IMG/VR virus record: IMGVR_UViG_3300034103_001442
Span: 1 to 64,000 of that record
Source of the DNA: a virus
Length of the DNA: 64,000 nt
Reading direction: 5' to 3' (one strand)
Shown here: positions 1 to 64,000 of the stretch, in pieces
Layout: each line of letters starts with the position of its first letter
How positions within the stretch are numbered: position 1 is the stretch's first letter
Program-made: the position numbers and the translations under genes
Notes under the pieces: generated by a model
Database searches by the model: none
Seen by the model: the letters and a program-made list of their open reading frames with translations, nothing else
Told to the model about the DNA's origin: nothing

Positions 1-1930
1 CTGAATTATATACATCGTTTCTAGCGAAAGATCCAGAACTAATACCATCAACAGTATCAGCATCAAGACCAGAGCCAGATCCGTCGTTTCCTGCGTGCCA
101 AGCAACGCTTCCAGCAATTTTAAACCCGCCGCCTGAGACGTTGATATTTCCAGAATCACCATTAGGAGCAAAATCCATAATAGTGCTTGCAGTACGAATT
201 CTTAAACCGTAATATCCCGCAAACTGCGGAACTTGTGTTGCGCCAAATGTTAAATCTGTTGCGCCAAGACCGTACCAAGGAGCGCCATTAATTGAATCTG
301 AAAGATTAGAAGAAGAAATGCCAATTTTTGGAGAATAAATGCCAGAATTTGCATTTAACACTCCAGTCAGCGTCCCGCCACTTAATGGCAAATAAGAACT
401 CAAACTTGATGCTGCGGCAAAATAAGAACTATCATTACCATCCAACAAATCAGCATCCAATCCACTGCCACTTCCATCAACAGTTTTGATTTTAGTCAAA
501 ACATCAGATGCTGTATAATTCGTTGTGAAATAACTGACGGCATTTGAATACGCGGTGGCAGCAGAACTTGAAGAAACACTTACCGCATTCGAATAAGCAG
601 TGGCTGCTATTGATGCTGCGTAACTTGTGGCATTGCTATACGCAGTAGCAGCGGTACTATCACTATAACTTCTCAATGTTCCAGCGGTATTTCCCCCAAC
701 AGTTGCGGCATTGACACTGGTGACACTTGCGCCATTGCCACTAAATGAGGCAGCAGTTACAACATTTGCTTGAAAGTCTGCAATTCTGAATGATGCGTTT
801 GCAGTATCAATATATGGGCTGGCATCAGGCTCTGGTAAATATTGGTCATAAACTTTCCAAACGCCATCGCTTGCATCTCTAAAGAAACCAGTGTGGCGGT
901 AAGTACCATCATTATAGTTACCAGCAATACCCAAGTCAACGTTTGTGCTATTTGATCCATTATTCAAATAGATCATGTTGTCTTGAACAGATAAGTTATT
1001 AGCATTGACTGTTACTGTTGTTCCTGTTACAGTCAAATTTCCAGTGATTGTCATACCACCAAATGAAACAGTATCATTTGTTCTGACGTTTTGATCCATT
1101 CGATACGGAAGTCTGGCTTCTGCTAATGTTCCACTTGAAATGTTTGTGGCATTGGCTGCAAATGTTGTGGCATTTGAATATGCATTAGCAGCCTTGTTGT
1201 CAGCATATGATACAGCGTTTGAGTAAGCATTGGCTGCTTTATTATCTGCATAAGTCGCAGCATTACTATACGCAGTGGCTGCGTTATCATATGCAACTTT
1301 GACTGAGTTGGCTGATGCAGCAACATCAATATTTACGTTTGATACACTGTCAACAACTTTGATAATTCCAGCAACACTATCATTGGCTGCTGTGATTGAG
1401 GCTGGGAATGTTGAACCAGCACCAGTGGTAATTATGAATGTTGAGTTTGATGGGGTGTAAGTAAATCCAGTCACACCAGCAACGGCATTGGTTGTGGCTG
1501 ATGTAATTCTGCCCTTGTCATCAATCGTGATTACAGGGATGGATGAAGAGTTACCATAGGTGTTTGCCGTGACGCCACTGGTTGCCAGGACATTTGCGGT
1601 CAGTGTTCCAGTGGTGATGTTTGATGCATTGGATGCAAATGTTGTTGCATTTGTATATGCATTGGCTGCTTTGTTATCAGTATAAGATACTGAATTGCTA
1701 TAAGCATTCGCAGCCTTGTTGTCTGCGTAGCCAGTATAATAGGAACCGTTGGAACCCTCGAGGTAACTCGCATTGTTGGCTGTACCAGCAAATGCAGTTG
1801 CATTCAGCAGTGTGCCACTGATTGTGACTGTGTTGGCTGTGATGTGACCGTCTTGGTCAATGACATCGGTGGTTGTATGACCAGTGCCGACCGCGATGCC
1901 ATTTTTGGCAACGAATTTTTTATTTGCCAT
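1..1930 (-). CDS. Tail fibre protein, runs off the window edge; paralogue of 1963..7581
   Basis: Missing from the ORF track because it is truncated. ATG at 1930 (MANKKFVAKNG...) after a GAGGGA/AGGGA SD. Read in frame at both ends (...WHAGNDGSGSGLDADTVDG...). Shares YADNKAANAYSN, LAEARLPYRMDQNVRT, GFFRDASDGVWKVYDQYLPEPDASP and GSGLDAD modules with the upstream fibre. Confidence 0.88.
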   Translation of the reverse strand, partial: MANKKFVAKNGIAVGTGHTTTDVIDQDGHITANTVTISGTLLNATAFAGTANNASYLEGSNGSYYTGYADNKAANAYSNSVSYTDNKAANAYTNATTFASNASNITTGTLTANVLATSGVTANTYGNSSSIPVITIDDKGRITSATTNAVAGVTGFTYTPSNSTFIITTGAGSTFPASITAANDSVAGIIKVVDSVSNVNIDVAASANSVKVAYDNAATAYSNAATYADNKAANAYSNAVSYADNKAANAYSNATTFAANATNISSGTLAEARLPYRMDQNVRTNDTVSFGGMTITGNLTVTGTTVTVNANNLSVQDNMIYLNNGSNSTNVDLGIAGNYNDGTYRHTGFFRDASDGVWKVYDQYLPEPDASPYIDTANASFRIADFQANVVTAASFSGNGASVTSVNAATVGGNTAGTLRSYSDSTAATAYSNATSYAASIAATAYSNAVSVSSSSAATAYSNAVSYFTTNYTASDVLTKIKTVDGSGSGLDADLLDGNDSSYFAAASSLSSYLPLSGGTLTGVLNANSGIYSPKIGISSSNLSDSINGAPWYGLGATDLTFGATQVPQFAGYYGLRIRTASTIMDFAPNGDSGNINVSGGGFKIAGSVAWHAGNDGSGSGLDADTVDGISSGSFARNDVYNS

Positions 1931-1962
1931 CCGAGTTCCCTATCCCTCAAATGTTATTTTTG

Positions 1963-4900
1963 TTATTTATTTAACTTTGATTCTAGTTCTTCAATTTTTT
2001 GTTTGAGGTCGTTGATTATCTTTGTTTGTTCTTTGAATGCTTCAATGAACAATCCAGCGAGGTTGCCATAGTCAACACCAAACCTGTCATTTTCTTTATC
2101 ATGCGTTACGACTTCAGGAATGACTGGTTCAACTTCTTGAGCAATGACACCAATTTTTCGTTTCTTTTCTTCATCATCAATGCGGTTGTAGTAAACACCA
2201 CGCAATGCATTCACTTTATCAAGAGCACTCTCAACTGTGATTACGTTTTCTTTGATGCGTGCATCAGATGCCGCGACAATGTTTGCTGTTGAATAGATTG
2301 AGCCACCGACGTACATATAATATGAGGATGACGTCGTCGCTGTGCCGACGCCCATACAATTATTTCCAACATGATGATACCAATACCAGCGACCATTGGC
2401 TTCACGGTATACACCACCATTGCCACCCGAGTCATACATCATACCGTTTACAGCGCTGTGAGATATATACATACCGCTGTAACTGTTTTTGCTGCCATCT
2501 ATTTGTAATTGGGTATAACTACTCCCGCCATTTGGATAAAGATGCGCTCCGTAGTGATTTGGCCAGTAAATACCATACGAGCCATCCATTTGAATCCAAT
2601 TTTGCGGACGGAAATAACTGCCGCCACCTAAAATCAAAGATCCACAATAGGTGCTACCAATAACATGTAGATTATACGCAGGGTCAGAGGCACTAAAATC
2701 GCCGATGCCGACGTTGTTGGATGGACCAACCACAAGACCTGCTGTTGGTCTTGATATTGATGCTGGCGCTCCGTCGTAACCTGTAGCAAGGAAAATCATC
2801 CCAGCAGCATTTTTTGCCCAAATTCTTAACTCAGCATCACCATCATCATGTTGACGAATACCACACTGCCAAGTTGAGTTCGAACCAAATGTGATCAATC
2901 CTTCATATGACCCAGCGTGGACATTTACTGGACCAGTAAATGTTGCTGTTCCAGACATAGACATGCCACCAGCAAATCCAAATCTTGAATATGTGGTGCC
3001 GTTATTTCTCAAAGCAAGATGATGGTCATAGCCGCTGCCATATTCATATCCAAGACCGTACATATTTGCAAGTGGCCAACTTGCGCCGATCGTCCAAATT
3101 ACTTTTGATGCTGTTCCATCAGTATCATAATCACCCATGATACCTCTATTACCAGTTACACGAACGTAACCCGCACTCACCACTCCAGCACAAGAAACGC
3201 TGCCATTCGTACTAATATTACCAGATGAATCAATTGATGTTACATTTGATCCACCAGAATTTCTAAAGTACCAACCATTTGCTGCTTGAAAATACCAATA
3301 ACTACTGTGATATTGAATTTTACCTGAAAATTCTCCATCCCAAGAGGCACTATCAGAGCGCCAAGAACCAACAGTTCTTAATGAAGTTGTTGATGTTGGA
3401 TCGATATAATAACCTGTGTTATCATAATCATAAAATATACTTGACACTCTACCAATTTGACTATTAGTTTCAGTTGCACTGATTGTACCAAATGATGTTT
3501 CGAAAGAAATCGCCCAATTATCATCCCAATCCGCAGCACCATATCCAGAATATCCACCCTCAAAATCAGTTACAGTTACTTGAGGGTAAGTCCAGGAATC
3601 GCTTGTTTCTCCGATATAAACACAACAGTATGTTCCATCATGACCAAATCTTACCGTAAAATTTCTATTTGATCCTGGGTTTGCGAGAATATATGCAAAA
3701 GTGTTTACCCAGTAACTACCATAATTGTATCCACCGCAATTTACTTCAAACGATTCATTTGTTGTATATTCATAAATTTTAACCGTAAATCGCATCATAG
3801 TGTACGACCAAGAAACAGGCAATCTGATTTTGATCGCACCTGCAACAGAACTGCTTGTGCTTGCGTATGATGCGCCACCTGGGAACATAATTCGTACTGA
3901 ACCAGTGGCATCATTAGTGAAACTTGTTGCGCGAAGATTTGCTAGTACTGAAGTTGATGCAGGATCAACATAATAACTTGTATTAGCAGAGTCATAAAAT
4001 ATTGGCGCTCTCATTTGTACAGTTGACGAAACAATTCCACCTGTTGAAATAGAGAAATTCCAAGAGGATCCGTAACCGACGTTATTAATATCAAGATTAT
4101 TACAATTAATATACCTCAAACCACCAGATTGCCAGTCTCTTGTGCCCCATCCACCAACTGCACCAATGTTACCGCCCATGTATAAGTAATTTGTTGTGGC
4201 TAGGTGAATATTACCATTTACGCCAAGTGATACATCAGTTGGTGTAGTTGTTCCTATTGAAAGAGCGTTTAATATTGATGTTGATCCTGGATCGGCATAA
4301 TATCCAGTGCTGTCGCTATCAATTAATTGCGTAGCGTATAATGCACCAGTTTTATAATTAACTCCATATGCAGCCAAATAATACCAAGAATTCCAAGTAG
4401 TATCGATACCCTTTCTTAATCCAAGAATAGGAACACCACCACCATTAGTTGCAGATGATCCAAATGCTAATTGATAAGATGCATCACCAGTGCTTGATGT
4501 TGCTCCATCCCATGGGTGAAAATGCATAACACCAGAGTAATTGCCACCTGTACCAGTTGTACCCGCATTAGCAAAACTAAATCTTACAGCGCGTGTTTTA
4601 CTGTTTGGATAGTAGACTGCAGCACTCGCATCTCGGTCTGTGTCACTATAAAGTAACCAGTTTGATGCAAAACTTAAATCTCCAGTCATCGTTCCACCAG
4701 AAAGTGGTAGATATGAAGCCAAGTTAGAAGTTGTTGCTAATCCAAGTTGACTAATAACGTGTGCTGGTGTAGATTTACGGCAATAGTTATCCGAACCACT
4801 GTTTGTCCAAAATGCCGCAATTGATGGATTTTCGCTGTTTGAACTCGACTGATTGAAGTGCACGCCAAAGAAATAACGACTAGTAATATCACCACCGCTA

Positions 4901-7581
4901 TCACGAGCAACAATTGTGCTTGCTGTTGCTGCGGTCGTTGCGTCTAGTCCATCCAACAAATCAGCATCAAGACCAGAACCAGAACCGTCGTTTACGGAGT
5001 CCCAAACTTTTCTCCAAGCACTCCAAGCACTATTATAACCTCTGGTATAAGTTTCACCAGTTACGAAATCTGAAACCAATTGCCCAACAACGTTATTTTC
5101 GTTGCCATATTGAATCAATGAGTAATATCTGCTTGAGTCTGGAGCCGCACTCACGCCGTTGTTTACACGATACATGCCATTTCTTCTGGCATTGTTATTC
5201 ATTCCAGTATTGTCAGTTACTTCTGCACCTCTTTGAGAAACGGCAAAACCGCCCTCTGAGTATCCGTCCAATAAATCAGCATCAAGACCAGAGCCAGCAC
5301 CATCGTTGCCAGAAGTCCAGACAGCAGAACCACCAACGTTTAATGCACTTAAATTTGAGGTGCTAGCAGGATCAACATAATATCCAGTAGATGCGATATC
5401 ATAAAACACAGATGATTGTATTCCACCGCTATCTAATCCTATTTTTGAAGTTGTAGATCCCGCTGATCTAAATTCAATAAAATCAGGGCTATCTTCGTTA
5501 TAAAAAATCCCCCAATTTTGATAGTCGCCAGATACACACCAAATAGTTGAATCAGGAGCACCACTGAGCGCGCCCATCAAAGTTCCAGCAACCAAATTTA
5601 ATCTCGACGTGCTAGCAGGATCAACATAGAAACTTGTATTACCACTGTCATAAAATATTGGAGCACGGAAACTTGTATTGATATGAGCATAACCGCTGCT
5701 CTGACCATCAAATTCGAAATCGGTAGCAGCAAAATTCATATTCAAATATGAATTTGTACCACGGTTGTATGCTAAAGCGTATGCCTCACCAGCACTTATG
5801 CCAACTTCAAATGCAGCACCAGTGTAACCAGTTCCCGCATACCAACCACCAAAGCGACCTTGACCACTTGATGTAGTGATATCATTTGTAAACTCTGGAT
5901 CAGTCTTTAATGCAAAACTTGAGGCATCATACCCATCAACAGTATCAGCATCCAATCCACTTCCCGTTCCATCAACAGTTTTGATTTTAGTCAAAACATC
6001 TGATGCGGTGTAGTTTGATGTAAAATATGAAATCGCATTGCTATATGCAGTTGCGGCTGAACTTGAGGCTGAACTGACTGCGTTTGTATAGGCAGTTCCC
6101 GCCACACTGTCACTGTAACTACGTAGTGTTCCTGCGGTGTTACCGCCAACAGTAGCGGCATCGACGCTTGTTACGCTCGCCCCATTACCACTAAATGAAG
6201 CGGCAGTGACTACGTTCGCTTGGAAGTTTGCAATTCTAAATGAAGTGTTACCAGTGTCAATAAATGGCGATGCATCAGGTTCAGGTAAATATTGATCATA
6301 AACTTTCCAAACACCATCGCTTGCATCGCGGAAAAATCCAGCATGGCGATAAGTGCCATCATTATATGCACCTGCGAAACCAAGATCTGGGTTTGCATTT
6401 GCACCTTGAGTTCCTTCATTGAGGTAGATCATATTATCTTCAACAGCCAACTCTGTAGCATTGATTGTTACAGTTGTACCGTTGACGGTCAAATTACCAC
6501 TGATCACCGCATCATGAAAGGTTACATTGTCTGTTGTGCGAACATTTTGATCCATTCTAAATGGTAGGCGAGCCTCAGCCAAAGTGCCACTTGAAATATT
6601 TGTGGCATTTGAGGCAAAAGTTGTGGCATTACTGTAGGCATTTGCTGCCTTGTTATCAGTATATGTTACACCGTTGGAGTAGGCTGTTCCAGCGATTGTT
6701 GCTGCGTAACTTGTTGCGTTGGTGTATGCAGTGTCAGCAATAGTTCCCGCATAAGATACAGCATTGCTATATGCACTGGCTGCGTTTGTATTAGCAGCAA
6801 TTGCCGCATCATATGCAGTTTTGACTGAACTGACTGCAGCGGAAATAGTTGTATTTGTATTAGCAACAGAATCAAGAACCTTTAATACACCAGTGTGGGT
6901 TGCATTTGCGGTTCCGATATTAGCAGCAAACGTTGAACCATCGCCTGTGGAAATAGCAAAAGTATTATTGGCTTCAGTGTAAGTGAAACTTGTAACACCA
7001 GCAACGGCATTTGTAGTTGCTGATGTGATGCGTCCAGTTGCATCAACTGTGATTACTGGAATTTGAGAAGAGTTACCATAAGTGGCAGCAGTGACACCGC
7101 TTGTAGGAAGTACGTTCGCGGTTAGTGTGCCACTTGAAATATTTGTAGCATTAGCAGAATAGGCAATAGCATTGGAATATGCATTGGCTGCTTTGTTATC
7201 GGCATAAGTTGCAGCATTAGAGTAAGCAGTACCAGCGGCTGTTGTAGCAAAACTTGTTGCATTAGTGTATGCTGTTCCTGCTACGGTGTCAGCATATGAG
7301 GTGGCGTTGGAATAAGCAGTTCCCGCGACCGTACCAGCATAGGTTGCAGCATTGCTATATGCTGTTCCAGCGACAGTGTCTGAATAGTTACGGAGGTCAG
7401 AGGCAGTATTACCACCAACAGTATTTGCATTAATACTTGTTGCGGTGAAAGTGGCATTGACTGTGCTATTGCCAATGGTTACACTATTGGATACAATTAA
7501 ACTGCCATCAATGTTTGCTGTATTCGCGCTGACTGATAAGATCGAGCCTAATTCAGAAAGTTCTTTACCTTTCGTCGCCAT
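1963..7581 (-). CDS. Long tail fibre protein (1872 aa) with C-terminal peptidase S74 intramolecular chaperone
   Basis: Ala/Thr/Ser/Asn/Gly-rich. 15-aa coiled-coil repeats, repeated GSGLDADLLDG and YYVDPAST modules. C-terminal SDARIKENV...ALDKV...GVIAQEVE...VDYG...coiled coil is the S74 chaperone signature. Confidence 0.9.
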   Translation of the reverse strand: MATKGKELSELGSILSVSANTANIDGSLIVSNSVTIGNSTVNATFTATSINANTVGGNTASDLRNYSDTVAGTAYSNAATYAGTVAGTAYSNATSYADTVAGTAYTNATSFATTAAGTAYSNAATYADNKAANAYSNAIAYSANATNISSGTLTANVLPTSGVTAATYGNSSQIPVITVDATGRITSATTNAVAGVTSFTYTEANNTFAISTGDGSTFAANIGTANATHTGVLKVLDSVANTNTTISAAVSSVKTAYDAAIAANTNAASAYSNAVSYAGTIADTAYTNATSYAATIAGTAYSNGVTYTDNKAANAYSNATTFASNATNISSGTLAEARLPFRMDQNVRTTDNVTFHDAVISGNLTVNGTTVTINATELAVEDNMIYLNEGTQGANANPDLGFAGAYNDGTYRHAGFFRDASDGVWKVYDQYLPEPDASPFIDTGNTSFRIANFQANVVTAASFSGNGASVTSVDAATVGGNTAGTLRSYSDSVAGTAYTNAVSSASSSAATAYSNAISYFTSNYTASDVLTKIKTVDGTGSGLDADTVDGYDASSFALKTDPEFTNDITTSSGQGRFGGWYAGTGYTGAAFEVGISAGEAYALAYNRGTNSYLNMNFAATDFEFDGQSSGYAHINTSFRAPIFYDSGNTSFYVDPASTSRLNLVAGTLMGALSGAPDSTIWCVSGDYQNWGIFYNEDSPDFIEFRSAGSTTSKIGLDSGGIQSSVFYDIASTGYYVDPASTSNLSALNVGGSAVWTSGNDGAGSGLDADLLDGYSEGGFAVSQRGAEVTDNTGMNNNARRNGMYRVNNGVSAAPDSSRYYSLIQYGNENNVVGQLVSDFVTGETYTRGYNSAWSAWRKVWDSVNDGSGSGLDADLLDGLDATTAATASTIVARDSGGDITSRYFFGVHFNQSSSNSENPSIAAFWTNSGSDNYCRKSTPAHVISQLGLATTSNLASYLPLSGGTMTGDLSFASNWLLYSDTDRDASAAVYYPNSKTRAVRFSFANAGTTGTGGNYSGVMHFHPWDGATSSTGDASYQLAFGSSATNGGGVPILGLRKGIDTTWNSWYYLAAYGVNYKTGALYATQLIDSDSTGYYADPGSTSILNALSIGTTTPTDVSLGVNGNIHLATTNYLYMGGNIGAVGGWGTRDWQSGGLRYINCNNLDINNVGYGSSWNFSISTGGIVSSTVQMRAPIFYDSANTSYYVDPASTSVLANLRATSFTNDATGSVRIMFPGGASYASTSSSVAGAIKIRLPVSWSYTMMRFTVKIYEYTTNESFEVNCGGYNYGSYWVNTFAYILANPGSNRNFTVRFGHDGTYCCVYIGETSDSWTYPQVTVTDFEGGYSGYGAADWDDNWAISFETSFGTISATETNSQIGRVSSIFYDYDNTGYYIDPTSTTSLRTVGSWRSDSASWDGEFSGKIQYHSSYWYFQAANGWYFRNSGGSNVTSIDSSGNISTNGSVSCAGVVSAGYVRVTGNRGIMGDYDTDGTASKVIWTIGASWPLANMYGLGYEYGSGYDHHLALRNNGTTYSRFGFAGGMSMSGTATFTGPVNVHAGSYEGLITFGSNSTWQCGIRQHDDGDAELRIWAKNAAGMIFLATGYDGAPASISRPTAGLVVGPSNNVGIGDFSASDPAYNLHVIGSTYCGSLILGGGSYFRPQNWIQMDGSYGIYWPNHYGAHLYPNGGSSYTQLQIDGSKNSYSGMYISHSAVNGMMYDSGGNGGVYREANGRWYWYHHVGNNCMGVGTATTSSSYYMYVGGSIYSTANIVAASDARIKENVITVESALDKVNALRGVYYNRIDDEEKKRKIGVIAQEVEPVIPEVVTHDKENDRFGVDYGNLAGLFIEAFKEQTKIINDLKQKIEELESKLNK

Positions 7582-7582
7582 T

Positions 7583-8419
7583 CTATACCTCTAACGTAAT
7601 TCTTTTTATATTTATTGTGCTATTTGCATACGTAGGCGCAACAAGTAAATCTATATTCGCCCCATTCACATTCGCACTAACAATACCTAAAGAATTGTTA
7701 GAAGATATAACAGCGTATTCAGTGAAGAAAACGTTTGCATTATTATGGATCAATAACACTTCTGACGCATGATATTGACTATTTGAACTGATTTGGATAT
7801 AATACTTGGCAGTTCTATAAGTCGCTTTTGGAAAACTGTCAACAATCGTGTTTGCAGTTGAAACTGTGGTTGCACTGTTTGCGCCATCCAATATTGTAAT
7901 TGGATTAAATGCCATGACCTCAACAACATCACCATTGACTGCATTACTGCTTAATGTAATGGTTGATGTATCTGTTCTTGTATAATCATTTGCGCCAGTA
8001 AGTCTAACACCGTTAACAAATACACTCTCAAGTCCAGATGTATACAACAGTGTGTTTGAATTGGCATCAGCGCCAGTGATTACTGTTGTATTTGTTGTGA
8101 TGTTGTATGTGTATACTTTAAGACTATTTGATCCAGAACCACCACCAGTTTGTGCTGTCCAGTATACGTTTGATCCATTTGTAGCAAGCACCTGACCAGC
8201 ATTGCCAGTGACGCCATTTGCTACAATTGAACTTACAGTAAGAGTAGAAAGATTAGAGCCTACTTCAAAATAGGCTGAACCATTTGAGGTGAAAAGTTTA
8301 TGATCAACTAAATTGACGGCAAGTTCGCCAGCGTCAATATACGATGTATTAGAGACGTTAGTGGTGTTCGGCGTACGACCCGAGACGGATGTACGTTTTA
8401 TTTGAAACTTGTTCGCCAT
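7583..8419 (-). CDS. Virion structural / tail-fibre-associated protein
   Basis: N-terminal QIKRTSVSGRTP...GELAVN...KLF fibre-attachment-type motif. C-terminal DSFPKATYRTAKYYIQ...SEVLLIH domain also seen at the end of 14629..16773. Confidence 0.7.
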   Translation of the reverse strand: MANKFQIKRTSVSGRTPNTTNVSNTSYIDAGELAVNLVDHKLFTSNGSAYFEVGSNLSTLTVSSIVANGVTGNAGQVLATNGSNVYWTAQTGGGSGSNSLKVYTYNITTNTTVITGADANSNTLLYTSGLESVFVNGVRLTGANDYTRTDTSTITLSSNAVNGDVVEVMAFNPITILDGANSATTVSTANTIVDSFPKATYRTAKYYIQISSNSQYHASEVLLIHNNANVFFTEYAVISSNNSLGIVSANVNGANIDLLVAPTYANSTINIKRITLEV

Positions 8420-8496
8420 ATGGCAACCTACTCAGTTAGATATCTATCTACCTTTTCACCCCAACAATATTGCTGGGCTCTATTATTTATGATATA

Positions 8497-10209
8497 TTAG
8501 AACGTGCCGCCATCAAGTGTTGCGTAAACCACCGTTGATCCATTTGACTGCAACACTGTTCCATCAGCGCCAAGTCCCAATTTTGAGATATGCGTTGCGT
8601 TGGCAGCAACAAACACATCACCTGTTGCAAATGACGCATGTCCTGTACCACCGCTTGTTGCAGCAAGTGGCGTGCTCAAGGTCAATGTATTAGCAGTAAT
8701 GGTTGCGCTTACTGTTGAGTTTGCAGTAATTGCTAATGCTGATGAGTTTGATGTCAATGCACCTGATGTCAGGTACGTATTCAACATCGCAATTGTAAAG
8801 TCGGATGCTACGTTAGCAACATCAATTACGTTGTTTGTTGGTTCGGTCTTATACTTGTGGAACAAGTAGAATTCATCATCAGCAGCATGGCGAACCAAAC
8901 CAGCATGGCGCTGGAATGAACCATCGTAATAGTTACCAACGAAACCGATATCAAGCAAGTCTGATGTATAGTTGTTACCTGCGAGGTAAATCAACGGGTC
9001 AGTTACTTGCAATGACGATACGTTGACTGTAGTTACGTTACCGCTGACTGTCAAGTCGCCAGTGACTTGGACTGAGCCTTCAAAGTAACCAGAGACCGCA
9101 TGAACGTTTGCAGTGTGAATTTCAGCCCAACGGTTACTATTGTTACCTAGAACATAGGTGACATTTGCGCTTGGGATGATGTTTGTATTTACAACACCAT
9201 TGATTGAAACGATGTCAGTTACGGCATCGCCAAGTGAAACGTTAGCAGTGAATGATGTTGGAACGCTCGCTGTTACTGATGTGACGTTGGCTACAAAACT
9301 TGAACCGACGGACAACACAGCAGCATTGGCTGTTCCAGTTGCAAACACACCAAGTGAGTTAGCAATTATATCACTGCCAACTGAAAGGACTGAGGCGTTT
9401 ACTGTTCCAGTATGATATGCACCAGTTGAGTTGGCAATGAAACTTGTGCCAACTGTAAGTGAAGATGCGTTGACACTTGCTGTTGCATTTACCCAACCAG
9501 TTACAGTTGTGTTTCCCGCAGCAACAACGTTTTGTAGATTTGCAAACCCAGTTACTGTTATTGTGTTGCTGAGTGTGGCTGCACCCAGTACATCCAACGT
9601 GCCATCAGTGTTGATTGCAGTTGATGTGATTACAGTGTTGACTGATGAGTTGCCTACAGCAAGGCTAGTTGTATTGAGTACTACATCTGTTCCAACTGAC
9701 AGTGATGTTGGGAGGACTACGGAGTTAGCAAGAACAACACTAATGTTTTGGTTGGAGAACAGTATATCAACTTGGCTTGTGTTACCGCCAATGGTGTGAT
9801 TTTCCCACTGACCAGCGGTAGCATCGTATACAAGGAGGTCATTATTTGCGACTGATGTGATTGTGACATCGGACAAACCATCAATTGTAGTTACTGGTAC
9901 TGCCCAGTGAACCGTAGTGCCATTTGATGTCAGTACTTGACCAGCGGTGCCAAATGAACCATTAGCATATACTGCTGTTGGTACTAGGTTGGCAACAATT
10001 ACTTTGTCGATACCGCTTGTTGAGTTCGCAACAAGTGCTTGGTTCGCGGTAAGGACACCGTAGTTGTATAGACCACCGATGTGAACAACGGAGCCATTAG
10101 ATCCGACAAACAAGTGATCCCCATTTGCAGAGTATGCAAGTTCACCGTTAGCCAGTGCTGCAGGGACGGATGTCGTTAACGATCTTTTTATTTGAATTAA
10201 GTTAGCCAT
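8497..10209 (-). CDS. Tail fibre / virion structural protein
   Basis: IQIKRS...LANGELAYS N-terminus, beta-rich S/T/N/V repeats, V.DPLIYLA...DIGFVG.Y...HAG module shared with the other fibres, C-terminal LDGGTF. Confidence 0.75.
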   Translation of the reverse strand: MANLIQIKRSLTTSVPAALANGELAYSANGDHLFVGSNGSVVHIGGLYNYGVLTANQALVANSTSGIDKVIVANLVPTAVYANGSFGTAGQVLTSNGTTVHWAVPVTTIDGLSDVTITSVANNDLLVYDATAGQWENHTIGGNTSQVDILFSNQNISVVLANSVVLPTSLSVGTDVVLNTTSLAVGNSSVNTVITSTAINTDGTLDVLGAATLSNTITVTGFANLQNVVAAGNTTVTGWVNATASVNASSLTVGTSFIANSTGAYHTGTVNASVLSVGSDIIANSLGVFATGTANAAVLSVGSSFVANVTSVTASVPTSFTANVSLGDAVTDIVSINGVVNTNIIPSANVTYVLGNNSNRWAEIHTANVHAVSGYFEGSVQVTGDLTVSGNVTTVNVSSLQVTDPLIYLAGNNYTSDLLDIGFVGNYYDGSFQRHAGLVRHAADDEFYLFHKYKTEPTNNVIDVANVASDFTIAMLNTYLTSGALTSNSSALAITANSTVSATITANTLTLSTPLAATSGGTGHASFATGDVFVAANATHISKLGLGADGTVLQSNGSTVVYATLDGGTF

Positions 10210-10221
10210 TTTATCTCCGTT

Positions 10222-10464
10222 TTAGAACGTTCCTCCATCAAGGTCTAACATCTTAATTTCATATTTATCAGTCGTAGAATTGTAAACTAGGGTAGAACCC
10301 GTAGCCACATTAATCTCATCAACATCTCCTATATCTTCAATACTACGAATCTCTTGTATTTGATTCTTCAAAGTCAAAGGTGCAACAGTGGAAAGAACGC
10401 CAGAATTATTTGTTACTTTAGCCTGTACGCCTGTTATTTTTGTAATTTTTGCATTCAGTGCCAT
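10222..10464 (-). CDS. Small virion protein ending in LDGGTF
   Basis: 80-aa ORF coupled to its neighbours; same C-terminal DGGTF motif as 8497..10209. Confidence 0.6.
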   Translation of the reverse strand: MALNAKITKITGVQAKVTNNSGVLSTVAPLTLKNQIQEIRSIEDIGDVDEINVATGSTLVYNSTTDKYEIKMLDLDGGTF

Positions 10465-10793
10465 TATCTAGTGACCTGTGGCGTTACTGTCACAATACCC
10501 TCAACGAGTCTTGTAACAGCATTTGAACTACTTGTCAGTTCGCAATCATAAACGTAACGACCTGCAGTGATTGCCGCTGTTGTATTCGCGGTCATGCTGA
10601 TCGTTACGATCCCTTGTGCGGCATTAACTGAAGTGGTGAAGTTGTGTGCATTTGCTGAGGTGTAGTGTTTTCGCATTTGCGCAGCAGCGGTATACCCCGT
10701 CAAGTCCACAACGTCGCCATCGTCATTGGTGACATTAATTGACGTTGAAAAATCAGTTCCCTGATCTATTACAATGTTCGCCTTTAATGCCAC
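10464..10793 (-). CDS. Conserved T4-like virion protein (BppU-like Ig fold)
   Basis: IDQGTDF...DLTGYTAAAQMRK...GRYVYD...RLVEG.VTVTP.VTR is a recurrent family in T4-like phage tail regions. GTG start after a GGAG SD. Confidence 0.7.
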   Translation of the reverse strand: MALKANIVIDQGTDFSTSINVTNDDGDVVDLTGYTAAAQMRKHYTSANAHNFTTSVNAAQGIVTISMTANTTAAITAGRYVYDCELTSSSNAVTRLVEGIVTVTPQVTR

Positions 10794-10828
10794 CTAGTTT
10801 CTCCAAATCTTTTTTTGTATTTATTAAA

Positions 10829-11437
10829 TTATGGTGCACTATCAACTTCGAAATCGATCGTGGCAGTATCAACAACTGTTCCTGTTGGTGAGTATCGTAT
10901 TTGCACTGTCAGTCCTCTGTTTACATAATTATTTGTAGCAGAAAGAGTAAATTCTCTAAGAGTTCCCAAATTCAACCAAGTTGCTGGGGTGTCACCGCCT
11001 ATTGAACCGCCACCTATGTAACCATCACCACCACCTTGTGCCGACCAAGTGACGTAAACATCAAAATCAGAAGCAGTACCGCTGACGAGCCACTCGCCTG
11101 AAATACTTACGAGGGTGCCAGAAATGTTTGTTCTATATGCCGCGCCATTATTACTCAATCTATATGTCGCAGTTGCAGTACCGCCGATACCAGATTTTGA
11201 TAAATTTTGCGCAGATTGATTGGTTATATTAATAGAGTAAGTCACACGTGCTGCGCCAAGGAAATCAAGAATTGAAATTGTACCTGATGATGGGACGTTT
11301 GGCGCGGTGTCATCACCGTCTACAATTCCAGCGCCCTTTAAATAAGCGCGCAAGTTGTTAGCAGATCCAGCAAACTCAGTTTTTATTTCACTGAATTTTA
11401 GTGGGTCGCCAGCACTGGCACTAGCCTGCAATGCCAT
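10829..11437 (-). CDS. Putative fibre-tip adhesin / fibre-associated protein
   Basis: Directly follows an S74 fibre. N-terminal MALQAS...FSEIKTEF.G...VPSSGTISILDFLG resembles the attachment domain of small fibre-tip proteins. Confidence 0.5.
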   Translation of the reverse strand: MALQASASAGDPLKFSEIKTEFAGSANNLRAYLKGAGIVDGDDTAPNVPSSGTISILDFLGAARVTYSINITNQSAQNLSKSGIGGTATATYRLSNNGAAYRTNISGTLVSISGEWLVSGTASDFDVYVTWSAQGGGDGYIGGGSIGGDTPATWLNLGTLREFTLSATNNYVNRGLTVQIRYSPTGTVVDTATIDFEVDSAP

Positions 11438-11438
11438 T

Positions 11439-14400
11439 TCACTTACCCTCTAACTTTTTGACTTTTTCGCTGAGTTCTTTGACTGCTTGAATTAGCAGTG
11501 GGACAAGTTTATCGTAACTGACTGACTTGTATCCATCATCGTTTGTATTGACGATTTCTGGAACAACCGCCTCAACTTCTTGAGCAATGACGCCAACTTG
11601 AACTTTGTCTTTGTCTGGGTTGGTTGCGAGTTCATTCCACTTAAACTTAACACCGTTGATTTTTTCGATTGTATCAAGTGCGTTTTGAATTTCAATAATA
11701 TCTGTTTTGAGGCGGGCATCTGAGGTTGCTTGGAAGTCATTTGCGTATATGTCACCAGAAGCGTCGCGTGCTGCAACTTTACTTGCTGTTGCAGTTGTTG
11801 TAGCGTCAACCGCTACTGTATCTGCAGCAACAGTGATGTAACTACCAGCGCCAACGTTGAGTGTGACTGTGCCTGAAGAGGTTATTGTACCGCCGCCAGT
11901 CAAACCGTTTCCTGCAGTAATACCAACGCTGGTTACAGTACCAGCATTTGTGGTGTATCCTGCCGAGCCAGTTACTGCAGTCACACGACCATAAGCGTCA
12001 ACTGTAATTGCACTAATACCCGAGGTGTAACTTGCTGCACCTGCGCCAGCCGTAGCGAGTGAGAATGTTCTAGCAGCAGAACCGTTATAAGTTCCTGCGC
12101 TAGTCAAACCTGTTCCTGCAGTTAGGGCATTTGTTACAGAACCAGCACTTGTTGCAAAGTTGACACTAATGCTACCACGAGCCGCTAGGTAGTTAGTTCC
12201 ATTGCTGTCAGTGCCCCACAAATATAACGGTGAATTGCTAGAATTAGTATAGTTAAAATTCTGACCGTCGACAGTGTCTGCGTTGCCTGCGCTTGATGCA
12301 CTGGCTGCGCTTGATGCATAAGCAACATACATACTAGAAGGTTCAATGTAACCTAGAGTGCCGCCAACAGCCTGATTGTTATAAACATAACGACCATAAG
12401 TGGCGGTGTTGGCGGTGTTGGCACTTAATGCACTAGACGAACTACCAGAACTTGTGGCATAACCAACGTTTACATCAGCGATATTCCAAGAATAATATGT
12501 TAAATTGTCATTTGTACCCAGTAATCTTGTTGGGTTCAAACTGCCAATTGTATTGGAAATGTCGATTGCAGTACCATCTGATCTTCTTGGGTATGCGCGA
12601 CCATCTGTGGTTATATAACCATTTGGATTAGTTGAGTTATATGGAGTATAACCCAATGCAGCTGTTACCATTCCACTGGTAATGCCACTGATGTATGAGT
12701 TAGGATTGGTTGAGTTATATGGAGTATAACCCAATGCAGCTGTTACCATTCCACTGGTAATGCCGCTAATGTATGAGTTAGGATTGGTTGAATTGTATGG
12801 GGTGTATCCTAGCGCAGCTGTTACCATTCCACTGGTAATGCCGCTAATGTATGAGTTAGGATTTGAAGCGGCGTATGCGCCAATTTCTGCCAAAGACCAG
12901 GAAACATCGCCACTACCATTTACAGACTTACCAGTGCTGCCGATTGTGATTGTTCTAGTAGTACCCCAAGTTGCAGTAGTAATATCACCGCTACCATTAA
13001 AGGATGTGCCATTGATATTTCTTGCTGTTTGTAAAGTCGTTGCTGTTGTAGCATTACCACTCAGTGCACCAATGAACGTTCCAGCAACTAGGTTTTGCGC
13101 CCCGAGAGTCCAACGGAGATTTGCCTCATCCCAAAGGAATGATACAGTTGTTGATGAACCGCGATTAACTTCAAACCCAGCATTTTGACTTGGCGCCCCT
13201 GAATGGTCTGCATTCAATGTGATGATGTTATCGCCAATGTTCAATGTTTGCGTGTTGATGTACGTTGTTGTGCCACTTACAGTCAAGTTACCACTGACTG
13301 TCATATTTCCGAATGTTACGGTGTCAGTTGTTCTGACGCTTTGATCCATTCTATATGGTAAACGAGCCTCAGCAAGAGTGCCATTGATAATGTTTGTAGC
13401 ATTTGCGGCAAACACTGTAGCATTAGTATATGCTGTTCCCGCTACACTTGTCGCATAATTCGCAACACTTGTATTAGCAGCATTTGTATATGATACTGAG
13501 TTTGAATATGCTGTTGCCGCCTGACCAGCCGCATATGACTGGGTTGATAAACCCAAGCCACTAATGAAATTTGTATTGCTTATTTTACGATAGAAACCGT
13601 CAGTTGTATTCGTTACAATGACATTACCGATTGTTGGAGTTTCAGCAGCAGCAGTTTGATTGAAATAAGAGGCATACAAATAGCCTTCAGCAGTGCGAAC
13701 CGCAACAGTGCTTCCAGTGTCTGATGTGCTTGTATTGTATCCATCAAGCAGGTCAGCATCCAAGTTTGAGGATGAACCATCAACGGTCAAAAGTTTTGAA
13801 AGAATATTTGAGGCTGTATCTGGTGGTGGGTTTGGAACCGCCCAGAGATAATTACCAGCATTATCAGTACTCAAAATGTAAGTGTAAGCAAACCCAGTTG
13901 TTGTATTTACTGATACTGAGTTTGCAAGATTTACGAATGCGTTTGTTCTTGTTGTTTGACCAGTGCCGCCATAAAGCACTGGAAGAACACCGTTGGTTAC
14001 GGCTGAGGCGTTTACAAACAAGCCTTGTGTATTTGAGAACAAACCAGCATTTAGAGGAACTGATATTGTTGGATTTCCTGAAACGCCATCGCCATTTGTT
14101 ACTGTTATAGTGCTATCACCTGCAGTAATTGTTCTAGTGTTACCTGCAGCAGCACCAGTTCTTACAACGATGCCTGTTGTTGTCAATCCATAAACGTTAT
14201 TTGCGTTTGTTGTTGTAGCAGAAACACCCAGTGAGTTGATTGTAACTACCCCAGCAACCACAATTGAGTTGGCGGCAATTACATCGCGGGCATTAACATC
14301 CCATTGAGTTGATGCTGTACCGAGTGGAATACCATTGCTTACTGGATTTAAACGACCATAAACGATGTTATTTCCCGTATGGGTGTCAAATGTTGAAGTT

Positions 14401-14621
14401 GTATCACCGATCACCCTACCATTAGCATTTGGCAAAAAGTTCCCGCTGATTGTAGTTCTAGCGAGTGAGGTGTTTCCAGTTACGGCAAGATTTGCTGATA
14501 CACTGGCATCGCCTGTGACAGAGGTGTTTGCTCTCAAGTCAACTGCGTTAGCATTAACTACACGCAGGTCACCACCACTTACGGTTAGACCATTATCAAC
14601 TTTGAATACGTTATTTGCCAT
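11439..14621 (-). CDS. Tail fibre protein (1060 aa) with C-terminal peptidase S74 chaperone
   Basis: LDADLLDG, LQTARNINGTSFNGSGDIT and VTAALGYTP repeats; C-terminal SDARLKTDI...GVIAQEVE...VSYDKLVPLLIQAVKEL. Confidence 0.9.
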   Translation of the reverse strand: MANNVFKVDNGLTVSGGDLRVVNANAVDLRANTSVTGDASVSANLAVTGNTSLARTTISGNFLPNANGRVIGDTTSTFDTHTGNNIVYGRLNPVSNGIPLGTASTQWDVNARDVIAANSIVVAGVVTINSLGVSATTTNANNVYGLTTTGIVVRTGAAAGNTRTITAGDSTITVTNGDGVSGNPTISVPLNAGLFSNTQGLFVNASAVTNGVLPVLYGGTGQTTRTNAFVNLANSVSVNTTTGFAYTYILSTDNAGNYLWAVPNPPPDTASNILSKLLTVDGSSSNLDADLLDGYNTSTSDTGSTVAVRTAEGYLYASYFNQTAAAETPTIGNVIVTNTTDGFYRKISNTNFISGLGLSTQSYAAGQAATAYSNSVSYTNAANTSVANYATSVAGTAYTNATVFAANATNIINGTLAEARLPYRMDQSVRTTDTVTFGNMTVSGNLTVSGTTTYINTQTLNIGDNIITLNADHSGAPSQNAGFEVNRGSSTTVSFLWDEANLRWTLGAQNLVAGTFIGALSGNATTATTLQTARNINGTSFNGSGDITTATWGTTRTITIGSTGKSVNGSGDVSWSLAEIGAYAASNPNSYISGITSGMVTAALGYTPYNSTNPNSYISGITSGMVTAALGYTPYNSTNPNSYISGITSGMVTAALGYTPYNSTNPNGYITTDGRAYPRRSDGTAIDISNTIGSLNPTRLLGTNDNLTYYSWNIADVNVGYATSSGSSSSALSANTANTATYGRYVYNNQAVGGTLGYIEPSSMYVAYASSAASASSAGNADTVDGQNFNYTNSSNSPLYLWGTDSNGTNYLAARGSISVNFATSAGSVTNALTAGTGLTSAGTYNGSAARTFSLATAGAGAASYTSGISAITVDAYGRVTAVTGSAGYTTNAGTVTSVGITAGNGLTGGGTITSSGTVTLNVGAGSYITVAADTVAVDATTTATASKVAARDASGDIYANDFQATSDARLKTDIIEIQNALDTIEKINGVKFKWNELATNPDKDKVQVGVIAQEVEAVVPEIVNTNDDGYKSVSYDKLVPLLIQAVKELSEKVKKLEGK
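12625..12863. repeat. 3 x 78-bp tandem repeat (NPNSYISGITSGMVTAALGYTPYNST) inside the tail fibre
   Basis: Units begin at 12625, 12703 and 12781 and are near-identical at DNA level. Confidence 0.95.
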
Positions 14622-14628
14622 GGCTACC

Positions 14629-16773
14629 TTACTTTATTAAATTTGCTACAACTTTTGTTGATGAATTTGCTGTTGTCTGTATAAATTTCAATTCAACGTT
14701 AGCATTATTTATCGCCGCAGTGTATGTACCAAGTGGTGATACACCATTATTTGCGGCTGGTGGTGATGCTACAGTGCCATACACTGAAACATAAGCATCA
14801 GTACCATTATGAGCAACAACCATTTCTGAAATTTGAGTGCTGGTTCCGTTTTTAATTTGTACAGTCAACTTACCTGTTGAATATGTCGCTTTAGGGAAAT
14901 CATAGATCAACAATGCTGTACCAGTTGTTGCACCCAAGTCAGCATTAGCAGAAACTTGAATTACATACTCATTTTGAATTGTTACAGCATTTCCGAATGA
15001 AGAAGTTCCTGTTACACTCAGGGTGTTTGAAAGTGTTGTCGCTCCGAGAACTGCCAATGTGCCATCAGTGTCAATCGCTGTTGACGTGATGGCGGTGTTT
15101 ACAGTCGAGTTACCGACATTAATTCTGGTTGTCGTCAAGTTGACATTTGTACCAACGTTCATAGCAACGGAGGCATTTGCAGTCGTGGTATTGAGTGCAG
15201 CGTTGAACGTACCCAAGCCAGCAACGGTCATTGTGTTACTGAACGTTGCAGAATTTGTTACTGCAATTGTATTGCTAAATGTTGCAGCACCAGCAACGGA
15301 TAACGTGTTACTGAATGTACCAGTGTTTGTTACTGCGATTGTGTTGCTAAAGGTTGCTGCCCCAGTTACACCCAGCGTGTTTGCCATTGTTGTAGCGCCA
15401 GTGATTGCCACTGTGTTACTAAATGTCGCAGTATTTGTAACTGCTAGGGTGTTACTGAAAGTACCTGCTCCAGTCACACCCAAAGTGTTGGCGAGTGTTG
15501 CTGCACCAGTTACTGCGATTGTGTTACTGAAACTTGCTGAGTTAACAACGGTCATATTTGCATTGACTGTTGTTCTTCCACCACCAGTGGTGTTTGTAAT
15601 TACAAGGTTGGCAGTCGTTGTCAGCGCAGTTTCATTGAGTATCAAAGTATTTGCGCCAGCCGCGATATAGAGTGAGGTGGCGTTGGCGATCAAATTCGCA
15701 CCAACTGAAACGGCTGTGCTATTTACAGTCGAAATTCCAGTGCGGAAAGCAGTTGGGGTTACGTTTGAAGTTCCTGCTGCGCCAGTGACACTGAGGAAAC
15801 TTGTATTGACGAATGTATTTGAGGTTGCGCCAACAATATCAAGCGTGCCCTCGGTGAGCGTAGAAGTTTCAGTTGCGCTTCTAATTACGACTGATGTTTT
15901 GTCAACCGTGGTATTATCCGTGGCGTCGCCAACTCTTAATTGAGTCGCTGTAGCAACGAGGTTTGCCCCAACAGAAACTGCAATAGTGTTTACTGTCGAA
16001 ATGCCTGTTTTGAAACTGATATGATCGACGTTTGCTGATGACGTTGCTGTGGCTACGCTCAACAAAGTTGAATTTGCTAATGCATTTACTGTAGAGTTAC
16101 CACTCAAAAATCTTTCAACAGAAACTGAAGTTGAATGTATTGCATTGCTGATCAACAATACTGTATTACTTAAAACAGAATTGTCAGTCGCGCTGCCAAT
16201 ATAAAGGTGCGATGCGTTAGCAATAACATTTGCGCCAACCGCTACAGCAACAGTGTTTACCAAACTAATTCCAGTTCTGAAACTGATTGGGTTGACATTG
16301 GCTGATGATGTTGAATTTGCGATTGAAATAACTGTTGAGTTGGCGATAGTGTTGATTGTGCTATTACCAACAAGCAAACGACCTTCAGTCAATGAGGCTG
16401 AATGGATTGAGTTACTGATTAATTTGATTGATGAATTTGACAGTGCATTAACTGTATTATTACCAATCAAAACGTTAAGATTGGCGCTGCCAGCTGATGA
16501 ATTAGCAAAAACCGTATTTGTAGTAACTGTAAGGGCTGTAAAACCGCCAGTAACGTTACCACCGCGTAGTGTATCGGTTACTACAATATGGTTTGCGCCC
16601 ATCGTACCCCACAGTTGCGCAGTGCGTGGGAAAGCAGAGTTTCCTGTATTCGCATAAGTGGTATTGGCGGTGATAATTTCAGTAGAAAGTGAATTCAATA
16701 ATTCATTTGTCAGTAACAGCCAATTTTCAAAACTGTCTGACAGAATTTCTACATTTGCTACTTGTCTTGCCAT
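14629..16773 (-). CDS. Fibre / virion structural protein with 12-aa beta repeats
   Basis: N-terminal DSFENWLLLTNEL baseplate-attachment-like motif; about nine ATFSNTLAVTGA-type repeats. Confidence 0.75.
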   Translation of the reverse strand: MARQVANVEILSDSFENWLLLTNELLNSLSTEIITANTTYANTGNSAFPRTAQLWGTMGANHIVVTDTLRGGNVTGGFTALTVTTNTVFANSSAGSANLNVLIGNNTVNALSNSSIKLISNSIHSASLTEGRLLVGNSTINTIANSTVISIANSTSSANVNPISFRTGISLVNTVAVAVGANVIANASHLYIGSATDNSVLSNTVLLISNAIHSTSVSVERFLSGNSTVNALANSTLLSVATATSSANVDHISFKTGISTVNTIAVSVGANLVATATQLRVGDATDNTTVDKTSVVIRSATETSTLTEGTLDIVGATSNTFVNTSFLSVTGAAGTSNVTPTAFRTGISTVNSTAVSVGANLIANATSLYIAAGANTLILNETALTTTANLVITNTTGGGRTTVNANMTVVNSASFSNTIAVTGAATLANTLGVTGAGTFSNTLAVTNTATFSNTVAITGATTMANTLGVTGAATFSNTIAVTNTGTFSNTLSVAGAATFSNTIAVTNSATFSNTMTVAGLGTFNAALNTTTANASVAMNVGTNVNLTTTRINVGNSTVNTAITSTAIDTDGTLAVLGATTLSNTLSVTGTSSFGNAVTIQNEYVIQVSANADLGATTGTALLIYDFPKATYSTGKLTVQIKNGTSTQISEMVVAHNGTDAYVSVYGTVASPPAANNGVSPLGTYTAAINNANVELKFIQTTANSSTKVVANLIK
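15215..15540. repeat. Degenerate 36-bp tandem repeat (about 9 copies) encoding (A/G/T)T(F/L/M)(S/A)NT(L/I/V/M)xVT(G/N)x
   Basis: Visible in the translation and as recurring GTGTTACTGAA-like segments. Confidence 0.85.
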
Positions 16774-16961
16774 TATCCGTTTCCGTTAATTAATGCTTTT
16801 AATTGTTTTAATTCTTTCTCTAAAAGGTCAACTCTTCTTTCAAGTTCTTTGTTTCTTTTAGCAGCAGCACGAGCAGCCAAAATCTTTTTGTATTCTGCCT
16901 CTTCATTATTTATCACCATCTCATTAATTGTTTTTTTGATACTATCAGTTATATCGTACAT
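16773..16961 (-). CDS. Small coiled-coil protein following the VrlC-like gene
   Basis: VINNEEAEY...ELERRVDLLEKELKQLK; translationally coupled on both sides; usual position in T4-like phages. Confidence 0.7.
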   Translation of the reverse strand: MYDITDSIKKTINEMVINNEEAEYKKILAARAAAKRNKELERRVDLLEKELKQLKALINGNG

Positions 16962-19051
16962 TATGCTGAAGTTGCAATTGCTTGCAGACTGTCCACTTTA
17001 GGGATAGAATAACTGTTATTGGTCAACAATACAATTTTGATTTGATACATGTTGAACTTATCAACCTCTTGGTTTGAAGATGTTGTATAATATCTTGCGA
17101 CATTGTCACTTGCGATATTGTTAAATGCGATTGTCTTATATTTCAACAAATCAATAGATGGGTTTGTTGGAATGTTGACATTTGAGATCAGTTTGTTCAA
17201 CTCTAGTGATGTGCTGTTGGCGCTGATGACTTTAAACACTTCATGATTTTGAGGAATTGATGGATCATACAATCTAACCAAATCATTTGCGGCAACGTTT
17301 GAACTGATATCAGTTCCAGTTGCGACATTCGCGCTTGCTGGATTTACAGTAAATGTTGAATCGACATTATATCTGATTGCTGGATACTGTGGTAAACCGT
17401 AAGTGTATTCGATTAAATTTCTCTCATCATCTTCGCGGCTGTATTTGTCATTATTGTTTTTCAGTTCAAGTGGTGTCCATGCCTTATCATCAAATGATTC
17501 GTTTTCAGCGCCAGTGTTTTGAATTTTAGCATACACTCTAACTTCAGTTCCAAATGGACGGTAGGCTTTTACATATACAACCAAGTCTTCAGCATATCTT
17601 TTTTCTTCAAGTTGATATTTGATTGAGATGTATTTGGATTTTGCCAGACCGTTTTTGTCAATCTCGGTATCATAATCTTCAATACCACCCCTTGTCTCAG
17701 TGTATGTATTGTTTACATCATATGTATGCATAAAGAGGTCGAGATCATCGCCGCTTATATACGGAACACTGAACAGGTTTGTATTTGAAGCACTTACTGT
17801 GAATGAAAGATTAGCAACTGCTGACTTTTTATTTGTTCCAAACAAATTGCTACCAACAACTTCATCTGAACGAGATAAAACATAACTTTTTTCAGAAACT
17901 TTATTTTGTTTCTGGTTTTCTAAATTTGAAAACGATGCTGCAATATTGTTTGCAGTATTTGCAAACTTGTATTGGACTGAATATGTAGATGTTGATGGAT
18001 TTCCGATCTTAAACTCTGGACGGAAAGCATCAACCGCATATCTATCAATTGAAGAAATTGTTGCAGTTGCACCGCTTATTTGACCCTTGAGTGAGCCAGC
18101 AGCAGCAAATTTGAAAGTTGAGTTTGCTGCATTTGAATCGACAAGGTGAAGTTTCTTTGCTGGGTAACTCACATAACAAACTTTACCCATTGGTGGCACT
18201 GAGAATCCAATTGATGCGTTTGTGAAACTTGGTGCCCTATCAACAGTCATTGAAGTGTTGTTGGCGATTCTTTCGATGGTTAATACATCAATTGTGCCGC
18301 CACTTTCAATTACAATTTTATCGCCCGCAGAAAAATTGGTCAAAGTTGTTCCAGTGCCAGTCAAAGTTCTGCTTGTGCTAGAAACACTGAGTGTTCCAGT
18401 TGAGTTTGCTGTAACTTGATAAACAGACTCACCACCCTTGAAAACCCCAGTGAAAGTTCCGAAAGTGAAAAATTCATAGTTTTTGTTTACGAGGTTAACA
18501 CTTCCTGTTGTCCCAGTAAACTTGGCAATGTTGATCTTTAATTTCAAGTCTCTATCATCAAACTTCAAAAATCCATTTGTATTATTTGAGCGATACAGTT
18601 CACCATCAAAACGTGACTGGGCTCCTGGTGATGGTGTTCCTGTTGGACCAGACTCATCAACCAAACGGTCTCCCTGTTTATTTACCCAAATGTCAAATGC
18701 TGGGTCAGAAAACTTTATCACCAAACCGTAAGTTTTACCAGCAGTGATTACTAGTGGATTTCTGAAAGAAAATCTAGTTGCTGATGAAGCATTTGCTGTC
18801 GTGTTGATCAACTCATAATCAATGATAGAAATTGAATCTCTAACAACACGTTGCGGTGTTGGACCGCCATCAGCAGTTACATCACAAAGCCAAATTGTAA
18901 CTGATGGTTTCGCGCTACCACTAGCATTTGTTGTAAGAGATGGCTTTGCCTTAAAATAAAGATCAATAGAAGTCAACATGACTTCCGCAGAATTATTTAC
19001 ACGATCTCTGTTTATTGAAAATGTTTGAATGTAATCAAATACTGCAGACAT
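16961..19051 (-). CDS. Virion structural protein, VrlC/DUF4815 C-terminal-like
   Basis: QTF...LTSIDLYFKAKP...ATRFSFRNP...DLK and AKSKYIS...AEDLVVY...A.RPFGTEVRVYAK...QIKIVL motifs. Confidence 0.75.
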   Translation of the reverse strand: MSAVFDYIQTFSINRDRVNNSAEVMLTSIDLYFKAKPSLTTNASGSAKPSVTIWLCDVTADGGPTPQRVVRDSISIIDYELINTTANASSATRFSFRNPLVITAGKTYGLVIKFSDPAFDIWVNKQGDRLVDESGPTGTPSPGAQSRFDGELYRSNNTNGFLKFDDRDLKLKINIAKFTGTTGSVNLVNKNYEFFTFGTFTGVFKGGESVYQVTANSTGTLSVSSTSRTLTGTGTTLTNFSAGDKIVIESGGTIDVLTIERIANNTSMTVDRAPSFTNASIGFSVPPMGKVCYVSYPAKKLHLVDSNAANSTFKFAAAGSLKGQISGATATISSIDRYAVDAFRPEFKIGNPSTSTYSVQYKFANTANNIAASFSNLENQKQNKVSEKSYVLSRSDEVVGSNLFGTNKKSAVANLSFTVSASNTNLFSVPYISGDDLDLFMHTYDVNNTYTETRGGIEDYDTEIDKNGLAKSKYISIKYQLEEKRYAEDLVVYVKAYRPFGTEVRVYAKIQNTGAENESFDDKAWTPLELKNNNDKYSREDDERNLIEYTYGLPQYPAIRYNVDSTFTVNPASANVATGTDISSNVAANDLVRLYDPSIPQNHEVFKVISANSTSLELNKLISNVNIPTNPSIDLLKYKTIAFNNIASDNVARYYTTSSNQEVDKFNMYQIKIVLLTNNSYSIPKVDSLQAIATSA

Positions 19052-19097
19052 TATTGGACTTCCTTTTTCGTGTATTTATTCATTTTAACTACCACTA

Positions 19098-22000
19098 CTA
19101 TCCTCTATCTGGCAATTCGTCTGATCTGCCTGAAGTGATAGTTATATTGTCACCAAAGTTGATGTTCACAAATTCGTTCAAGTTTACGATAGTGTTAAAT
19201 CTTGAACTTGGGTCTTGAACAAATATAGCACCACCACCGCCAGTGGTTTTGGATGCACTATCAGTTGATCCAGTTTCAGTATCAACCTTATCACCAATTG
19301 GCTTGGTGTTTTGTGTACCACCCACTTCAGCAGCGACAATATAGGATTTAATCGTTATTGTGCCACCAGCGAATGAGTTGCCATCAGTGCTTTCCACCTT
19401 GAATTGTTTTTCACCAGCAACAGAAGCGACAAGTTTATTTTGTTCTTCAAGATCGCTTGTGGCTTCGTTAATACCAGCATCGTAGTAGTAGTCAAACGCT
19501 AACAAACCATTTTCATCACTACGCAATGCTGTCGCAACATCCGTGCTTATGCGTATTTGTTTACACAATGAAGTTTTATCTGCGCCGTCAATAAAGAATT
19601 TGTGATCTGTATTTGGCTTCAAATTTGCTACTGAAACTATGAAAAGTTGCGAGTCAGCGACAAATTTACGAACAGTGGTGATGTTGCCGCCACCTCTTGA
19701 AGTGTTCCAAAGGTCTGTTACATCCCTTTCAATACCCTGAATTATTGTGAAGTTTGGCGGCTCAACGCTATGAACGATACCCACGTAATCAAAGGAGTCT
19801 GGATCTGTTACAACCTTGACTGTATTTGTTTGTGTATCTGATGGGTAGCAAAGTTTATAAGTGAATGAACCAGGAACTGATCTTCTACCGCCCTTGTCGC
19901 CCTTGTAAACTCTTACTTTGATATGCTGACCAAGTGTTGGTTCGTGTGTCCACTTCATCCAGAAATGTTCTTCCAACCAACCACCAACTGGTCCATATGA
20001 GAAACGTTCTAATGCACCAATTGACTCAATACGAGTAAACTCACCGTAAGTCAGGCTTTCCTCAATAATCGTGTTGTTGTCAATTGGGTATGCAATCGCT
20101 GATGACGTAATGCTTGTCCATGGACCATTTTCCGAAAGACTTTGGAAAATTTCAACAGCACCACGGTTGTCTCTTGAACCCCAATAAAGTCTTGCTGGAC
20201 CAGTAAGTTTGCTAAACACATATTGGAATTCTTCATATACAGTGCCTTCATCGTTACGGTATCTAGTTGTAACGTTGTTTTGGTACTGACATACGATTTG
20301 TTGTGTTGTGGTGATAATTGTAACATTACCACTTGTATTTGATACTGGTGGCTGTTCAGTTCCTGTGATTGGACCATCAGTTGCATCCAATTGACTGATT
20401 GCTGTATACTCTTCATATGGAAGCGTGTACAGTGTTTTACCACCGAACTCTGGTGACACCTCGTATTCAAACTCAAGAACCTGTTCTGATCTTTTTGGAA
20501 CAAGGAAGTCATTTTCAATTGTAGCATAGAACTCTGGGTGTAATGACTCGCAATATCTTGTGTCAACCATTGGGTCAACAAATATTCCAAATTTGTATCT
20601 GTCAATCAACTCATCGCCAGAACTTGGTACATAACGTGAGTTTGCGATAATGTTTACAAGCGTCACTGTTACATAGTATTCCAAATCTTTAATTCTTCTT
20701 TCAAGTGCAGCAATATCAACCATTTGATAATTCTTGACTTGAATATCAGCAATTTGATCGGCTGTTAAAGTTGTTGTAACTCTATAGTTGATTGCACGAC
20801 GGTTGGTATATTTCTCATTTGCAACCTTTGTATCAATAATCTTAATCATATCCTCTGACATTGACTGTGGCAATGATGGATATGGTGGAATGATCAAACG
20901 CTGCAAGGTCATTGCATTTTTTGGCTCTGGTGGGTATGCGTCAAGAACATTTGGCACACCCTTCACTACAGAAAATACGCCGCTTGTATCGAGGATTACA
21001 CGATCTCTTCTTCCAAGGTAATATTGAATATTGGAAATGACATCACTATTTGGTAGTGGGAATTTCCATTCAGTTCCTGTTGAAATTCTATCACTTGCTG
21101 TGCCACCACCTGGATTTATAATGCTGTTGTTTGAAACATCTGATAAACGTGGAATGGTGTTCGCTACAGTTGGACGGAAGTCAATTTGATCGCGCAGGTC
21201 GTAGTACGTATCATTTTTACCAAACAACTCTGGAATTTCCATAGTGTTGATATCGGTATTAGATGAAACCAGTGTTGTCAAACTTACGCCATCGTTGATG
21301 CTATAAGAACTGACTGACTTGGCGCCACCAGTTGTAGTGAATATATCAAACTTGACTAGCAATGAGTCATTTGTAGTTGGTTTCGTCTTTTGTGGCTTCA
21401 AGTACAAATATGAAACATCTAGGAAATCTTCATTTTGATTATGATCAAGGTAATAATCATTTGTTACATCAGTGACGCCATAAGTGTTTTCAGTGAAGTG
21501 TAATGGCAATCCAGTCAATGTGTGATTTTCTGAAACGGTATTTGCAGTAATGTTAATGTTTGCGCCGCCAAAGGTTGATGCAAGAGCAAGACCTGTTGAA
21601 TTTGCAAACACAACATAATATGAAGAACCGTTAGCCAAACCACCGACAACTGTTGTACCGCCAGTATTTGAATAAGTGACTTGGTCGCCATTAGCAAATG
21701 GGTTATTTGCGATTGTAATAAAGTCTGTTGAGTCATTAACCCCAGTGTTGGCGTTGAATGATTTGGCCACTGATGCTGTATTGGCAACCCAAACACCACG
21801 TAAGCGGAAGGCATCTGGATGACCAAGTGCCCATGGACCAGTGTTGTTTGCTGAGTTGTTGGCCATACGCAATCTTGCATACATGTTTCTGTTGTTGTTT
21901 TTGGCAACAGGCGAAACATTATTTGCAGTTACGTTATAAACTAGGACAACGTTCGCACTAGTGCTACCGCCAGTTGAGTTGGCGAGGTTAGTTCCTAGGA

Positions 22001-24497
22001 ATACATTGAGTGCGCCAGTTGAAGAGTTGACATTTGCTGAACGTCCAGTGCGTGTCAAACTGATTGGAACGTTGTTTGGGAAATACAAAACTGCATTTCC
22101 AGTGATTGTGGTTCCTACAGTTAAAACAGTCTTCATCAATGTGTTGTTTACAACTTCACTGATTTGCGTTACAACGTTAGCAGTGGCGTTGGCCACTTGA
22201 ACAAAGTCTCCAGCCTTGAAGTCTGATGTAAATGTCGTTGTTGTACCAACTAGGTTACTTTGACCTGAAGTTGCATCAACTGTTCCTGCGCCATTTGCAT
22301 TTTTCTTATAGTTTGCAGTTGGAATTACCAAAACTTCATTTCTAACTGATGCTGGAATTTCGCCGCTGTATGGGAAATATTCATCAGCACTTGGCTTGGC
22401 TACTGAAATACCACCAGTGCTGTTTGCTGTGACTGAGGTATTGATTGTACGATAGGTATATTTGAGTGCCGTTGCAGACTTTGTAGCATCAAACGCCTTG
22501 ACCAATAGACCATTAAATTCTCTACCAGCGTCTTGAATGACTGCATCACCACCGCTTGAAAGAACAATGTCAGCAGCACCACGCGAAACTGAACTGCCAT
22601 CTTTGTAAATGACTGATCTTACATCGGCAAAGTTTTTACCAGCGTCCATTTCAACATCGAACAAATACAATTTGTAAACTGCATCTTTTGTTCCTGGGAC
22701 ACCGCTCTTCAAAATCAAGTTACGCATACGAGCGTAACCAATTCTCACGCCAGAGGCTGTGATCACACCCTTATCAGAACTGACTGAGTCAAGTGCTGCG
22801 CTATAAAGTTCTACACGGTCGGCATAGTTGAATCGGAAATATCCGACCAGTTCGTCAATTTCGACGAAATTACCATATGCAACTTTTACAGTTGCACCGC
22901 TGACTGACTCTGTTGAAGTTCCTTTGTCAACGTTTGCTGAATAAGTCGCAGCAGTTTCAACTCTATAACCTTGGAGATATGCTGTACCTGGATCAATAAA
23001 AATTTTGAAAATATTATTTGATTGAGCAATTGCTGTAGAGTCTTTAGTTGTTACATTAAATTGATCAAGGACATAGTTGCCTGACTCTTCAAAAGTACGT
23101 TTTGCCATCTCATCGCCGATGACATTGTATACTGTTTTCTTGTTTTGCTTATATGGTTTTCCATCAGCAAATTCGATGATTGGTAAAAAGTCGCTATTGG
23201 CATCAGCAACGCTTTTATCAAACACATAAAGTTTTGGATTGAGGTATAAACGGTCAGCGCCAGGAGCCGCATAGTTATATGTTCCCGTGGCATTATCAAG
23301 GAGTGACTGATCTTGGTTGCTATCAATGATAGACTCTTCAGTGTGGAAACCGACTGATTTTGTAAAGTTTGTATTTGAATATTTGTTTACAATTACAAGT
23401 TGGCGATCAACTTTACTGAAGAAACCCTTTTGATATACCGTTCCTTCATTAACGGTCATACCATAACCCATACCAATTGGGTCATTTACTGATGGAGCAA
23501 TTGGCACTGTTGTTTTAAAGTTTTGAGCCGTTACAGCCAACTGGGCAACCTTTGCTGCAGCCACGCCACTGCCATTGTTAGCAACCGTGACATGTGGCGA
23601 AACATAGTAACCCTCACCACTGTTGATCACTGAAATTGATGTGATTTTACCAAGAGTATCAGTAACTAGGGAAGCAACTGCACCAGTACCAACTACAGCG
23701 ACAACGTTTGCTGAGTTAGCACTTGTTGTGCTCTTGATCGTTTCTCCAGTTGAAAATCTCCAAAGTACACTGTTCGCGCCAGCAGATGCAACAAGGTTGT
23801 TAGCATATGGGCGAATTTTCAAAATCAAAACTTGAGAGTTAGCAGTGCCGTTGGCTTCGATAATTACGGCATTTGCGACACCGTTTTGAATCGTGTGACC
23901 TGCTGAAAATGCTCCAGCTGGAAATGTATTACCGCCAGTTGAGTTTGTTACAGCAATGGCTGATGTAATAACTACGGTGTCAGTGTTTGAAAAGTCTGAT
24001 GAACCGTCAGTTACAATGTATTTGAAAATTGGGTATGATGGGCTGTATACAGTTAGTGTTTGACCAGAGGAAAATGCGCTGGTGTTTGAATCTGAACCGC
24101 TGTTGAGGTATTTTACATACAGGGTGTTGAGGTTTGGTGACTGTGACTCGAAACCTGCTTCTGTTTTTACGATAAGCGCATTAACATTGCTGCTATTTTT
24201 TACATATAGATTTTGATATGATGCAACGTTTACTGGTGTGCCATCTGACTCTGTATCTTTTAGTTTTACATATGGTAGTGATGAGTGAAGAACAACGCCA
24301 CAACCCTCGATGATTGTGCCACGCTTGAAGATGTTATCGCCAAATTTCTCAATCTGATTTTGAAGGATTGACTGGAGTTGATTTAACTCACGAGCCTGTA
24401 GCGCGACTGATGGCTGGAAAAGCACACGGTAGTACTTTTTCGCTGGGTCAAAGTCGTCATGATATGGGGCTACGTTTAAGTCTGTTTGTAGAGCCAT
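19098..24497 (-). CDS. Large baseplate/virion structural protein, VrlC/DUF4815-like
   Basis: TDLNVAPYHDDFD...YYRVLFQP...QARELNQLQSILQNQIEKFGDNIFKRG, APGADR, RTFEESGNY and LERRIKDLEYY signatures. Confidence 0.85.
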   Translation of the reverse strand: MALQTDLNVAPYHDDFDPAKKYYRVLFQPSVALQARELNQLQSILQNQIEKFGDNIFKRGTIIEGCGVVLHSSLPYVKLKDTESDGTPVNVASYQNLYVKNSSNVNALIVKTEAGFESQSPNLNTLYVKYLNSGSDSNTSAFSSGQTLTVYSPSYPIFKYIVTDGSSDFSNTDTVVITSAIAVTNSTGGNTFPAGAFSAGHTIQNGVANAVIIEANGTANSQVLILKIRPYANNLVASAGANSVLWRFSTGETIKSTTSANSANVVAVVGTGAVASLVTDTLGKITSISVINSGEGYYVSPHVTVANNGSGVAAAKVAQLAVTAQNFKTTVPIAPSVNDPIGMGYGMTVNEGTVYQKGFFSKVDRQLVIVNKYSNTNFTKSVGFHTEESIIDSNQDQSLLDNATGTYNYAAPGADRLYLNPKLYVFDKSVADANSDFLPIIEFADGKPYKQNKKTVYNVIGDEMAKRTFEESGNYVLDQFNVTTKDSTAIAQSNNIFKIFIDPGTAYLQGYRVETAATYSANVDKGTSTESVSGATVKVAYGNFVEIDELVGYFRFNYADRVELYSAALDSVSSDKGVITASGVRIGYARMRNLILKSGVPGTKDAVYKLYLFDVEMDAGKNFADVRSVIYKDGSSVSRGAADIVLSSGGDAVIQDAGREFNGLLVKAFDATKSATALKYTYRTINTSVTANSTGGISVAKPSADEYFPYSGEIPASVRNEVLVIPTANYKKNANGAGTVDATSGQSNLVGTTTTFTSDFKAGDFVQVANATANVVTQISEVVNNTLMKTVLTVGTTITGNAVLYFPNNVPISLTRTGRSANVNSSTGALNVFLGTNLANSTGGSTSANVVLVYNVTANNVSPVAKNNNRNMYARLRMANNSANNTGPWALGHPDAFRLRGVWVANTASVAKSFNANTGVNDSTDFITIANNPFANGDQVTYSNTGGTTVVGGLANGSSYYVVFANSTGLALASTFGGANINITANTVSENHTLTGLPLHFTENTYGVTDVTNDYYLDHNQNEDFLDVSYLYLKPQKTKPTTNDSLLVKFDIFTTTGGAKSVSSYSINDGVSLTTLVSSNTDINTMEIPELFGKNDTYYDLRDQIDFRPTVANTIPRLSDVSNNSIINPGGGTASDRISTGTEWKFPLPNSDVISNIQYYLGRRDRVILDTSGVFSVVKGVPNVLDAYPPEPKNAMTLQRLIIPPYPSLPQSMSEDMIKIIDTKVANEKYTNRRAINYRVTTTLTADQIADIQVKNYQMVDIAALERRIKDLEYYVTVTLVNIIANSRYVPSSGDELIDRYKFGIFVDPMVDTRYCESLHPEFYATIENDFLVPKRSEQVLEFEYEVSPEFGGKTLYTLPYEEYTAISQLDATDGPITGTEQPPVSNTSGNVTIITTTQQIVCQYQNNVTTRYRNDEGTVYEEFQYVFSKLTGPARLYWGSRDNRGAVEIFQSLSENGPWTSITSSAIAYPIDNNTIIEESLTYGEFTRIESIGALERFSYGPVGGWLEEHFWMKWTHEPTLGQHIKVRVYKGDKGGRRSVPGSFTYKLCYPSDTQTNTVKVVTDPDSFDYVGIVHSVEPPNFTIIQGIERDVTDLWNTSRGGGNITTVRKFVADSQLFIVSVANLKPNTDHKFFIDGADKTSLCKQIRISTDVATALRSDENGLLAFDYYYDAGINEATSDLEEQNKLVASVAGEKQFKVESTDGNSFAGGTITIKSYIVAAEVGGTQNTKPIGDKVDTETGSTDSASKTTGGGGAIFVQDPSSRFNTIVNLNEFVNINFGDNITITSGRSDELPDRG

Positions 24498-24501
24498 TTA
24501 G

Positions 24502-26922
24502 TTAAAACTCCAGTATAATCTTTACAATTTCTGATTTATTGCCGCTGCGTGTAATCGGATCCAAGTTTTCGTAGTATAGAACCTGACCACTACCTTTTAC
24601 GAAATCTCCCTTGTATTTATTGTTTAAATATGAAAGGGATCCGTCACTATCGTCTCCTGATATTTCTCTGACACCTGATGGGTCAAGATTGAAAATACCA
24701 AACTCATTACTAATGTAGAGAATATCATCACCACTACCAGCCTGTATTTCGGCATGGTGTACATATCCACTAGGTTGAACTGCTGAAATAAGGCTGGCTT
24801 GCCTTACTTTTTCGTCTTCAATGAATGGTGTGCTGCCAGTAGTGAAGTCACCAACAAGTCTGGTCAATTGAACAGCGAGTGAGAAGTTGCCAGAATTGCG
24901 ATCATTGATTTGAATTCTTTGTCCAGATGGAGCATCGTCTCTGATAACTGATGTCGCTCCAGATGCTAAACCTACAATCTTGCTACCGACTGAAAATACC
25001 CCTGACACATTTGCAAGTGTGATTTGACCAGTGCTTACTGCAGTTACAACACCCTCTGCTGAAAATTCAAATTTTGAAAGTTCGGCGTTGTCAGCCGTAA
25101 ATGTGCTGTTTGATGCGCAGTTGATCTGATAATCTTGAGGAACGTTTGTAACAAGTCCAAGGTAGTTTTGAGTTGACTTGTTGACCAACACGTAGTCACC
25201 AACATTAAATGCATCTTTAAATACGGTTTGTTGCGGGTTGGCAAAATCGATACTGAATTGAGCATTTGATCCACCAGCGCCGCCAGTCACGTTGACTGAT
25301 ATTGCTGGTATTGAAGTATAACCAGAACCTTGGTTTGTGACAGTTACTGAAGTGATTGCACCAGAACCGTTATTGGCAAATGTCGCGGCTGCTCCAGCAC
25401 CACCCCCACCAGTAAATACGAGTTCGTTATTTGTCGTATTATCATAACCAGTGCCACCGTTAACAATTGTTATTGTACTAGCAAGCACCCCATTGTCGGT
25501 TTTGATAATAGTATTTGCAGTGCTGCTAATTGAAACGTTACCAAACAATTTGATTTTCTTATATTGCTTAACCGTTTCGCCGATGGAAAACGAACCCACT
25601 GATAAACTTGTATTTGTTGAGATTTCGACATTGTTAAATTGAGGATCTTTAATCAAACCAATTTGACGGAAGTCATTTTCAATTGGGATTGTAATACCGC
25701 CAACTGTCTCCGATTGATTAAACTTCGTACTGATACAAATACGATTTGCACCGAGTTCTGTATATGGGTCAGAACCGTGACCGCCCTTTGGAGAAACGAT
25801 TGCCTTCAAATCTGCTACTTTAAATGTAGCACTTGACTTAATAACCGTAGGGAGGTCGATAAAGACGCTTGATGCGGTGTATGGGACTTCTACTGATGAT
25901 TCGCCAGCAACAGCCTCAGCATATCTGTAACCTGCTCCTGGCTCTAGGATCTCAACTTCAGAAATGGAATTTGCTGCGGTTGAATCAACTTTTGCTATGG
26001 CTTCTGCTGGAGTAGTCTCATTTCCATCACCCCAAACATAAATGTATGGGTAAACTTCATAGGTGTCATTGACTGCTGGTGGCGTGCCAAACCCTTCGTT
26101 CAAAATGAATAGTTTTTGAGCGCCTGTTCCTTCATAATTTACAATGCGACGAAATTGACCTGCTTGTGCTCCCGATGTAATTTTTAGTACACAACTGCGA
26201 TAGTAGTCATCAATTGTTGATGCTGTTTCTGGGGCGCCATAAGTTGTATCAGAACCGAAAACGCGGATGTCGCCAGTTTTAAACACACCGCTTGCAATAT
26301 AGTTGTCATACCCTTTACCAGCGTCGACAATTTTAATTACTTCGATTCTGCCTGGCACTGCGCCAGTGATTATGCTTGTATTTGGGGTGACTGGAACATA
26401 TGACAATGAAGCAAACTTCTCAAAATCTGTTTTAGTGATGGTGTACATGTATTTCCAAACATAATCATCACTGGTTTTGATTGGCTCTAAATCTGCAGCA
26501 CTTCCCGCGCGAACTGGTTTTGCGGTTGAGTTAGCCCCATTATTGTTAAACAAACATTTCCAAACGTTATACTCGGTGTCATCGTTTGTTACAATGAAGA
26601 ACTGTTTATCGTATAAATCGCCATCATCATGAGCGTATGCATCATAAACTGTATCAGTTGTCCAATTGTACCTTGGAATTACATGGACAACATCGCTTGA
26701 TGCAACTTTTTTAGCAAACACCATGTTGTTGTAAACATCAAGGTGTGTATCCTTTACACTATTTGTTGGGTCATCAAGGATAGTGTCACCACCAGCATAT
26801 GGAATGTGGTTTCCAACATACACAAAGTACTGGTTATTTGATTGCTCTGTAATTGACTCCAAAAATTGTGCAGCATTGTGCACATTAAAATTTTTGGTTA
26901 CAAGTTTTTTGGTAACTGACAT
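24502..26922 (-). CDS. gp8: Baseplate wedge subunit gp8 (extended)
   Basis: IPRYNWT...YDAY...NVWKCLFNNNG..ST.KP...DDYVWKYMYTI, SPKGGHGSDP..EL, FRQIGLIKDP, SGQVLYYEN...E.VKIILEF. Confidence 0.85.
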   Translation of the reverse strand: MSVTKKLVTKNFNVHNAAQFLESITEQSNNQYFVYVGNHIPYAGGDTILDDPTNSVKDTHLDVYNNMVFAKKVASSDVVHVIPRYNWTTDTVYDAYAHDDGDLYDKQFFIVTNDDTEYNVWKCLFNNNGANSTAKPVRAGSAADLEPIKTSDDYVWKYMYTITKTDFEKFASLSYVPVTPNTSIITGAVPGRIEVIKIVDAGKGYDNYIASGVFKTGDIRVFGSDTTYGAPETASTIDDYYRSCVLKITSGAQAGQFRRIVNYEGTGAQKLFILNEGFGTPPAVNDTYEVYPYIYVWGDGNETTPAEAIAKVDSTAANSISEVEILEPGAGYRYAEAVAGESSVEVPYTASSVFIDLPTVIKSSATFKVADLKAIVSPKGGHGSDPYTELGANRICISTKFNQSETVGGITIPIENDFRQIGLIKDPQFNNVEISTNTSLSVGSFSIGETVKQYKKIKLFGNVSISSTANTIIKTDNGVLASTITIVNGGTGYDNTTNNELVFTGGGGAGAAATFANNGSGAITSVTVTNQGSGYTSIPAISVNVTGGAGGSNAQFSIDFANPQQTVFKDAFNVGDYVLVNKSTQNYLGLVTNVPQDYQINCASNSTFTADNAELSKFEFSAEGVVTAVSTGQITLANVSGVFSVGSKIVGLASGATSVIRDDAPSGQRIQINDRNSGNFSLAVQLTRLVGDFTTGSTPFIEDEKVRQASLISAVQPSGYVHHAEIQAGSGDDILYISNEFGIFNLDPSGVREISGDDSDGSLSYLNNKYKGDFVKGSGQVLYYENLDPITRSGNKSEIVKIILEF

Positions 26923-29900
26923 TAAGTTTCCTCAACGATCTTGATCAGGTAGTGACCAACTTCTGACGAGCCTTTCGCTGTAATATTTATAGGCGATCCC
27001 GTAGAGGTTGTTGCCAACTGTAGAGAAATTGGATTTGTATTTTTGGCATAGTAAATTTGGTTGTTTGTCAATCCAGTCAACGCAGTGACTGCAGTCTGAG
27101 TTCTGTAAATGATTTGATCGCCATTTGCAATTGGGTTTACGTAACTTGTAAACTTGTGACCCCACTCTGTCGCCACACTTGGTGCAATTGGTAGTGGTGA
27201 GCCATTTGCTACTGATGATAGTTTCACACCGAGGGTGTTCGCCTGTACAATGTAATAGTAGTTTCCATTAGTCAATCCATTGATTGCAGTATTACCTGCT
27301 GAGACTTGATACCTGATGTAATCATTATTTGAGAATGGATTTTTGAATACAGTGATGAAGTCTGTAGAGTTATCAATTTGAGCAGGATTGATATTGCGAT
27401 AATTTTTCTCGATATCAACTTGAATTCTTTCAGTTGAACTATTGACATCATCTGCTGCATCAAACTCGATTTCTAGACCAGTTGCAATTTCTGAAATCGT
27501 AACTGGGGCTGAGTCCTCTTCAACAACAAGTGCTGAACCGAAAAACTTGGTTCCAGCAGTGTGCATAACTTTCTTAAACATATCAGAGTATTTGTCAACT
27601 GATAGTTTTGAGAAAATTTCATATGAATACTCTTGATAGTAGTCGCCATCATGAATGTACATGTCGGCTGACAAAAAGCCCTTTGAACTTCTGTAGTAGC
27701 CCTTTCCAGTTCCGTGACCGCCGATGATCACTTTAATACTGGCTGAACGTAAATTATCTTCAGAATTTACCTGAACAATTTCTCCGTTGGAGTAGCCCAC
27801 CCCAGAGTCAACAACTGATAGTCCAGCGATTTGTCCATTGGCGGTGATAACGTTTGCTGAAATATCAGCATTCAAACCAATTGGATACTCTCTATAATCT
27901 TGTTTGACGCTTACAACATTTGCGACCGCGCCAGAAGTGTCACCAGTAATTTCAATATTTTCTTGAAATGTATTTTCAAATGTGATACGCTCTAAGAAAA
28001 GTGTCGTTGTATTTGATCCTGGTTTTACAAGACCTTTGGCTGTGCTTACAATTGAAACTAATTCAACATTTGAAACTACAGCGTTGACATATGGGTTTGT
28101 ATATGACTGTAGGTTGAAACCATTAGCCAAGGTATTTTCAACGCCATTTACTCTTACGAACTTGTTTGTTCCAGTTCTTACTGAGTTTACAAATGCGTTT
28201 GCGACAGACTTGAGCGTATGATTTTCGCTTAAACCAGCAGTTAAATCAAGAGCAGTACCACCAGTAGTTGTTGCTAGTTTTAAGGTATTGCCTGAAGTTC
28301 CTGTTACATAATAGTAGGAATTGTTTGACAATCCTGTTAAAACTGTTCCAGCTGCGCCAGTGTAATATAGGACACGGTCGCCATTTGCAAATGGGCGGTC
28401 AGCAATTGTAATCGTATTTGCTGATGAGTCAACGGCACTTAATGCATTAAATGTTGTAGTGATTTGTTGATATACTTTATCTTTTGGTAAAAATCCAGCA
28501 ATTGTAGCAAAATAATGTCCAGCCTCGTTTGTTGCGGCTGCAGTCAAGTCGAGGGCAGTACCACCAAGTGTTGATGACAGTTTAATAGCAACACTGTTAC
28601 TTCCAACAACATAATATGCGGCTGCGTTTGTGAGACCAGTTACCGCAGTGTTTCCTGTAGTTGTTGTATATAATATTTGAACATCGTTGGCATATGGATT
28701 TGAATAGTTACGGAGAACGTGACCATTATATCCATCATTGTAGTATTTTAAGTAGTGACCATTGCCGCCAGGATTCAAACCGACAATATCAACGTTTGCG
28801 CCGCCAGAGGTTAGTGACAAAGCCAAGCCAGTGCTGTTCGCTGCGACAACATAATAAATTGAATTGTTTGTCAACCCTGTTAATGCGGTGTTGCCCGTAC
28901 CAGTATAATATTTGACACGATCTCCATTACTGAATAATGTGCTGGCGCTTGCTATAGAAATAAAATCAATGGCGCTGCTGACATTAGTATTTGAGTGGAA
29001 GTTTGCAGTGTTAGTGCTGGTCAAATCAACATTAGCACCACCTGCTGTTGCAGACAGTGTTATAGTATTTCCAGTTACGTTTTTTACGAAATAGAAAGTG
29101 TTATTTGACAAACCGCCAAGTGCTGTGTTAGCATCAACAGTGTAGTAGCGAACTAGGTCATTTGCTGCAAATGGATTTCCAGCAATTGTAATTGTATTGG
29201 CGTCATTGTCAACATCAGTTGAGATATTGAAAGTGACTGTATTTGATGGCATGTAAATCGCATTTGCTGTTCCTTCGACTTCATCTTTAGAATTGAATCC
29301 GAGTGTCACTTCGTTATATGTGTTTCCATAAACACCACTATCAACTTTCAGATCATAAAATTGAAGGTTGGCTTGAACTTGATTTACCTTTTCTCCAACA
29401 GCAAAAGAACTTGTAGCATCTTTAACTGTCATTTCATAATCATGACGCCCGAAACCAGCAATTGGTTTTTCGTATACAAGCACATATGGGTCAACGTTGT
29501 AATCCGCTCCTGGGTCAACGTTGATCAGTGAGCCAATTGTACCAATTTCAAAACGACCAAATGACAAACAGGAGTAAATGGTATCTTTGAAGTCGCCCTG
29601 TGGATTTTTTGGGAATCCAAATGCGGCTGCGCGAGGTGATAGGGTATAAAATGCCTGATTTGCAGTTGTTATTGTCGCTGCTACGCCAACGGCTGAAATA
29701 GCAGAATTTGTTGATGGTGTTTTGTACAAAATCAAATTGCTATTACCATAAGTGGTAACACTGGCTCCAGCAGCAGTGGTGCCAAATAGATTGTAAACGG
29801 ATTTTACACTAATATCAGTTCCTGATATATTATACACTGTGCCATATGCAACTTTGTATAGGTAGTGACCTTCCTCGCTTACTGTAGCATTATTTGCAAA

Positions 29901-32102
29901 ATTGGAATTTGTTGTATTAATTTGTGTCAGTTTGTTCCAAGTGTATGATAATATCACACCAGTACTGTTGGCAAATGAGACATAATAGTAGTCATCATTA
30001 ACCAAACCATTAACAACTGTATTTCCTGATGCTGCTTGGTATTTGACAATATCACCAGCAATAATTCTAGTGCTCACATCAGATGGCAAAGTGATAAACC
30101 CAGTTGTTGGATTTATTGCTGTGTTTGGATTAAATGCAATCTTATTGTATTCCTGGTAAACATAATCACCAACAGCAAAACCGCTAGCAGAGCCTACAGT
30201 GATTACGCTTCTGCTATAGTTCAAACTGCTTTGATTGTTTGCTGCAATAAGATCAGTACCGATAAATATGACTTCAGTTTCGCCAATTGTACCAACGTTA
30301 AATCCAGCACCTGATCCAAGACTTACGGATACAACATTTGCGTTTGTATTTGAATAAATGCCGAATGCGAGTGACTGTGGTGAGTTTACAAAGTCGCCAC
30401 CCTCAGTTTCAACTGAATAGGTTACAAGTGTTGCTTGGGCGTTATTCGATTGGGTGTAAATCTTTTGAGTATCTTCAAAATAACCACTCATCGGGATAAT
30501 TGAAAGGTTGCCAGTTCCCGCATCATATGATGAAGTGAGAACAAGTCCCTTGGCGGTTACTTTATTTGCATCATTATACTGATAAACGTATGGCGTAAAT
30601 GCGATATTTGCGTTGGTGGCTGAATTATATTTTAGCCTGTAAATGCTCTTGTTAATATTATACACACCAAGTGATGTATCAACATTGGTGACGGTGGCAT
30701 TAAATACAGCACTGTCTTCATTTTTGATTGTTGTTTTCTTAAACGCCCCGACAGCATTTGCGACGTAAATTGTATTTCCCGTAGCAATAGGGGAAACGTT
30801 TGAAACCTGACCCCTAGCAAAAATGCCAAGAGAGTTTGACTGATAAACGTGATCACCAACTTGTATATCACCAGTTTGACTTGTGATATTAATGGTATAG
30901 GTATTTGGAATACCCATAGCCTGAGAACTAATTGTTCTGTCTTCAACTGACTGGACTGAAATAGAAACAGCATTTCCAGTTGTATAATAAGTTCTTGAGT
31001 TTGCAAATGGACCAGTCAGCAGTGGTCTAATTGTAATATCGCCGCTTGCGCCAACTTGGTTTGAACTTAATACAACACCTGAAGATGACACTGTGTTGTT
31101 GGCGTGATAACTGTAAACAATATCACCAGCAACAACGTTTGAAGTGGCAGAAATGAAGTTTGCATTTACAAGAGGCTGAACAACTGTTTCAAAAAGTTTG
31201 AATGTTAAATTGCTGGTTGAGGTAGGAATGACATTTGAAAGGTTGAGCACCTTTTCTGATACAATAGCATTTGCGCTTAATGTATAACCCCATCCGCCAT
31301 CGACGAAAATAAAGTCCACAACACCAGTGGCTTCAGAAACTGCAGTAACTCTAGCAAGACCACCAGTTCCTCTGAGTGAACCGCTGAATGATACGATGTC
31401 GCCGACCTTGAAGTTTCTTCCCTTGTCTTGAATCAAAACTTGGTCAACAGAACCAATAAGACTTGCACGTTTTGCGGAGTCATAAGTTGGTGTGCCATTT
31501 ACACTGATACCGATTACTTCACCTTTTTGGAAGTTTCCTTGACGACCAGAAATGTAAAGCAGGTTTACATATCCGTAACCCGCTCTGCGGCGAATGTATC
31601 GTTCAACGAATGCTGTGGCTCCTGATAATGAGCCAATGATTTGTTTACCGACATAATCAACGTTGAACTTTGAGTAATTGATTTCAAGATACTCTGGACG
31701 CTCCCAAATACCATCCGAAACACGGAGGATTTTTTCACCAGGATATCCGACTTCAGCACTTGTACCATAAACAAGTTTGAAGAACAAGTCGATCGAACGT
31801 TCAGTTCCTTTTGAACGATAAAGTTCAAGTGAGTTTTTAATCAACAACTGTTTGTTGGTTGCCGTGTCAAACTGAATGTTTTTGAGATACTTTTCTTTGA
31901 AGTAAACAATAAACTCATCAAGTGTTGTATCAATATCACGGAGGTCAGTTAGTCTACGAGCATACCATAATGGGTTGTTCGTACTTTCAAGCCACTCATA
32001 ATATGCCTTGACAAACGCAATGAACTGGCTACCCTCCTCACGATAAAAAGAGGGAAACTGAGACTCAACAAATGGGGAGATTAATTTCTCAAACTGTTTC
32101 AT
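26922..32102 (-). CDS. gp7: Baseplate wedge initiator gp7-like, with inserted repeated beta domains
   Basis: SQFPSFYRE...FVKAYYEWLE...DIDTT...LYRSKGTERS...FKLVYG; C-terminal HDGDYYQEYSYEI...HTAGTKFFG; lies between gp6 and gp8. Confidence 0.8.
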   Translation of the reverse strand: MKQFEKLISPFVESQFPSFYREEGSQFIAFVKAYYEWLESTNNPLWYARRLTDLRDIDTTLDEFIVYFKEKYLKNIQFDTATNKQLLIKNSLELYRSKGTERSIDLFFKLVYGTSAEVGYPGEKILRVSDGIWERPEYLEINYSKFNVDYVGKQIIGSLSGATAFVERYIRRRAGYGYVNLLYISGRQGNFQKGEVIGISVNGTPTYDSAKRASLIGSVDQVLIQDKGRNFKVGDIVSFSGSLRGTGGLARVTAVSEATGVVDFIFVDGGWGYTLSANAIVSEKVLNLSNVIPTSTSNLTFKLFETVVQPLVNANFISATSNVVAGDIVYSYHANNTVSSSGVVLSSNQVGASGDITIRPLLTGPFANSRTYYTTGNAVSISVQSVEDRTISSQAMGIPNTYTINITSQTGDIQVGDHVYQSNSLGIFARGQVSNVSPIATGNTIYVANAVGAFKKTTIKNEDSAVFNATVTNVDTSLGVYNINKSIYRLKYNSATNANIAFTPYVYQYNDANKVTAKGLVLTSSYDAGTGNLSIIPMSGYFEDTQKIYTQSNNAQATLVTYSVETEGGDFVNSPQSLAFGIYSNTNANVVSVSLGSGAGFNVGTIGETEVIFIGTDLIAANNQSSLNYSRSVITVGSASGFAVGDYVYQEYNKIAFNPNTAINPTTGFITLPSDVSTRIIAGDIVKYQAASGNTVVNGLVNDDYYYVSFANSTGVILSYTWNKLTQINTTNSNFANNATVSEEGHYLYKVAYGTVYNISGTDISVKSVYNLFGTTAAGASVTTYGNSNLILYKTPSTNSAISAVGVAATITTANQAFYTLSPRAAAFGFPKNPQGDFKDTIYSCLSFGRFEIGTIGSLINVDPGADYNVDPYVLVYEKPIAGFGRHDYEMTVKDATSSFAVGEKVNQVQANLQFYDLKVDSGVYGNTYNEVTLGFNSKDEVEGTANAIYMPSNTVTFNISTDVDNDANTITIAGNPFAANDLVRYYTVDANTALGGLSNNTFYFVKNVTGNTITLSATAGGANVDLTSTNTANFHSNTNVSSAIDFISIASASTLFSNGDRVKYYTGTGNTALTGLTNNSIYYVVAANSTGLALSLTSGGANVDIVGLNPGGNGHYLKYYNDGYNGHVLRNYSNPYANDVQILYTTTTGNTAVTGLTNAAAYYVVGSNSVAIKLSSTLGGTALDLTAAATNEAGHYFATIAGFLPKDKVYQQITTTFNALSAVDSSANTITIADRPFANGDRVLYYTGAAGTVLTGLSNNSYYYVTGTSGNTLKLATTTGGTALDLTAGLSENHTLKSVANAFVNSVRTGTNKFVRVNGVENTLANGFNLQSYTNPYVNAVVSNVELVSIVSTAKGLVKPGSNTTTLFLERITFENTFQENIEITGDTSGAVANVVSVKQDYREYPIGLNADISANVITANGQIAGLSVVDSGVGYSNGEIVQVNSEDNLRSASIKVIIGGHGTGKGYYRSSKGFLSADMYIHDGDYYQEYSYEIFSKLSVDKYSDMFKKVMHTAGTKFFGSALVVEEDSAPVTISEIATGLEIEFDAADDVNSSTERIQVDIEKNYRNINPAQIDNSTDFITVFKNPFSNNDYIRYQVSAGNTAINGLTNGNYYYIVQANTLGVKLSSVANGSPLPIAPSVATEWGHKFTSYVNPIANGDQIIYRTQTAVTALTGLTNNQIYYAKNTNPISLQLATTSTGSPINITAKGSSEVGHYLIKIVEET

Positions 32103-33889
32103 TATTCGCGGACTTGTTGAACGTTAATTTCGACATCTGGTTCAAGAATATTTAGGATGGTATTTTTCGTTGATGTAATATCTTTGAATTTTGGTAGTGC
32201 GTAAATTTTTAGGTAACTCCCATTATATGAAGTGAGGTTGAATCCTCTCGCATCAAGTTGACCATTGGCATAGTCAATTGTACCAACGTCAACAAGTTTT
32301 TGGTGGCTGTCACCAAGCACTGTTGTAACTCTTATGACTCCATTACCGTCATCTTCTAAATTACATTGTTTACCATCAAATGTGAACAAACTTGAACCAA
32401 TTGCATGAACGTCATCAGCGTTGTGAGAGTCGCCAAGTTCAGGGATTGTGTCACTAATTGGAATGCCATAGTTTACAGCGATTCTTTGTGAAGTGTTCAA
32501 TGTTGGGGTCAAATACTTAACAAGTTTAATCTCAGTTTCGTTACTGATAATGCTTGGATCAGACTCATCGATCGTTTTGATAAACTTCGAATAACGTAGT
32601 GTTCTGTTGAAGTTGTTCAAGTTTGTTGAGGCAAAGTCCAAAATCTTCGAAAGCACAAGTGTTCGAATATCATCTGGGTTCAATGATGTAAGGTTAATAT
32701 TGTATTTGATATTTGTAACAATTGACAAATACAAGTATTCAGGTGCGATGAATATTGGCTCCATTGCTACGGTTGCGCGGCTGCGGAGAAAACGTTTGTA
32801 TTCCTCCTCCTTGACCTTTGGAAGACCATCAACATCCTTTAAGTCAATAGACAAAAAGATTCGACCAAATTGTGGCGGTGTTGCATCTTCGCCGCCATAT
32901 GCAGCAACTGTGTTAATTTCTGGAAAATTGATTTTTAGTAGGTTTTCATAGTCTTCAGCGGTAACTGCTCTTTCCTGAGTCGTAAACGCTCTTGGAGCGT
33001 TGTATTTGATTGACTCAAGAGTTTCGTAAACAGAACCTGCTGAAGCAGAAGAAACTGTTCTAACTGTGATGTTTGTTTCGCTGTCAATGGCTTGGGCTGC
33101 ACGAAACACTCTTGCGCCGTTCGGCAATTCACCATTTGATACACGGTACTCAATTACAACAACAGACTCATTCTTTGGTCTGCGTCCAACAATGCCATCA
33201 CCGAAAATAATCTCATATGTGTCGCCGATGTATGGCTGAATGAAGTAAACTTTTGAGAGTGATGTCAAGTCGAATAGCGAGGTTGCGCGTGTGTATGTTT
33301 GAAGCGTTGCACCATTGTCTTCAAGAATTGTAACCTTCAAACTCGCAAGGTCGACATTTTTGTTACTGATTGTATATTTTGTTGGCTTTGTGTAACTTAC
33401 TGGGTAGGTGTCAGTGACATAATCACCCTCATAAACAGTCAGTGTTGTTGTAAATGTGGTATTTGAACTTGTGACAGTTGATGTTTCTGCAGTTGTGAAC
33501 AGGTAAGTGTTTGAGCCAACGCGAGTGCTGAATGCCGTTCCTTTTGGAATTACAATGTTTCTTTTGTCTTGATCGGTAGTTACGATAGTCAGAGCCAGTG
33601 TAGCCTCTGATGACTTAAATGAACGTGGGAGATAGTTCAACTCCTTGGCGTGGCTAACAACACTGTCACGTAACTGAGCACTGTCAAGGAACATTTCGTT
33701 ACCGATCATGTTCATATAGAATGCGTTCTGATACGTGTTATATGCTAACACATCAAGAAGCACATTAATGTTTGATGATTCGTAATCGTAATCCTTGAAT
33801 GCTGATTGTTGTTTTAGAAACGCCTTCAACTCCCTTTTGTAGGAGTCAAAGTCTAAAGAGGTCAATGAGACGCTTGAATTCGCTGCCAT
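32102..33889 (-). CDS. gp6: Baseplate wedge subunit gp6
   Basis: LDFDSYK..LK.FL..Q..FKDYDYE.S...LLDVLAYNT...EMFLDSAQLRDSVVSHAKELNYLPRS; QERAVTAEDY; GGEDATPPQFG. Confidence 0.95.
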   Translation of the reverse strand: MAANSSVSLTSLDFDSYKRELKAFLKQQSAFKDYDYESSNINVLLDVLAYNTYQNAFYMNMIGNEMFLDSAQLRDSVVSHAKELNYLPRSFKSSEATLALTIVTTDQDKRNIVIPKGTAFSTRVGSNTYLFTTAETSTVTSSNTTFTTTLTVYEGDYVTDTYPVSYTKPTKYTISNKNVDLASLKVTILEDNGATLQTYTRATSLFDLTSLSKVYFIQPYIGDTYEIIFGDGIVGRRPKNESVVVIEYRVSNGELPNGARVFRAAQAIDSETNITVRTVSSASAGSVYETLESIKYNAPRAFTTQERAVTAEDYENLLKINFPEINTVAAYGGEDATPPQFGRIFLSIDLKDVDGLPKVKEEEYKRFLRSRATVAMEPIFIAPEYLYLSIVTNIKYNINLTSLNPDDIRTLVLSKILDFASTNLNNFNRTLRYSKFIKTIDESDPSIISNETEIKLVKYLTPTLNTSQRIAVNYGIPISDTIPELGDSHNADDVHAIGSSLFTFDGKQCNLEDDGNGVIRVTTVLGDSHQKLVDVGTIDYANGQLDARGFNLTSYNGSYLKIYALPKFKDITSTKNTILNILEPDVEINVQQVRE

Positions 33890-34311
33890 TATCGTACTCT
33901 ATCTAATTTGATTTGAAGTAATGCTGGATCAGGATTATTTATGACCCTGAAAATAATGTCGATATTATATGTTTGTTCATCGTTACTGAGTGAGATTCTG
34001 ATTTCATCTACAATGGCACGTGGTTCATATTTCTTCAACGTTTCAGAAATCGACACCTTCAAGTTTTCTTTTGTTACAGAGTCTGCTGGTTCAAAGAGAT
34101 ATTTCTTAATGTTTCCACCGAGGTCTGGGGCGAAAAATCTCTCACCTTTATCCGTTGACAATAGGTTTCTGATACTGCGCTTTACAGCCTCAACATTTGT
34201 TCTTTTCAACAACATGCCAGTGTTTGGATGTGCGTTGAGATTCGTCATGAAATCACTATAGATTTCCTTGTTACGCAGGTTTGATTGATCATCTACTCTT
34301 TGAATTGCCAT
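33889..34311 (-). CDS. gp25: Baseplate wedge subunit gp25
   Basis: YSDF...HP...AVKRSIRNLLST.KGERFF.P.LG...LFEP...YEPR. Confidence 0.93.
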   Translation of the reverse strand: MAIQRVDDQSNLRNKEIYSDFMTNLNAHPNTGMLLKRTNVEAVKRSIRNLLSTDKGERFFAPDLGGNIKKYLFEPADSVTKENLKVSISETLKKYEPRAIVDEIRISLSNDEQTYNIDIIFRVINNPDPALLQIKLDRVR

Positions 34312-34342
34312 CAGAGTCTCTTTTTGAAGTATTTGGTTTTAT

Positions 34343-35722
34343 TTAGGCACTGGGTCTGGTTGCAGTAATAACAACTTCTTCTAATTGTTCATCGCCAGGC
34401 AAATAGCCATACTTGGTAAATTTTAACTCAAAACATGCTTTAGGAAGCAGACCGTAAACAACATCTGCTAGGCTGAAAATTGGTTTCAAAATGATATTCA
34501 TCACAGTGCAAACATCAACCTTACCCCTGAAAATGTCAACAAGTTGTATGACAAAATCAAAAATCTTCAGTGCCTGTTTTACGATCGGAATTGTACTTGC
34601 CAATTCTTTCAGAGTTTTGAGAACTTTTTCAAATGCTTTCATAATGAGTTCGACAAAACTCAGTGCTGAGAGCCTTTTCAATTTGTTCATCAAACGATTC
34701 CAGCCATCTTTTATTCTGGCGATCACTTTCTCTTTCATGAATGTTTTGAATTTCTTTATCTCTTCCTCCATGTTAATGTCAAGCATTTCACCCACAGTGT
34801 TTGCACCGAGGAGTGAACTGAATGGTGGGGGAATCGGTATTGCCAAAATAGCATCGATGAATGCATTCATTATCTTACTGGCTTGTTTCTCAAGTTCTGC
34901 CCTAACTTCATCCGCATATTCGCCACTGAGAAGTTTTTTCCTAATTTCTTGGTATTCTTCCTTTGCCTTTTTGTAGAGTTTATCGAAAAACTCTCTCAGT
35001 GTTGTTGTTGGATCAGTGATTGAACCCAACTTGCTTATCAAAGATCCCAAAACAGGAACTTTTTTCAAAAAGTCTGTCATCGCAGTTACGATTTTGGTAA
35101 TTGAAATATCAAACTGCTCATTGATCCAGTCAACTAGTTTTTGCCACAACTCCTCCGCACTGTAGTCTGGCGCAACAATATTCCACTCACCTGTGAAAAA
35201 GTCTGTTACAGTTTCATCAATACTTTTGATGAACTTTTGAGCCTCTTTGGCATATTCAGCCATTGCCGCTTTGATTTTGGCTTTACCCTCTTTGGTGAAC
35301 ACATCGCCGAGTTTACAGTCTGGTAAAAACGGTATTGGTAAGTTTAGTGGGTTTGGTATTGCGAAACTGATAATTTCTACAATTTTGAATAAGATTTCAA
35401 GAAGAAGTTTTTGCAAATACACATCAATGTCTTTGAGAAACTCTCTAACCTTATACTCCATTTCATCCACACCGCATCTTATTTTTGTGAAAACATCGGT
35501 CATTAAGATGCCAGTGATTTCGTTAATCACTTTTTCGATTTCAGCAATAGAGTTTTCTAATTCTTTTGTGCAATCATTATCATTCAACATTGCAGCCTGA
35601 ACTCTCAATTGTGATGGAACACTACCGAGAGTTTTGAAATAGTTTTGCAATGTTTTTGTCATGTCTCCATTTTTGCACTCTATTTGCGGAGGCTCTGGGA
35701 GATATAAAACAAACTTGGACAT
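34343..35722 (-). CDS. Hypothetical alpha-helical protein between gp5 and gp25, C-terminal TonB-box-like motif
   Basis: 459-aa ORF coupled to gp5; amphipathic I/L/F/K/E-rich helices; ends in EQLEEVVITATRPSA. Confidence 0.75.
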   Translation of the reverse strand: MSKFVLYLPEPPQIECKNGDMTKTLQNYFKTLGSVPSQLRVQAAMLNDNDCTKELENSIAEIEKVINEITGILMTDVFTKIRCGVDEMEYKVREFLKDIDVYLQKLLLEILFKIVEIISFAIPNPLNLPIPFLPDCKLGDVFTKEGKAKIKAAMAEYAKEAQKFIKSIDETVTDFFTGEWNIVAPDYSAEELWQKLVDWINEQFDISITKIVTAMTDFLKKVPVLGSLISKLGSITDPTTTLREFFDKLYKKAKEEYQEIRKKLLSGEYADEVRAELEKQASKIMNAFIDAILAIPIPPPFSSLLGANTVGEMLDINMEEEIKKFKTFMKEKVIARIKDGWNRLMNKLKRLSALSFVELIMKAFEKVLKTLKELASTIPIVKQALKIFDFVIQLVDIFRGKVDVCTVMNIILKPIFSLADVVYGLLPKACFELKFTKYGYLPGDEQLEEVVITATRPSA

Positions 35723-35723
35723 T

Positions 35724-36413
35724 TTATGGATTGATTCCGACTATTGGAGCCTGAATGCTTATTGCTGTTGATGAAGTGATGCTGACTTTGTCTTTAGAGA
35801 CAATATTTACTTTTCCATTTATAACTTGAACTTGTAAGTCACCACTATTTACAAACATAAATTTGTCTTGTTCAGTGTATTCAGTGTTGTTTACATTTGA
35901 GATAATATTGATATCACCATTTTCATCCATCATAATATATGAGCCAGACTTGTGAGTTATGTTTAATCTTTCATATCCTGGCGTGTCATCAACTTCAATT
36001 GTATGACCACTTACAGTTTCGTAAACTTTATTAAATGGGTACTGGCTCGCGCTACCATTTTCACCCCTTGCGGCTGCGTTGACATCGTGATTTGCTGGAT
36101 TGCCATTAGGTTTTGGAATATGAAACGTTCCCATAACAACAGGAATGTTTTTCTCTTTACCATCCATGTAAAATCCAACCACGTGTGAACCAACTTCAAT
36201 TCCTGTTGGCGACCAACCTTTACCTCTATATGAAGATGAGGTTGGTGGCATCATAATGATAGCCCATGGGAGTTTGTCATCAGATATTTTATCAAAATGT
36301 TCATTGATGACCTTGATTTGAACCCTACCTGCTTTGTCTGGATCGTCGCTGTTGTTAACAACTTCGCCAACGAACCAAACAAATGTTCCCTCGCCGATAG
36401 TACTGAAACTCAT
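35724..36413 (-). CDS. gp5: Baseplate spike gp5 (OB-fold plus short beta-helix, no lysozyme domain)
   Basis: FVWFVGEV...DP...GRVQ...LPWA...GS.VVGFYMDG...PVVMG; YPFNKVYETVSGHTIEVDDTPGYERL...HKSG. Confidence 0.9.
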   Translation of the reverse strand: MSFSTIGEGTFVWFVGEVVNNSDDPDKAGRVQIKVINEHFDKISDDKLPWAIIMMPPTSSSYRGKGWSPTGIEVGSHVVGFYMDGKEKNIPVVMGTFHIPKPNGNPANHDVNAAARGENGSASQYPFNKVYETVSGHTIEVDDTPGYERLNITHKSGSYIMMDENGDINIISNVNNTEYTEQDKFMFVNSGDLQVQVINGKVNIVSKDKVSITSSTAISIQAPIVGINP

Positions 36414-36416
36414 AAT

Positions 36417-37658
36417 TTACTCCTTCAAAAATCCTGTTTTGAGCACTTCACATGCTTGAGTGTACATGGCTTGTCCAGTTGGTCTAATGATATGTCTAAT
36501 TTTTGTAATCAGATAATTACCTGATAACATTTTGTTTGTAGATTTTTCAGTCATACCGTCTGCATTTGGGAATTCGATATTGATAACTGAACCAGCAGTA
36601 AGTGCTGAGTCGCCCCAAATTTCTATGTTTAAAATGTTACTCATTAAACGAGAAAGATATGGGGTAATAAAATTTTCTTTCTTGACTCTTTCTAAATCTT
36701 TTTCATTTTTAATAGCAATGATTGTATTTGTTGCGTTTTTATCATCACCTTGATATTTTGCGGCAATGTCTTTTCTAACAGTGAAAGACTCTTGATCTAT
36801 GTTAAATTGACCATCGTCTTTAGTCTTTTCGAACTTGTAGGGTTCAGTTGTTCCTGTTTCTAAATTAAACGCCCAAACAACATTTTGCACGCCACCAATT
36901 GCGATTGTCTCCAAAAGGTTTTGATTTGAAATTTGTTTAGCAGCGAGTATGTTTCTCCAATCAGTGCTTTCGACACCAACTTTGCTTACAGTTTCAAATG
37001 TAAAATTTCTATCGCCATTGACTACAGTAGGATCTTTTTTACCTTCGGCGATTAAGTTTTCGATTGTGGAAAATGTATACCCGAAACGATTTTCAAAAAA
37101 GCAGTAAGATGAAGACTTGTTATTTCTTGATACAGACCTGCGTCTTATTTTATCAATAGCCTGAAATGGTTTTAGTTTAGTGACATTTACAGTATCCATG
37201 CCAAGTGTTTTTTCAAATACAAATTTTTTCTTTGTCTTCAACCCATTTTGTAATATGACTGAGATCATATCTTCTGGTTGTTTTTCTTTAAAAATTTCAG
37301 TAATGGTTTGCGCTGCACCCTCAAACAACTCTGGGCTAGACATCCGAACTGTATACGTTTTGTATGAACTACTTGACCCAACTTTTACATCAGTCACGGA
37401 GTCGATTTTGAATTTGAATAAAGAGTTTTCAACACCTTCATAAGTGCAATATTCTATATCTACATCACTACCAGCCAAATCAACTCTTTCTAGTAAACCA
37501 GCCCCATCATAAACGAACATATCAGCATGAATGCAAGGCGCAATCACACTTTCGTAAATATCAATTCTGGTTATAAAACCAACCAAGTCCACTTCGCCAT
37601 TTTTGTGTATCAGCTTGAATCGCTTGATATCAATATTACCAGGATTTAAAATATTCAT
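36417..37658 (-). CDS. Baseplate hub protein (gp27-like)
   Basis: IYES...FFENRFGY.F.TIE.L...GDSALTAG.VI.IEFP...SGNYLITKIRH; lies between gp53 and gp5. Confidence 0.75.
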   Translation of the reverse strand: MNILNPGNIDIKRFKLIHKNGEVDLVGFITRIDIYESVIAPCIHADMFVYDGAGLLERVDLAGSDVDIEYCTYEGVENSLFKFKIDSVTDVKVGSSSSYKTYTVRMSSPELFEGAAQTITEIFKEKQPEDMISVILQNGLKTKKKFVFEKTLGMDTVNVTKLKPFQAIDKIRRRSVSRNNKSSSYCFFENRFGYTFSTIENLIAEGKKDPTVVNGDRNFTFETVSKVGVESTDWRNILAAKQISNQNLLETIAIGGVQNVVWAFNLETGTTEPYKFEKTKDDGQFNIDQESFTVRKDIAAKYQGDDKNATNTIIAIKNEKDLERVKKENFITPYLSRLMSNILNIEIWGDSALTAGSVINIEFPNADGMTEKSTNKMLSGNYLITKIRHIIRPTGQAMYTQACEVLKTGFLKE

Positions 37659-38536
37659 TATGACCTCAAGAGTTCACTTAATTGCTCTTCCGCTTTTCCT
37701 TTTTGGCTGTTTCTGAGTAATATGATATCTCTTTTCTTTTGGTTTTCTTCAATTTCGTAATCATATGCACTAACTGGAGTCCAGTAAGAGACTTCATCAT
37801 TTGGGATATTCAAGACTGTTTGAGCAACACTGCTTACTGTATATTCGTATTGAGTGTTTTTGTATTTACTTACCAAAATGTTATTTGTAGTTGTTACAAA
37901 TTCTCCATCAAGGTTTTTAAAAGTCATTGTAGAAGTTTCGGCATTAAATGCCGCCAACTGCGCTTTTGCCACTGGAGTCGCATTGCCATCTTCATATTGT
38001 AAGTAAACATCATCAACTGCAGCAAAATCTACTGTATCAACTACAAGTGTGACCAACTTGTTTGTTGAGACTGTCCAATCAATCTTTTTACGAGAGTAAC
38101 CAGTGACGTTTCCGAAATAATCTATTTCAGATGTGTAGTATTTTCTTTTTGCTACTGATAGTTGATAATATTCTTTTTCACTTATTGAAGGTTGACTGAC
38201 CCAGTTGTTTCTGTAAAACAAAATGTAATCTCTAGCATAACTCAAAGAGGTATACTTCTCGATAATCTTTTTATTTAAAATTTCGTCTGATAATACAACA
38301 TCATAATATGGGTCGACAATTTCATTACTAAAATAATACAGCCAATCATAATATGGATTGTTGTAGTATTTTTCCGCAACCGTGTCAGCCCTCAGTACAG
38401 AAGACTCCAAACGGTGAGGAACAAAATTTACTGGATTGTTTTTTGTTTCTTCAGACAAACGAGCACGAGCCAAAATGTTTTTGACTGGACTGCCATTGTA
38501 AACGATAGTTGGAAATTTGTCGAAATATTTTGCCAT
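37658..38536 (-). CDS. gp53: Baseplate wedge subunit gp53
   Basis: MAKYFDKFPTI.Y...RADTVAEKYY....YDW....N.IVDP; C-terminal YDYE.EENQKKRDI.LL. Confidence 0.88.
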   Translation of the reverse strand: MAKYFDKFPTIVYNGSPVKNILARARLSEETKNNPVNFVPHRLESSVLRADTVAEKYYNNPYYDWLYYFSNEIVDPYYDVVLSDEILNKKIIEKYTSLSYARDYILFYRNNWVSQPSISEKEYYQLSVAKRKYYTSEIDYFGNVTGYSRKKIDWTVSTNKLVTLVVDTVDFAAVDDVYLQYEDGNATPVAKAQLAAFNAETSTMTFKNLDGEFVTTTNNILVSKYKNTQYEYTVSSVAQTVLNIPNDEVSYWTPVSAYDYEIEENQKKRDIILLRNSQKGKAEEQLSELLRS

Positions 38537-38537
38537 T

Positions 38538-40061
38538 TTATGTTACTGGTTTGTTTGTTACTTTAGCACTGTTGCCATTGTTGTTGTACATAAAGTTGAC
38601 CCCACCTTTATAATTGGTGTCCTCTTCAAGACCTAGAGTCAAGAGAAACGTCGATGCCGTGGTTATATTTCTAACGTCATGATCGCCAAAATCATTTGGC
38701 GGTTCACTTATATACCTACTACCATCACTTGTTACATATACAACTCTTGAACCGTCTTTATTGGTGTATTTTTTCGTAGTGCTTACAACTGTTCCGTTTT
38801 GCCCCTTTGTATCACTTGAGGCGACAGGCGTTGTATTGGCTCCTGTTCCACTGGTTGAAGAGTTTTCTACTTCAGCTGTTGCATTAGTCATAGCCACAAG
38901 GTCTTTAACTTCTTGTACAGCATTTTCGATTACGCCCACGGCTGAGGTGTTTGATTTTCTTCCATAATCGTCGGAGGTAAAGTATTCAATTTCTAATAAA
39001 GATACACTCAATAAAATAAATGATGGGGCTGGGTTTGTCCCACTGTTAAAAAAGGTTGGAGAGTCTGGCGCGTAATTTACTGAAACGTTTTCGATCATGC
39101 AGTGTTTGAAGGTGTACAAGTTACTTTTAGTGTTATTTTCTATATCATCATCACTTGACGCCCAAGGCATCAATTTAACCTTAATCATTTCTGGCATTTC
39201 TAATAGATTTACACTATCACTAATGAATGCTGGCAGTGCCGCTTGTTTTAATCTCAATAATAATTTACGTAGCGTTTCGCTTTCTTCTGCATTATTTGGG
39301 GCAAACAACCAATCAAAACGGTGTCTACGTAATGTTGGAGATTTAAACAATGCAGAAATGTGAGGGTTTGGTATTGCGCCAGCCATTTGCTGAGCCACTG
39401 CGAAAATTTGATTCGCCACAAATTCTTTTGCGGTATATGCTCCTGCGGTTACTAAAGCAGTTTTCGCAGCATCGGCTGCAGACTTACCCTGAAGGTCTTG
39501 AACAGTTGCTGGAGACGTAACGGCTCCAACAAGACCAAGTTCTAAACTAGAATCATATGATATTTCATGTCTATCTTCTAAAGTTCTAGGTAAAGGTAGG
39601 ATGATTACGTCTCTTACCTCCATTTCTGCTTTAGATTGAGGTGTTGGTCTTTTATATTTTTTGATTTCCAAACGCATATGGTAATCATTTAACGTTGATG
39701 GAAATCTCAAAACGTTAGAAGCATCGCCTTGGGTTTCTGTTTCTAACGTTCCTGGATCATCTGCATCCGCATCAATTAGACCACGATTTTGCTGAATTTC
39801 CTCTTTGGTTGCTCTGTTAATGTCTTTACCGAGAGCGCCGAAAAACTCTGCTGCTAGATCAGCGACGATTGCATCGCCGAGTTGGCTAACAATATTTTTA
39901 CCAGAACCTTGACCGAGACCAACCTTGGCCAAAGCATCAGAAAGGGCACCAGTCAATTTCTCTTCGGCTTTTGCTTGAAGTTTATCTGCCAAACTGTTGG
40001 CAAACTTTTTGATTGGATTTTTTTCTTTTTTGAAAAGATCTGATACGTTTAAGTCTGCCAT
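38538..40061 (-). CDS. gp48: Baseplate tail-tube cap gp48
   Basis: I.LPLP...NPH...LFKSP.LRRH.FDW.FAP.N.EES...C.IENVSVNYAP...L.VSLLEIE; divergent from gp4. Confidence 0.8.
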   Translation of the reverse strand: MADLNVSDLFKKEKNPIKKFANSLADKLQAKAEEKLTGALSDALAKVGLGQGSGKNIVSQLGDAIVADLAAEFFGALGKDINRATKEEIQQNRGLIDADADDPGTLETETQGDASNVLRFPSTLNDYHMRLEIKKYKRPTPQSKAEMEVRDVIILPLPRTLEDRHEISYDSSLELGLVGAVTSPATVQDLQGKSAADAAKTALVTAGAYTAKEFVANQIFAVAQQMAGAIPNPHISALFKSPTLRRHRFDWLFAPNNAEESETLRKLLLRLKQAALPAFISDSVNLLEMPEMIKVKLMPWASSDDDIENNTKSNLYTFKHCMIENVSVNYAPDSPTFFNSGTNPAPSFILLSVSLLEIEYFTSDDYGRKSNTSAVGVIENAVQEVKDLVAMTNATAEVENSSTSGTGANTTPVASSDTKGQNGTVVSTTKKYTNKDGSRVVYVTSDGSRYISEPPNDFGDHDVRNITTASTFLLTLGLEEDTNYKGGVNFMYNNNGNSAKVTNKPVT

Positions 40062-40090
40062 TGATTCACGCCGAGGTAGATGTTACGGAT

Positions 40091-40102
40091 TATTTATAAA
40101 TA
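40091..40102. promoter_or_regulatory. Bidirectional T4-type late promoter (TATTTATAAATA)
   Basis: Perfect palindrome giving TATAAATA on both strands between the divergent gp48 and gp4 genes. Confidence 0.9.
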
Positions 40103-40108
40103 CCTCCC

Positions 40109-40552
40109 ATGGCTTATCAAGGTGTGTTTAAGCCCAAGAACCCACAAAAATACTTGGGCAACCCTACAAATATCATTTATCGTAGCCGCTGGGAGTTGAT
40201 TTTTATGTCATATCTTGACTCCCAGCAGAACGTCATTCAGTGGGCATCTGAAGAGTTTTGCATTCCATACAGATCACCAATGGACAACCGTGTACATCGC
40301 TACTTTCCAGACTTTTTGGTGAAGAAAAAGACACCCGAGAATCAAATAGAGACGCTCGTAGTTGAAATCAAACCAATGAGCCAATCCAAACCCCCAAAGC
40401 CGCAAACAGGCAAGCCGACACGTGCCTACCTCCGCGAGGTGTACAACTGGGGTATTAATTCAGCCAAGTGGGAAGCGGCGAATAAATATTGTGAAGAAAG
40501 AGGGTGGAAATTTCTGGTCATTGGGGAAAAAGAACTTGGCATCAATTTTTGA
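40109..40552 (+). CDS. gp4: Head completion nuclease gp4
   Basis: MAYQGVFKPKNPQKYLGNPTNIIYRSRWE...WASEE..IPY.SP.D..VHRYFPDF...VEIKP...KWEAA. Confidence 0.95.
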   Translation: MAYQGVFKPKNPQKYLGNPTNIIYRSRWELIFMSYLDSQQNVIQWASEEFCIPYRSPMDNRVHRYFPDFLVKKKTPENQIETLVVEIKPMSQSKPPKPQTGKPTRAYLREVYNWGINSAKWEAANKYCEERGWKFLVIGEKELGINF

Positions 40553-41132
40553 CAGAATCGTAATTCAGGGTGTTCGTGAGGGTAAAATCCCAGCACGCAC
40601 TCAAGATGCACGCAATTGGTTCCGTGACACGGCTCAGAAAATCAGAGCAGTGAATGAGCGCAGCCTGATGAAAAACGAAAAAGATCGTTTGGTCAGTCAG
40701 CCAATCGTCGGTAGCATGTACATGTTCTATTATGACCCAAAGTATGCTGCTGAACTGCCATACTATGACAGATTTCCTCTCGTTTTCCCATACAAAAAGG
40801 TTGAGGGTGGCTTTTATGGGCTCAACCTTCACTATTTACCACTGCAATACCGAGCAAAATTGATGGATGGTTTGTACAGTTTCGCAAACAACACTCGCTA
40901 TGATGAGTCAACAAAACTCAAAATGAGTTATCAACTGCTATCAAATGCAGCCAAACTTCGTTTTTTCGAACCTTGTTTGAAGAGATATTTGATTGACCAT
41001 GTGGGATCTAAATTCATGTATGTTTACCCATCAGAGTGGGATATTGCATTGTTTTTACCAACAGAAAGATTTGCCAAAAAGACCAAGTCACAAGTCTGGG
41101 CAGACTCTAAACGCATGCTGGGAGGCATATAA
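40536..41132 (+). CDS. gp2: DNA end protector protein gp2
   Basis: G.MYMFYYDPK...LPYYDRFPL...GLNLHYLP...C.KRYL..HV...LP.ERF. Probable start is TTG 40536 (LASIFD...) rather than 40422. Confidence 0.9.
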   Translation: MASIFDRIVIQGVREGKIPARTQDARNWFRDTAQKIRAVNERSLMKNEKDRLVSQPIVGSMYMFYYDPKYAAELPYYDRFPLVFPYKKVEGGFYGLNLHYLPLQYRAKLMDGLYSFANNTRYDESTKLKMSYQLLSNAAKLRFFEPCLKRYLIDHVGSKFMYVYPSEWDIALFLPTERFAKKTKSQVWADSKRMLGGI

Positions 41133-42112
41133 TGGCTGAGTCTTTAGAAGAAGCAATTGCAGTTGCCAACCAACAGGCTGGGTTAGATCAAAAAAATAAA
41201 AACACGCTTGGTGGTCCAACCAGTTATGCAGCCACAGAAACATTAAGAAATCGTCCTGCTGCAGAGCAATTAAATGCTGAACAAGAATTGGAAACTGTTA
41301 CTGTTGTTTCCCGCGCAAGACCATTTAACATTAATGAATTTAGATCAGAACTCAACACAAATGGAGTTTTGCGTAGCCACAGTTTTACAATGGTTATGCA
41401 ACCGCCAAAAATGTTTTCTGATAATGAACAATTTTTAACTGTTTTTGGTGATGAAACGTTTAGTGGTCCAATCCAAAATCCAGATTTAAGAAATCTAATA
41501 ATGCGTTGTGAATCTGTCGTTGTTCCTGGTGTAAACTTTTTTACATCTGACAATATTAGACGCTATGGTTATGGTCCAATTGAACGTCGCCCATATTTGC
41601 CACAGTTTAACCCAATCACCGCAACATTTGTTGTTGATAGGGCTGCTGAAGTAATTCGCTTTTTTCACCTGTGGAATAATGGTATCATGAACCATGACGT
41701 TTTTGTGGGGGGATTCAATGGCTCTCCAGACACTGTTTCAAAACCATACTTTTTGCGATATAAAGACGATTATATTAGCCCACAGTTGACGATTTTCGTA
41801 TATGATGAAAAATTTCAACAGTCATTTGTTGTTAAATTGAGAGACGCTTACCCATTGACAACAACAGATATTTCAATGTCGTGGGGTGCAACAGATGATG
41901 TTATTAGATACAGCGTAACATTTATGTACACTGATATGGCAATTGATTTCAAGTCGATAGGAACTGGTGGTGGTAAAATACTCGCATCTGCTGACAGTGG
42001 TCCAGATTTCAAAGCGGGCAAAGGTATTGTTGATAAGATTAAAAACCTTGTCAATGGAAAAATTTATTCAGCCCAAGAAAAGATTACAAATAAGATTTTA
42101 AATTCATTTTAA
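41132..42112 (+). CDS. Tail tube initiator / tube-like protein (gp54-like) with N-terminal extension
   Basis: FNINEFRS...G..R...F...RCESVVVPG...Y.DDY...L..AYP......MSW......SVTF.Y tube-fold motifs. Confidence 0.75.
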   Translation: MAESLEEAIAVANQQAGLDQKNKNTLGGPTSYAATETLRNRPAAEQLNAEQELETVTVVSRARPFNINEFRSELNTNGVLRSHSFTMVMQPPKMFSDNEQFLTVFGDETFSGPIQNPDLRNLIMRCESVVVPGVNFFTSDNIRRYGYGPIERRPYLPQFNPITATFVVDRAAEVIRFFHLWNNGIMNHDVFVGGFNGSPDTVSKPYFLRYKDDYISPQLTIFVYDEKFQQSFVVKLRDAYPLTTTDISMSWGATDDVIRYSVTFMYTDMAIDFKSIGTGGGKILASADSGPDFKAGKGIVDKIKNLVNGKIYSAQEKITNKILNSF

Positions 42113-42130
42113 TGAAATGAGGAGTTGATC

Positions 42131-42841
42131 ATGGCTTTACCGAAAATACAATCACCTACATTTGAAGTGATTATACCATCCATTAACAAAACTGTTTTGT
42201 TTAGACCATTTTTAGTCAAAGAAGAAAAAATTCTTTTAATGGCTCAACAAAGCAATGATGATAAAGATATTATCAAGGCTATCAAGCAAGTTGTCAACAA
42301 CTGTTGTTTAGATGATAAATTAGACATCGACAAACTGGCAACATTTGATCTTGAGTATTTGTTTCTGAAACTTCGAGCAAGATCAGTGAACAACGTTGTC
42401 GAAATTTTATACAAAGATGCAGAAGATGAAAAGGAATACAAATTTTCTATAAATTTGGATGATGTTGAAGTTACGATGCCGAAAAAATCTGAAAAAAATA
42501 TTAAGATCAATAAGAAGTCTGGCATCGTTATGAAATACCCGAACTTGAGCATCGTGGACCAAATTAAAGATTTTAAAGATGAAATGGAGTTTTTAAACTT
42601 CTTCATCATTAAATGTATCGATGAAATTTACGATGAAAATGATGTTTACCCTGCATCAGAACAAACAGATGAAGAGTTGCAAGAGTTCATTGACAATTTG
42701 GATGTGAAAACCTTTGACAAAATCAGAGAGTTTATGGAGAATATGCCAAAACTTGAACATGTTATAACTTATACTAACTCTTTAGGAAAAGAGAAAAAAG
42801 TAACGTTGAGTACACTAAATGATTTTTTTACATTGGGCTGA
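42131..42841 (+). CDS. gp26: Baseplate hub assembly chaperone gp26
   Basis: MALPKI..PTFE..IPS......FRPFLVKEEKILLMA...FDLEYLFLKLRARSV...MKYP...MPKL...DFF; ATG after a GAGGAG SD. Confidence 0.93.
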   Translation: MALPKIQSPTFEVIIPSINKTVLFRPFLVKEEKILLMAQQSNDDKDIIKAIKQVVNNCCLDDKLDIDKLATFDLEYLFLKLRARSVNNVVEILYKDAEDEKEYKFSINLDDVEVTMPKKSEKNIKINKKSGIVMKYPNLSIVDQIKDFKDEMEFLNFFIIKCIDEIYDENDVYPASEQTDEELQEFIDNLDVKTFDKIREFMENMPKLEHVITYTNSLGKEKKVTLSTLNDFFTLG

Positions 42842-43008
42842 GTCATACCAGTTTAGCAAATTATTATAACATAATTTTCTCATTGGCTCAGCATCATAAA
42901 TACTCGATAAGTGATATTGAAAATTTGATACCGTTTGAAAGAGACTTGTATGTACAAATGTTAATAGACTTTTTGGAAAAAGAAAAAGAAAAAAGAGAGC
43001 AAAAATAA
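42823..43008 (+). CDS. gp51: Baseplate hub assembly catalyst gp51, probably reached by -1 frameshift from gp26
   Basis: Not in the ORF track. Reads (FFYIG)LSHTSLANYYNIIFSLAQHHKYSISDIENLIPFERDLYVQMLIDFLEKEKEKREQK*, the gp51 signature. The frame opens after TGA 42820-42822 and has no ATG before the conserved region. Confidence 0.85.
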   Translation, partial: FFYIGLSHTSLANYYNIIFSLAQHHKYSISDIENLIPFERDLYVQMLIDFLEKEKEKREQK

Positions 43009-44451
43009 ATGCCATTACCACTAGCAGGAATATTAGGAACCCTCGGAAGAGGAGCAATGTTAGCGAGATCAGTAACGCCAATTGTTTCGGGATTATCACT
43101 CAGCAGATTTGGTATGGGTAGAGTTTTCCCATTTTTGAAAGACACTCTGAAAAAAGGGGCAGAACTGATAAAACGTGGCGGCAAAGGCGTGGCGAAAAGA
43201 ATTCCTACTGCTGCTGCATTATTTCTTGGTCTTAATAAATTTGGCTCCAAATTTGGTGAAGAGGGCGGGGAATTTTTACAACCAGAGCAAAATGGTGGTG
43301 CGCAAAATGGTGGTGCGTTTTCGGAACGTGGTGTACTTGGTGCTGGGGGTGGTGAAGCATTAGGTGCTGCATTACCAAGTTTAAGAAATGCAAACATTCC
43401 ATCGCTGCCAAGTTATAAAAGTGGTAAAGAAGGAGAAACTACAGCCAAACTTCTTTCAATTGCAATTAAATATCTTGCTGGAATTGATGCCACTTTAAAA
43501 AACCAACTTGACGTACAAAGAGCATCATTTACACAAACAAATCAAGCAACAAGAGAAAAAAGTTTAGAGGGTTCCGATATAGAGGGGGGCAGACCTACAT
43601 CATCAATAGTATCAAGGATGAAAAGTGCTGGTGGTGGTATTTTGTCTTTCTTTTCCAGTATGTTAATGAAAACATTACTTTTAACTGCACCATTGATTAT
43701 CAAAAAGATTTCCGACATGGTGGATGGGTTTGATTTTGGTTTTGGTGATGATGAAGAAACCGAACCAAGAGCAACACCTCAAAATGGAATGACAAATCAA
43801 AATGGAATGACAAACGATAGACCATCTACAGGCGTTTTGTCTGTCAGAAACAATAATCCTGGTAATTTGAGATTTGCTAATCAAAGAGGGGCAATAGGAA
43901 AAGACAAAAACGGTTTTGCTATATTCCCAACTCGAGAAGCTGGAATGGAGGCAATGAGGCGTCAAGTCGCAAAGGACACTCAAGAAAGAGGTTTGACATT
44001 AGAAAATTTCATTAAAAAATATGCCCCGCCAAGCGAAAATCCAACTTCTGAATATGTGAAAAACGTTTCAGAAAAAACTGGAATTGCTCCAAATGCAAAA
44101 GTTCCTTCTGATAAAATACCTGATGTTATGAGGGCGATGGTGCTTCAAGAGGGCGGTCAACAGGCAATTCAATATTTTTATAACAATCAAGCCCCTACTT
44201 CTGGACAAATGGTTGCTCAACAAACTTCAGGGTCAGCAGCAAAAATTTCAGAAGCAGCAGTTGATAGAGCCGCCAGAGAAAGCGGAGTGGCAACAACGCC
44301 AACAACACCTGCACCAGTTGTAGTCGCTCAAAACGCACCACCGCCAAGTTCAACGACGGTGACTTCTGGTGGTCCTGGCGACCCAAGCAGTGTAAGTTCT
44401 GATAGAACGTTGATGACTTGGATTCAATACTTTTCACCATTGCAAGCATAA
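43009..44451 (+). CDS. Putative tape measure / hub protein (gp29 position) with NNPGN lysozyme-like domain
   Basis: Follows gp26/gp51. Amphipathic N-terminus; SVRNNNPGNLR...GFAIFPT.E.G...FIKKYAPPSEN.T..Y muramidase-like motif; P/T/S-rich tail. Confidence 0.65.
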   Translation: MPLPLAGILGTLGRGAMLARSVTPIVSGLSLSRFGMGRVFPFLKDTLKKGAELIKRGGKGVAKRIPTAAALFLGLNKFGSKFGEEGGEFLQPEQNGGAQNGGAFSERGVLGAGGGEALGAALPSLRNANIPSLPSYKSGKEGETTAKLLSIAIKYLAGIDATLKNQLDVQRASFTQTNQATREKSLEGSDIEGGRPTSSIVSRMKSAGGGILSFFSSMLMKTLLLTAPLIIKKISDMVDGFDFGFGDDEETEPRATPQNGMTNQNGMTNDRPSTGVLSVRNNNPGNLRFANQRGAIGKDKNGFAIFPTREAGMEAMRRQVAKDTQERGLTLENFIKKYAPPSENPTSEYVKNVSEKTGIAPNAKVPSDKIPDVMRAMVLQEGGQQAIQYFYNNQAPTSGQMVAQQTSGSAAKISEAAVDRAARESGVATTPTTPAPVVVAQNAPPPSSTTVTSGGPGDPSSVSSDRTLMTWIQYFSPLQA

Positions 44452-44482
44452 AAAAAGAGGGGTGGCTTTCACCACCCCTCCC
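44450..44482 (-). terminator. Rho-independent terminator after gp32
   Basis: Minus strand GAGGGGTGG-TGAAAG-CCACCCCTC-TTTTTTT, between convergent genes. Confidence 0.85.
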
Positions 44483-44507
44483 AACCCAATCAATCTTCAG
44501 CCGCGAA

Positions 44508-45407
44508 TTAATCCTCGCTAGCAAGTTTCTTGAAGAACTCAAGATCCTCGTCATCATCACTGCTTGTGGCAGTGACTGGAGCCTCCTTCGCCTTGAATGT
44601 AGGTGCTTCAGTAGCATCCTCCGTAGCGAGTTCGGCGCGAGTGTTAGGACGTGGTGCTGAGCCATCAAGACCCAAAACCATATCCAAACGTGCCTTGAGT
44701 TCCGCATAGGACTTGAAGTGCTTCGGGTCAACGAGTTCCTTGAGGGAATACTCCTTGTTCCAAACTTCCTCAAGTTTATCGTCCTCATCGAATAGTGGTG
44801 CGGGGGAATCGAATTCGGACTTATCGTAGTTGCGGTATCCCTCAACATTACGAATTTTCAACTTGAAGTTAGCACCCTTCCAAAGATCGAAAGGATTAAC
44901 TGGCTTTTCATCCTCAAACTGAGGATACATCATATCGTTAATCTTATCGAAAATCTTTTTACCATATCTAAAGAGAAATACTTTACCCTCATTGGCAGGG
45001 TTGGATGAGTCCTTCAGCACCATAATATTTGAAACATAAGTTAGGCGACGCTTTTGCTTACGTGCGAGTTCCTTATCGGACTCAATACCGCTGTTCCAAA
45101 GTTTGCTGTTGTACTCACCAACAGGGTCTTCCTTGTTCAAAGTCGTGAGTGACTTCTCGATATACCAAAGACCGCTTGGTCCTTGGAAACCGTGATCCCA
45201 AATGCGGACAAAAGGAATGTCCTCATTGCCTGGGGCTGGAAGAAAACGGATGAGGGCAAAACCATTACCTGCCTTATCAACCGTTGGCTTCCAATACTTT
45301 TCTTCTTCTTTAGAATTATCGAATGTGTTTTTGTTTAGTTTCTCCAACTCTTTGGTGAGTTTATCGAAACTGCTTGCGCTTGAACGCTTTAGGTCAGCAA
45401 ATGACAT
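44508..45407 (-). CDS. gp32: Single-stranded DNA-binding protein gp32
   Basis: MSFADLKR...YWKP..DKAGNG.A.IRFLPAP...H.FQGP.G.WYIE.SLTTL...GKVFL..YGKKIFDKI...NYDKSEF...DDDEDLEFFKKLA. Confidence 0.97.
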   Translation of the reverse strand: MSFADLKRSSASSFDKLTKELEKLNKNTFDNSKEEEKYWKPTVDKAGNGFALIRFLPAPGNEDIPFVRIWDHGFQGPSGLWYIEKSLTTLNKEDPVGEYNSKLWNSGIESDKELARKQKRRLTYVSNIMVLKDSSNPANEGKVFLFRYGKKIFDKINDMMYPQFEDEKPVNPFDLWKGANFKLKIRNVEGYRNYDKSEFDSPAPLFDEDDKLEEVWNKEYSLKELVDPKHFKSYAELKARLDMVLGLDGSAPRPNTRAELATEDATEAPTFKAKEAPVTATSSDDDEDLEFFKKLASED

Positions 45408-45471
45408 ATGTATCTCCTTGTATATCGTTGTATTACTTTGTATATCGTAGTATATGCCTTGTGGGCATGGT

Positions 45472-45479
45472 TATTTATA
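45472..45479 (-). promoter_or_regulatory. Late promoter TATAAATA upstream of gp32
   Basis: Exact T4 late consensus in the intergenic region. Confidence 0.8.
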
Positions 45480-47048
45480 TTACTTCGTCATGATCTCGTC
45501 GCCAACAACCAGAACGTCAAGATCACTTGTATCAAATAGTTTCTTTGCGTCATCCACGTATCCAGCAATAGGTGCGCCATTCACATTGAGTGAAGTGTTT
45601 AGCACCATTGGAATACCAGTTTTGCGTCGGAAACTTTCGATCAAGTCTCGGTAAATTGCATATTGTGGCTGCTCATTCACTGTTTGAATTCGGCAAGTAC
45701 CATCAACGTGCAAAATAGGTTTGAATTGAGTCTTATCAAGAGCATCAATTACATAAAGCATATATGGACTTTCATAGTCGCAGTCAAAATATTGGCTGGT
45801 GTATTCATTCAAAATAGATGCACCAAATGGACGGTATGGTTCACGCTTTTTAACACGCTCATTCAAAATGTCCTTACCGTTTTCAACATTTGGGTTCATC
45901 AAAATAGAACGATTGCCCAACGCTCTTGGTCCAATTTCACCATTGCCTTGGTACCACGCTACTATTTTACCCTGAGCAAGAAATTCCGCGGTCTTTTCTA
46001 TAGTGGATGCTGATGGCGTGCTATCAGGTGCTTGATCACTTTGCCAATATGGGAAGTTGCTATTGTCAAACTTCGGCTGGCAGAAAAGTTTACGCAGGAA
46101 CTCAACACAACCCAAACTCAAACCGTCATCTGGACAGTGAGGTGGGATATGCATATTCTTGAAACGTTTACGTAGCGAGGTGTTCACCACGGTGTTTTGA
46201 GCAGTACCGCCCGAGTATGTAATCACATCATCTGGATTTGCATACAGTGAGAAGTAGTCAGGCATCTTGCGCTCACCAAACACATGCATCCAGTGTGATA
46301 GATTAATCAACTGCTGTCTTTCGTCGGGAACTGGAACCAACATTTGGTTGGCTTGCATTGCAATTTGAATGAACTGATTGAGGTGGCGGTAACGCAGTGG
46401 CTCAACAAACTTCATCAAATGGTTGGTCAAATCATCGGGGACATTGTGGAATGACTTGAGTGCCATCAGTTTGCCAGCAATATCAAGAACAATTCCTTCA
46501 ATGCCGATCTTTTGTCCAACCTGTTCCATGGTGACTGACAGCCCCATGTTTTCGCTACGGTCTACATACTCAACGAGTTGGTCATTCTTAAAAATACCAG
46601 AAATGCGACCATGATCACCCAAACCGTCAAGAACAAAATGGGTTGATACTGTATCAAGATCGACAAGTGGCCAACAACTCAAAGTGTGTGAGTAGTGGTG
46701 GTCAACGCGATAAACTGGGCACTTGAATTGCGACCAAAGTTCATTTTTGCTTTTGTCGATTTCAAAGTAGTTCTCATTGATTTGAACTTCACGATCCAAC
46801 TTATGAAGTCCTGGATCATTTGAAATACAGATGCCATCAAGTTCCTGTAGGTCAATACCAAAAATGTCTTTGGCATGCTGAAGTAACTCTGGAACATCAT
46901 CCTTCTTTTCTACATCGCCACCCTTGATGGATGCGGTGTTGTAGTGCTTCTTTTGGACATTGCGTTCAATTTTGGCATAGCGAACCTTGATGCCGTCTGA
47001 ATATGCAATGTTACAATCATGACCGTTACGAATACCTAAAAATTTCAT
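45480..47048 (-). CDS. Carbamoyltransferase (NodU/CmcH/TobZ family)
   Basis: HD...ER...HHYSH...DGLGD...GKLMAL...GG.AQN...D.GLSLG; C-terminal G.IVAWYQG..EIGPRALGNRSIL...KKREPYRPFG...HVDGTCRIQTV...LNTSLN. Confidence 0.93.
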   Translation of the reverse strand: MKFLGIRNGHDCNIAYSDGIKVRYAKIERNVQKKHYNTASIKGGDVEKKDDVPELLQHAKDIFGIDLQELDGICISNDPGLHKLDREVQINENYFEIDKSKNELWSQFKCPVYRVDHHYSHTLSCWPLVDLDTVSTHFVLDGLGDHGRISGIFKNDQLVEYVDRSENMGLSVTMEQVGQKIGIEGIVLDIAGKLMALKSFHNVPDDLTNHLMKFVEPLRYRHLNQFIQIAMQANQMLVPVPDERQQLINLSHWMHVFGERKMPDYFSLYANPDDVITYSGGTAQNTVVNTSLRKRFKNMHIPPHCPDDGLSLGCVEFLRKLFCQPKFDNSNFPYWQSDQAPDSTPSASTIEKTAEFLAQGKIVAWYQGNGEIGPRALGNRSILMNPNVENGKDILNERVKKREPYRPFGASILNEYTSQYFDCDYESPYMLYVIDALDKTQFKPILHVDGTCRIQTVNEQPQYAIYRDLIESFRRKTGIPMVLNTSLNVNGAPIAGYVDDAKKLFDTSDLDVLVVGDEIMTK

Positions 47049-47063
47049 TCAAGTCTCCTCAAT

Positions 47064-47648
47064 TCAACTGAACGTTTCTTTCAATGCCTTCTTACATTTG
47101 AAAACGTTATACTGTACGAATGGTTTATACTTCAGACACTTATTATATATGCCTGGCCAAATAATGGTGTCTTCAATTTTCTTGTTCCAATATGGAAAAA
47201 AGTTGAAGATGTCATTCAGTATGATCAGGGTTTCAATGCTTATTTCTTTACGCAAAAACATCCTGAGTAAGTGTGGATGCTGTCCATCTTTAATTATAAT
47301 GTTTTCATCAAATTTAGTCAATAACTTTTTTGTCTCATTAGAAAAAATATATGTCAATGACTCCTGCTTTTTGAGCCAGTTGTTATAAATTTCCTCAGCA
47401 TCATCACTGAATAAGTCGCCAACCCACTTCAAATCACGTTCGACAAAGTTGGATACCAAAAATTTTTCAGCATCTTTATGCTTGCTCAGTCTATAAAACT
47501 GATACTTGTCTTTGCGTCGCTCAAATGAGTCACTGGTCGCTTTGACCTTTCCCTGGTACTTGAAGTAATCGTACCCACCGTCAAAGTGATATTTGAGAGC
47601 AAGAAATTTTTTATATGCTTCAAATGGACTCATACTCAATGAAATCAT
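47064..47648 (-). CDS. gp59: Helicase loader gp59
   Basis: FEAYK..LALK.HF...YDYFKYQGK......F..RKDKY.F..L...ISIETL.IL...KY.PF. Confidence 0.9.
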   Translation of the reverse strand: MISLSMSPFEAYKKFLALKYHFDGGYDYFKYQGKVKATSDSFERRKDKYQFYRLSKHKDAEKFLVSNFVERDLKWVGDLFSDDAEEIYNNWLKKQESLTYIFSNETKKLLTKFDENIIIKDGQHPHLLRMFLRKEISIETLIILNDIFNFFPYWNKKIEDTIIWPGIYNKCLKYKPFVQYNVFKCKKALKETFS

Positions 47649-47893
47649 ACAGGCAATTTAGCACGCTTTGGGAGGTAGTTCAAATTCTCATAGTCAGACT
47701 GAAGTTTTGACTTCATCTTTGGATTGCTTTTGACAATTGAGGCGGCAGTTTCAATCTCAATATTGTTTTTCTCGCAAAAGTGTACAACAGCATCCACATA
47801 TGTAATACCGAGGTCATTTACGATTTTATCAATCTCACGAATGAAATTTTCCGATGTCAGTGCTGTTTGCACTACCACTTCTTCAGTTTGCAT
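47645..47893 (-). CDS. gp33: Late transcription coactivator gp33
   Basis: F..EI..IV......Y.DA.VH.CE.N.IEIET........K.K.......LN.LP....LP. Confidence 0.9.
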   Translation of the reverse strand: MQTEEVVVQTALTSENFIREIDKIVNDLGITYVDAVVHFCEKNNIEIETAASIVKSNPKMKSKLQSDYENLNYLPKRAKLPV

Positions 47894-47894
47894 A

Positions 47895-48524
47895 TTACCC
47901 CTTGTAAAATAAATGATTGCCTATTTGTCTGACAAATTGTTTGGTCTTTGACCAACTAGGCTCAACATAGTCTGCATGAAAGAATGTCGCATTACCAATT
48001 ATACCGTAGTCACGTTTTAAAATCAATATGTTCTCAGCAATTTTCACGGATTCTTTCCATGATTGGTTACGTCGGACAATTTTGCCATCCTCGCAAACCC
48101 AAGAAAATTGACAAACACCCTTGACCTTTTGGTGAACAACACCACAAACTGTTCTTGGGTATTGTTTACTTTTGACACGGTTCATAGTCACTTCAGCGAC
48201 TGCGACTTTACCAGCATGCGGTTCGCCGCCAGCCTCAAAGTAAATATTTCTCGCCAAGCACTCAACTTCCTTCAGCACTGTCTTTTTCTTTTCATAAGAC
48301 AGGTTGAGAAATTCGACTTTATGATTCAACACTTCAAGTTCCGAAACAAGAAGTTCATTTGTTTCTTTTTGTGCTTCAAGTTTTTCTTGCATCCTGTCAA
48401 CTATGTTATAGGGTACAAACAGGGTGAAGAAAACTAGAGCAAAGAGTCCACCAAATCTCAAAAACAAATTATGATTTCTATCAAAATAGTTTTCAATACG
48501 ATGTAATGTGTCTACTGCATTCAT
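47895..48524 (-). CDS. Cell wall hydrolase SleB/CwlJ family with N-terminal TM helix and coiled coil
   Basis: CLARNIYFEAGGE...GKVAVA.V..NRV....YP.TVCGVV.Q....CQFSW.C...ATFFHADYV.P.W......IGNHLFY. Confidence 0.92.
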   Translation of the reverse strand: MNAVDTLHRIENYFDRNHNLFLRFGGLFALVFFTLFVPYNIVDRMQEKLEAQKETNELLVSELEVLNHKVEFLNLSYEKKKTVLKEVECLARNIYFEAGGEPHAGKVAVAEVTMNRVKSKQYPRTVCGVVHQKVKGVCQFSWVCEDGKIVRRNQSWKESVKIAENILILKRDYGIIGNATFFHADYVEPSWSKTKQFVRQIGNHLFYKG

Positions 48525-48554
48525 GTGTATTTTGCCTCCATTATTGCAGTTGAA

Positions 48555-48590
48555 AGAAAAGGGTGGACAGTTTTTACACTGCCACCCCTG
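48555..48590 (-). terminator. Rho-independent terminator at the 3' end of the tmRNA gene
   Basis: Minus strand GGGGTGG-CAG-TGTAAAAA-CTG-T-CCACCC-TTTTCTTT. Confidence 0.7.
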
Positions 48591-48830
48591 ACTATTCTGT
48601 TACCAAGTAGTCAACTCTGGTATTCTTATACTGCTATTAAGCAGCAAGAGCCATGTCGTAATTGCTATCGTTTGCAGTTACTATTTTGCGCTGATTAAGT
48701 CAGTCGCCTCACTGGTAGCCGTCTGGTTATTACTTGCTCCGTCGAAACTGTGCACCCCCATAGTGGTGGAGGTGGTGGGAATCGCACCCACGTCCGAAAC
48801 ACTTTTAACAGTCAGTTTACTACCATTAGT
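48560..48830 (-). ncRNA. ssrA: tmRNA (ssrA), circularly permuted two-piece form; tag peptide ANDSNYDMALAA
   Basis: Acceptor piece comes first: T-arm GTGGG-TGCGATT-CCCAC, then CACCTCC-A-CCA ending at 48764. A 4-nt spacer CTAT follows, then the coding piece starts GGGGGTG at 48759, giving a 7-bp acceptor stem with a G3.U70 Ala determinant. Inter-piece helices TGGTAGT/GCTACCA and TGTTTCG/CGGAGCA. Resume codon GCA at 48675, tag ending TAA TAG at 48639-48634. Confidence 0.95.
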
Positions 48831-48834
48831 TTGG

Positions 48835-48842
48835 TATTTATT
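48835..48842 (-). promoter_or_regulatory. Late-type promoter (AATAAATA) directly upstream of the tmRNA
   Basis: Same nnTAAATA element is found at intergenic sites 1964, 8484, 10818, 19073, 34340, 51150, 56285 and 57986. Confidence 0.6.
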
Positions 48843-48846
48843 TCAA

Positions 48847-49413
48847 TTAAAAAGGCGCATCCTCTTCACCCTTGAGCCAATTGAGAATTGTCTTTGGTGA
48901 AGTTTCGCCATATGGATCAGTTGGGCAGTTGTCCTTTTTGCCAGGCTCAATGAACCACTTTTCAATCTTACCGTTGTCAGCAACCACGGCATAACGCCAT
49001 GAGCGGTATCCAAAACCAAGGTTGTCCTTATCAACTAGCATTCGCATTTTGCTGGTGAAGTTACCACTGCCATCAGGAATGACTTTGACATTTTGAATGT
49101 TCTGAGCCTTTGCCCAAGCATTCATAACGAAAGCATCATTGACTGATACGCAATAAATCTCATCAACACCCTGCGCATTGAACTCTTCATACATTTCCTC
49201 AAACCCAGGCAACTGATAGGTTGAGCAGGTTGGGGTGAATGCACCAGGCAATGAGAAAACAACTACACGTTTGCCACCGAAATAATCATAGGATGAAACA
49301 TCCTCCCAGCGGTATGGGTTTGGTCCACCAACTGATTCATCGCGCACTCGAGTCTTAAAGACTACAGCAGGCAAAACCGTAGGCAAATCTTCTTCAAAAT
49401 TATCATCAAACAT
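48847..49413 (-). CDS. Peroxiredoxin (Prx5/AHP1 type)
   Basis: VVVFSLPGAFTPTCS..QLPGFE...DEIYCVSVNDAFVMNAW...IPDGSG.FT...GFG.RSWRYA. Start taken at ATG 49413 after GGAGG. Confidence 0.93.
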   Translation of the reverse strand: MFDDNFEEDLPTVLPAVVFKTRVRDESVGGPNPYRWEDVSSYDYFGGKRVVVFSLPGAFTPTCSTYQLPGFEEMYEEFNAQGVDEIYCVSVNDAFVMNAWAKAQNIQNVKVIPDGSGNFTSKMRMLVDKDNLGFGYRSWRYAVVADNGKIEKWFIEPGKKDNCPTDPYGETSPKTILNWLKGEEDAPF

Positions 49414-49990
49414 TTTCTTCCTCCATAAGAATTTTTTCATAAATTTCCTTCCAATTCCTGACCAGTGGGATCAGGTTGTCAATATAATGCATGTTGTGTT
49501 CGTGTTCCATTAGGATTGAATTCAACCCAATATCAGAACCAACCACAGCATTTTCGATCTTATCTTCAATCCAGTACAACCCCGAATCACGATAGGGTTC
49601 AAGTACCTTATCCTTATCAGCGCCAGTGTCAAGACAAATCACTGACTCGATTGCACTACCAAACAACTTGATCAAATTCTTTTCGCGCAGTCGCTTGGCA
49701 TAAGGGTCAAGGCTCAGTGAAGTGATTACGCGAAAAACGTAACCGTGCTCTTCGTGAAGTCGCTTGACGTAATACATGGCATCACGGTGTGGGGGTAAAA
49801 ACCCAATCGCCGCAGACTCATTAAACTGCCTGATCAGTTTTTTAGCGTTATCAATACCGTAACGTTCTCCAATGTTGTAAGCACTAGTGTCTACAACCTT
49901 GTGACCATGAGTCTCCATCCAACATTCAAATGCAAACTCCCAATTGAGTAGCACACCATCACAATCTGTCAATATCAATTTACTATTCAT
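49406..49990 (-). CDS. HAD-family phosphatase / 5'-nucleotidase-like (T4 gp30.2-like)
   Basis: ILTDCDGVLLNW (DxD motif I), ITSLS, WIEDK..NA..G. Confidence 0.85.
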   Translation of the reverse strand: MNSKLILTDCDGVLLNWEFAFECWMETHGHKVVDTSAYNIGERYGIDNAKKLIRQFNESAAIGFLPPHRDAMYYVKRLHEEHGYVFRVITSLSLDPYAKRLREKNLIKLFGSAIESVICLDTGADKDKVLEPYRDSGLYWIEDKIENAVVGSDIGLNSILMEHEHNMHYIDNLIPLVRNWKEIYEKILMEEENV

Positions 49991-49996
49991 AATACG

Positions 49997-50025
49997 ATAT
50001 TACGGCATTTCAGAAATAAAGTCAA
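49997..50025 (-). promoter_or_regulatory. Early/middle promoter TTGACT-17-TAATAT with TTTATTTCTGAAA box
   Basis: Member of a 6-copy promoter family; ATG lies 6 nt after the -10. Confidence 0.8.
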
Positions 50026-51041
50026 GTGGTAAAAACTCTATTGTGAGTGTCGGTGCATCTTATGAACTCAACCTTGTCTGCAAATTGAGAAAGGTTGGCT
50101 GCACCTACGTAAGTGCATGCGCTTCTGAGCCCTCCGAGCAAGTCTCTGACCGTATTGGACACTGGTCCACGATAAGGTATGGTGACGGTTCTGCCCTCGC
50201 TACTACGGTAATCGGCAACGCCGCCATTGTGTTTGTTCATTGCGGTATCACTGCTCATACCGTAAAACATCACTTTACCATCAATGGGTTTCCTACAACC
50301 CTCATCATGACCAGCGAGCATACCGCCAAGCATTACAAAGTCGGCACCTGCGCCAAATGCTTTAGCAACATCGCCAGGAGAAGTGCAGCCGCCATCAGCA
50401 ATGATATGACCGCCCAAAACGTGAGCAGCATGAGCGCATTCGAGTACTGCTGACAATTGCGGGTAGCCCACTCCAGTTTGTAGACGAGTAGTGCACACAC
50501 TACCAGGACCAATACCAACTTTAACAATATCAACGCCATTCTTAATTAACTCCATTGTCATATCACCAGTGACAACGTTACCCGCAATGAGCGTGGTGGT
50601 TGGAAATTGAGTCCGCAAAATCCGAATTGTATCAATAAATGAATCCGTGTAACCATTAGCAACATCAAGGCAAATATATTGAGGTATGGATGCCTTGAAA
50701 ACTCTAGTCAGTTTTATCAGGTCATTATTATTAGTGCCAATTGAAATCGCAGAATTTGGTTTGGGTGATCTGAAATGACGAATCAATTCTTCTTCGCTGT
50801 AATGCTTAATCAAACAAGTGAACATGTTGTATTTGTCAAGTTCACTTTCCATATTAAAAGTGCCCACCCCATCCATGTTTGCTGCCATGATTGGAGTGCC
50901 AGTGTATTTTTTCTTTGAGTGCTTGAAGGTGTAATTTACATTCAAGTCAACTTCTGATCGTGACTTGAGTTTTGATCGTTTTGGCACAATCAAAACATCA
51001 CTGTAATTGTATTTCAATTCTTCAATTATTTTCATATACAT
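50022..51041 (-). CDS. guaC: GMP reductase
   Basis: DVLI.PKRS.L.SRS.V...PIMAANMDGVGTF...CLDVANGY...AGNVVT...VKVGIGPGSVCTTR..TGVGYPQLSAV.EC...IIADGGC..PGDVAKAFGAGADFVMLGGMLAGH.E...FYGMSS..AM..H.GGVA.YRSSEG; no CBS domains. Confidence 0.93.
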   Translation of the reverse strand: MYMKIIEELKYNYSDVLIVPKRSKLKSRSEVDLNVNYTFKHSKKKYTGTPIMAANMDGVGTFNMESELDKYNMFTCLIKHYSEEELIRHFRSPKPNSAISIGTNNNDLIKLTRVFKASIPQYICLDVANGYTDSFIDTIRILRTQFPTTTLIAGNVVTGDMTMELIKNGVDIVKVGIGPGSVCTTRLQTGVGYPQLSAVLECAHAAHVLGGHIIADGGCTSPGDVAKAFGAGADFVMLGGMLAGHDEGCRKPIDGKVMFYGMSSDTAMNKHNGGVADYRSSEGRTVTIPYRGPVSNTVRDLLGGLRSACTYVGAANLSQFADKVEFIRCTDTHNRVFTT

Positions 51042-51156
51042 CCCAAAAAGAATTCGGTTTATCTCTGTTGGTGCGCATCCAACTTGATCCTACAAAACTA
51101 CCATCGCTGTGCGACAAACTCTACACCGAAAGGTTGAGCGGTAGGTTTTTATTTAG

Positions 51157-52122
51157 TTACGCCGCCTCGGCAAACTCCACGGCAGTCTCAAGCGCATTGG
51201 TCTTGAGTGTGCGGTTCTGACCGAACCAAGCACTTCGGAGACGAGCATCAGCGGTACGACCAATCACGTGGTCAGTCATAAAGGTGACGGTGTTGAATGC
51301 CTGCCACCAAGTACCCTCAGCAAAGTTCGCTCCTGGTTGCTGATTGATAATATCAAGAGCAATCTTCGCGTTCTTGCTGACTTCCTTCTTACCCTCAACC
51401 TTTGAGGTGATGACAGGGAACACACGGTTGAAGTACTCACCAAGAGTTTCGTTAGTGTATCGCTTCTGACCGAGGAACGCAGCCATTTCCTTATACTGAG
51501 CCAACTTGTCTTTCGCAATGCCAAGGGTCTGCTTGACCGCATCGCCATCAAACTTACGACGGTGCGAGACCTTTACAACCTGCGAGTTGAGGCTGGAACC
51601 CTGAATGGCAAGGGTGAGTGTGTTGTTGCACACTACGCGGATCGGGGTGAACCGAATGTCAATAGACTGACCATAAGAGTGGGGGTTGGTGAAGAGCAAG
51701 AAACTCTCAACCTTGTCACCACCAAACAGTTCAAAACTGTCATTGACCTTGGCAAGCGCCCAAACAATACGACCGTCAGCAAGTGAACCAGCGGTATGCA
51801 TTTCCATATCACCAGCCGCGACAAAGTCATTGAAGAACTCAAACGCCTCCTGGTTTTGGCAAGGCTCCCAGTCATTGGTGATGACATCGAGAATCTTGTT
51901 ATCAGAACTGCGAACCAGTGCTGATCGGTTAACGCTGGTTTCAACGCCACCAATCATAGCAAAGGCAGGAACAGGGGTGACAGTCCAATCCAACTTCGCT
52001 GCCTGAAGCATTTGCTCGGGCGAAACGTCATTGGGAACCTTTACACCAAGACCGTGCCAAGGGGTCTCACCAGCATAAGCCATGTGAGCAAAACCATCAA
52101 CCACTTCAATCATATGTGCCAT
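51157..52122 (-). CDS. DUF932/DUF945-family phage/plasmid protein
   Basis: MAHMIE...MAYAGETPWHGLG...LDW.V...QN.EAFEFF...TAGSL..G..VWALA...TPIRVVCNNTL...GTWWQAFN.VT...DH. Confidence 0.88.
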   Translation of the reverse strand: MAHMIEVVDGFAHMAYAGETPWHGLGVKVPNDVSPEQMLQAAKLDWTVTPVPAFAMIGGVETSVNRSALVRSSDNKILDVITNDWEPCQNQEAFEFFNDFVAAGDMEMHTAGSLADGRIVWALAKVNDSFELFGGDKVESFLLFTNPHSYGQSIDIRFTPIRVVCNNTLTLAIQGSSLNSQVVKVSHRRKFDGDAVKQTLGIAKDKLAQYKEMAAFLGQKRYTNETLGEYFNRVFPVITSKVEGKKEVSKNAKIALDIINQQPGANFAEGTWWQAFNTVTFMTDHVIGRTADARLRSAWFGQNRTLKTNALETAVEFAEAA

Positions 52123-52135
52123 AACAAATTACTCC

Positions 52136-52309
52136 TTAAATATCCAAATCACAAACATCATAATCAATTTCACCACGTTCATAACAAGAGATCACGTCAT
52201 GAACCATTTCTAAAGAAACTCCAAGTGACTTGGAAATTTCCTCTTCCTTCATGCCATCATTGCAATACATATCAATGATGTCAATTTCAATGTTCTTAAA
52301 GAATCCCAT
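52136..52309 (-). CDS. Small acidic hypothetical protein (57 aa, HTH-like)
   Basis: Below the ORF-track cutoff: MGFFKNIEIDIIDMYCNDGMKEEEISKSLGVSLEMVHDVISCYERGEIDYDVCDLDI*; start overlaps the upstream stop. Confidence 0.65.
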   Translation of the reverse strand: MGFFKNIEIDIIDMYCNDGMKEEEISKSLGVSLEMVHDVISCYERGEIDYDVCDLDI

Positions 52310-52518
52310 TATTTTTGCTCCATCAAATACTTCATTCGATTTTCAATGTACTTACGAGCCTGAGGACTCTCATCCATCATCATACCGAGAAGTGATTCAA
52401 GGTAGCCAACCATGTACTGACTCGGCTTGGTGATGTTCAACTTGTTGATTGCACGATCCTCAACCAGTTTGACAAAGGACTGGGCGAGGGCGAAATTGTT
52501 TATTGCTTTATTTTTCAT
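52309..52518 (-). CDS. Hypothetical early protein
   Basis: 69-aa ORF directly behind a family promoter. Confidence 0.7.
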   Translation of the reverse strand: MKNKAINNFALAQSFVKLVEDRAINKLNITKPSQYMVGYLESLLGMMMDESPQARKYIENRMKYLMEQK

Positions 52519-52524
52519 ACTTCC

Positions 52525-52553
52525 AGTATACGTTTTTTCAGAAATAAAATAAA
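52525..52553 (-). promoter_or_regulatory. Early/middle promoter TTTATT-17-TATACT with TTTATTTCTGAAA box
   Basis: Repeated promoter motif; ATG lies 6 nt after the -10. Confidence 0.8.
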
Positions 52554-52561
52554 GTCTTTTT

Positions 52562-52717
52562 TTAAGAATTTTTCAACAACTGAACTTTTTCTTCAATTTC
52601 CGCAAGACGACGTTCAGTCTCAGCATTGTCAATCGGAGAAAGTTGACCACGAACTTCTGAAAGGAAAATCCACTGCTCAACCAAACGGTCAATCATTTGT
52701 TGTTTGTCAATAGGCAT
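52562..52717 (-). CDS. Hypothetical early protein
   Basis: MPIDKQQMIDRL...; start reassigned to ATG 52717, just after the upstream stop. Confidence 0.6.
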   Translation of the reverse strand: MPIDKQQMIDRLVEQWIFLSEVRGQLSPIDNAETERRLAEIEEKVQLLKNS

Positions 52718-52718
52718 A

Positions 52719-52940
52719 TTACACCCAGTCCTTATGATTGTCAGACTCTTCGTTTTCGTCAAAGCCAAGGTTGTACTCATAAATTTCATCCTTGGTCATA
52801 TTTTCTTCAAGGATTTCTTCACTGTTGTACGTGTCTCCACGGAAAAAATGCGGGCGACGAGGGCGACGGTAGTAACTGTCAGCGGAACCGCGATCATACG
52901 GACCACCGTGGCGGCGATTGATTTCCAATACACGTGACAT
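52719..52940 (-). CDS. Hypothetical phage protein (HGGPYDRGSADSYY family)
   Basis: Recurrent small-phage-protein motif RHGGPYDRGSADSYY.R...PH; start reassigned to ATG 52940. Confidence 0.75.
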   Translation of the reverse strand: MSRVLEINRRHGGPYDRGSADSYYRRPRRPHFFRGDTYNSEEILEENMTKDEIYEYNLGFDENEESDNHKDWV

Positions 52941-52941
52941 T

Positions 52942-53220
52942 TTACTTTTGCTCCGTGGTATAAACTGAAAGGATCCATTTGGCACGATTGAGCAACTGAC
53001 GAATGTCATCACGCTCCATCCAATCAATTTCACCCTGAACAGGATCAACCATGTTGCTGGCATCACTGATCAACCTGATTGCCATTGCGGTGGGGCTGGA
53101 AAACCTGAAAGACAAATTTTCAGTAACTACCTCACGCATTTGCTCAACCGTACAGCCGTAAATGGCAACTTCACGCTTTTCAGCGTCGCTCATATTCAAA
53201 TATGTGTTTTCGTTTATCAT
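52942..53220 (-). CDS. Hypothetical early protein
   Basis: 92-aa ORF behind a family promoter. Confidence 0.7.
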   Translation of the reverse strand: MINENTYLNMSDAEKREVAIYGCTVEQMREVVTENLSFRFSSPTAMAIRLISDASNMVDPVQGEIDWMERDDIRQLLNRAKWILSVYTTEQK

Positions 53221-53226
53221 AGAACC

Positions 53227-53255
53227 AGTATACGTTCTTTCAGAAATAAAGAAAA
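53227..53255 (-). promoter_or_regulatory. Early/middle promoter TTTTCT-17-TATACT with TTTATTTCTGAAA box
   Basis: Repeated promoter motif; ATG lies 6 nt after the -10. Confidence 0.8.
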
Positions 53256-53267
53256 GTTTTTTTTAAA

Positions 53268-53456
53268 TTAAAGCGGATGACGGTCTTGGTAAGTGTCCAT
53301 CCAGTTTTTTAGATACTGTCTGGCTTCTTGCTTGTTGACCCCAAACACTTCAGAAATATACGGTGCTGCTCCAAACATGTTGATCGCACCAGACTTTTGC
53401 ATAGTGTCCAGATAAATGTTGACCTTTTTTTGCATTTCCATTCTAAACTTATCCAT
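53268..53456 (-). CDS. Hypothetical phage protein
   Basis: YLD....SGAINMFGAAPY....FG....EAR..L..WM is a recurrent phage motif. Confidence 0.75.
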   Translation of the reverse strand: MDKFRMEMQKKVNIYLDTMQKSGAINMFGAAPYISEVFGVNKQEARQYLKNWMDTYQDRHPL

Positions 53457-53458
53457 GA

Positions 53459-53824
53459 TTAACCCCAATTTTTGCCGCTGAGATAACCATACGGAACACC
53501 GAGTTCGAACTCGAGAGACTCAACGCTACCGTAGGTGTTGTATGCATCATGCAGTTGGCGAATTACATCCTCGCGCGACTCACCAAATTGCTGCTTGAAC
53601 CGAACACGCTCTTCAAACTTGGCAATCGCCTCCTCATGATAACGTTTTTCCTCGCGGATCGAATCGCCGACAGCGTCGACAAGTTGATCCCAAAGATCCT
53701 GCTTACCGTCGTCATCGAGACAGTCCCACTCACGGTAAAAAGTCTCATTAGGACGGAAGCCATAGGCATCCTTGTGAAGGTCGGAGAGAATGTTTTCGTC
53801 AAAAGTGTATGTCGTAGTGTTCAT
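53459..53824 (-). CDS. Hypothetical phage protein
   Basis: SDLHKDAYGFRP...GVPYGYL recurrent phage family; lies behind a family promoter. Confidence 0.75.
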   Translation of the reverse strand: MNTTTYTFDENILSDLHKDAYGFRPNETFYREWDCLDDDGKQDLWDQLVDAVGDSIREEKRYHEEAIAKFEERVRFKQQFGESREDVIRQLHDAYNTYGSVESLEFELGVPYGYLSGKNWG

Positions 53825-53832
53825 ATAGAGCC

Positions 53833-53861
53833 AGTATAGGTTATTTCAGAAATAAAATAAA
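53833..53861 (-). promoter_or_regulatory. Early/middle promoter TTTATT-17-TATACT with TTTATTTCTGAAA box
   Basis: Repeated promoter motif; ATG lies 8 nt after the -10. Confidence 0.8.
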
Positions 53862-53867
53862 GTCTTT

Positions 53868-54143
53868 TTAAGACTTTGCTCGCTTGAGAATCTCACCAAC
53901 ATGGAACACTGAGAAATAAAACGGAACCATTTTGCGAGTTTGATCCTCGTCAGCACCCTTCTTTTCAACCAAACGCATAAGACGAGCAGCAGACTTCAGA
54001 CCTTTCATCTTGGCACCAGACATGCCAGGGATCTTGATTGCTTGCTTGAAGGTAACAAACGCATCGCCCTCTTCAAACCCAAGGCTCTCAAGGATGTCAG
54101 CATTTTGACCCGTATACTCGTGACCAGAAACATAATTACGCAT
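53868..54143 (-). CDS. ArdC N-terminal-like ssDNA-binding domain protein
   Basis: N.VSG.EY.GQN...L.........FVTFKQA...G...KG.K......F.VF resembles the ArdC/DUF1738 N-domain; start ATG 54143 after GAAAGG. Confidence 0.6.
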   Translation of the reverse strand: MRNYVSGHEYTGQNADILESLGFEEGDAFVTFKQAIKIPGMSGAKMKGLKSAARLMRLVEKKGADEDQTRKMVPFYFSVFHVGEILKRAKS

Positions 54144-54178
54144 TTCAAATTTCCTTTCAATTACCAAACTATAGATCC

Positions 54179-54207
54179 AGTATAAGTTATTTCAGAAATA
54201 AAAAAAA
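54179..54207 (-). promoter_or_regulatory. Early/middle promoter (TTTATTTCTGAAA box plus TATACT) overlapping the porin terminator U-tract
   Basis: Repeated promoter motif with no canonical -35. Confidence 0.75.
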
Positions 54208-54230
54208 GGGGTGACATTATGCCACCCCTC
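54200..54230 (-). terminator. Rho-independent terminator after the pstS-porin operon
   Basis: Minus strand GAGGGGTGGC-ATAAT-GTCACCCC-TTTTTTTT. Confidence 0.85.
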
Positions 54231-54252
54231 TTCATCTAGTTTCTTTTAGAAA

Positions 54253-55224
54253 TTAGAAAGCAAATACAAGATCGACCATGAGTCGCTTGTAATCGGCTTT
54301 GGCTGCGCCAACCTCTACATCAAAGAGACTGCCACGAACCATCCAACCATCAGCAAGCCCATAGGCTGCGCGAATGGCTGTACCGTCATGAAGTGTTGCT
54401 TCACCACCAAAGTCACTATCAGTCCAAACGGCTGAAAGTGCGTTGGCTTCCGCATCTTGCTTCAATACGCTAACTTCCCAGTCACCTGCTTTCTTTGCAT
54501 TTCCAAAGGTAACACCGTATGCTGTTGCCTTGTCTTGGGTTTTAGCCTCATCGTTGGTTAGTTGCTCAACAAAAAGTTTTACTGGAACACCAGCAACATC
54601 CTTCTTGAGTGATGCACCTAAAATAAGTTGATCATGCTTCACGAAAGCATTACCAACTTTGACCTCCTGCTTTAATGTTGTTGCATGAGCCGCAACATCA
54701 AGACCAGCAAGTTTCTTATTCAAACCAACTTGCAGACCAACAAGATCGCTGTCTTTAGCAACGCCACCTTCAGCTAATTTTAAGTTGAAAGCACTGGCTG
54801 AAAGACCGCTATCATGTTTCATTGCAACTGCCAATCCTTCTGGCTTGATATCGTTATCAAAAAATAACGCATCAGATGCCCAAGGACGATTCATTTTGCC
54901 AAGTGTTACCTTTGCAAATGGCGCAGCTGCATATTCAACATATGCCAAATCGAGTCCAACATTCTTTAATGAATTACCTTCGCCCATGTCATTCCAACCA
55001 GACTTTGTAGTACCAGTGCGAACACCAAATACAACTTTTGTCTTGTCGTTGACATCAGCAGTTGTTTTCAACTGCAAACGGAGACGATCACGATTTGAAT
55101 CGGTGAGACCAAGTTGAAGATCATCATTGCGATAACCTAAACCACCACCGAACTTTACATCAGCGGCTTGCGCTACTGAGAACATTGTGCCCAAAATAAC
55201 AAATGTTAAAATTGCTTTACGCAT
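54253..55224 (-). CDS. Outer-membrane beta-barrel putative porin
   Basis: Signal peptide (..AQA), R.RLRL, LDLAY..Y, GKM..P, D.DIKPEG, amphipathic beta strands and a C-terminal Phe (DLVFAF). Confidence 0.85.
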   Translation of the reverse strand: MRKAILTFVILGTMFSVAQAADVKFGGGLGYRNDDLQLGLTDSNRDRLRLQLKTTADVNDKTKVVFGVRTGTTKSGWNDMGEGNSLKNVGLDLAYVEYAAAPFAKVTLGKMNRPWASDALFFDNDIKPEGLAVAMKHDSGLSASAFNLKLAEGGVAKDSDLVGLQVGLNKKLAGLDVAAHATTLKQEVKVGNAFVKHDQLILGASLKKDVAGVPVKLFVEQLTNDEAKTQDKATAYGVTFGNAKKAGDWEVSVLKQDAEANALSAVWTDSDFGGEATLHDGTAIRAAYGLADGWMVRGSLFDVEVGAAKADYKRLMVDLVFAF

Positions 55225-55251
55225 TTTTTACTCCTTATCTACACCGCGAAA

Positions 55252-56250
55252 TTACGGCTTGAAGTTTTTCATTGACTTAACATCTGCTCTTGTTTTAGCA
55301 AGTTCAGATGGGTCAAGAGAAACTAAACCACGGTCTGAAAGATAACCTTCCTCGCCAATGGCTTTGTTACTCACATACTCTTCCATAAATTCTTTTAAGC
55401 CAGGAATGACACCAATGTGCGCTTTCTTGACATAAATGAATAATGGTCGTGCAGCCGTATATTTAGCATTTGAGATAGTTTCAAAATTTGGACTAATACC
55501 ATCAATTTTCAATGCTTTAATTTTATCTGCGTTTTCTTCTAGGAAAGAATAACCAAAAATACCGAGGGCATTTTTATTTGCTGCTAATTTTTGAACAATA
55601 AGGTTATCGTTCTCACCTGCTTCAATATATGCACCGTCTTCACGAATTAAATGACACTTCTTTTTATCATCAAATGGGCAACCTGCTTCCATAAAGAGTT
55701 CGTGAAATGAGTCACGTGTGCCAGAAGTTGGTGGTGGACCAAGCACTTCAATTTTTGTAGCAGGAAGTGAAGCATCAATTTGATTCCATGTCTTATATGG
55801 ATTTGGAATTAAATTTCCTGATGCATCTGGAACTTGCTTTGCTAATGCTTTCCAAAGTTGTTCCTTTGTGATATTGGTAAATTTACCTGCCTTTGATTCA
55901 GCAACGGTCAAACCATCGTAACCAATTTTGATTTCAACAATTTCACCAACGCCATTTTTTGTGCAAGTTTCAAACTCGCCCTTCTTCATTGCGCGTGATG
56001 CGTTTGCTACATCTGGAAACTGTGGACCAACGCCATTACAAAATAATTTAATACCGCCACCAGTACCTGTTGATTCAACCTTTGGGGTCTTAAACTTTCC
56101 AGCACGACCGAATTGCTCGGCGACGGCTGTTGTAAATGGATATACTGTTGAAGATCCTACTACAGAAATTTGGTCTCTGCCTTGCGCATTTGCAACGTGA
56201 GAAATTAGGATCAAACCGAAAACGAAAAGAACTGCGAGTTTAGACTTCAT
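55252..56250 (-). CDS. pstS: Phosphate ABC transporter periplasmic binding protein PstS
   Basis: Signal peptide; ISVVGSSTVYPF...VESTGTGGG.KLFC.G......ANASR...GYDG...GPPPTSGTRDSF...GIFGYSFL...RPLFIYVK. Confidence 0.95.
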   Translation of the reverse strand: MKSKLAVLFVFGLILISHVANAQGRDQISVVGSSTVYPFTTAVAEQFGRAGKFKTPKVESTGTGGGIKLFCNGVGPQFPDVANASRAMKKGEFETCTKNGVGEIVEIKIGYDGLTVAESKAGKFTNITKEQLWKALAKQVPDASGNLIPNPYKTWNQIDASLPATKIEVLGPPPTSGTRDSFHELFMEAGCPFDDKKKCHLIREDGAYIEAGENDNLIVQKLAANKNALGIFGYSFLEENADKIKALKIDGISPNFETISNAKYTAARPLFIYVKKAHIGVIPGLKEFMEEYVSNKAIGEEGYLSDRGLVSLDPSELAKTRADVKSMKNFKP

Positions 56251-56264
56251 AAACTGACTCCTTG

Positions 56265-56324
56265 TTATTACACTATCTGCCGTTTATTTAAAACGGGAAT
56301 GTCCAGATTTTGGGGGTGTAATAA
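56265..56324. promoter_or_regulatory. Nested inverted repeat / long hairpin upstream of pstS
   Basis: TTATTACAC/GTGTAATAA, ATCTG/CAGAT and CCGTTT/AAACGG nested arms; the loop carries TAAATA on the minus strand. Confidence 0.65.
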
Positions 56325-56328
56325 AAAT

Positions 56329-57021
56329 TTAATTTTTGTGGTAGTTTTTAACCATCCCAGCAGCCTTTTCGATATACTTCACTGGCGACTCTATGAATAT
56401 TTGTGGCTTGGTTTCAGATTCAACACATATTCCAATCATAATCTTTTTGACGGGAATACCAGTCATTTCCCAAAACATGTAGGAATAAAGTGATGCTTGG
56501 AGGAAATAACTCTCAATCCACTCTTTCTTTTTTGTTTTGTCTGAAGTTTTGAAGTCGATAATAGAAATTTCATCATCATATTCGGCGATCAAGTCAACGC
56601 GACCTGCAACCTTTAATTTGTGAGACACTAGTGGTGACTCAACGCAATAAATGTTATCAACCTTATTATCAAGCACTTCCTTCATTTGATTGAATAACAT
56701 TTTAGTAGTCGGCATTTCTTCGCTGAAATTTACATCCTCATTGAGAACATATTTTTCACAGGCAAGGTGGAGTGCTTTTCCTCTTGATGCGGCACGCCTT
56801 GATATTTTATTTGCCTCAGCCTCACCTACACGCTTGCGCCATTCAAACAATGAAGTCTTGTCTGTCATAGAATCAAGCACTGTAGTTACTGATGGATAAG
56901 CATCGCCAGTTTCCATTACATAGTAGCGTTTGCCATTCTTACTGATTGTGTTTAGGTCTGGAAAATCAAGCAGTTTGTGTGTAAAGTTTTTACGCTTGAA
57001 GACCGAGTTTTTCTCTTGCAA
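56329..57021 (-). CDS. PD-(D/E)XK exonuclease
   Basis: YPSVTTVL...WRKRVGE.EAN......RG...H...E..L......AGRVDLIAEYD...SIIDFKTS...YFLQ...Y. Confidence 0.9.
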   Translation of the reverse strand: MQEKNSVFKRKNFTHKLLDFPDLNTISKNGKRYYVMETGDAYPSVTTVLDSMTDKTSLFEWRKRVGEAEANKISRRAASRGKALHLACEKYVLNEDVNFSEEMPTTKMLFNQMKEVLDNKVDNIYCVESPLVSHKLKVAGRVDLIAEYDDEISIIDFKTSDKTKKKEWIESYFLQASLYSYMFWEMTGIPVKKIMIGICVESETKPQIFIESPVKYIEKAAGMVKNYHKN

Positions 57022-57745
57022 TGATGTACTCTTTTACCAATTTTGATCTGACAATATCTTTTTCTTGAAAATCAATATGCTCAAAGTCAGATAATTTGTT
57101 TATAATTTTAATGAAGTCTTGTAAGCCATTTCGTTCTTGATCACGTGTTAAATCAGACTGTCGAAAGTCCCCACAAAACATCACTCTACAGTTTTTGCCG
57201 ATGCGAGTTATAACTGAATCAAGTTCATGAAAAGTCATGTTGTTGATTTCATCTACAATCACATAGCAATCATTCAACGTTGTCCCACGAATAAACGACG
57301 TGGACATAAATTCAATTGCACCCCTTTGCTTCAAAACTTCATAAGCATCACCACGCTTGTATAGTTCTGAACAAATTGCCATGTATGGTGCTTCATACAC
57401 TTTCATTTTTTCTTTTTGATTGCCAGGTAGAAATCCCATATCGCGAGTGGGAACTACGCTTCTGACAATGTATATTTTATTTTGGACAGAGGCTCCATCC
57501 ATCAGCTGTTTTAAAGCAAGATACAGTGAGACAAAAGTCTTTCCTGTTCCTGCCATACCGTGCAACATTAAGTGTTTTTGTTGTTCAAACGCTTCAAATG
57601 TTTTTCTTTGGTTTTCGGTTATCGGCTGTATGTTTGCTAGTTTAAAGTTCGGTGAGGTAAATGTTGGTTTATTGCTTTCATCCAGTTCGCCATTTTGTTT
57701 CAGTATTCTTTTTTCTCTTTTTGTTAATCTTTTTGTAGTTGACAC
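56990..57745 (-). CDS. phoH: PhoH-family ATPase
   Basis: P.TENQ...L.G.AGTGKTF...RS.VPTRDMGFLPG...TSFIRG.T.....IVDE..N...HELDS..TR.G......GD.RQSD...DIVRS.LVKEYI. Confidence 0.95.
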   Translation of the reverse strand: MSTTKRLTKREKRILKQNGELDESNKPTFTSPNFKLANIQPITENQRKTFEAFEQQKHLMLHGMAGTGKTFVSLYLALKQLMDGASVQNKIYIVRSVVPTRDMGFLPGNQKEKMKVYEAPYMAICSELYKRGDAYEVLKQRGAIEFMSTSFIRGTTLNDCYVIVDEINNMTFHELDSVITRIGKNCRVMFCGDFRQSDLTRDQERNGLQDFIKIINKLSDFEHIDFQEKDIVRSKLVKEYIIAREKLGLQA

Positions 57746-57753
57746 TGATAATC

Positions 57754-57981
57754 CTAAAATGTGTTGATGTTGGAGCCTCTGTGCTTTGATTTAATCTTTT
57801 TCAAAACATCCCTAAAACCAGCCGCTGGTTTCGTTTTTGTACCCTTATAACTCATTGCTGGAGCAGAATCAATGATCTGCTGAATGTTTGGGTCTTTAAC
57901 TAATTCATCCCTCGCGGAGATTGAAATAGTGTCTTCCCAAACCTTTCCAGTCTTTAAATTTTTAAAGGTATACGTTGGCAT
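57754..57981 (-). CDS. Conserved T4-like small protein (FmdB-like N-terminus)
   Basis: MPTYTFKN..TG...GFRDVLKKIK..H.GS.IN. Confidence 0.75.
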   Translation of the reverse strand: MPTYTFKNLKTGKVWEDTISISARDELVKDPNIQQIIDSAPAMSYKGTKTKPAAGFRDVLKKIKSKHRGSNINTF

Positions 57982-57984
57982 GTT

Positions 57985-58170
57985 TTATTTATAATGATCA
58001 TCGTAAAAATCGTCATAATCATCATCAAGACGTTGAAGCAAGTCAATGTCATTAGTCCTCAAAGCATTACGCAATTTCTTTTCCTTACGCTTTTGCTTCC
58101 TGTCTTCATATGATTCATAACCACGTTCTTCGTCCTCATAAGACTCAAAACGTTTATCTCTTTTACTCAT
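57985..58170 (-). CDS. Small charged hypothetical protein
   Basis: 61-aa ORF overlapping the upstream stop. Confidence 0.65.
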   Translation of the reverse strand: MSKRDKRFESYEDEERGYESYEDRKQKRKEKKLRNALRTNDIDLLQRLDDDYDDFYDDHYK

Positions 58171-58585
58171 CTTCGATTAACCTCGGGAATGCTAGATTTA
58201 CTACTTTTTTGGTGATGCCCTTTGGGAGTTTTTTATCCTTCGCGGCAATGATGAGTTCTGCATCTTTTGGATTCAGCGACTCAAGCATATTAATGAAGAG
58301 CATTTCGCGTCTGAACTTCGTCAAACCGTCATTGCCCCCCTCTACAAACAAATAAAGACGTCTTGCTTCTGAATAAAGCATACCCTCAATATCAAGAGCC
58401 TCACAAGGCTTGTAAGGAGGTGCACCCTCAGGCAATGCCCACTTGATCGTTGAATCGAGGGCGAACTTTAAAACAGTTTGAAGCGCAGTGCTATCATGTT
58501 GTTGTAAATAGGCAGCACGCTCTTCAATCTTTTTCAAATTGGCTGCGTTTTCGATAATAGTCGATATTGGTAATTTTCTTGCCAT
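58163..58585 (-). CDS. Conserved T4-like hypothetical protein
   Basis: W.LPEGAPPYKP...L..E.R.LY.F..GG...L...RRE..FI..LE.L...DA......KDK family, usually found next to rnh. Confidence 0.8.
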   Translation of the reverse strand: MARKLPISTIIENAANLKKIEERAAYLQQHDSTALQTVLKFALDSTIKWALPEGAPPYKPCEALDIEGMLYSEARRLYLFVEGGNDGLTKFRREMLFINMLESLNPKDAELIIAAKDKKLPKGITKKVVNLAFPRLIEDE

Positions 58586-58586
58586 G

Positions 58587-59438
58587 TTAAAACTCATTAA
58601 TGTTTTCCAATAGATGTTTCAGTTTTTTCTCAACAAAATAGTTGAACAAATGTTGACGGTTCTTATTTGACTGACTATCATATTGTTCAATCACCCTGCT
58701 CTTAACTTCAGGGGGAGTAAAATTCAAGTCAATCAATTGTTGATTACGGTTGTAGTTGCGGAGCATACCTTCATCACAAAACTCTTCTGGCTTTTGGTTA
58801 ACCCAAAGGTCTAGTTTCTTTTGGCTCAGTGGCTTTTGACGACCGCCAACTACAAAGCAGTTGTCAGCACTGAGGAAGTTTGGGACACCGTCACCTGCAT
58901 CGCCTCGCATAATTTGTTCCTTCACAAAACGTGATGGGTCATTATGCTCAACAAACTTTTTACGAACTGGGTCATATTGCTTGACGTTCATGTAAGTCTG
59001 TAGTTGAACGAAATCTTTGTCGCCAGATAGGATCAAGATTTTTTCGTGAGTGTTACCAAACTTTTCTACAAGTGTGCCGATTACATCATCTGCTTCCGCG
59101 CCATCGGCTTGAATAACACGATACGGGAAGTAGAGTTTCAACTCTTCACGTATCTTATTTAGACTTTCAAAAACCACATTCCAATCAATTTCAGAAGCCT
59201 CTCGGGACTTTCTGCGATTCGCCTTGTAGTAAGGGTAGACCTCACGACGCCAGTAGTGGCGATCATCACAGGCAATGACAACCTCACCATATTCATTTTT
59301 GAACTTCTTAATGTATGAACGGATACAGTTGAGAATCATATGCCGTAGCAAATCCTCTTCAACCTTTACGTTGGTGTGATTACCAATTTGCGACATAAAA
59401 GTCGAAATCATAACCTGATTCAAGTCAATGATCATCAT
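58587..59438 (-). CDS. rnh: RNase H / 5'-3' exonuclease (T4 rnh)
   Basis: IDLNQ...RHMILN...ACD...YWRR..YPYYKANR...EADD.IG...ILSGDKDFVQLQ...GDAGDGVPN...RN..LIDL. Confidence 0.95.
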   Translation of the reverse strand: MMIIDLNQVMISTFMSQIGNHTNVKVEEDLLRHMILNCIRSYIKKFKNEYGEVVIACDDRHYWRREVYPYYKANRRKSREASEIDWNVVFESLNKIREELKLYFPYRVIQADGAEADDVIGTLVEKFGNTHEKILILSGDKDFVQLQTYMNVKQYDPVRKKFVEHNDPSRFVKEQIMRGDAGDGVPNFLSADNCFVVGGRQKPLSQKKLDLWVNQKPEEFCDEGMLRNYNRNQQLIDLNFTPPEVKSRVIEQYDSQSNKNRQHLFNYFVEKKLKHLLENINEF

Positions 59439-59448
59439 AAAATTAAAA

Positions 59449-59826
59449 TCACTCCTGCTCTTCGTTCTCTTCCAACTCAGTAAACATTTCTGGAGAGAAA
59501 CTATAGGTCACACCAGTATCATCTTCATTATATATGAAAAACTGTTCAGCAATATCATGAAATGGATGATGTATTTTCATCATTTTGTGCATATGAGCGC
59601 GTATACATTCAATGAACATTGCATTTAACGTTTGTTGATCTGGGTGTGTTATATCAACGCCAACAGTGGACAAAATGTTAAGCATTTGAGGGGCAATTTC
59701 TTGAATTGTATTTTCAGCATGCTCAAGTCTAATCTTTTCAATTTTGTCTACAATTTCGTCTAACGTTTGTGGTGGGGCGTCTTCTTTCTTGCCCTTTGGA
59801 AACATTATGACATTATTTTTATTCAT
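59449..59826 (-). CDS. Hypothetical protein
   Basis: NVIMFP N-terminus, HPFH motif, acidic tail. Confidence 0.7.
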   Translation of the reverse strand: MNKNNVIMFPKGKKEDAPPQTLDEIVDKIEKIRLEHAENTIQEIAPQMLNILSTVGVDITHPDQQTLNAMFIECIRAHMHKMMKIHHPFHDIAEQFFIYNEDDTGVTYSFSPEMFTELEENEEQE

Positions 59827-60890
59827 TTGTTAACCTTTAACAAAATCGTTTGGTCGTTGATTCTGCCATTGGGTTTTATCGACTTTGTTGATAGGTTTGA
59901 TAACAATTTTCTTTGTACAATTTTACCACCAGCAAGCAGAGCCTTAATTGTTTCCTCTGGCTTTCTGAGAGTTTTTGTTTCTGAAGTCTCAACATCAAAC
60001 CCAACAAGTGTCGTTCCCTTGACAGAAAGTCCACTGCGACCGCTGCTGTAATATACAGTCAACTGTTTGTATTTAGTGTTGTAGACCCATAGGGATTCAG
60101 AACCGACAATATCAACTGGGTTGACACTGACCAACTTCAACTCTGTAAAGTTTTTCTGATACTTTAAATTCTTAACAAGATCAGTTGCGAGTTTTTCCTT
60201 CTTGGCTCTCGGTTTTCTGACCTTCGACCCACGCTTGTTTCCAATGTAACGATCACAATCATACACCAACTGGGTATAAAAGTCAAGCCACATTTTCAGT
60301 TTCTTACCGTAAGCCTCGGCAATTTGCGGGTCATCACCCTTCAAAAAGTTCAAGTGCTTTTCAAAATGCGCCTTGATCATATTGGCGACTTGAGGCGAAA
60401 TTTGGTTTTTGGTCAGGTAGTTGTAGGTGTCGAATGACCCACCCTTCATGACCACGTCAATCTCACTATCAATTTCACCAATGCGTTTGTCAGCGTTTTC
60501 TTTCACGCGCACCTGAATATCAACAACCTTTTTCTCTGCCTTAACCACTGATGGCTTTGCGGCAGCAGCGTTGTCATTAATCTTTCGGTGAAAATACTCC
60601 ATCAATTGGTCGCCAAACCTTGTGCCATTGAGCATCATTTTCGCCATCCAACAAATGGTTGTTGGCGTGCGCCAGTTTGGGGCTGTTCTAATAGACTCAG
60701 CAATTCCCGTTGGGTAGTGTTTCTTTAAATACTGGAGTAGCCATGGTTTACCCTTGTCAATGGTATACATGTAGTTGTACCAATTGAGGGCATGAATCAA
60801 CCTGCTATCTGTAGAGTCAGTGATTGTGTCAAGTATAATCGGTTCATCGCCGAGGCACTGCTGTTCGATCGACTTTGTATTTTTCATCAT
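59823..60890 (-). CDS. Conserved T4-like hypothetical protein
   Basis: ALNWYNY...LVS.NP..IVG...LWVYNTK...L..Y......LSVKGTT..GFD......LRKPE...NGRIN...ILL. Start moved to ATG 60890 because 60898-60926 is a promoter. Confidence 0.8.
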   Translation of the reverse strand: MMKNTKSIEQQCLGDEPIILDTITDSTDSRLIHALNWYNYMYTIDKGKPWLLQYLKKHYPTGIAESIRTAPNWRTPTTICWMAKMMLNGTRFGDQLMEYFHRKINDNAAAAKPSVVKAEKKVVDIQVRVKENADKRIGEIDSEIDVVMKGGSFDTYNYLTKNQISPQVANMIKAHFEKHLNFLKGDDPQIAEAYGKKLKMWLDFYTQLVYDCDRYIGNKRGSKVRKPRAKKEKLATDLVKNLKYQKNFTELKLVSVNPVDIVGSESLWVYNTKYKQLTVYYSSGRSGLSVKGTTLVGFDVETSETKTLRKPEETIKALLAGGKIVQRKLLSNLSTKSIKPNGRINDQTILLKVNK

Positions 60891-60897
60891 ATTTCTT

Positions 60898-60926
60898 ATT
60901 CTATTTCTTTTTAGAAATAAAGTCAA
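60898..60926 (-). promoter_or_regulatory. Early/middle promoter TTGACT-17-TAGAAT with TTTATTTCTAAAA box
   Basis: Member of the promoter family; ATG lies 7 nt after the -10. Confidence 0.8.
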
Positions 60927-61489
60927 GCCCAGAGTTTCGCCCTGACATACTTGGCAATCATATGCATGACTGCTTGATGAACATCTTCAGTCGCTTCATA
61001 TTCTTGAATGTCGACGTGGACTACAAAATCAGCAGACTCCCAACATCTGCCCCCGACAAAGCCAGTGAGCGCCACAGTCAACATTCCTCGATTACGTGCA
61101 GCCTCAATTGCTTTGACCACGTTTGGCGAGTTACCACTGCTGCTGATAACAATTAACAGATCACCAACTTCACCTGCTCGCTCAATTTGATATGAGTAAA
61201 CATCATCATATGATATGTCATTTGCAATTGCAGTCATCAATGGGATGTTTGCTGACAATGAGTAAACCTGCGGAGCCAAACTTCCCTTTGAACAACCCTT
61301 GAAGTAATCACAAGCCCAGTGTTGAGCGATTGAGGCTGATGCACCATTGCCACAGGTGAAAATACGTTTGCGACCTTTGATTGCGTCGACAATAACATCA
61401 GCAGCCCTCTGAAACTCGCCAAGGTTGATTGAGTCCAGTCCATGTTCAATTAACTTTTTGTGATTGTCTAAAATCTCATTAATCTTCAT
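60923..61489 (-). CDS. gmhA: Phosphoheptose (sedoheptulose-7-P) isomerase, SIS domain
   Basis: IFTCGNGASA..AQH...D......TAIANDI.YD..YS.Q......GD.LI.ISSSGNSPNV..A...A......ALTGF.GG...EDVH...H. Confidence 0.88.
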   Translation of the reverse strand: MKINEILDNHKKLIEHGLDSINLGEFQRAADVIVDAIKGRKRIFTCGNGASASIAQHWACDYFKGCSKGSLAPQVYSLSANIPLMTAIANDISYDDVYSYQIERAGEVGDLLIVISSSGNSPNVVKAIEAARNRGMLTVALTGFVGGRCWESADFVVHVDIQEYEATEDVHQAVMHMIAKYVRAKLWA

Positions 61490-62414
61490 ATACAACCTTT
61501 GCTCCCTCTTCGGCGATGTTTATTTTCATCGCTCCTGTTTGTCTAAAGTGTTTTCTGGCTGCAGGGTGATCGGCGACTACCATTAGATAACCGCCTCCTC
61601 CTGCGCCGAGGAGTTTGCCGCCGATCGCACCCCTTTCCAGCGCATCGGCATATAGTTTGTCGATCTTATCATTAGAAACACCGCCATCAAGCATTTTCTT
61701 GATTTCCCAGCATTTTTTCAACTCAGAACCTAGTTGCTTGGGTGTTAAAAACTTATCTTTATTTCTCTTGGCGTATTCAGCCAACTCGCATATCAGGGCT
61801 GTTTTTTCATCAAAATTGATGGAGTTCAAGACCTTTGTCGAGTGCCTTTCAATTTTCGTTGGGACAAGGTACAGCGAGTCCAACTCACACAATTTCTGAA
61901 CCTTGGTTACGCTCGCAACACCCAAGTCTTTATACTCAATGTAGTTGAACCCACCAAACGCTGATGCATACTGGTCTTGATAACCGATTCGCCAGCCGCA
62001 CATGTTAATTTCAATATGACATGCGATTTGTGCAATTTTGTAGGCATCAACATCATACTCAAGGTAGCGACTGAGTGCGGCGACGAGGGCGCAAGTGAAT
62101 GCTGATGAACCGCCAAGCCCACTACCAATAGTAGGGATGTCGGCAAATGATGTAATTTCTATGTTTGACTTTATTCCGAAATAATTTAGAGCATTTCGGA
62201 CAATTTCATTTTGAATGTCATCAACTGAAGTGACAACCTCAAGTTTTGAATAAGTCAGTTTGATATGTGGCTGTGGTGTCCCAATAACCGATACGTAAAC
62301 GTATTTGTCAATGGCGGTTGATAGTGTGGCACCACCGTGTTTTAAAAAGTGGGCGGGGATATCGCTACCCCCACCAAAGAAACTAACCCTGAGTGGCGCC
62401 TTTGATAAGATCAC
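61479..62414 (-). CDS. hddA: D-glycero-alpha-D-manno-heptose-7-phosphate kinase (GHMP family)
   Basis: KAPLRVSFFGGGSD.P...AIDKYVY...DIP..GSGLGGSS...G.QDQYA.AFGG.N...GGKLLGAGGGG. Confidence 0.85.
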   Translation of the reverse strand: MILSKAPLRVSFFGGGSDIPAHFLKHGGATLSTAIDKYVYVSVIGTPQPHIKLTYSKLEVVTSVDDIQNEIVRNALNYFGIKSNIEITSFADIPTIGSGLGGSSAFTCALVAALSRYLEYDVDAYKIAQIACHIEINMCGWRIGYQDQYASAFGGFNYIEYKDLGVASVTKVQKLCELDSLYLVPTKIERHSTKVLNSINFDEKTALICELAEYAKRNKDKFLTPKQLGSELKKCWEIKKMLDGGVSNDKIDKLYADALERGAIGGKLLGAGGGGYLMVVADHPAARKHFRQTGAMKINIAEEGAKVVYED

Positions 62415-63372
62415 GATGCTCTGCCTTTAGTGCTGCAATCATTGATTTCCATTTGTGAATTACTGTCGTCCATGAAAATCTTGCATCAGCGTATGATTTC
62501 ACAAATGATAACCAGTTTGTCAAATCGTTATTTTGTACATTATCAATCGCATACATCAACGTGTGCGCAAACATATTAGCATGGGCGTTGATATCACTAT
62601 GATCACCGTCATATTGAACAGTCAACCCACCTGATGTATCAGTCAATGCTGAGAAGTTTGGATGTACAGATAAACAACCTGCTGACATCGCCTCAATAAG
62701 ACTACGGCAAGATGTTTCTGGCCAAATACATGGATAGGCGAAAATATGAGCACGCTGATATGCCTCACGGACTACATCATTAGATGCCCAACCGTGATAG
62801 TTGATTTGTGGGTGAGCCCTACAACGCTCGAACAATTCTTCAAATGGTTTGTTTCTTTGTTCCCATTCGCTACCATAAATTCCAAATGAGGAAAATACAT
62901 CCAACTCGATGTTTGGATATTTTTTAGCCAGAACTTCAAATACAGGAACAAGAATTTCAAGACCACGGTGGGGTGTTGAAGTGTAAATGAGTCTGATTTT
63001 GTCTTTTGGTTTGTTTGTAAATGAAATTGGCTCAACGCCAGTTTCGATCACGGTGCTTTGATGACTGTATGGAACGCCCAAGTAGTCACGGTACTGTTGA
63101 TACTGCCAGTTGGAAGAAAATACAAGTTTGTGAAAACGTTTGCGGCTTTCCTCTTCCTTCAAGTGGGCTGCTTCTGGATCAAGCGCCAAATCATGAAGGT
63201 GGTAAATTCGAATTTTATCCTGCTTCAGTTCGCGGACGCGAGCAGTAATAATTTGAACATTTTCGAGTTCTTCACGGTCTAAACGATCAAACAGATTTTT
63301 CGTTGTAAGTTCAGTGCCGCCCTGTGACTCTTTATTCAGTTCGTTCAATTCTATTAAGTCTTGATTTTTCAT
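62383..63372 (-). CDS. Glycosyltransferase (GT-B, GT4-like)
   Basis: GGTE...HD...S.WQ...IYTSTPHRGL..L...YP..W.ETSC...IEAMSAG (ExxxxxxxE motif); start ATG 63372 after AAGGA. Confidence 0.88.
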   Translation of the reverse strand: MKNQDLIELNELNKESQGGTELTTKNLFDRLDREELENVQIITARVRELKQDKIRIYHLHDLALDPEAAHLKEEESRKRFHKLVFSSNWQYQQYRDYLGVPYSHQSTVIETGVEPISFTNKPKDKIRLIYTSTPHRGLEILVPVFEVLAKKYPNIELDVFSSFGIYGSEWEQRNKPFEELFERCRAHPQINYHGWASNDVVREAYQRAHIFAYPCIWPETSCRSLIEAMSAGCLSVHPNFSALTDTSGGLTVQYDGDHSDINAHANMFAHTLMYAIDNVQNNDLTNWLSFVKSYADARFSWTTVIHKWKSMIAALKAEHRDLIKGATQG

Positions 63373-63673
63373 CAAAAAATTCCTTATCACTAAATGCCTT
63401 ATCATCTACCCAAACATCATAACTTGGTTTACCCATGCGGAGTTCATGATACAAAACTCCCCACTTGTCAAGTTGATTTCTTGTAATTCGGTATTGGTTT
63501 ATACCACTACCAGAACCTCGGGCAGTCCAGTAAATAATCGTATGACCATCGTGGTATAATGTATTTATGACCGCAATTCTTTCTTGAATCGGTTTTGATA
63601 ATTCATACGCTTGACGACCATCAACAGTTGGTGTATGACAAATTGTTTGGTCGATGTCAACTATGTAAATCAT
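63332..63673 (-). CDS. Small HAD phosphatase (capsule-biosynthesis-phosphatase-like)
   Basis: VDIDQTIC...IN.LY..GH.I.YWTARG...L..WG..YHEL.MGKP.YD..VDDKA. Confidence 0.85.
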   Translation of the reverse strand: MIYIVDIDQTICHTPTVDGRQAYELSKPIQERIAVINTLYHDGHTIIYWTARGSGSGINQYRITRNQLDKWGVLYHELRMGKPSYDVWVDDKAFSDKEFFDEKSRLNRIERTE

Positions 63674-63987
63674 GCGACAATATCCTCAACGGTGGGGTCA
63701 TGGTCAACAGTGACTGATGTGACGCTGTCAAGTCTGAATGCTCTCCAGTCGTTCTTATCCACATCCCAAACTGATAACACACTCTCATTTACCTTTCTTG
63801 GCTTTGCGTTTTCTTTCACCTCAACCTTTGGTAAAATATCCTCACGCAAAGTGCAGCGCATTTTTCTAAACTCGCCATTGATTTTGGTAAAAGAAACAAC
63901 GCAGATATGCTCTTGCAAATTTTCAAGCAATGATTTCATTAGTGACTCGCTGATTAAGTTTTGTCTTTGATATTCCAGTAGTTCCAT
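63670..63987 (-). CDS. SH3/Sm-like (WYL_2-type) T4-like protein
   Basis: V.FTK.NGE.R.MRCTL...VWDVDK..WR.FRLDSV. Confidence 0.8.
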   Translation of the reverse strand: MELLEYQRQNLISESLMKSLLENLQEHICVVSFTKINGEFRKMRCTLREDILPKVEVKENAKPRKVNESVLSVWDVDKNDWRAFRLDSVTSVTVDHDPTVEDIVA

Positions 63988-64000
63988 TGCATTTGCACAG

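Follow-up and report, generated by a model that had tools for sequence, protein, structure and literature searches.

A protein of 459 amino acids, here termed protein X, occupies the slot between the gp5 spike and the gp25 sheath initiator of a T4-like myovirus and ends in a peptide that, judged from its sequence, is a true match to TonB boxes, beyond chance likeness. A box-like strand is also located in the N-terminal arm of the gp54-like tail-tube initiator of the same phage, and higher-scoring versions of this strand occur in diverged relatives. As the best reading of these observations, we propose, tentatively and a little short of even confidence, that the peptide may be a portable TonB-docking tag on tail parts that reach the periplasm.

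The window, a stretch of 64,000 nucleotides, opens a virus record of 151,740 bp (CheckV completeness 87%), covering its first 64 kb, and contains a T4-like myovirus baseplate region. Based on gp6, the nearest cultured relatives are phages of Caulobacter, Sinorhizobium, Stenotrophomonas, Methylophilales, and Pelagibacter, with 33–38% identity. The minus strand encodes the gp48-like tube cap (507 aa; 38538-40061; phrog_230, E 2e-31), gp53 (37658-38536), a gp27-like hub protein (413 aa; 36417-37658; phrog_350, E 4e-57), a short gp5 spike (229 aa; 35724-36413), protein X (34343-35722), the gp25 sheath initiator immediately downstream of X (140 aa; 33889-34311; PF04965 and phrog_261), and gp6 (32102-33889); a gp7-like giant protein belongs to the same baseplate block and strand. 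The plus strand carries gp4, gp2, and gp26, as well as the gp54-like tail-tube initiator (326 aa; 41132-42112; phrog_45, E 4e-24) and a 480-aa protein in the gp26/gp29 slot (43009-44451; phrog_2276 and phrog_873). An open frame of ~60 codons without a start codon (42823-43005, plus strand) lies between gp26 and the 480-aa gene and stops just upstream of the ATG at 43009.

The sequence-only reading of this region had described gp5 as short and devoid of a lysozyme domain, with no PAAR tip gene following it, and both descriptions hold. The 229-aa gp5 matches only the OB and beta-helix parts of the gp5 profiles, the searches with these profiles gave no match to the lysozyme part, and PF05488 (PAAR) has no match at E up to 1 in the 151.7-kb genome, itself 87% complete. 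Additionally, the window encodes a circularly permuted phage tmRNA (48546-48856, minus strand; tag ANDSNYDMALAA). In Rfam, it matches the betaproteobacterial two-piece model RF01850 best (121 bits), with a further match to tmRNA_permuted RF04321; this betaproteobacterial type may be taken as a hint to the host. Beyond the window, at genome positions 107168-110808 on the minus strand (L005:5168-8808), two adjacent genes encode proteins of 748 and 464 aa with clear signal peptides and no Pfam match, and these may be envelope proteins produced in the infected cell.

The gene for X is tightly coupled to gp5, as had been noted before, with a single base between the gp5 stop codon and the X start codon (TAAaATG). 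The open reading frame and the structural model likewise bear out the earlier description of X as a helical protein of 459 aa with six cysteines, which are found at positions 16, 51, 83, 136, 405, and 430. The AlphaFold2 model, built on a 32-sequence alignment (mean pLDDT 72, pTM 0.63), is all-helical save for one N-terminal and one C-terminal strand. The helices are moderately hydrophobic (Kyte-Doolittle means over 19 residues peak at 1.73). X has more than 180 relatives, every one of them metagenomic; in this family, four cysteines are nearly invariant and many proline, glycine, and cysteine residues are conserved; a tblastn search of 50,697 phage records gave no match, and a metagenome scan yielded five short loci. 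Across about 80 IMG/VR loci, the genes keep the order gp27-gp5-X-gp25-gp6.

Searches for relatives of X outside this family provided no identity. There is no Pfam match, hence no recognised Plug, barrel, or PAAR domain, and X belongs to no PHROG family: only weak tape-measure matches were obtained in PHROGs (E 1.5e-3 to 3e-3), and nine diverse members of the family gave no match or equally weak ones. Structural comparisons returned generic helical bundles only, whether PDB and BFVD were searched with Foldseek (E at least 0.1) or 48,161 chains with VIA-align (Z below 8). The alpha-pore-forming-toxin entries among these results were weak and non-significant and were set aside, and the ESM Atlas scores of 0.80 or lower were uninformative. 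A phmmer search of PDB sequences with the 26-residue tails of X found nothing, such queries being too short. Two candidate identities were rejected. X is not taken as a PAAR or gp5.4 spike tip, as neither X nor the genome has a PAAR-repeat match, nor as a TonB-dependent transporter, as it has no Plug or barrel and a Plug is not found anywhere in the genome.

One syntenic locus, L015, whose gp6 is 63% identical, is informative about the role of X. In L015, X is missing and gp5 abuts gp25, with the order gp27-gp5-gp25-gp6 retained, which argues that X is accessory rather than a tape measure. Collectively, these results indicate that X is an accessory protein of the spike-tip slot (gp5-X-gp25) in certain uncultured T4-like myoviruses, and it is probably carried in the virion.

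The X protein ends in ...GDEQ-LEEVVITATR-PSA, in which the TonB-box peptide LEEVVITATR (residues 447–456; 34355-34384, minus strand) was delimited by motif, profile, and AlphaFold2 evidence. Residues 443–459 (34346-34396) are predicted to be disordered, with pLDDT values of 28–40 and no secondary structure. The tail had been described as unlike the rest of the protein; as a caveat to this wording, a variable tail is common to all members of the family. The tail fits the TonB-box core [DE]-[ET]-[ILVM]-[VIT]-V-[TS]-[AG]. A scan for [DE]EVV[IVM]TATR in 185,579 species genomes returned 80 loci, 79 of which could be aligned, and a Pfam Plug domain directly follows the peptide in 74 of these 79 in-frame occurrences. 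Most of the Plug-linked occurrences, which come from Proteobacteria, Bacteroidota, and other phyla, are preceded by a signal-peptide-like sequence. The exact nonapeptide is thus nearly diagnostic of TonB-dependent receptors, and betaproteobacterial receptors bear the same box as the X tail.

A profile of TonB boxes gave the same picture. The profile has 10 columns and was built from the pre-Plug strands of all 29 Plug-domain proteins in two betaproteobacterial genomes; a small circularity arises because the loci of two of the 29 had initially been located with the pattern. Among the 46,027 windows of the phage proteome, the X tail ranks first with 24.3 bits, above the median leave-one-out score of genuine boxes, and the earlier description of the motif as TonB-box-like is thus borne out. 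The second-best window, with 20.9 bits, lies at residue 134 of a 219-aa protein encoded in the replication-gene block (genome 119334-119993, minus strand); it is internal and is taken as a chance match. The loose motif occurs twice in the six frames of the whole genome, in the X tail and in the gp54-like arm, against 0.55 expected from the shuffled proteome; this count is weak and not significant alone. Furthermore, neither a signal peptide nor a Plug remnant is present beside the X box, and searches of the phage genome for TonB_C (PF03544), TonB_2 (PF13103), and Plug domains gave no match. A TonB-like domain of the phage itself was therefore rejected as the partner of the box.

Within the X family, the box is restricted to the clade of the window. 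It is present in all copies of X at 79–100% identity and in the clade outgroup at 70%, and the box-bearing tail is identical in two X proteins that are just 71.5% identical overall. Codon comparison of the box revealed two synonymous changes, which fall on conserved box residues, and three replacements that stay within the repertoire of receptors. In contrast, a relative at 75% identity has lost the box through an in-frame deletion with the gene retained, and the box is missing from all distant members. Conservation among homologues, proposed earlier as a check, is therefore found within the clade, down to 70% identity, but not in the 75% relative or the distant family. All X proteins share a conserved end, ...TKYG(Y/L)xP, followed by a variable tail, and other clades have different conserved tails, such as P-x-W-A-x-P. 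Since the distant members and one close homologue have no box, it is an add-on of one clade rather than the purpose of the X family, and for the same reason it is not essential. The codon and identity patterns indicate that the box is under selection in the clade of the window, yet an add-on.

Other clades of X differ at the C-terminus in further ways. In an abundant distant clade (L029-L097; L097:9992-11311, L044:9992-11323), the tail motif of X is P-[QK]-W-A-[KQ]-P, and a small beta-rich ORF of about 150–190 aa lies between X and gp25. Some longer X proteins (P0005-P0007, P0134) exceed the others by about 100 residues through a C-terminal extension that resembles this small ORF, which thus appears to be fused to X in these proteins.

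The second carrier of the motif is the gp54-like tail-tube initiator. Its match to PF23849 (21.9 bits) is under the cut-off of 27; the gene order gp2-gp54-gp26 is retained in relatives, and the homologue in HTVC008M carries a tube-initiator annotation. The N-terminal arm of this protein comprises 64 residues, of which residues 16–59 are predicted with pLDDT below 50. The box-like strand LETVTVVSRA (residues 53–62; 41288-41317, plus strand) lies directly upstream of the conserved FNINEFR, the start of the tube fold, and its score on the TonB-box profile is weak (10.2 bits). The homologues of Cr30, phiM12, DLP6, RHph_I1_18, and GD1 start at the fold and have no arm, and the arm of HTVC008M is unrelated; the arm is thus dispensable for assembly elsewhere, as these cultured relatives do without it.

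The arms of 18 diverged gp54-like homologues cannot be aligned except for the box-like strand, which sits 10–21 residues N-terminal of the tube fold. The motif is found in 5–7 of these 18 lineages against 0.02–0.08 expected, a level reached by none of 2000 shuffles, a control in which independence is overstated as the lineages are related. Moreover, four arms of diverged relatives score 21–27 bits, like genuine boxes. L015 has no X, yet the gp54-like N-arm encoded there has an E-V-I-V-T-A strand. In a six-frame ORF set of 577,775 aa, drawn from about 95 related loci, the strict 7-mer is limited to X, gp54-like proteins, and one junk ORF, and DNA comparison found no recent duplication between the motif regions of X and the gp54-like protein.

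P0191 and the abundant distant clade have a similar box-like strand in a C-terminal extension of the gp54-like protein instead. The strands of the abundant clade have a lysine at a core position and may be structural, because the surrounding extension is conserved as a whole. The gp54-like proteins of this clade (L097:16600-17976 and L089:8668-10317, both minus strand) have long N-terminal extensions with a P-K-x-V-[IV]-[DE]-E-R-L-R-G-E-G block and C-terminal extensions of about 100 aa that contain the strand D-[EQ]-[IF]-[IK]-V-T-[AGD].

That receptors and group B colicins pair with TonB through their Ton boxes is established, and a docking tag is favoured here because a disordered, receptor-type Ton box in the periplasm would be expected to pair with TonB as well. 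Once the sheath has contracted, the spike complex would enter the periplasm together with the distal rings of the tube. There, the exposed tag could add a beta-strand to the C-terminal domain of the host's TonB, in the manner of receptor and group B colicin boxes. The tail tip, or a released protein, would then be tethered to the TonB-ExbBD complex, which resides in the inner membrane and is driven by the proton-motive force, and the tip components might be guided or pulled towards the inner membrane or unplugged for DNA entry. What the analysis shows is the match in sequence, how specific it is, its predicted disorder, its conservation in the clade, and its recurrence on two families of tip genes; we infer the virion location, the periplasmic exposure, the TonB binding, and the energy coupling of the tag, and the earlier interpretation is in this sense partly supported. 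Gene position and the comparison with T4 together suggest that the X box would be exposed in the periplasm: the T4 hub consists of gp5-gp27-gp48-gp54, its spike complex is released, and gp48 makes up the tube's distal end after contraction (10.64898/2026.03.06.709160). By analogy, X, if spike-associated, and the rings at the end of the tube would reach the periplasm. Several observations fit a docking tag: two proteins that are unrelated carry it, and it can occupy either terminus; this arm is missing from cultured relatives; the phage has no TonB-like or Plug domain of its own; and the tmRNA is of a betaproteobacterial type, the same group having receptors with the same box.

A structural role is a serious alternative to docking on TonB, chiefly for the gp54-like extensions. 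The strand might dock X and the gp54-like ring onto a partner from the phage itself, be it inner baseplate, sheath, or tube, before contraction, in which case the likeness to TonB boxes would be convergent. In T4, terminal loops have such functions: in gp48 the N-terminal loop acts as an anchor in the baseplate, and in the tape measure the C-terminal loop attaches to the distal tube (10.64898/2026.03.06.709160). The position of the box-like strands, which adjoin the tube fold at either terminus, and the conservation of the entire C-terminal extension in the abundant clade also agree with an anchor. However, cultured relatives whose baseplates are similar have no arm, and among the lineages that do bear arms the motif is patchily distributed. 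In addition, the recurrence of one tag on a pair of unrelated proteins, and at one terminus or the other, suits a free partner better than a fixed docking geometry, the match reaches into the flanking TA-x-R of receptors, and receptors are otherwise nearly the only proteins with the nonapeptide. On balance, we regard an anchor or assembly strand as the main rival, less likely than docking on TonB but far from negligible. A different role directed at the host would draw on the same sequence evidence as TonB docking: the tag might bind a periplasmic partner and transiently block TonB-dependent uptake or superinfection, or it might pair with another partner by beta-augmentation. The different conserved tails of other X clades (P-x-W-A-x-P) suggest that the X tail accommodates short binding motifs in general, which would suit such a role. 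In contrast, the few copies in a tail tip would be unlikely to titrate the TonB of a cell, and none of the searches indicated an alternative partner, so that we give little credence to this possibility.

The peptide might also be a neutral passenger, that is, a captured fragment of a receptor gene or a chance tail without function. Its confinement to one shallow clade of X, its single loss from a gene that was kept, and the non-significant genome-wide motif count would all be expected of a passenger. Yet the tail has remained identical between X proteins that have diverged considerably, with synonymous changes at conserved residues, separate high-scoring boxes are found on the gp54-like arms of diverged phages, and the box is flanked by neither a signal peptide nor a Plug remnant; a passenger is accordingly judged improbable. 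Finally, X itself could be the tail tape measure, an analogue of T4 gp29, with its tail as the tube-binding C-terminal loop. The weak PHROG matches, the helical character, and the suitable length of X point in this direction. Against it stand the absence of X from L015, which retains gp27-gp5-gp25-gp6, the pTM of the model, the richness of the family in conserved proline, glycine, and cysteine, and a better candidate in the gp26/gp29 slot, which together make this identity highly improbable. The candidate in question is the 480-aa protein: its N-terminal part is rich in Gly and Ala, and it further comprises a hydrophobic segment, a central block that is conserved, and a wall-hydrolase domain of the transglycosylase-like type. 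It has no TonB box and is likelier than X to be the tape measure or an ejected wall hydrolase. Its relatives in L009, L013, L014, and L016 range from 480 to about 607 aa in length. An ejected hydrolase of this kind may make up for the missing lysozyme of gp5. The 83.8-kb L015 contig (L015:8993-18813) has no gene of this type after gp26; there, gp26 is followed by a 324-bp gap and then gp48.

How contractile tails cross the periplasm and engage the inner membrane is still poorly understood. T4-type phages have long been observed to require an energised membrane for DNA injection, and the reason is likewise poorly understood. If the proposed docking on TonB is true, it would provide a molecular handle on this requirement, and a genuine TonB box on tail-tip proteins would name a specific host partner. 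It would also widen parasitism of the Ton system from bacteriocins to phage virions and predict a route of resistance through TonB or ExbBD, at a fitness cost to the host. Moreover, the tag may mark host range in uncultured phages, namely hosts with a Ton system. More guardedly still, and further from even confidence, contractile-tailed phages of Gram-negative hosts might dock to TonB by a tag that is mobile among tip proteins (the X tail or either end of the tube initiator), coupling the approach to the inner membrane or the unplugging to the proton-motive force. Full-text literature searches on TonB boxes in connection with tape measures, myoviruses, or phage tails yielded papers on T5-FhuA and on bacteriocins only, and a broader search of the baseplate and tail-tube literature found nothing on Ton boxes in phage proteins.

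Compared with known systems, X resembles T4 gp5.4, the PAAR protein, in lying directly after gp5. It differs in being a helical protein of 459 aa without a PAAR match, and its attachment to the spike is putative. Similarly, the N-terminal loop of T4 gp48 and the C-terminal loop of the tape measure are terminal loops in the same region of the machine (10.64898/2026.03.06.709160), whereas their partners are phage proteins, and the comparison is one of position and not of Ton-box sequence. With TonB-dependent transporters such as BtuB, FhuA, and the betaproteobacterial receptors, X shares the core, the flanking T-A-x-R, and a flexible segment, and the score of its tail is inside the range of genuine boxes. 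In contrast to these transporters, X has no signal peptide, Plug, or barrel, its tag is C-terminal, and its gene belongs to a phage structural operon.

Other phages exploit the energy-coupled systems of the inner membrane by different means. The g3p of filamentous phages binds TolA, and infection by T1 and phi80 is TonB-dependent through FhuA. As proposed for X, these phages use a periplasm-spanning, energy-coupled system of the inner membrane; however, g3p relies on a folded domain and the Tol system, and the TonB dependence of T1 and phi80 is through the receptor. To our knowledge, there is no report of a Ton box on T1 or phi80 virions. Group B colicins are foreign proteins that exploit the Ton system of the host by means of a Ton box in a disordered end. 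X resembles group B colicins, colicin M, and related bacteriocins in carrying such a box in a disordered end (the TonB box of colicin M is mentioned in PMC5358913). In colicins, the box is needed for receptor-mediated crossing of the outer membrane, whereas X has no receptor-binding or toxin domain. The sequence-only reading had gone further in calling X a colicin-like entry module, which is overstated, as only the short tag is common to X and the colicins. Because a contractile tail pierces the outer membrane mechanically, any role of the Ton box in X would come after penetration.

Follow-up and report, generated by a model that had tools for sequence, protein, structure and literature searches.

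The window analysed, the whole stretch of 64,000 nucleotides, belongs to a record of 151,740 bp (87% complete) from an uncultured T4-like phage. All features described here lie on the plus strand. A tail-tube-like protein (gp54/gp19-like) is encoded at 41132..42112 and was assigned by comparison to phrog_45 'tail tube' (E 4e-24) and by a weak match to PF23849 (Phage_TTP_2). This gene is located directly 5' of a gp26-family chaperone gene (42131..42841), which is preceded by the Shine-Dalgarno (SD) motif GAGG, is closed by TGA at 42839-42841 and encodes, in the zero frame, the short 'G-like' product of 236 aa. The protein was assigned to PF12322 (T4_baseplate) with 193.3 bits at a cut-off of 24.5, residues 9-233 corresponding to profile positions 2-218 of 219, and to phrog_150 with an E-value of 4e-61.

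The open reading frame ends with AAT GAT TTT TTT ACA TTG GGC TGA, in agreement with the first-pass annotation of this DNA. It contains the slippery heptamer T TTT TTT (42823..42829) in the X XXY YYZ phase of the gp26 frame, 16 nt before the gp26-family stop. Closure of the -1 frame by TGA at 42820-42822, which had also been described, was found again, and the frame stays open between 42823 and the TAA at 43006-43008. The extension read in this frame comprises 59 codons plus TAA (42829..43008; YIGLSHTSLANYY...) and has matches to phrog_634, phrog_150 and T4 gp51. Residues 1-233 of the gp26-family protein together with the 59 codons of the extension give a computed length of 292 aa for the fused, long 'GT-like' form. 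The TAA ends at 43008 and abuts the ATG of the next gene at 43009, as had been claimed. This gene (43009..44451) encodes a protein of 480 aa, probably a tape measure protein, with a C-terminal peptidoglycan-hydrolase-like domain.

The -1 frame had been said to lack a usable start of its own. Its first in-frame ATG is codon 46 of 61 (42958), which bears out this statement. The sole canonical start before this ATG is TTG 42883, which is not accompanied by a Shine-Dalgarno motif. Likewise, no such motif was found before ATT 42832 or CTG 42838, in contrast to the GAGG that precedes the gp26-family gene. In 39 of 53 relatives, ATG, GTG and TTG are all absent from -1 codons 3-12. In some relatives, e.g. 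the cyanophages S-CAM9 and P-RSM6, the -1 frame contains an ATG shortly after the gp26 stop, and because of this a free small peptide may be formed in such phages as well.

Related IMG/VR loci (80 loci, protein identity 43-100%) were compared with the locus. TTTTTTT was present at the same place in all 80, and the -1 frame was open for 55-74 aa in every complete related locus. The comparison at codon level was performed with 55 non-redundant relative genes over 234 columns. Only two of these columns had an invariant third-codon base, and both lie in the heptamer. The codons at residues 231-233 were GAT (54/54), TTT (55/55) and TTT (54, plus TTC in one gene). Twenty-two other residues, conserved to at least 90% and encoded by two codons, served as controls, and their minor codon occurred in 7-32 of the 55 genes; at other conserved Asp and Phe residues, GAC or TTC was used in 7-25 of the 55. 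The slippery signal is conserved far beyond chance. Residue conservation in the -1 frame begins at the heptamer itself (Tyr3 in 50/53, Leu6 in 48/53, His8 in 50/53), and the extension is conserved as a protein (mean column identity 57%, 6 residues invariant).

All 13 cultured phages carry T TTT TTY 7-13 nt before the stop, combined with a -1 extension of 57-69 aa. The carriers include Kyanoviridae, Straboviridae (Aeh1, AS-sw), Emdodecavirus, Busanvirus, Menderavirus, Pootjesviridae and others. Hence the heptamer and the -1 frame relation, which had been expected to recur across relatives, were kept in 80 metagenomic and 13 cultured ones. Slippage is annotated in none of the 13 cultured phages. 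Their records either show an ORF of 44-63 aa as a free 'baseplate hub assembly catalyst' or give nothing at this place (4/13).

A candidate stimulatory stem of 9 bp starts 7 nt 3' of the heptamer. Its 5' arm (GCUGAGUCA) at 42837..42845 pairs with its 3' arm (UGGCUCAGC) at 42884..42892, and the spacer of 7 nt (42830..42836) occupies columns 8-14 of alignment A1. The stem was picked by eye from single-sequence folds, because RNAalifold alone returned no consensus structure for the 53-sequence alignment, and was subsequently tested by pair counting. Stem cells were paired in 87% of cases, compared to 21-36% in partner-slid controls, and 21 double-change cells were counted versus 6.9 ± 2.0 in shuffles, none of 500 shuffles reaching 21; this support may be partly circular because the stem sits in conserved coding sequence and was read off the same sequences. 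Four pairs showed double changes, and covarying pairs were 16-69 (CG/UA/AU) and 20-65 (GC 28, AU 10, GU 9). The fold of this region had -15.8 kcal/mol with a z of -3.4. The candidate stem starts within the 5-9 nt after the heptamer that characterize a stable stimulatory structure and shows compensatory changes, in a region that is coding and for which RNAalifold gave none.

The -1 extension was matched to phrog_634 'baseplate hub assembly catalyst' with an E-value of 6e-24 and covers positions 231-276 of phrog_150. It was also aligned to residues 200-249 of T4 gp51 by BLASTP (E 5e-4) and to residues 211-244 by hhalign. The label 'gp51' that the -1 ORF had received holds in so far as T4 gp51 is matched, and applies to the C-terminal 50 residues of that protein, not to the whole. 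T4 gp51 was assigned to PF12322 over residues 1-201 (E 4e-52), to phrog_150 over 3-248 and to phrog_634 over 147-246; the match of T4 gp26 to phrog_150 stops at position 235. Judged by these matches, T4 gp51 is a gp26 paralogue with the same extension fused in frame, and the fusion protein predicted here would therefore be a known functional entity. T4 gp26 (208 aa) and gp51 (249 aa) were described as 'hub assembly chaperones' (Leiman et al. 2010, PMC3004832). The end of T4 gp26 (..KEFFELL) keeps the two Phe residues, and its codons GAG TTC TTT GAG are not slippery. In the 151,740-bp record (87% complete), one PF12322 gene was found and a separate full-length gp51 gene was absent. With only one PF12322 gene, this phage would have to recode in order to obtain the long form.

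An AF2 model of the gp26-family protein (pLDDT 90.2) was used for an exhaustive structure search with VIA-align against 48,161 chains. Only four of these chains had a Z of at least 5, namely 3FGX (8.3), 3KLU (6.9), 2OB9 (6.8) and 5IR0 (5.4), and this range of 5.4-8.3 is middling, with a warning by VIA-align that maybe only a common arrangement is shared. All four alignments are to gp26 residues 1-95, with 84-86 residues aligned at an rmsd of 3.8-4.5. The four chains, including 2OB9 (HK97 tail assembly chaperone, gp13), are tail assembly chaperones (PMC9603447, PMC12987554). Foldseek against the PDB gave nothing better than E 0.4, and the protein had no match to any Pfam tail-chaperone family. 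According to the best matches, the N-terminal domain of the modelled protein probably has a tail-assembly-chaperone-like fold, and a chaperone role of the gp26-family protein is suggested. The extension folded alone was predicted to be all-helical at low confidence (pLDDT 68.6).

The gene at 43009..44451 is probably the tape measure gene, an assignment derived mainly from its position. The gene order is tube-like gene (phrog_45), chaperone gene and 480-aa gene. Residues 237-415 of the 480-aa protein were matched to phrog_2276 'tail length tape measure protein' (E 5e-21) and also to transglycosylase or endolysin PHROGs, the tape-measure PHROG match covering the C-terminal domain only. The protein had no Pfam match, no similarity to the putative tape measure of HTVC008M and no sequence match to T4 gp29, which belongs to a different PHROG. 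It had been claimed that the stop of the -1 ORF abuts the tape-measure gene; the adjacency stood, and the identity of that gene was drawn from position and a partial PHROG match only.

From its sequence, the gp26-family gene very probably yields proteins of 236 and 292 residues through a -1 slip on TTTTTTT. It is very likely that the trans-frame fusion is made, and a -1 frameshift of the lambda G/GT type is likely to operate at this locus. The assignment of gp26 as G and of gp26-51 as GT, proposed at first pass, gained support from the kept heptamer and -1 frame, the homology to the gp51 fusion and the probable chaperone-like fold.

The same 292-aa fusion would be formed by ordinary translation if RNA polymerase stuttered on the T7 run and added one U. 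The predicted products of transcriptional and ribosomal slippage are identical, so that the two could not be told apart from protein data. In favour of stuttering, the site consists of seven consecutive T; conservation of this run is expected equally under the ribosomal model. In many distant relatives, however, the run comprises only six T and is followed by C (T TTT TTC), and six T are short for efficient polymerase slippage. In addition, the run is always in X XXY YYZ phase, and a covarying stem at a spacing of 7 nt is consistent with ribosomal frameshifting, whereas stuttering would have no use for it. Transcriptional slippage was considered improbable, and we infer that the slippage is ribosomal. 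A somewhat lower probability still was given to synthesis of two separate proteins, in which the small ORF would be translated from its own non-canonical or internal start (ATT 42832, CTG 42838 or TTG 42883) and the T-run would reflect codon bias on Asp-Phe-Phe. Relatives in GenBank are annotated with a free ORF of 44-63 aa, and some relatives have an ATG 12-24 nt after the heptamer. Yet the annotated starts are scattered over positions 12 to 60 nt 3' of the heptamer and truncate the conserved N-terminal motif, 4 of the 13 cultured records annotate nothing there, and a canonical start in codons 3-12 is missing in 39 of 53 relatives, with no SD before any candidate in the window. Codon bias was rejected for GAT (54/54) and TTT (55/55) because GAC or TTC is found at other conserved Asp and Phe positions in 7-25 of 55 genes. 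The homologous segment of T4 exists only fused to a gp26-like body, which also argues against a separate small protein.

Homopolymer runs are error-prone, and in one database protein, P0002 (287 aa), body and extension are encoded in a single frame. These observations would fit a sequencing or assembly indel in the T-run that split one gene, or an extension that is merely a dead remnant. P0002 is a singleton without the eight junction residues and was therefore regarded as a deletion variant, not as the norm. Against both, the same frame relation recurred in 13 finished phage genomes as well as 80 metagenomic contigs that are independent of each other, and the extension is conserved as a protein (57% mean column identity, 6 invariant residues). 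An artefact or decay was considered highly improbable. So many independent assemblies and cultured genomes agree that a sequencing indel in the T-run was excluded.

In ribosomal -1 frameshifting, the preferred reading, most ribosomes would end at TGA 42839 and release the 236-aa protein. A minority would slip on U UUU UUU (42823-42829), the Phe-tRNAs in the P and A sites re-pairing one base back, and the stem 42837-45/42884-92, located 7 nt downstream, would probably pause the slipping ribosomes. After the slip, 59 further -1 codons would be translated to give the 292-aa protein with the predicted junction ...LNDFF-YIGLSH..., and the predicted trans-frame junction peptide is ...TLSTLNDFFYIGLSHTSLANYY.... 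The helical C-terminal extension of this protein would be the homologue of the T4 gp51 C-terminus. By analogy with lambda gpG/gpGT and P2 E/E+E', the body shared by both forms would coat the tape measure (43009-44451), and the rare extension would link the complex of body and tape measure to the hub or tube initiator; neither the short nor the long form would remain in the virion. The binding partners of the short and the long form are proposed on the basis of this analogy, and the two products may well work as a G/GT-type tape-measure chaperone pair. In T4 and its close relatives, gene duplication would have replaced recoding, with gp26 as the short form and gp51 as the long form in one frame.

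Programmed -1 frameshifting of tail assembly chaperone genes is among the most general recoding events in phages, and the function of the T4 hub proteins gp26 and gp51 has so far been vague. A passage of a 2016 review (PMC5009743) describes G-T frameshifting as general in long-tailed phages 'except T4'; the review cites Levin et al. 1993 and Xu et al. 2004 for lambda gpG/gpGT and for the -1 frameshift conserved among tail assembly chaperone genes. No report linking gp26 or gp51 to a frameshift was found in the open-access literature. On balance, we lean towards the view that T4-type phages, and probably many other PF12322 myoviruses, have their missing G/GT chaperone in the pair of gp26 and gp26-extension. 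If so, the frameshift rule for tail chaperones would apply without the T4 exception, T4 gp26 and gp51 would represent one chaperone in a short and a long version, and gp51, in its 'catalytic' role, would act on the tape measure gp29 as a GT-type recruiter. The T4 genes would also provide a natural example of recoding replaced by gene duplication, and hundreds of GenBank entries from cyanophages, pelagiphages, rhizobiophages and Aeromonas phages would be misannotated at this locus, by a truncated free ORF or by nothing.

Compared to lambda gpG/gpGT, the locus likewise has overlapping ORFs, the second in the -1 frame and without a start, and the first ORF carries an X XXY YYZ heptamer a few codons ahead of its stop. 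The pair is located between a tube-like gene and a probable tape measure gene, and the short product probably has a tail-assembly-chaperone-like fold. In contrast to lambda G, this short form is about twice the typical size of G (236 aa, two domains), and only residues 1-95 match chaperones; the family is PF12322 here, and the heptamer is U UUU UUU instead of the G GGA AAG of lambda. In P2, the E/E+E' tail chaperone frameshift was reportedly described by Christie and coworkers (Christie et al. 2002), with T TTT TTG as slippery sequence. P2 has no detectable sequence relation to the present locus. Shared features are the contractile tail, a heptamer with a run of T, and the location of the -1 extension close to the end of a small tail gene that precedes the tape measure gene. 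With T4, the locus shares the family PF12322, gp26 being comparable to the short and gp51 to the long product, and the C-terminus of gp51 (200-249) is homologous to the -1 extension of this phage. T4 differs in that its two forms come from paralogous genes that are transcribed divergently (gene 26 on the minus strand, gene 51 on the plus strand) and lack a slippery site, whereas in this phage body and extension are in different frames and form one polypeptide only if the frameshift occurs.

The gp26 gene was re-read on the plus strand of the window from ATG 42131, which is preceded by a good Shine-Dalgarno motif (GAGG), to the stop codon at 42839-42841; its 3' end reads ...AAT GAT TTT TTT ACA TTG GGC TGA. 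Read in the gp26 frame, positions 42823-42829 are a T TTT TTT heptamer with perfect X XXY YYZ phasing. TGA 42820-42822 closes the -1 frame on the 5' side; from 42823 the frame stays open to the TAA at 43006-43008, which is directly followed by the ATG of the downstream gene at 43009. The gp26 end, heptamer, -1 frame and abutting ATG had been described at about 42.8 kb in the first-pass annotation, and all were found as stated there. Tandem slippage of two Phe-tRNAs on T TTT TTT would join gp26 residues 1-233 to 59 residues of the -1 frame, resulting in a computed fusion of 292 aa with the junction ...LSTLNDFF-YIGLSHTSLANYY....

By sequence, the 236-aa gp26 product is clearly assigned to Pfam family PF12322 (T4_baseplate; 193 bits, cut-off 24.5) and to phrog_150 ("baseplate hub"). 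The 61 codons of the -1 frame matched phrog_634 ("baseplate hub assembly catalyst", E 6e-24) and, in addition, the terminal part of phrog_150, whose positions 231-276 out of 282 were covered (E 4e-4); some gp26-family members therefore bear the extension in frame. The gp26 gene lies in a T4-type morphogenesis block, with gp48, gp53, gp5-like and gp6 genes as minus-strand neighbours, plus-strand genes for gp4, gp2 and a tube-like protein on its upstream side, and gp32 and gp59 downstream. It is the only PF12322 gene in the IMG/VR virus contig (151,740 bp, approximately 87% complete). An auxiliary phage gene for a carbamoyltransferase of the NodU/CmcH type (45480-47048, minus strand; PF16861, E 9e-56; PF02543) is located between gp32 and gp59. 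A 209-aa protein encoded at 47895-48524 (minus strand), with a hydrophobic N-terminal segment and a SleB-type cell wall hydrolase domain (PF07486 Hydrolase_2, E 5e-26), is possibly the endolysin.

Eighty related loci with protein identities of 43-100% were taken from IMG/VR. GAT TTT TTT occupied the same position in all 80, 10-16 nt 5' of the gp26 stop, and in every complete locus the -1 frame stayed open for 55-74 codons counted from the heptamer. A codon alignment of 234 columns was made from 55 genes less than 85% identical to one another. The third base was invariant in only two columns, both within the heptamer; residues 231-233 were encoded by GAT (54/54), TTT (55/55), and TTT (54) or TTC (1), the single TTC differing at the permitted Z position. 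As internal control, 22 other two-codon residues conserved to at least 90% were analyzed in the same genes; all 22 took the minor codon in 7-32 of the 55 genes (e.g. Phe78, TTT 30 and TTC 25; Asp99, GAT 35 and GAC 20). The frozen GAT TTT TTT versus freely varying control codons shows that selection acts on the nucleotides themselves and not on Asp-Phe-Phe alone.

Distant cultured relatives were represented by 13 finished genomes, namely S-CAM9, S-CAM1, P-RSM6, S-T4, Pelagibacter phage HTVC008M, Sinorhizobium phiM19, Aeromonas Aeh1 and AS-sw (both Straboviridae), Acidovorax ACP17, Stenotrophomonas BUCT608, Pseudomonas Milchi, Ralstonia RSP15, and Agrobacterium OLIVR5. T TTT TTT or T TTT TTC was present 7-13 nt 5' of the gp26 stop in all of them, followed by a -1 extension of 57-69 aa with the common terminal motif ...E..M.P[FWY]E.... 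A conserved heptamer with the extension in the -1 frame, as anticipated in the first-pass annotation, was thus seen in 80/80 related loci and 13/13 cultured phages. None of the 13 GenBank records carries a ribosomal slippage tag at this locus. The small ORF is absent from the annotation of S-CAM1, Aeh1, AS-sw, and ACP17; annotated starts vary and use internal codons 12-60 nt past the heptamer. A database singleton of 287 aa (P0002, from an ENA contig) has the gp26 body and extension in one frame and lacks eight junction residues (..TLNDFFYV..); its sequence may reflect either a natural deletion hard-wiring the fusion or an assembly error.

Independent initiation of the extension was considered as an alternative to frameshifting. 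Conservation of the -1 frame starts at the heptamer (Tyr3 50/53, Leu6 48/53, and His8 50/53 relatives), and in the same set the zero-frame residues vary at all three positions following Phe-Phe. ATG, GTG, and TTG were absent from -1 codons 3-12 in 39 of the 53 relatives. The earlier reading of no obvious Shine-Dalgarno motif for this frame held, as none was found before ATT 42832, CTG 42838, or TTG 42883 in the window. Slippage could also be transcriptional instead of ribosomal; the same protein would result from either. With regard to ribosomal frameshifting, single-sequence folds contained a recurrent candidate stem beginning 7 nt 3' of the heptamer, pairing GCUGAGUCA (42837-42845) with UGGCUCAGC (42884-42892). 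In 53 sequences, 87% of cells were paired versus 21-36% with the partner slid, the arms lying within conserved codons and the stem being derived from the same sequences used to count pairs. Pairs 16-69 (CG/UA/AU) and 20-65 (GC 28, AU 10, GU 9) covary, and both sides changed in 21 stem cells versus 6.9 ± 2.0 in shuffles (0/500 as high). The folding energy of the window segment was -15.8 kcal/mol (z -3.4). RNAalifold alone predicted no structure for this region.

T4 transcribes gene 26 (208 aa; 3303-3929 of locus L087, minus strand) divergently from gene 51 (249 aa); a 2010 review of the T4 tail (PMC3004832) lists their products as hub assembly chaperones whose function is unclear. T4 gp51 matched PF12322 over residues 1-201 (E 4e-52), phrog_150 over residues 3-248, and phrog_634 over residues 147-246, and the window extension aligned with gp51 200-249 (BLASTP E 5e-4; 211-244 by hhalign). 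By these spans and alignments, T4 gp51 is a paralogue of gp26 that carries the extension in its own reading frame, exactly the layout of the predicted frameshift product. The phrog_150 match of T4 gp26 ends at position 235. Its C-terminus (...KEFFELL) retains Phe-Phe, encoded by TTC TTT after GAG, which cannot slip; the slippery site is lost in this lineage with a separate gp51 gene. Full-length gp51 genes were found in 1,380 records from T-even, RB49-, 44RR-, and RB16-type phages; that of Acinetobacter phage Octan is annotated as "tape measure protein assembly chaperone".

The AlphaFold2 model of gp26 (m0bdda1108356) was confident (pLDDT 90.2, pTM 0.83). Foldseek found no match to it in the PDB. 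Exhaustive comparison with 48,161 chains using VIA-align resulted in only four with Z of at least 5, all on residues 1-95: 3FGX (Z 8.3), 3KLU/YqbN (6.9), 2OB9, the HK97 tail assembly chaperone (6.8), and 5IR0 (5.4). All four are named tail assembly chaperones (PMC9603447; PMC12987554). Because the Z values are moderate, the modelled resemblance to this fold is regarded as supportive rather than decisive. Model confidence falls solely in residues 231-236 (mean pLDDT 61), so the slip would fall where the confidently modelled part ends; modelled alone, the extension was helical with low confidence. The C-terminal half of the model, residues 87-230 (gene positions 42131-42838), repeatedly gave weak matches (Z 3.0-4.0) to C-terminal peptide-binding domains of Hsp40/DnaJ chaperones (2q2g, 3agz, 1nlt, 3i38, 6jzb, 3lz8, 7zhs); this half could be a substrate-binding module, the scores being too weak to rely on. 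The gp26 fold was also detected well outside T4-like phages in BFVD (Foldseek E 1e-5 to 1e-11), in Campylobacter CP220, Bacillus SP-15 and BCD7, Ralstonia phiRSL1, and Leptospira LE4. The downstream 480-aa protein (43009-44451) is probably the tape measure; tape-measure and transglycosylase PHROG matches covered residues ~237-421 only, and the Gly/Ala-rich N-terminal half had no database match. This C-terminal domain resembles peptidoglycan-hydrolase/transglycosylase modules carried by tape measure and injection proteins (phrog_873, 2276, 7182).

In a 2016 recoding review, G-T frameshifting was considered conserved in long-tailed phages "except T4" (PMC5009743). Full-text searching of the open-access literature turned up no paper describing frameshifting between gp26 and gp51. 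The anatomy in the window (overlap, -1 frame, and heptamer) agrees point for point with lambda G/GT; gp26 differs in its sequence family, its larger two-domain short form, and its U-run heptamer. A U-run heptamer is reportedly also used by P2 E/E'.

What the first reader, a model, noticed from the sequence alone, without database searches (positions are those of the whole stretch)
48560..48842. Phage-encoded circularly permuted (two-piece) tmRNA with a 4-nt intervening segment and a late promoter
Seen: the CCA-ending acceptor piece precedes the 5' GGGGGTG coding piece, separated by only CTAT. It has a G3.U70 pair, a long inter-piece helix, tag ANDSNYDMALAA with a double stop, a non-canonical T-loop TGCGATT, an upstream AATAAATA and a downstream terminator. 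Known: permuted tmRNAs occur in Alphaproteobacteria, some Betaproteobacteria and some cyanobacteria; phage tmRNAs are uncommon; the C-terminal ALAA is the ClpXP degron. Inference: the phage supplies its own ribosome-rescue RNA late in infection, perhaps against host mRNA/tRNA-cleaving defences, relying on host SmpB (none in this window). The very short spacer raises the question of how RNase P and 3' processing act on it.
Basis: partly seen in the sequence, partly recalled or inferred. Interest (0 to 1): 0.8.

Follow-up and report, generated by a model that had tools for sequence, protein, structure and literature searches.

The report
Two-piece tmRNA in T4-like phage
An uncultured T4-like phage carries its own intact split ribosome-rescue RNA (two-piece tmRNA) behind a late promoter; the gene is real, but such genes are already described in related aquatic phages, and its 4-base spacer is the normal state in one group of bacteria.

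Summary
ARAGORN and two Rfam models (tmRNA_permuted 147.7 bits, beta_tmRNA 121.1 bits) call a circularly permuted tmRNA on the minus strand at 48552-48842. The tag is ANDSNYDMALAA with two stops, there is a G3.U70 pair, CCA is encoded and ends at 48764, and the spacer is CUAU. The gene lies inside phage DNA, between peroxiredoxin and endolysin/gp33/gp59/gp32 genes of a 151.7-kb T4-like virus record that has no SmpB and no integrase.

The late-promoter reading holds. ATAAATA is strongly enriched on the coding strand in intergenic DNA, ahead of baseplate and tail genes.

The novelty is overstated:
- Two-piece tmRNAs at this same slot (upstream of gp33) are published for phage Melnitz and pelagimyophages (PMC9004378).
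- I found the same synteny in at least 14 viral contigs.
- A 4-nt spacer is the rule in Rhodocyclaceae tmRNA genes (82 of 86) and recurs in viral copies (3 of 41 in an unbiased sample; median 62 nt).
- The odd T-loop (G55) is matched by an A in the D-loop, as in the alphaproteobacterial consensus.
- The phage's own tRNA cluster has 1-5-nt spacers, so processing across a short spacer is no puzzle.

Verdict: a new member of a known kind. The same stretch was also noted by this scan in an overlapping window.

The parts
48835..48842 (-). T4-type late promoter box AATAAATA; the predicted transcript start is about 6-7 nt downstream (about 48829)
   Evidence: ATAAATA occurs 38 times on the coding strand and 10 times on the other. 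18 of the 38 lie in the 7% of the genome that is intergenic, typically 21-30 nt before start codons. The genes so preceded include the baseplate tail-tube cap, baseplate wedge and a tail-fibre-like protein. 11 of 23 distinct viral tmRNA copies have TAAATA at the same distance. No sigma-70-like promoter lies upstream of the gene.
48764..48829 (-). Acceptor piece: 5' strand of the long P2 helix (GGUAGU from 48824), T-arm (48791-48775, loop UGCGAUU), 3' acceptor strand CACCUCC, discriminator A and encoded CCA ending at 48764
   Evidence: Rfam alignments; MFE fold. Across 22 viral copies, all 5 T-arm pairs and the inner P2 pairs show compensatory changes and none of those pairs is broken.
48760..48763 (-). 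Intervening segment CUAU, removed on maturation (inferred)
   Evidence: Read directly from the sequence. The same 4-nt layout is found in 82 of 86 Rhodocyclaceae tmRNA genes, one of them with exactly CTAT. It also occurs in viral loci L102, L006, L079 and L105.
48552..48759 (-). Coding piece: 5' acceptor strand GGGGGUG (48759-48753), D-loop analogue CACAG-UUUCGAC, 3' strand of P2, PK1 region, tag frame, two 3' hairpins
   Evidence: The beta_tmRNA model matches end to end, positions 1-331; MFE fold.
48634..48675 (-). Tag reading frame: resume codon GCA (48675-48673), peptide ANDSNYDMALAA, stops UAA UAG (48639-48634)
   Evidence: ARAGORN places the coding part at 182-223 of the gene. L105, from another sample, has the identical tag.
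48552..48589 (-). Intrinsic terminator: 12-bp hairpin with one bulged U, then UUUUCUUUC
   Evidence: MFE and centroid folds. The generic scan missed it, probably because of the bulged U.
48847..49440 (-). Upstream gene: peroxiredoxin. Its stop codon is 4 nt before the late box, so read-through into the tmRNA is possible.
   Evidence: Pfam Redoxin 5e-27; PHROG peroxyredoxin 2e-68.
47645..48524 (-). Downstream genes: cell-wall hydrolase/endolysin (47895-48524) and gp33 late-transcription coactivator (47645-47893), followed by gp59 and gp32
   Evidence: Pfam Hydrolase_2, Trans_coact, T4_Gp59_N/C and gp32. The order tmRNA-(hydrolase)-gp33-gp59-gp32 is conserved in at least 14 viral loci and in Melnitz.

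Best explanation
This is a functional ssrA gene of a lytic T4-like phage, encoding a two-piece (circularly permuted) tmRNA.

Shown by the sequence and by comparison:
- A complete tRNA-like domain with alanine identity (G3.U70, A73, encoded CCA).
- A long inter-piece helix.
- A resume codon and a 12-residue tag ending in ALAA with two stops.
- Its own late-type promoter box and its own terminator.
- Compensatory changes across phage relatives.
- A fixed position upstream of gp33.

Inferred mechanism:
1. The phage's gp33-dependent late transcription makes a precursor of about 275 nt (about 48829 to 48552).
2. The acceptor stem of this precursor is closed by the 8-nt loop ACCA-CUAU.
3. Host RNase P cuts once, 5' of G48759. 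That one cut creates the mature 5' end of the coding piece and leaves the acceptor piece with a 4-nt trailer.
4. Host 3' exonucleases trim the trailer back to the encoded CCA. The phage's own tightly packed tRNA genes must be processed the same way.
5. The two pieces stay base-paired. Host AlaRS charges them, and host SmpB and EF-Tu deliver them to stalled ribosomes.
6. The nascent chain receives ANDSNYDMALAA and is degraded by host proteases.

Likely purpose (about 50%): to keep ribosome-rescue capacity up late in infection, when host ssrA transcription has been shut off and truncated mRNAs are abundant.
For: - Identity: ARAGORN and two Rfam models; fold z = -4.1.
- Phage location: T4-like core genes on both sides. 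The record is a 151.7-kb virus contig with uniform GC of 0.36-0.46. The arrangement was assembled independently in L105 at 99.5-100% protein identity. No integrase is present.
- Selection: 12 of 19 predicted pairs have double compensatory changes across 22 viral copies. The G55 T-loop always goes with A in the D-loop and U55 always with G: 8 and 14 distinct viral copies, 85 bacterial. Synteny with gp33/gp59/gp32 is kept down to 25-57% protein identity and in Melnitz. The tmRNA's GC is 0.44, like the phage's 0.41 and unlike bacterial copies at 0.60.
- Late promoter: strand and intergenic enrichment of ATAAATA ahead of structural genes, conserved placement in relatives, and gp33 encoded next door.
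- Processing: Rhodocyclaceae rely on genes with the same 4-nt spacer. The phage's tRNA cluster has spacers of 1, 4, 4 and 5 nt.
- Host dependence: no SmpB in the record.
Against: - Nothing here is experimental. Expression, the RNase P cut, alanylation and tagging are all inferred.
- The record is only 87% complete by CheckV, so an SmpB gene in the missing part cannot be excluded.
- The upstream gene's stop codon is 4 nt from the promoter box with no terminator between them, so earlier read-through transcripts may also carry the tmRNA. Melnitz's authors argued for early expression of theirs.
- The PK1 pseudoknot could not be confirmed.
- The host is unknown, so compatibility with its SmpB and AlaRS is assumed.
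Confidence: 0.8

Rival explanations
1. The RNA is a decoy. It binds host SmpB or competes with host tmRNA to damp or redirect host trans-translation, as proposed for the tRNA-like-domain-only molecule of mycobacteriophage DS6A, rather than tagging proteins itself.
For: The phage has no SmpB, so any copy competes for the host's. A precedent is cited in PMC4131195 and PMC11915505. The tag differs from the Rhodocyclaceae tags ANDERFALAA.
Against: The tag frame is intact, with a canonical resume context, an ALAA end and double stops, and it is identical in a second sample. All 26 viral relatives in which the tmRNA overlapped the searched pattern keep a tag frame ending in AA. A pure decoy would not need this.
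Confidence: 0.07
2. The gene is functional, but its expression is not specifically late. It is carried mainly on read-through or earlier transcripts from the upstream peroxiredoxin/auxiliary-gene block, and the AATAAATA box adds little.
For: The stop codon of the upstream gene is 4 nt from the box, with no terminator between them. Melnitz and several viral copies have a TTGAC(A/T) -35 box upstream as well as the TATAAATA box. Melnitz's authors favoured early expression.
Against: This copy has no sigma-70-like promoter. The box sits at the same fixed distance from the RNA body as in 11 of 23 distinct relatives. In this genome the motif marks late structural genes.
Confidence: 0.2
3. It is a recently captured host gene, or host DNA at a prophage junction or mis-assembly, with no role for the phage.
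For: tmRNA genes are common integration sites, and fragments occur in prophages. The copy is the closest viral branch to Rhodocyclaceae genes.
Against: - T4-like genes lie on both sides, and there is no integrase.
- The layout was assembled identically in another sample.
- Identity to bacterial copies is only 63-68%, and GC is 0.44 against 0.60.
- The slot is conserved across deeply diverged phages.
- It has a phage-type promoter.
Confidence: 0.02

Closest known systems
Two-piece ssrA of Methylophilales phage Melnitz and related pelagimyophages (Buchholz et al. 2022, PMC9004378; record MZ577097)
   Same: Both are aquatic T4-like myophages (Kyanoviridae-like). In both, the permuted tmRNA sits immediately upstream of the gp33 late coactivator, then gp59 and gp32. 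Neither has a phage SmpB. Both have a TATAAATA-type box upstream. Both have a G55 T-loop with an AG D-loop.
   Different: - Melnitz's spacer is about 140 nt against 4 nt here.
- Melnitz has the alpha-type GGCAGTA T-loop and is described by its authors as alpha-like; this copy scores best with the beta model.
- Melnitz has a TTGACA -35 box, and its authors report a glutamine riboswitch at its 3' end. Neither is found here.
- An endolysin gene is inserted between the tmRNA and gp33 here.
- The tags differ: ANDNYVPVDYALAA against ANDSNYDMALAA.
Betaproteobacterial two-piece tmRNA (Rfam RF01850; the third permuted lineage of Sharkady and Williams 2004), specifically the Rhodocyclaceae form (Accumulibacter, Dechloromonas, Azonexus)
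   Same: This is the best-scoring Rfam model. The acceptor stem is identical. The spacer is 4 nt in 82 of 86 genes, and one Accumulibacter genome has exactly CTAT. The tag begins AND and ends LAA. The window's copy is sister to this clade with support 0.945.
   Different: - The bacterial genes are chromosomal, with GC 0.60, a sigma-70 promoter in the model, a canonical UUCGAUU T-loop with GG in the D-loop, and 10-residue tags such as ANDERFALAA.
- The phage copy has GC 0.44, a late-type promoter, the G55/A18 pair and a 12-residue tag.
- Identity is only 63-68%.
One-piece tmRNAs of mycobacteriophages (Bxz1, Cali, Catera and other cluster C phages) and Bacillus phage G (PMC4131195)
   Same: These are also phage-encoded tmRNAs in large lytic myophages that also carry many tRNAs and have no phage SmpB.
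   Different: They have the standard, non-permuted gene form, come from unrelated phage lineages, and infect Gram-positive or actinobacterial hosts.
Caulobacter crescentus two-piece tmRNA (Keiler, Shapiro and Williams 2000, cited in PMC9004378)
   Same: It is a permuted gene whose single precursor is cut into an acceptor piece and a coding piece that stay base-paired and tag proteins. It is the experimental proof of principle for this gene form (the rest is from my own knowledge).
   Different: It is the alpha-type body, bacterial, with a longer intervening segment.

Membership tests
tmRNA (ssrA), permuted two-piece form | tRNA-like domain: 7-bp acceptor stem with G3.U70, 5-bp T-arm with a 7-nt loop, discriminator A and a 3' CCA | tested here: met
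   Read directly from the sequence. Rfam tmRNA_permuted, which models only this domain, scores 147.7 bits against a gathering score of 47. T-arm pairs co-vary in 22 viral copies.
tmRNA (ssrA), permuted two-piece form | Circular permutation: the 3' (acceptor) part is encoded upstream of the 5' (coding) part, joined by an intervening segment | tested here: met
   ARAGORN flags the gene as permuted. CCA ends at 48764, CUAU follows, and GGGGGUG starts at 48759.
tmRNA (ssrA), permuted two-piece form | Tag reading frame: alanine resume codon without a start codon, short peptide with a hydrophobic C-terminus (..LAA), in-frame stop | tested here: met
   GCA at 48675-48673, ANDSNYDMALAA, UAA UAG. The resume context UAACUGCAAACGAU matches the model consensus.
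tmRNA (ssrA), permuted two-piece form | Long helix (P2) holding the two pieces together | tested here: met
   The MFE and centroid folds pair 48824-48794 with 48741-48707 around the tRNA-like core. The inner 7 pairs are supported by compensatory changes.
tmRNA (ssrA), permuted two-piece form | Pseudoknot PK1 just upstream of the resume codon | tested here: inconclusive
   The 4-bp hairpin of the beta and permuted models aligns here with one non-standard pair. The MFE fold prefers an overlapping alternative hairpin. The second pseudoknot stem was not tested.
tmRNA (ssrA), permuted two-piece form | T-loop/D-loop tertiary contact (positions 18 and 55) | tested here: met
   G55 here is paired with A in the D-loop. 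The rule G55-A and U55-G holds in all 22 distinct viral and 85 bacterial copies examined. It is also the alpha_tmRNA consensus.
tmRNA (ssrA), permuted two-piece form | Works with SmpB; is cut into two RNAs; is alanylated; tags proteins | not testable with these tools
   No SmpB (PF01668) is found in the 151.7-kb record, which is 87% complete. The rest needs experiments.
Beta-type (RF01850) sub-family | Full-length match above the curated cut-off, with the clade-specific 5' and 3' extensions | tested here: met
   121.1 bits against a gathering score of 84, model positions 1-331 of 331. It is sister to the Rhodocyclaceae clade in a tree that holds no alpha or cyano bacterial references. It lacks the model's sigma-70 promoter segment (15 nt deleted) and has an alpha-like G55/A18 pair, so it is an atypical member.
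T4-type late promoter | TATAAATA-like box at -10 without a -35 element, used with gp55/gp33 | tested here: met
   AATAAATA at 48842-48835 with no sigma-70 match. The motif's genome-wide enrichment lies ahead of structural genes. gp33 is encoded at 47645-47893. Actual late timing was not testable.

The most novel reading that the evidence does not exclude
The phage clade holding this gene (window, L105, L027) and the Rhodocyclaceae two-piece tmRNA share one origin, including the minimal 4-5-nt CTAT-type spacer. The bacterial clade nests among much more diverse phage copies in my tree. T4-like phages may therefore have been the vehicle, or even the source, by which a permuted ssrA replaced the standard one-piece gene in that narrow betaproteobacterial sub-lineage, which accounts for only 4 of 151 sampled genomes of the order.
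Probability: 0.1. Interest if true: 0.7.

Novelty: new member of a known kind. Interest (0 to 1): 0.3.

Why it matters
It adds a well-defined example to a published but little-studied class: ribosome-rescue RNAs carried by abundant aquatic T4-like phages.

It is a compact, clean example:
- It has a late-type promoter and no sigma-70-like promoter upstream.
- A single predicted RNase P cut would mature it.
- No Rfam riboswitch family reached its gathering score anywhere in the window.

That makes it a convenient substrate for testing why lytic phages invest in trans-translation. It also links a phage copy to the Rhodocyclaceae form of the gene. It does not change what is known about tmRNA biology.

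Tried and rejected
- blastn of the tmRNA against 50,697 phage records found nothing at E below 1e-5. No cultured phage has a close copy. gp32 and gp33 searches gave only distant cyanophage, pelagiphage, Melnitz and Caulobacter phage relatives at 42-54%.
- The host could not be identified. An order-level search with RF01850 centred on Accumulibacter returned no taxon names. It showed only that 4 of 151 genomes pass the cut-off. Earlier notes gave no host clue.
- The original paper on the beta lineage (PMC516066) is not held, so what it says about the spacer could not be checked.
- A literature search for the COG2908 RNA motif found nothing useful.
- My first viral scan (16 specified bases with a variable gap) was mostly chance hits. 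Only 28 of 119 loci held a tmRNA.
- Two of my scripts had regex errors and were rerun. My first spacer-length sample was biased by loci from the short-spacer scan and was recomputed.
- The generic terminator scan missed the 3' hairpin, probably because of its bulge, so I relied on the fold.
- I first took the G55/A18 co-variation for a phage-specific novelty. I rejected that when the alpha_tmRNA consensus showed the same pair.
- Host-flank or prophage-junction origin was considered and rejected.

Full report
**1. Is it there?**

Yes. Read on the minus strand, the region holds the following, in order:

| Feature | Coordinates |
|---|---|
| AATAAATA box | 48842-48835 |
| 5' strand of a long helix (GGUAGU...) | from 48824 |
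| T-arm (stem GUGGG/CCCAC, loop UGCGAUU) | 48791-48775 |
| 3' acceptor strand CACCUCC | 48774-48768 |
| Discriminator A | 48767 |
| CCA | 48766-48764 |
| Spacer CUAU | 48763-48760 |
| 5' acceptor strand GGGGGUG | 48759-48753 |
| Resume codon GCA | 48675-48673 |
| End of tag ANDSNYDMALAA | 48640 |
| Stops UAA UAG | 48639-48634 |
| Terminator hairpin, then U-rich tail | 48589-48559, tail to 48552 |

After the 5' acceptor strand come the D-loop analogue, the return strand of the long helix and a small hairpin region, then the tag frame. The acceptor stem includes a G3.U70 pair.

- ARAGORN calls a permuted tmRNA at 48546-48856 with this tag.
- Rfam's tmRNA_permuted model scores 147.7 bits (gathering 47). 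The beta_tmRNA model matches end to end at 121.1 bits (gathering 84).
- The 279-nt precursor folds at -93.2 kcal/mol, z = -4.1, and none of 200 shuffles folds as well. The fold reproduces the long helix, the T-arm, the acceptor stem closed by the small loop, and the terminator.

**2. Is it in a phage?**

Yes. The window belongs to a 151,740-bp IMG/VR virus record that CheckV rates 87% complete. GC is even at 0.36-0.46.

- Downstream on the same strand lie an endolysin-type cell-wall hydrolase, the gp33 late-transcription coactivator, the gp59 helicase loader, a carbamoyltransferase and gp32.
- Upstream lie a peroxiredoxin, a conserved unknown, a GMP-reductase-like gene and a DUF932 gene.
- The record has no integrase.
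- A contig from a different sample (L105) carries the same seven-element block at 99.5-100% protein identity with the identical tmRNA tag. This rules out mis-assembly or host flank.
- The nearest cultured phages by gp32 are T4-like cyanophages at about 54%, so this is an uncultured, distant T4-like lineage.

**3. Is it under selection in phages?**

A scan of viral contigs for the acceptor-stem junction gave 28 loci with permuted tmRNAs.

- In at least 14 of them the order tmRNA-(hydrolase)-gp33-gp59-gp32 is kept, although the proteins are only 25-70% identical to this phage's.
- An alignment of 22 distinct copies gives a consensus fold in which 12 of 19 pairs show double compensatory changes. 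The five T-arm pairs and the two P2 pairs next to the core have no broken cells. The acceptor stem is invariant, but I selected on it.
- The tmRNA's GC (0.44) matches the phage (0.41), not bacterial copies (0.60).

**4. The odd T-loop**

The loop UGCGAUU has G where tRNAs and most tmRNAs have U55. In tRNAs, position 55 contacts G18 of the D-loop (my own knowledge).

- Here the D-loop analogue reads CAG-UUUCGAC where the consensus is UGG-UUUCGAC.
- Across all copies examined the rule is perfect. U55 goes with GG (14 distinct viral, 85 bacterial). G55 goes with AG (8 distinct viral copies with three different loop types). Melnitz also obeys it.
- Two almost identical viral tmRNAs, L099 and L108, differ only by a coordinated swap of T-arm and D-loop.
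- This is not new biology. The Rfam alpha_tmRNA consensus itself has GGCgGUA with uAG.
- So the loop is a compensated natural variant and not a defect. This copy is a mosaic: a beta-like body with the alpha-like 18/55 pair.

**5. The 4-nt spacer**

- A scan of one genome per bacterial species for the same layout returned 90 loci. Nearly all are Rhodocyclaceae: Accumulibacter, Dechloromonas, Azonexus, Propionivibrio, Azospira, Sterolibacterium, Sulfuritalea.
- 82 of 86 of their tmRNA genes have a 4-nt spacer. One Accumulibacter genome has exactly CTAT.
- Other beta-type genes have spacers of about 25-45 nt.
- Among viral copies sampled without constraint on spacer length, the median is 62 nt (range 4-150), and 3 of 41 have 5 nt or fewer. 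Melnitz has about 140 nt.
- So 4 nt is the short extreme for phages but the norm for one bacterial family that depends on it.
- The phage's own cluster of 22 tRNA genes (genome 111350-116205) has spacers of 1, 4, 4 and 5 nt. The host's RNase P and 3' trimming enzymes must therefore handle such junctions routinely.
- One RNase P cut 5' of G48759 would make both the mature 5' end of the coding piece and a 4-nt trailer on the acceptor piece, which exonucleases can trim to the encoded CCA. This is inferred from established tRNA processing.

**6. The promoter**

- In the whole genome, ATAAATA occurs 38 times on the coding strand and 10 times on the other.
- 18 of the 38 lie in the 7% of the genome that is intergenic, mostly 21-30 nt before start codons.
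- Genes so preceded include the baseplate tail-tube cap, baseplate wedge and a tail-fibre-like protein.
- The phage encodes gp33.
- The box before the tmRNA sits about 10 nt before the RNA body. 11 of 23 distinct viral copies have TAAATA at the same place.
- No sigma-70-like promoter lies upstream of the gene here. Melnitz and several other copies add a TTGAC(A/T) -35 box.
- Late expression is therefore well supported as a prediction. However, the upstream gene ends 4 nt before the box without a terminator, so read-through cannot be excluded.

**7. What is already known**

- Buchholz et al. [quoted passage not shown]
- They found permuted tmRNAs in 17 of 47 related contigs.
- They counted 53 two-piece tmRNAs among 402 tmRNA-bearing phage genomes, 50 of them aquatic.
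- I confirmed the Melnitz layout in MZ577097.
- The 2025 tmRNA database lists 79 unique phage sequences.
- One-piece phage tmRNAs have been known since the mycobacteriophage Bxz1 group.

The finding is thus a new member of a known kind.

**8. Origin**

In a FastTree of 104 distinct core sequences, the window's copy groups with L105 and L027 (support 0.98). This trio is sister to the Rhodocyclaceae clade (support 0.945). Identity is 63-68% to bacterial copies and 74% to L027, whose spacer is ACTAT.

The tree holds no alpha or cyano bacterial references and rests on about 200 columns. It shows kinship with the Rhodocyclaceae form but not the direction of transfer.

Only 4 of 151 sampled genomes of that bacterial order pass the beta_tmRNA cut-off. 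That sample included one unpublished genome, G027, on which no claim rests.

**9. Function**

I commit to a working tmRNA that uses host SmpB, AlaRS, RNase P and proteases (0.8).

Its most likely purpose is to sustain ribosome rescue late in infection, when host transcription is off and broken mRNAs accumulate (about 0.5). This part is inference.

A decoy role is unlikely, because the tag frame is intact and conserved.

Noticed in passing
window 51099-51143 (-): Rfam COG2908 RNA motif: 67.4 bits against a gathering score of 58.7, full length 1-45. It sits in the leader of the GMP-reductase/IMPDH-family gene at 50022-51041. The first-stage reader had flagged this leader as a possible purine riboswitch; it matches a catalogued orphan motif instead. 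A phage copy in front of a guaC-like gene may help assign that motif a ligand or role.
   Followed up: partly
genome 111350-116205 (-), outside the window: Cluster of 22 tRNA genes with inter-gene spacers as short as 1, 4, 4 and 5 nt (Arg/Gly, Met/Cys, Asp/Ile, Leu/Pro). So large a set, in a 41% GC phage, may point to a host of different base composition.
   Followed up: partly
L099:553-703 and L108:2322-2473: Two viral two-piece tmRNAs are nearly identical outside the tRNA-like core. They differ by a coordinated swap of the whole T-arm (GCGGG-UUCGACU-CCCGC against CCGGG-GGCAGUG-CCCGG) and of the D-loop (UGG against CAG). This is a module exchange between the canonical and the alpha-type 18/55 contact.
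   Followed up: partly
L240:5985-6437 (Melnitz MZ577097 45984-46436): In Melnitz's ssrA the -10 element of the published 'early' promoter (TTGACA-N17-TATAAATA) is also a perfect T4-type late box, so that gene may be expressed both early and late. Its spacer is about 140 nt.
   Followed up: partly
window 48640-48675 (-): The tag's first half, ANDSNY, resembles the E. coli-type ANDENY segment that binds the SspB adaptor (my own knowledge), unlike the ANDERF tags of Rhodocyclaceae. A DM insertion precedes ALAA.
   Followed up: no
window 45480-47048 (-): A full-length carbamoyltransferase (Carbam_trans_C, 8.6e-56) is inserted between gp59 and gp32. L065, a distant relative, has a 37%-identical copy elsewhere near its tmRNA.
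   Followed up: no
loci L241-L360 (second viral scan): Of 66 ARAGORN tmRNA calls in viral contigs sharing this acceptor/T-arm sequence, 23 are the standard one-piece form. Some may be host flanks of prophages integrated at ssrA rather than phage genes.
   Followed up: no
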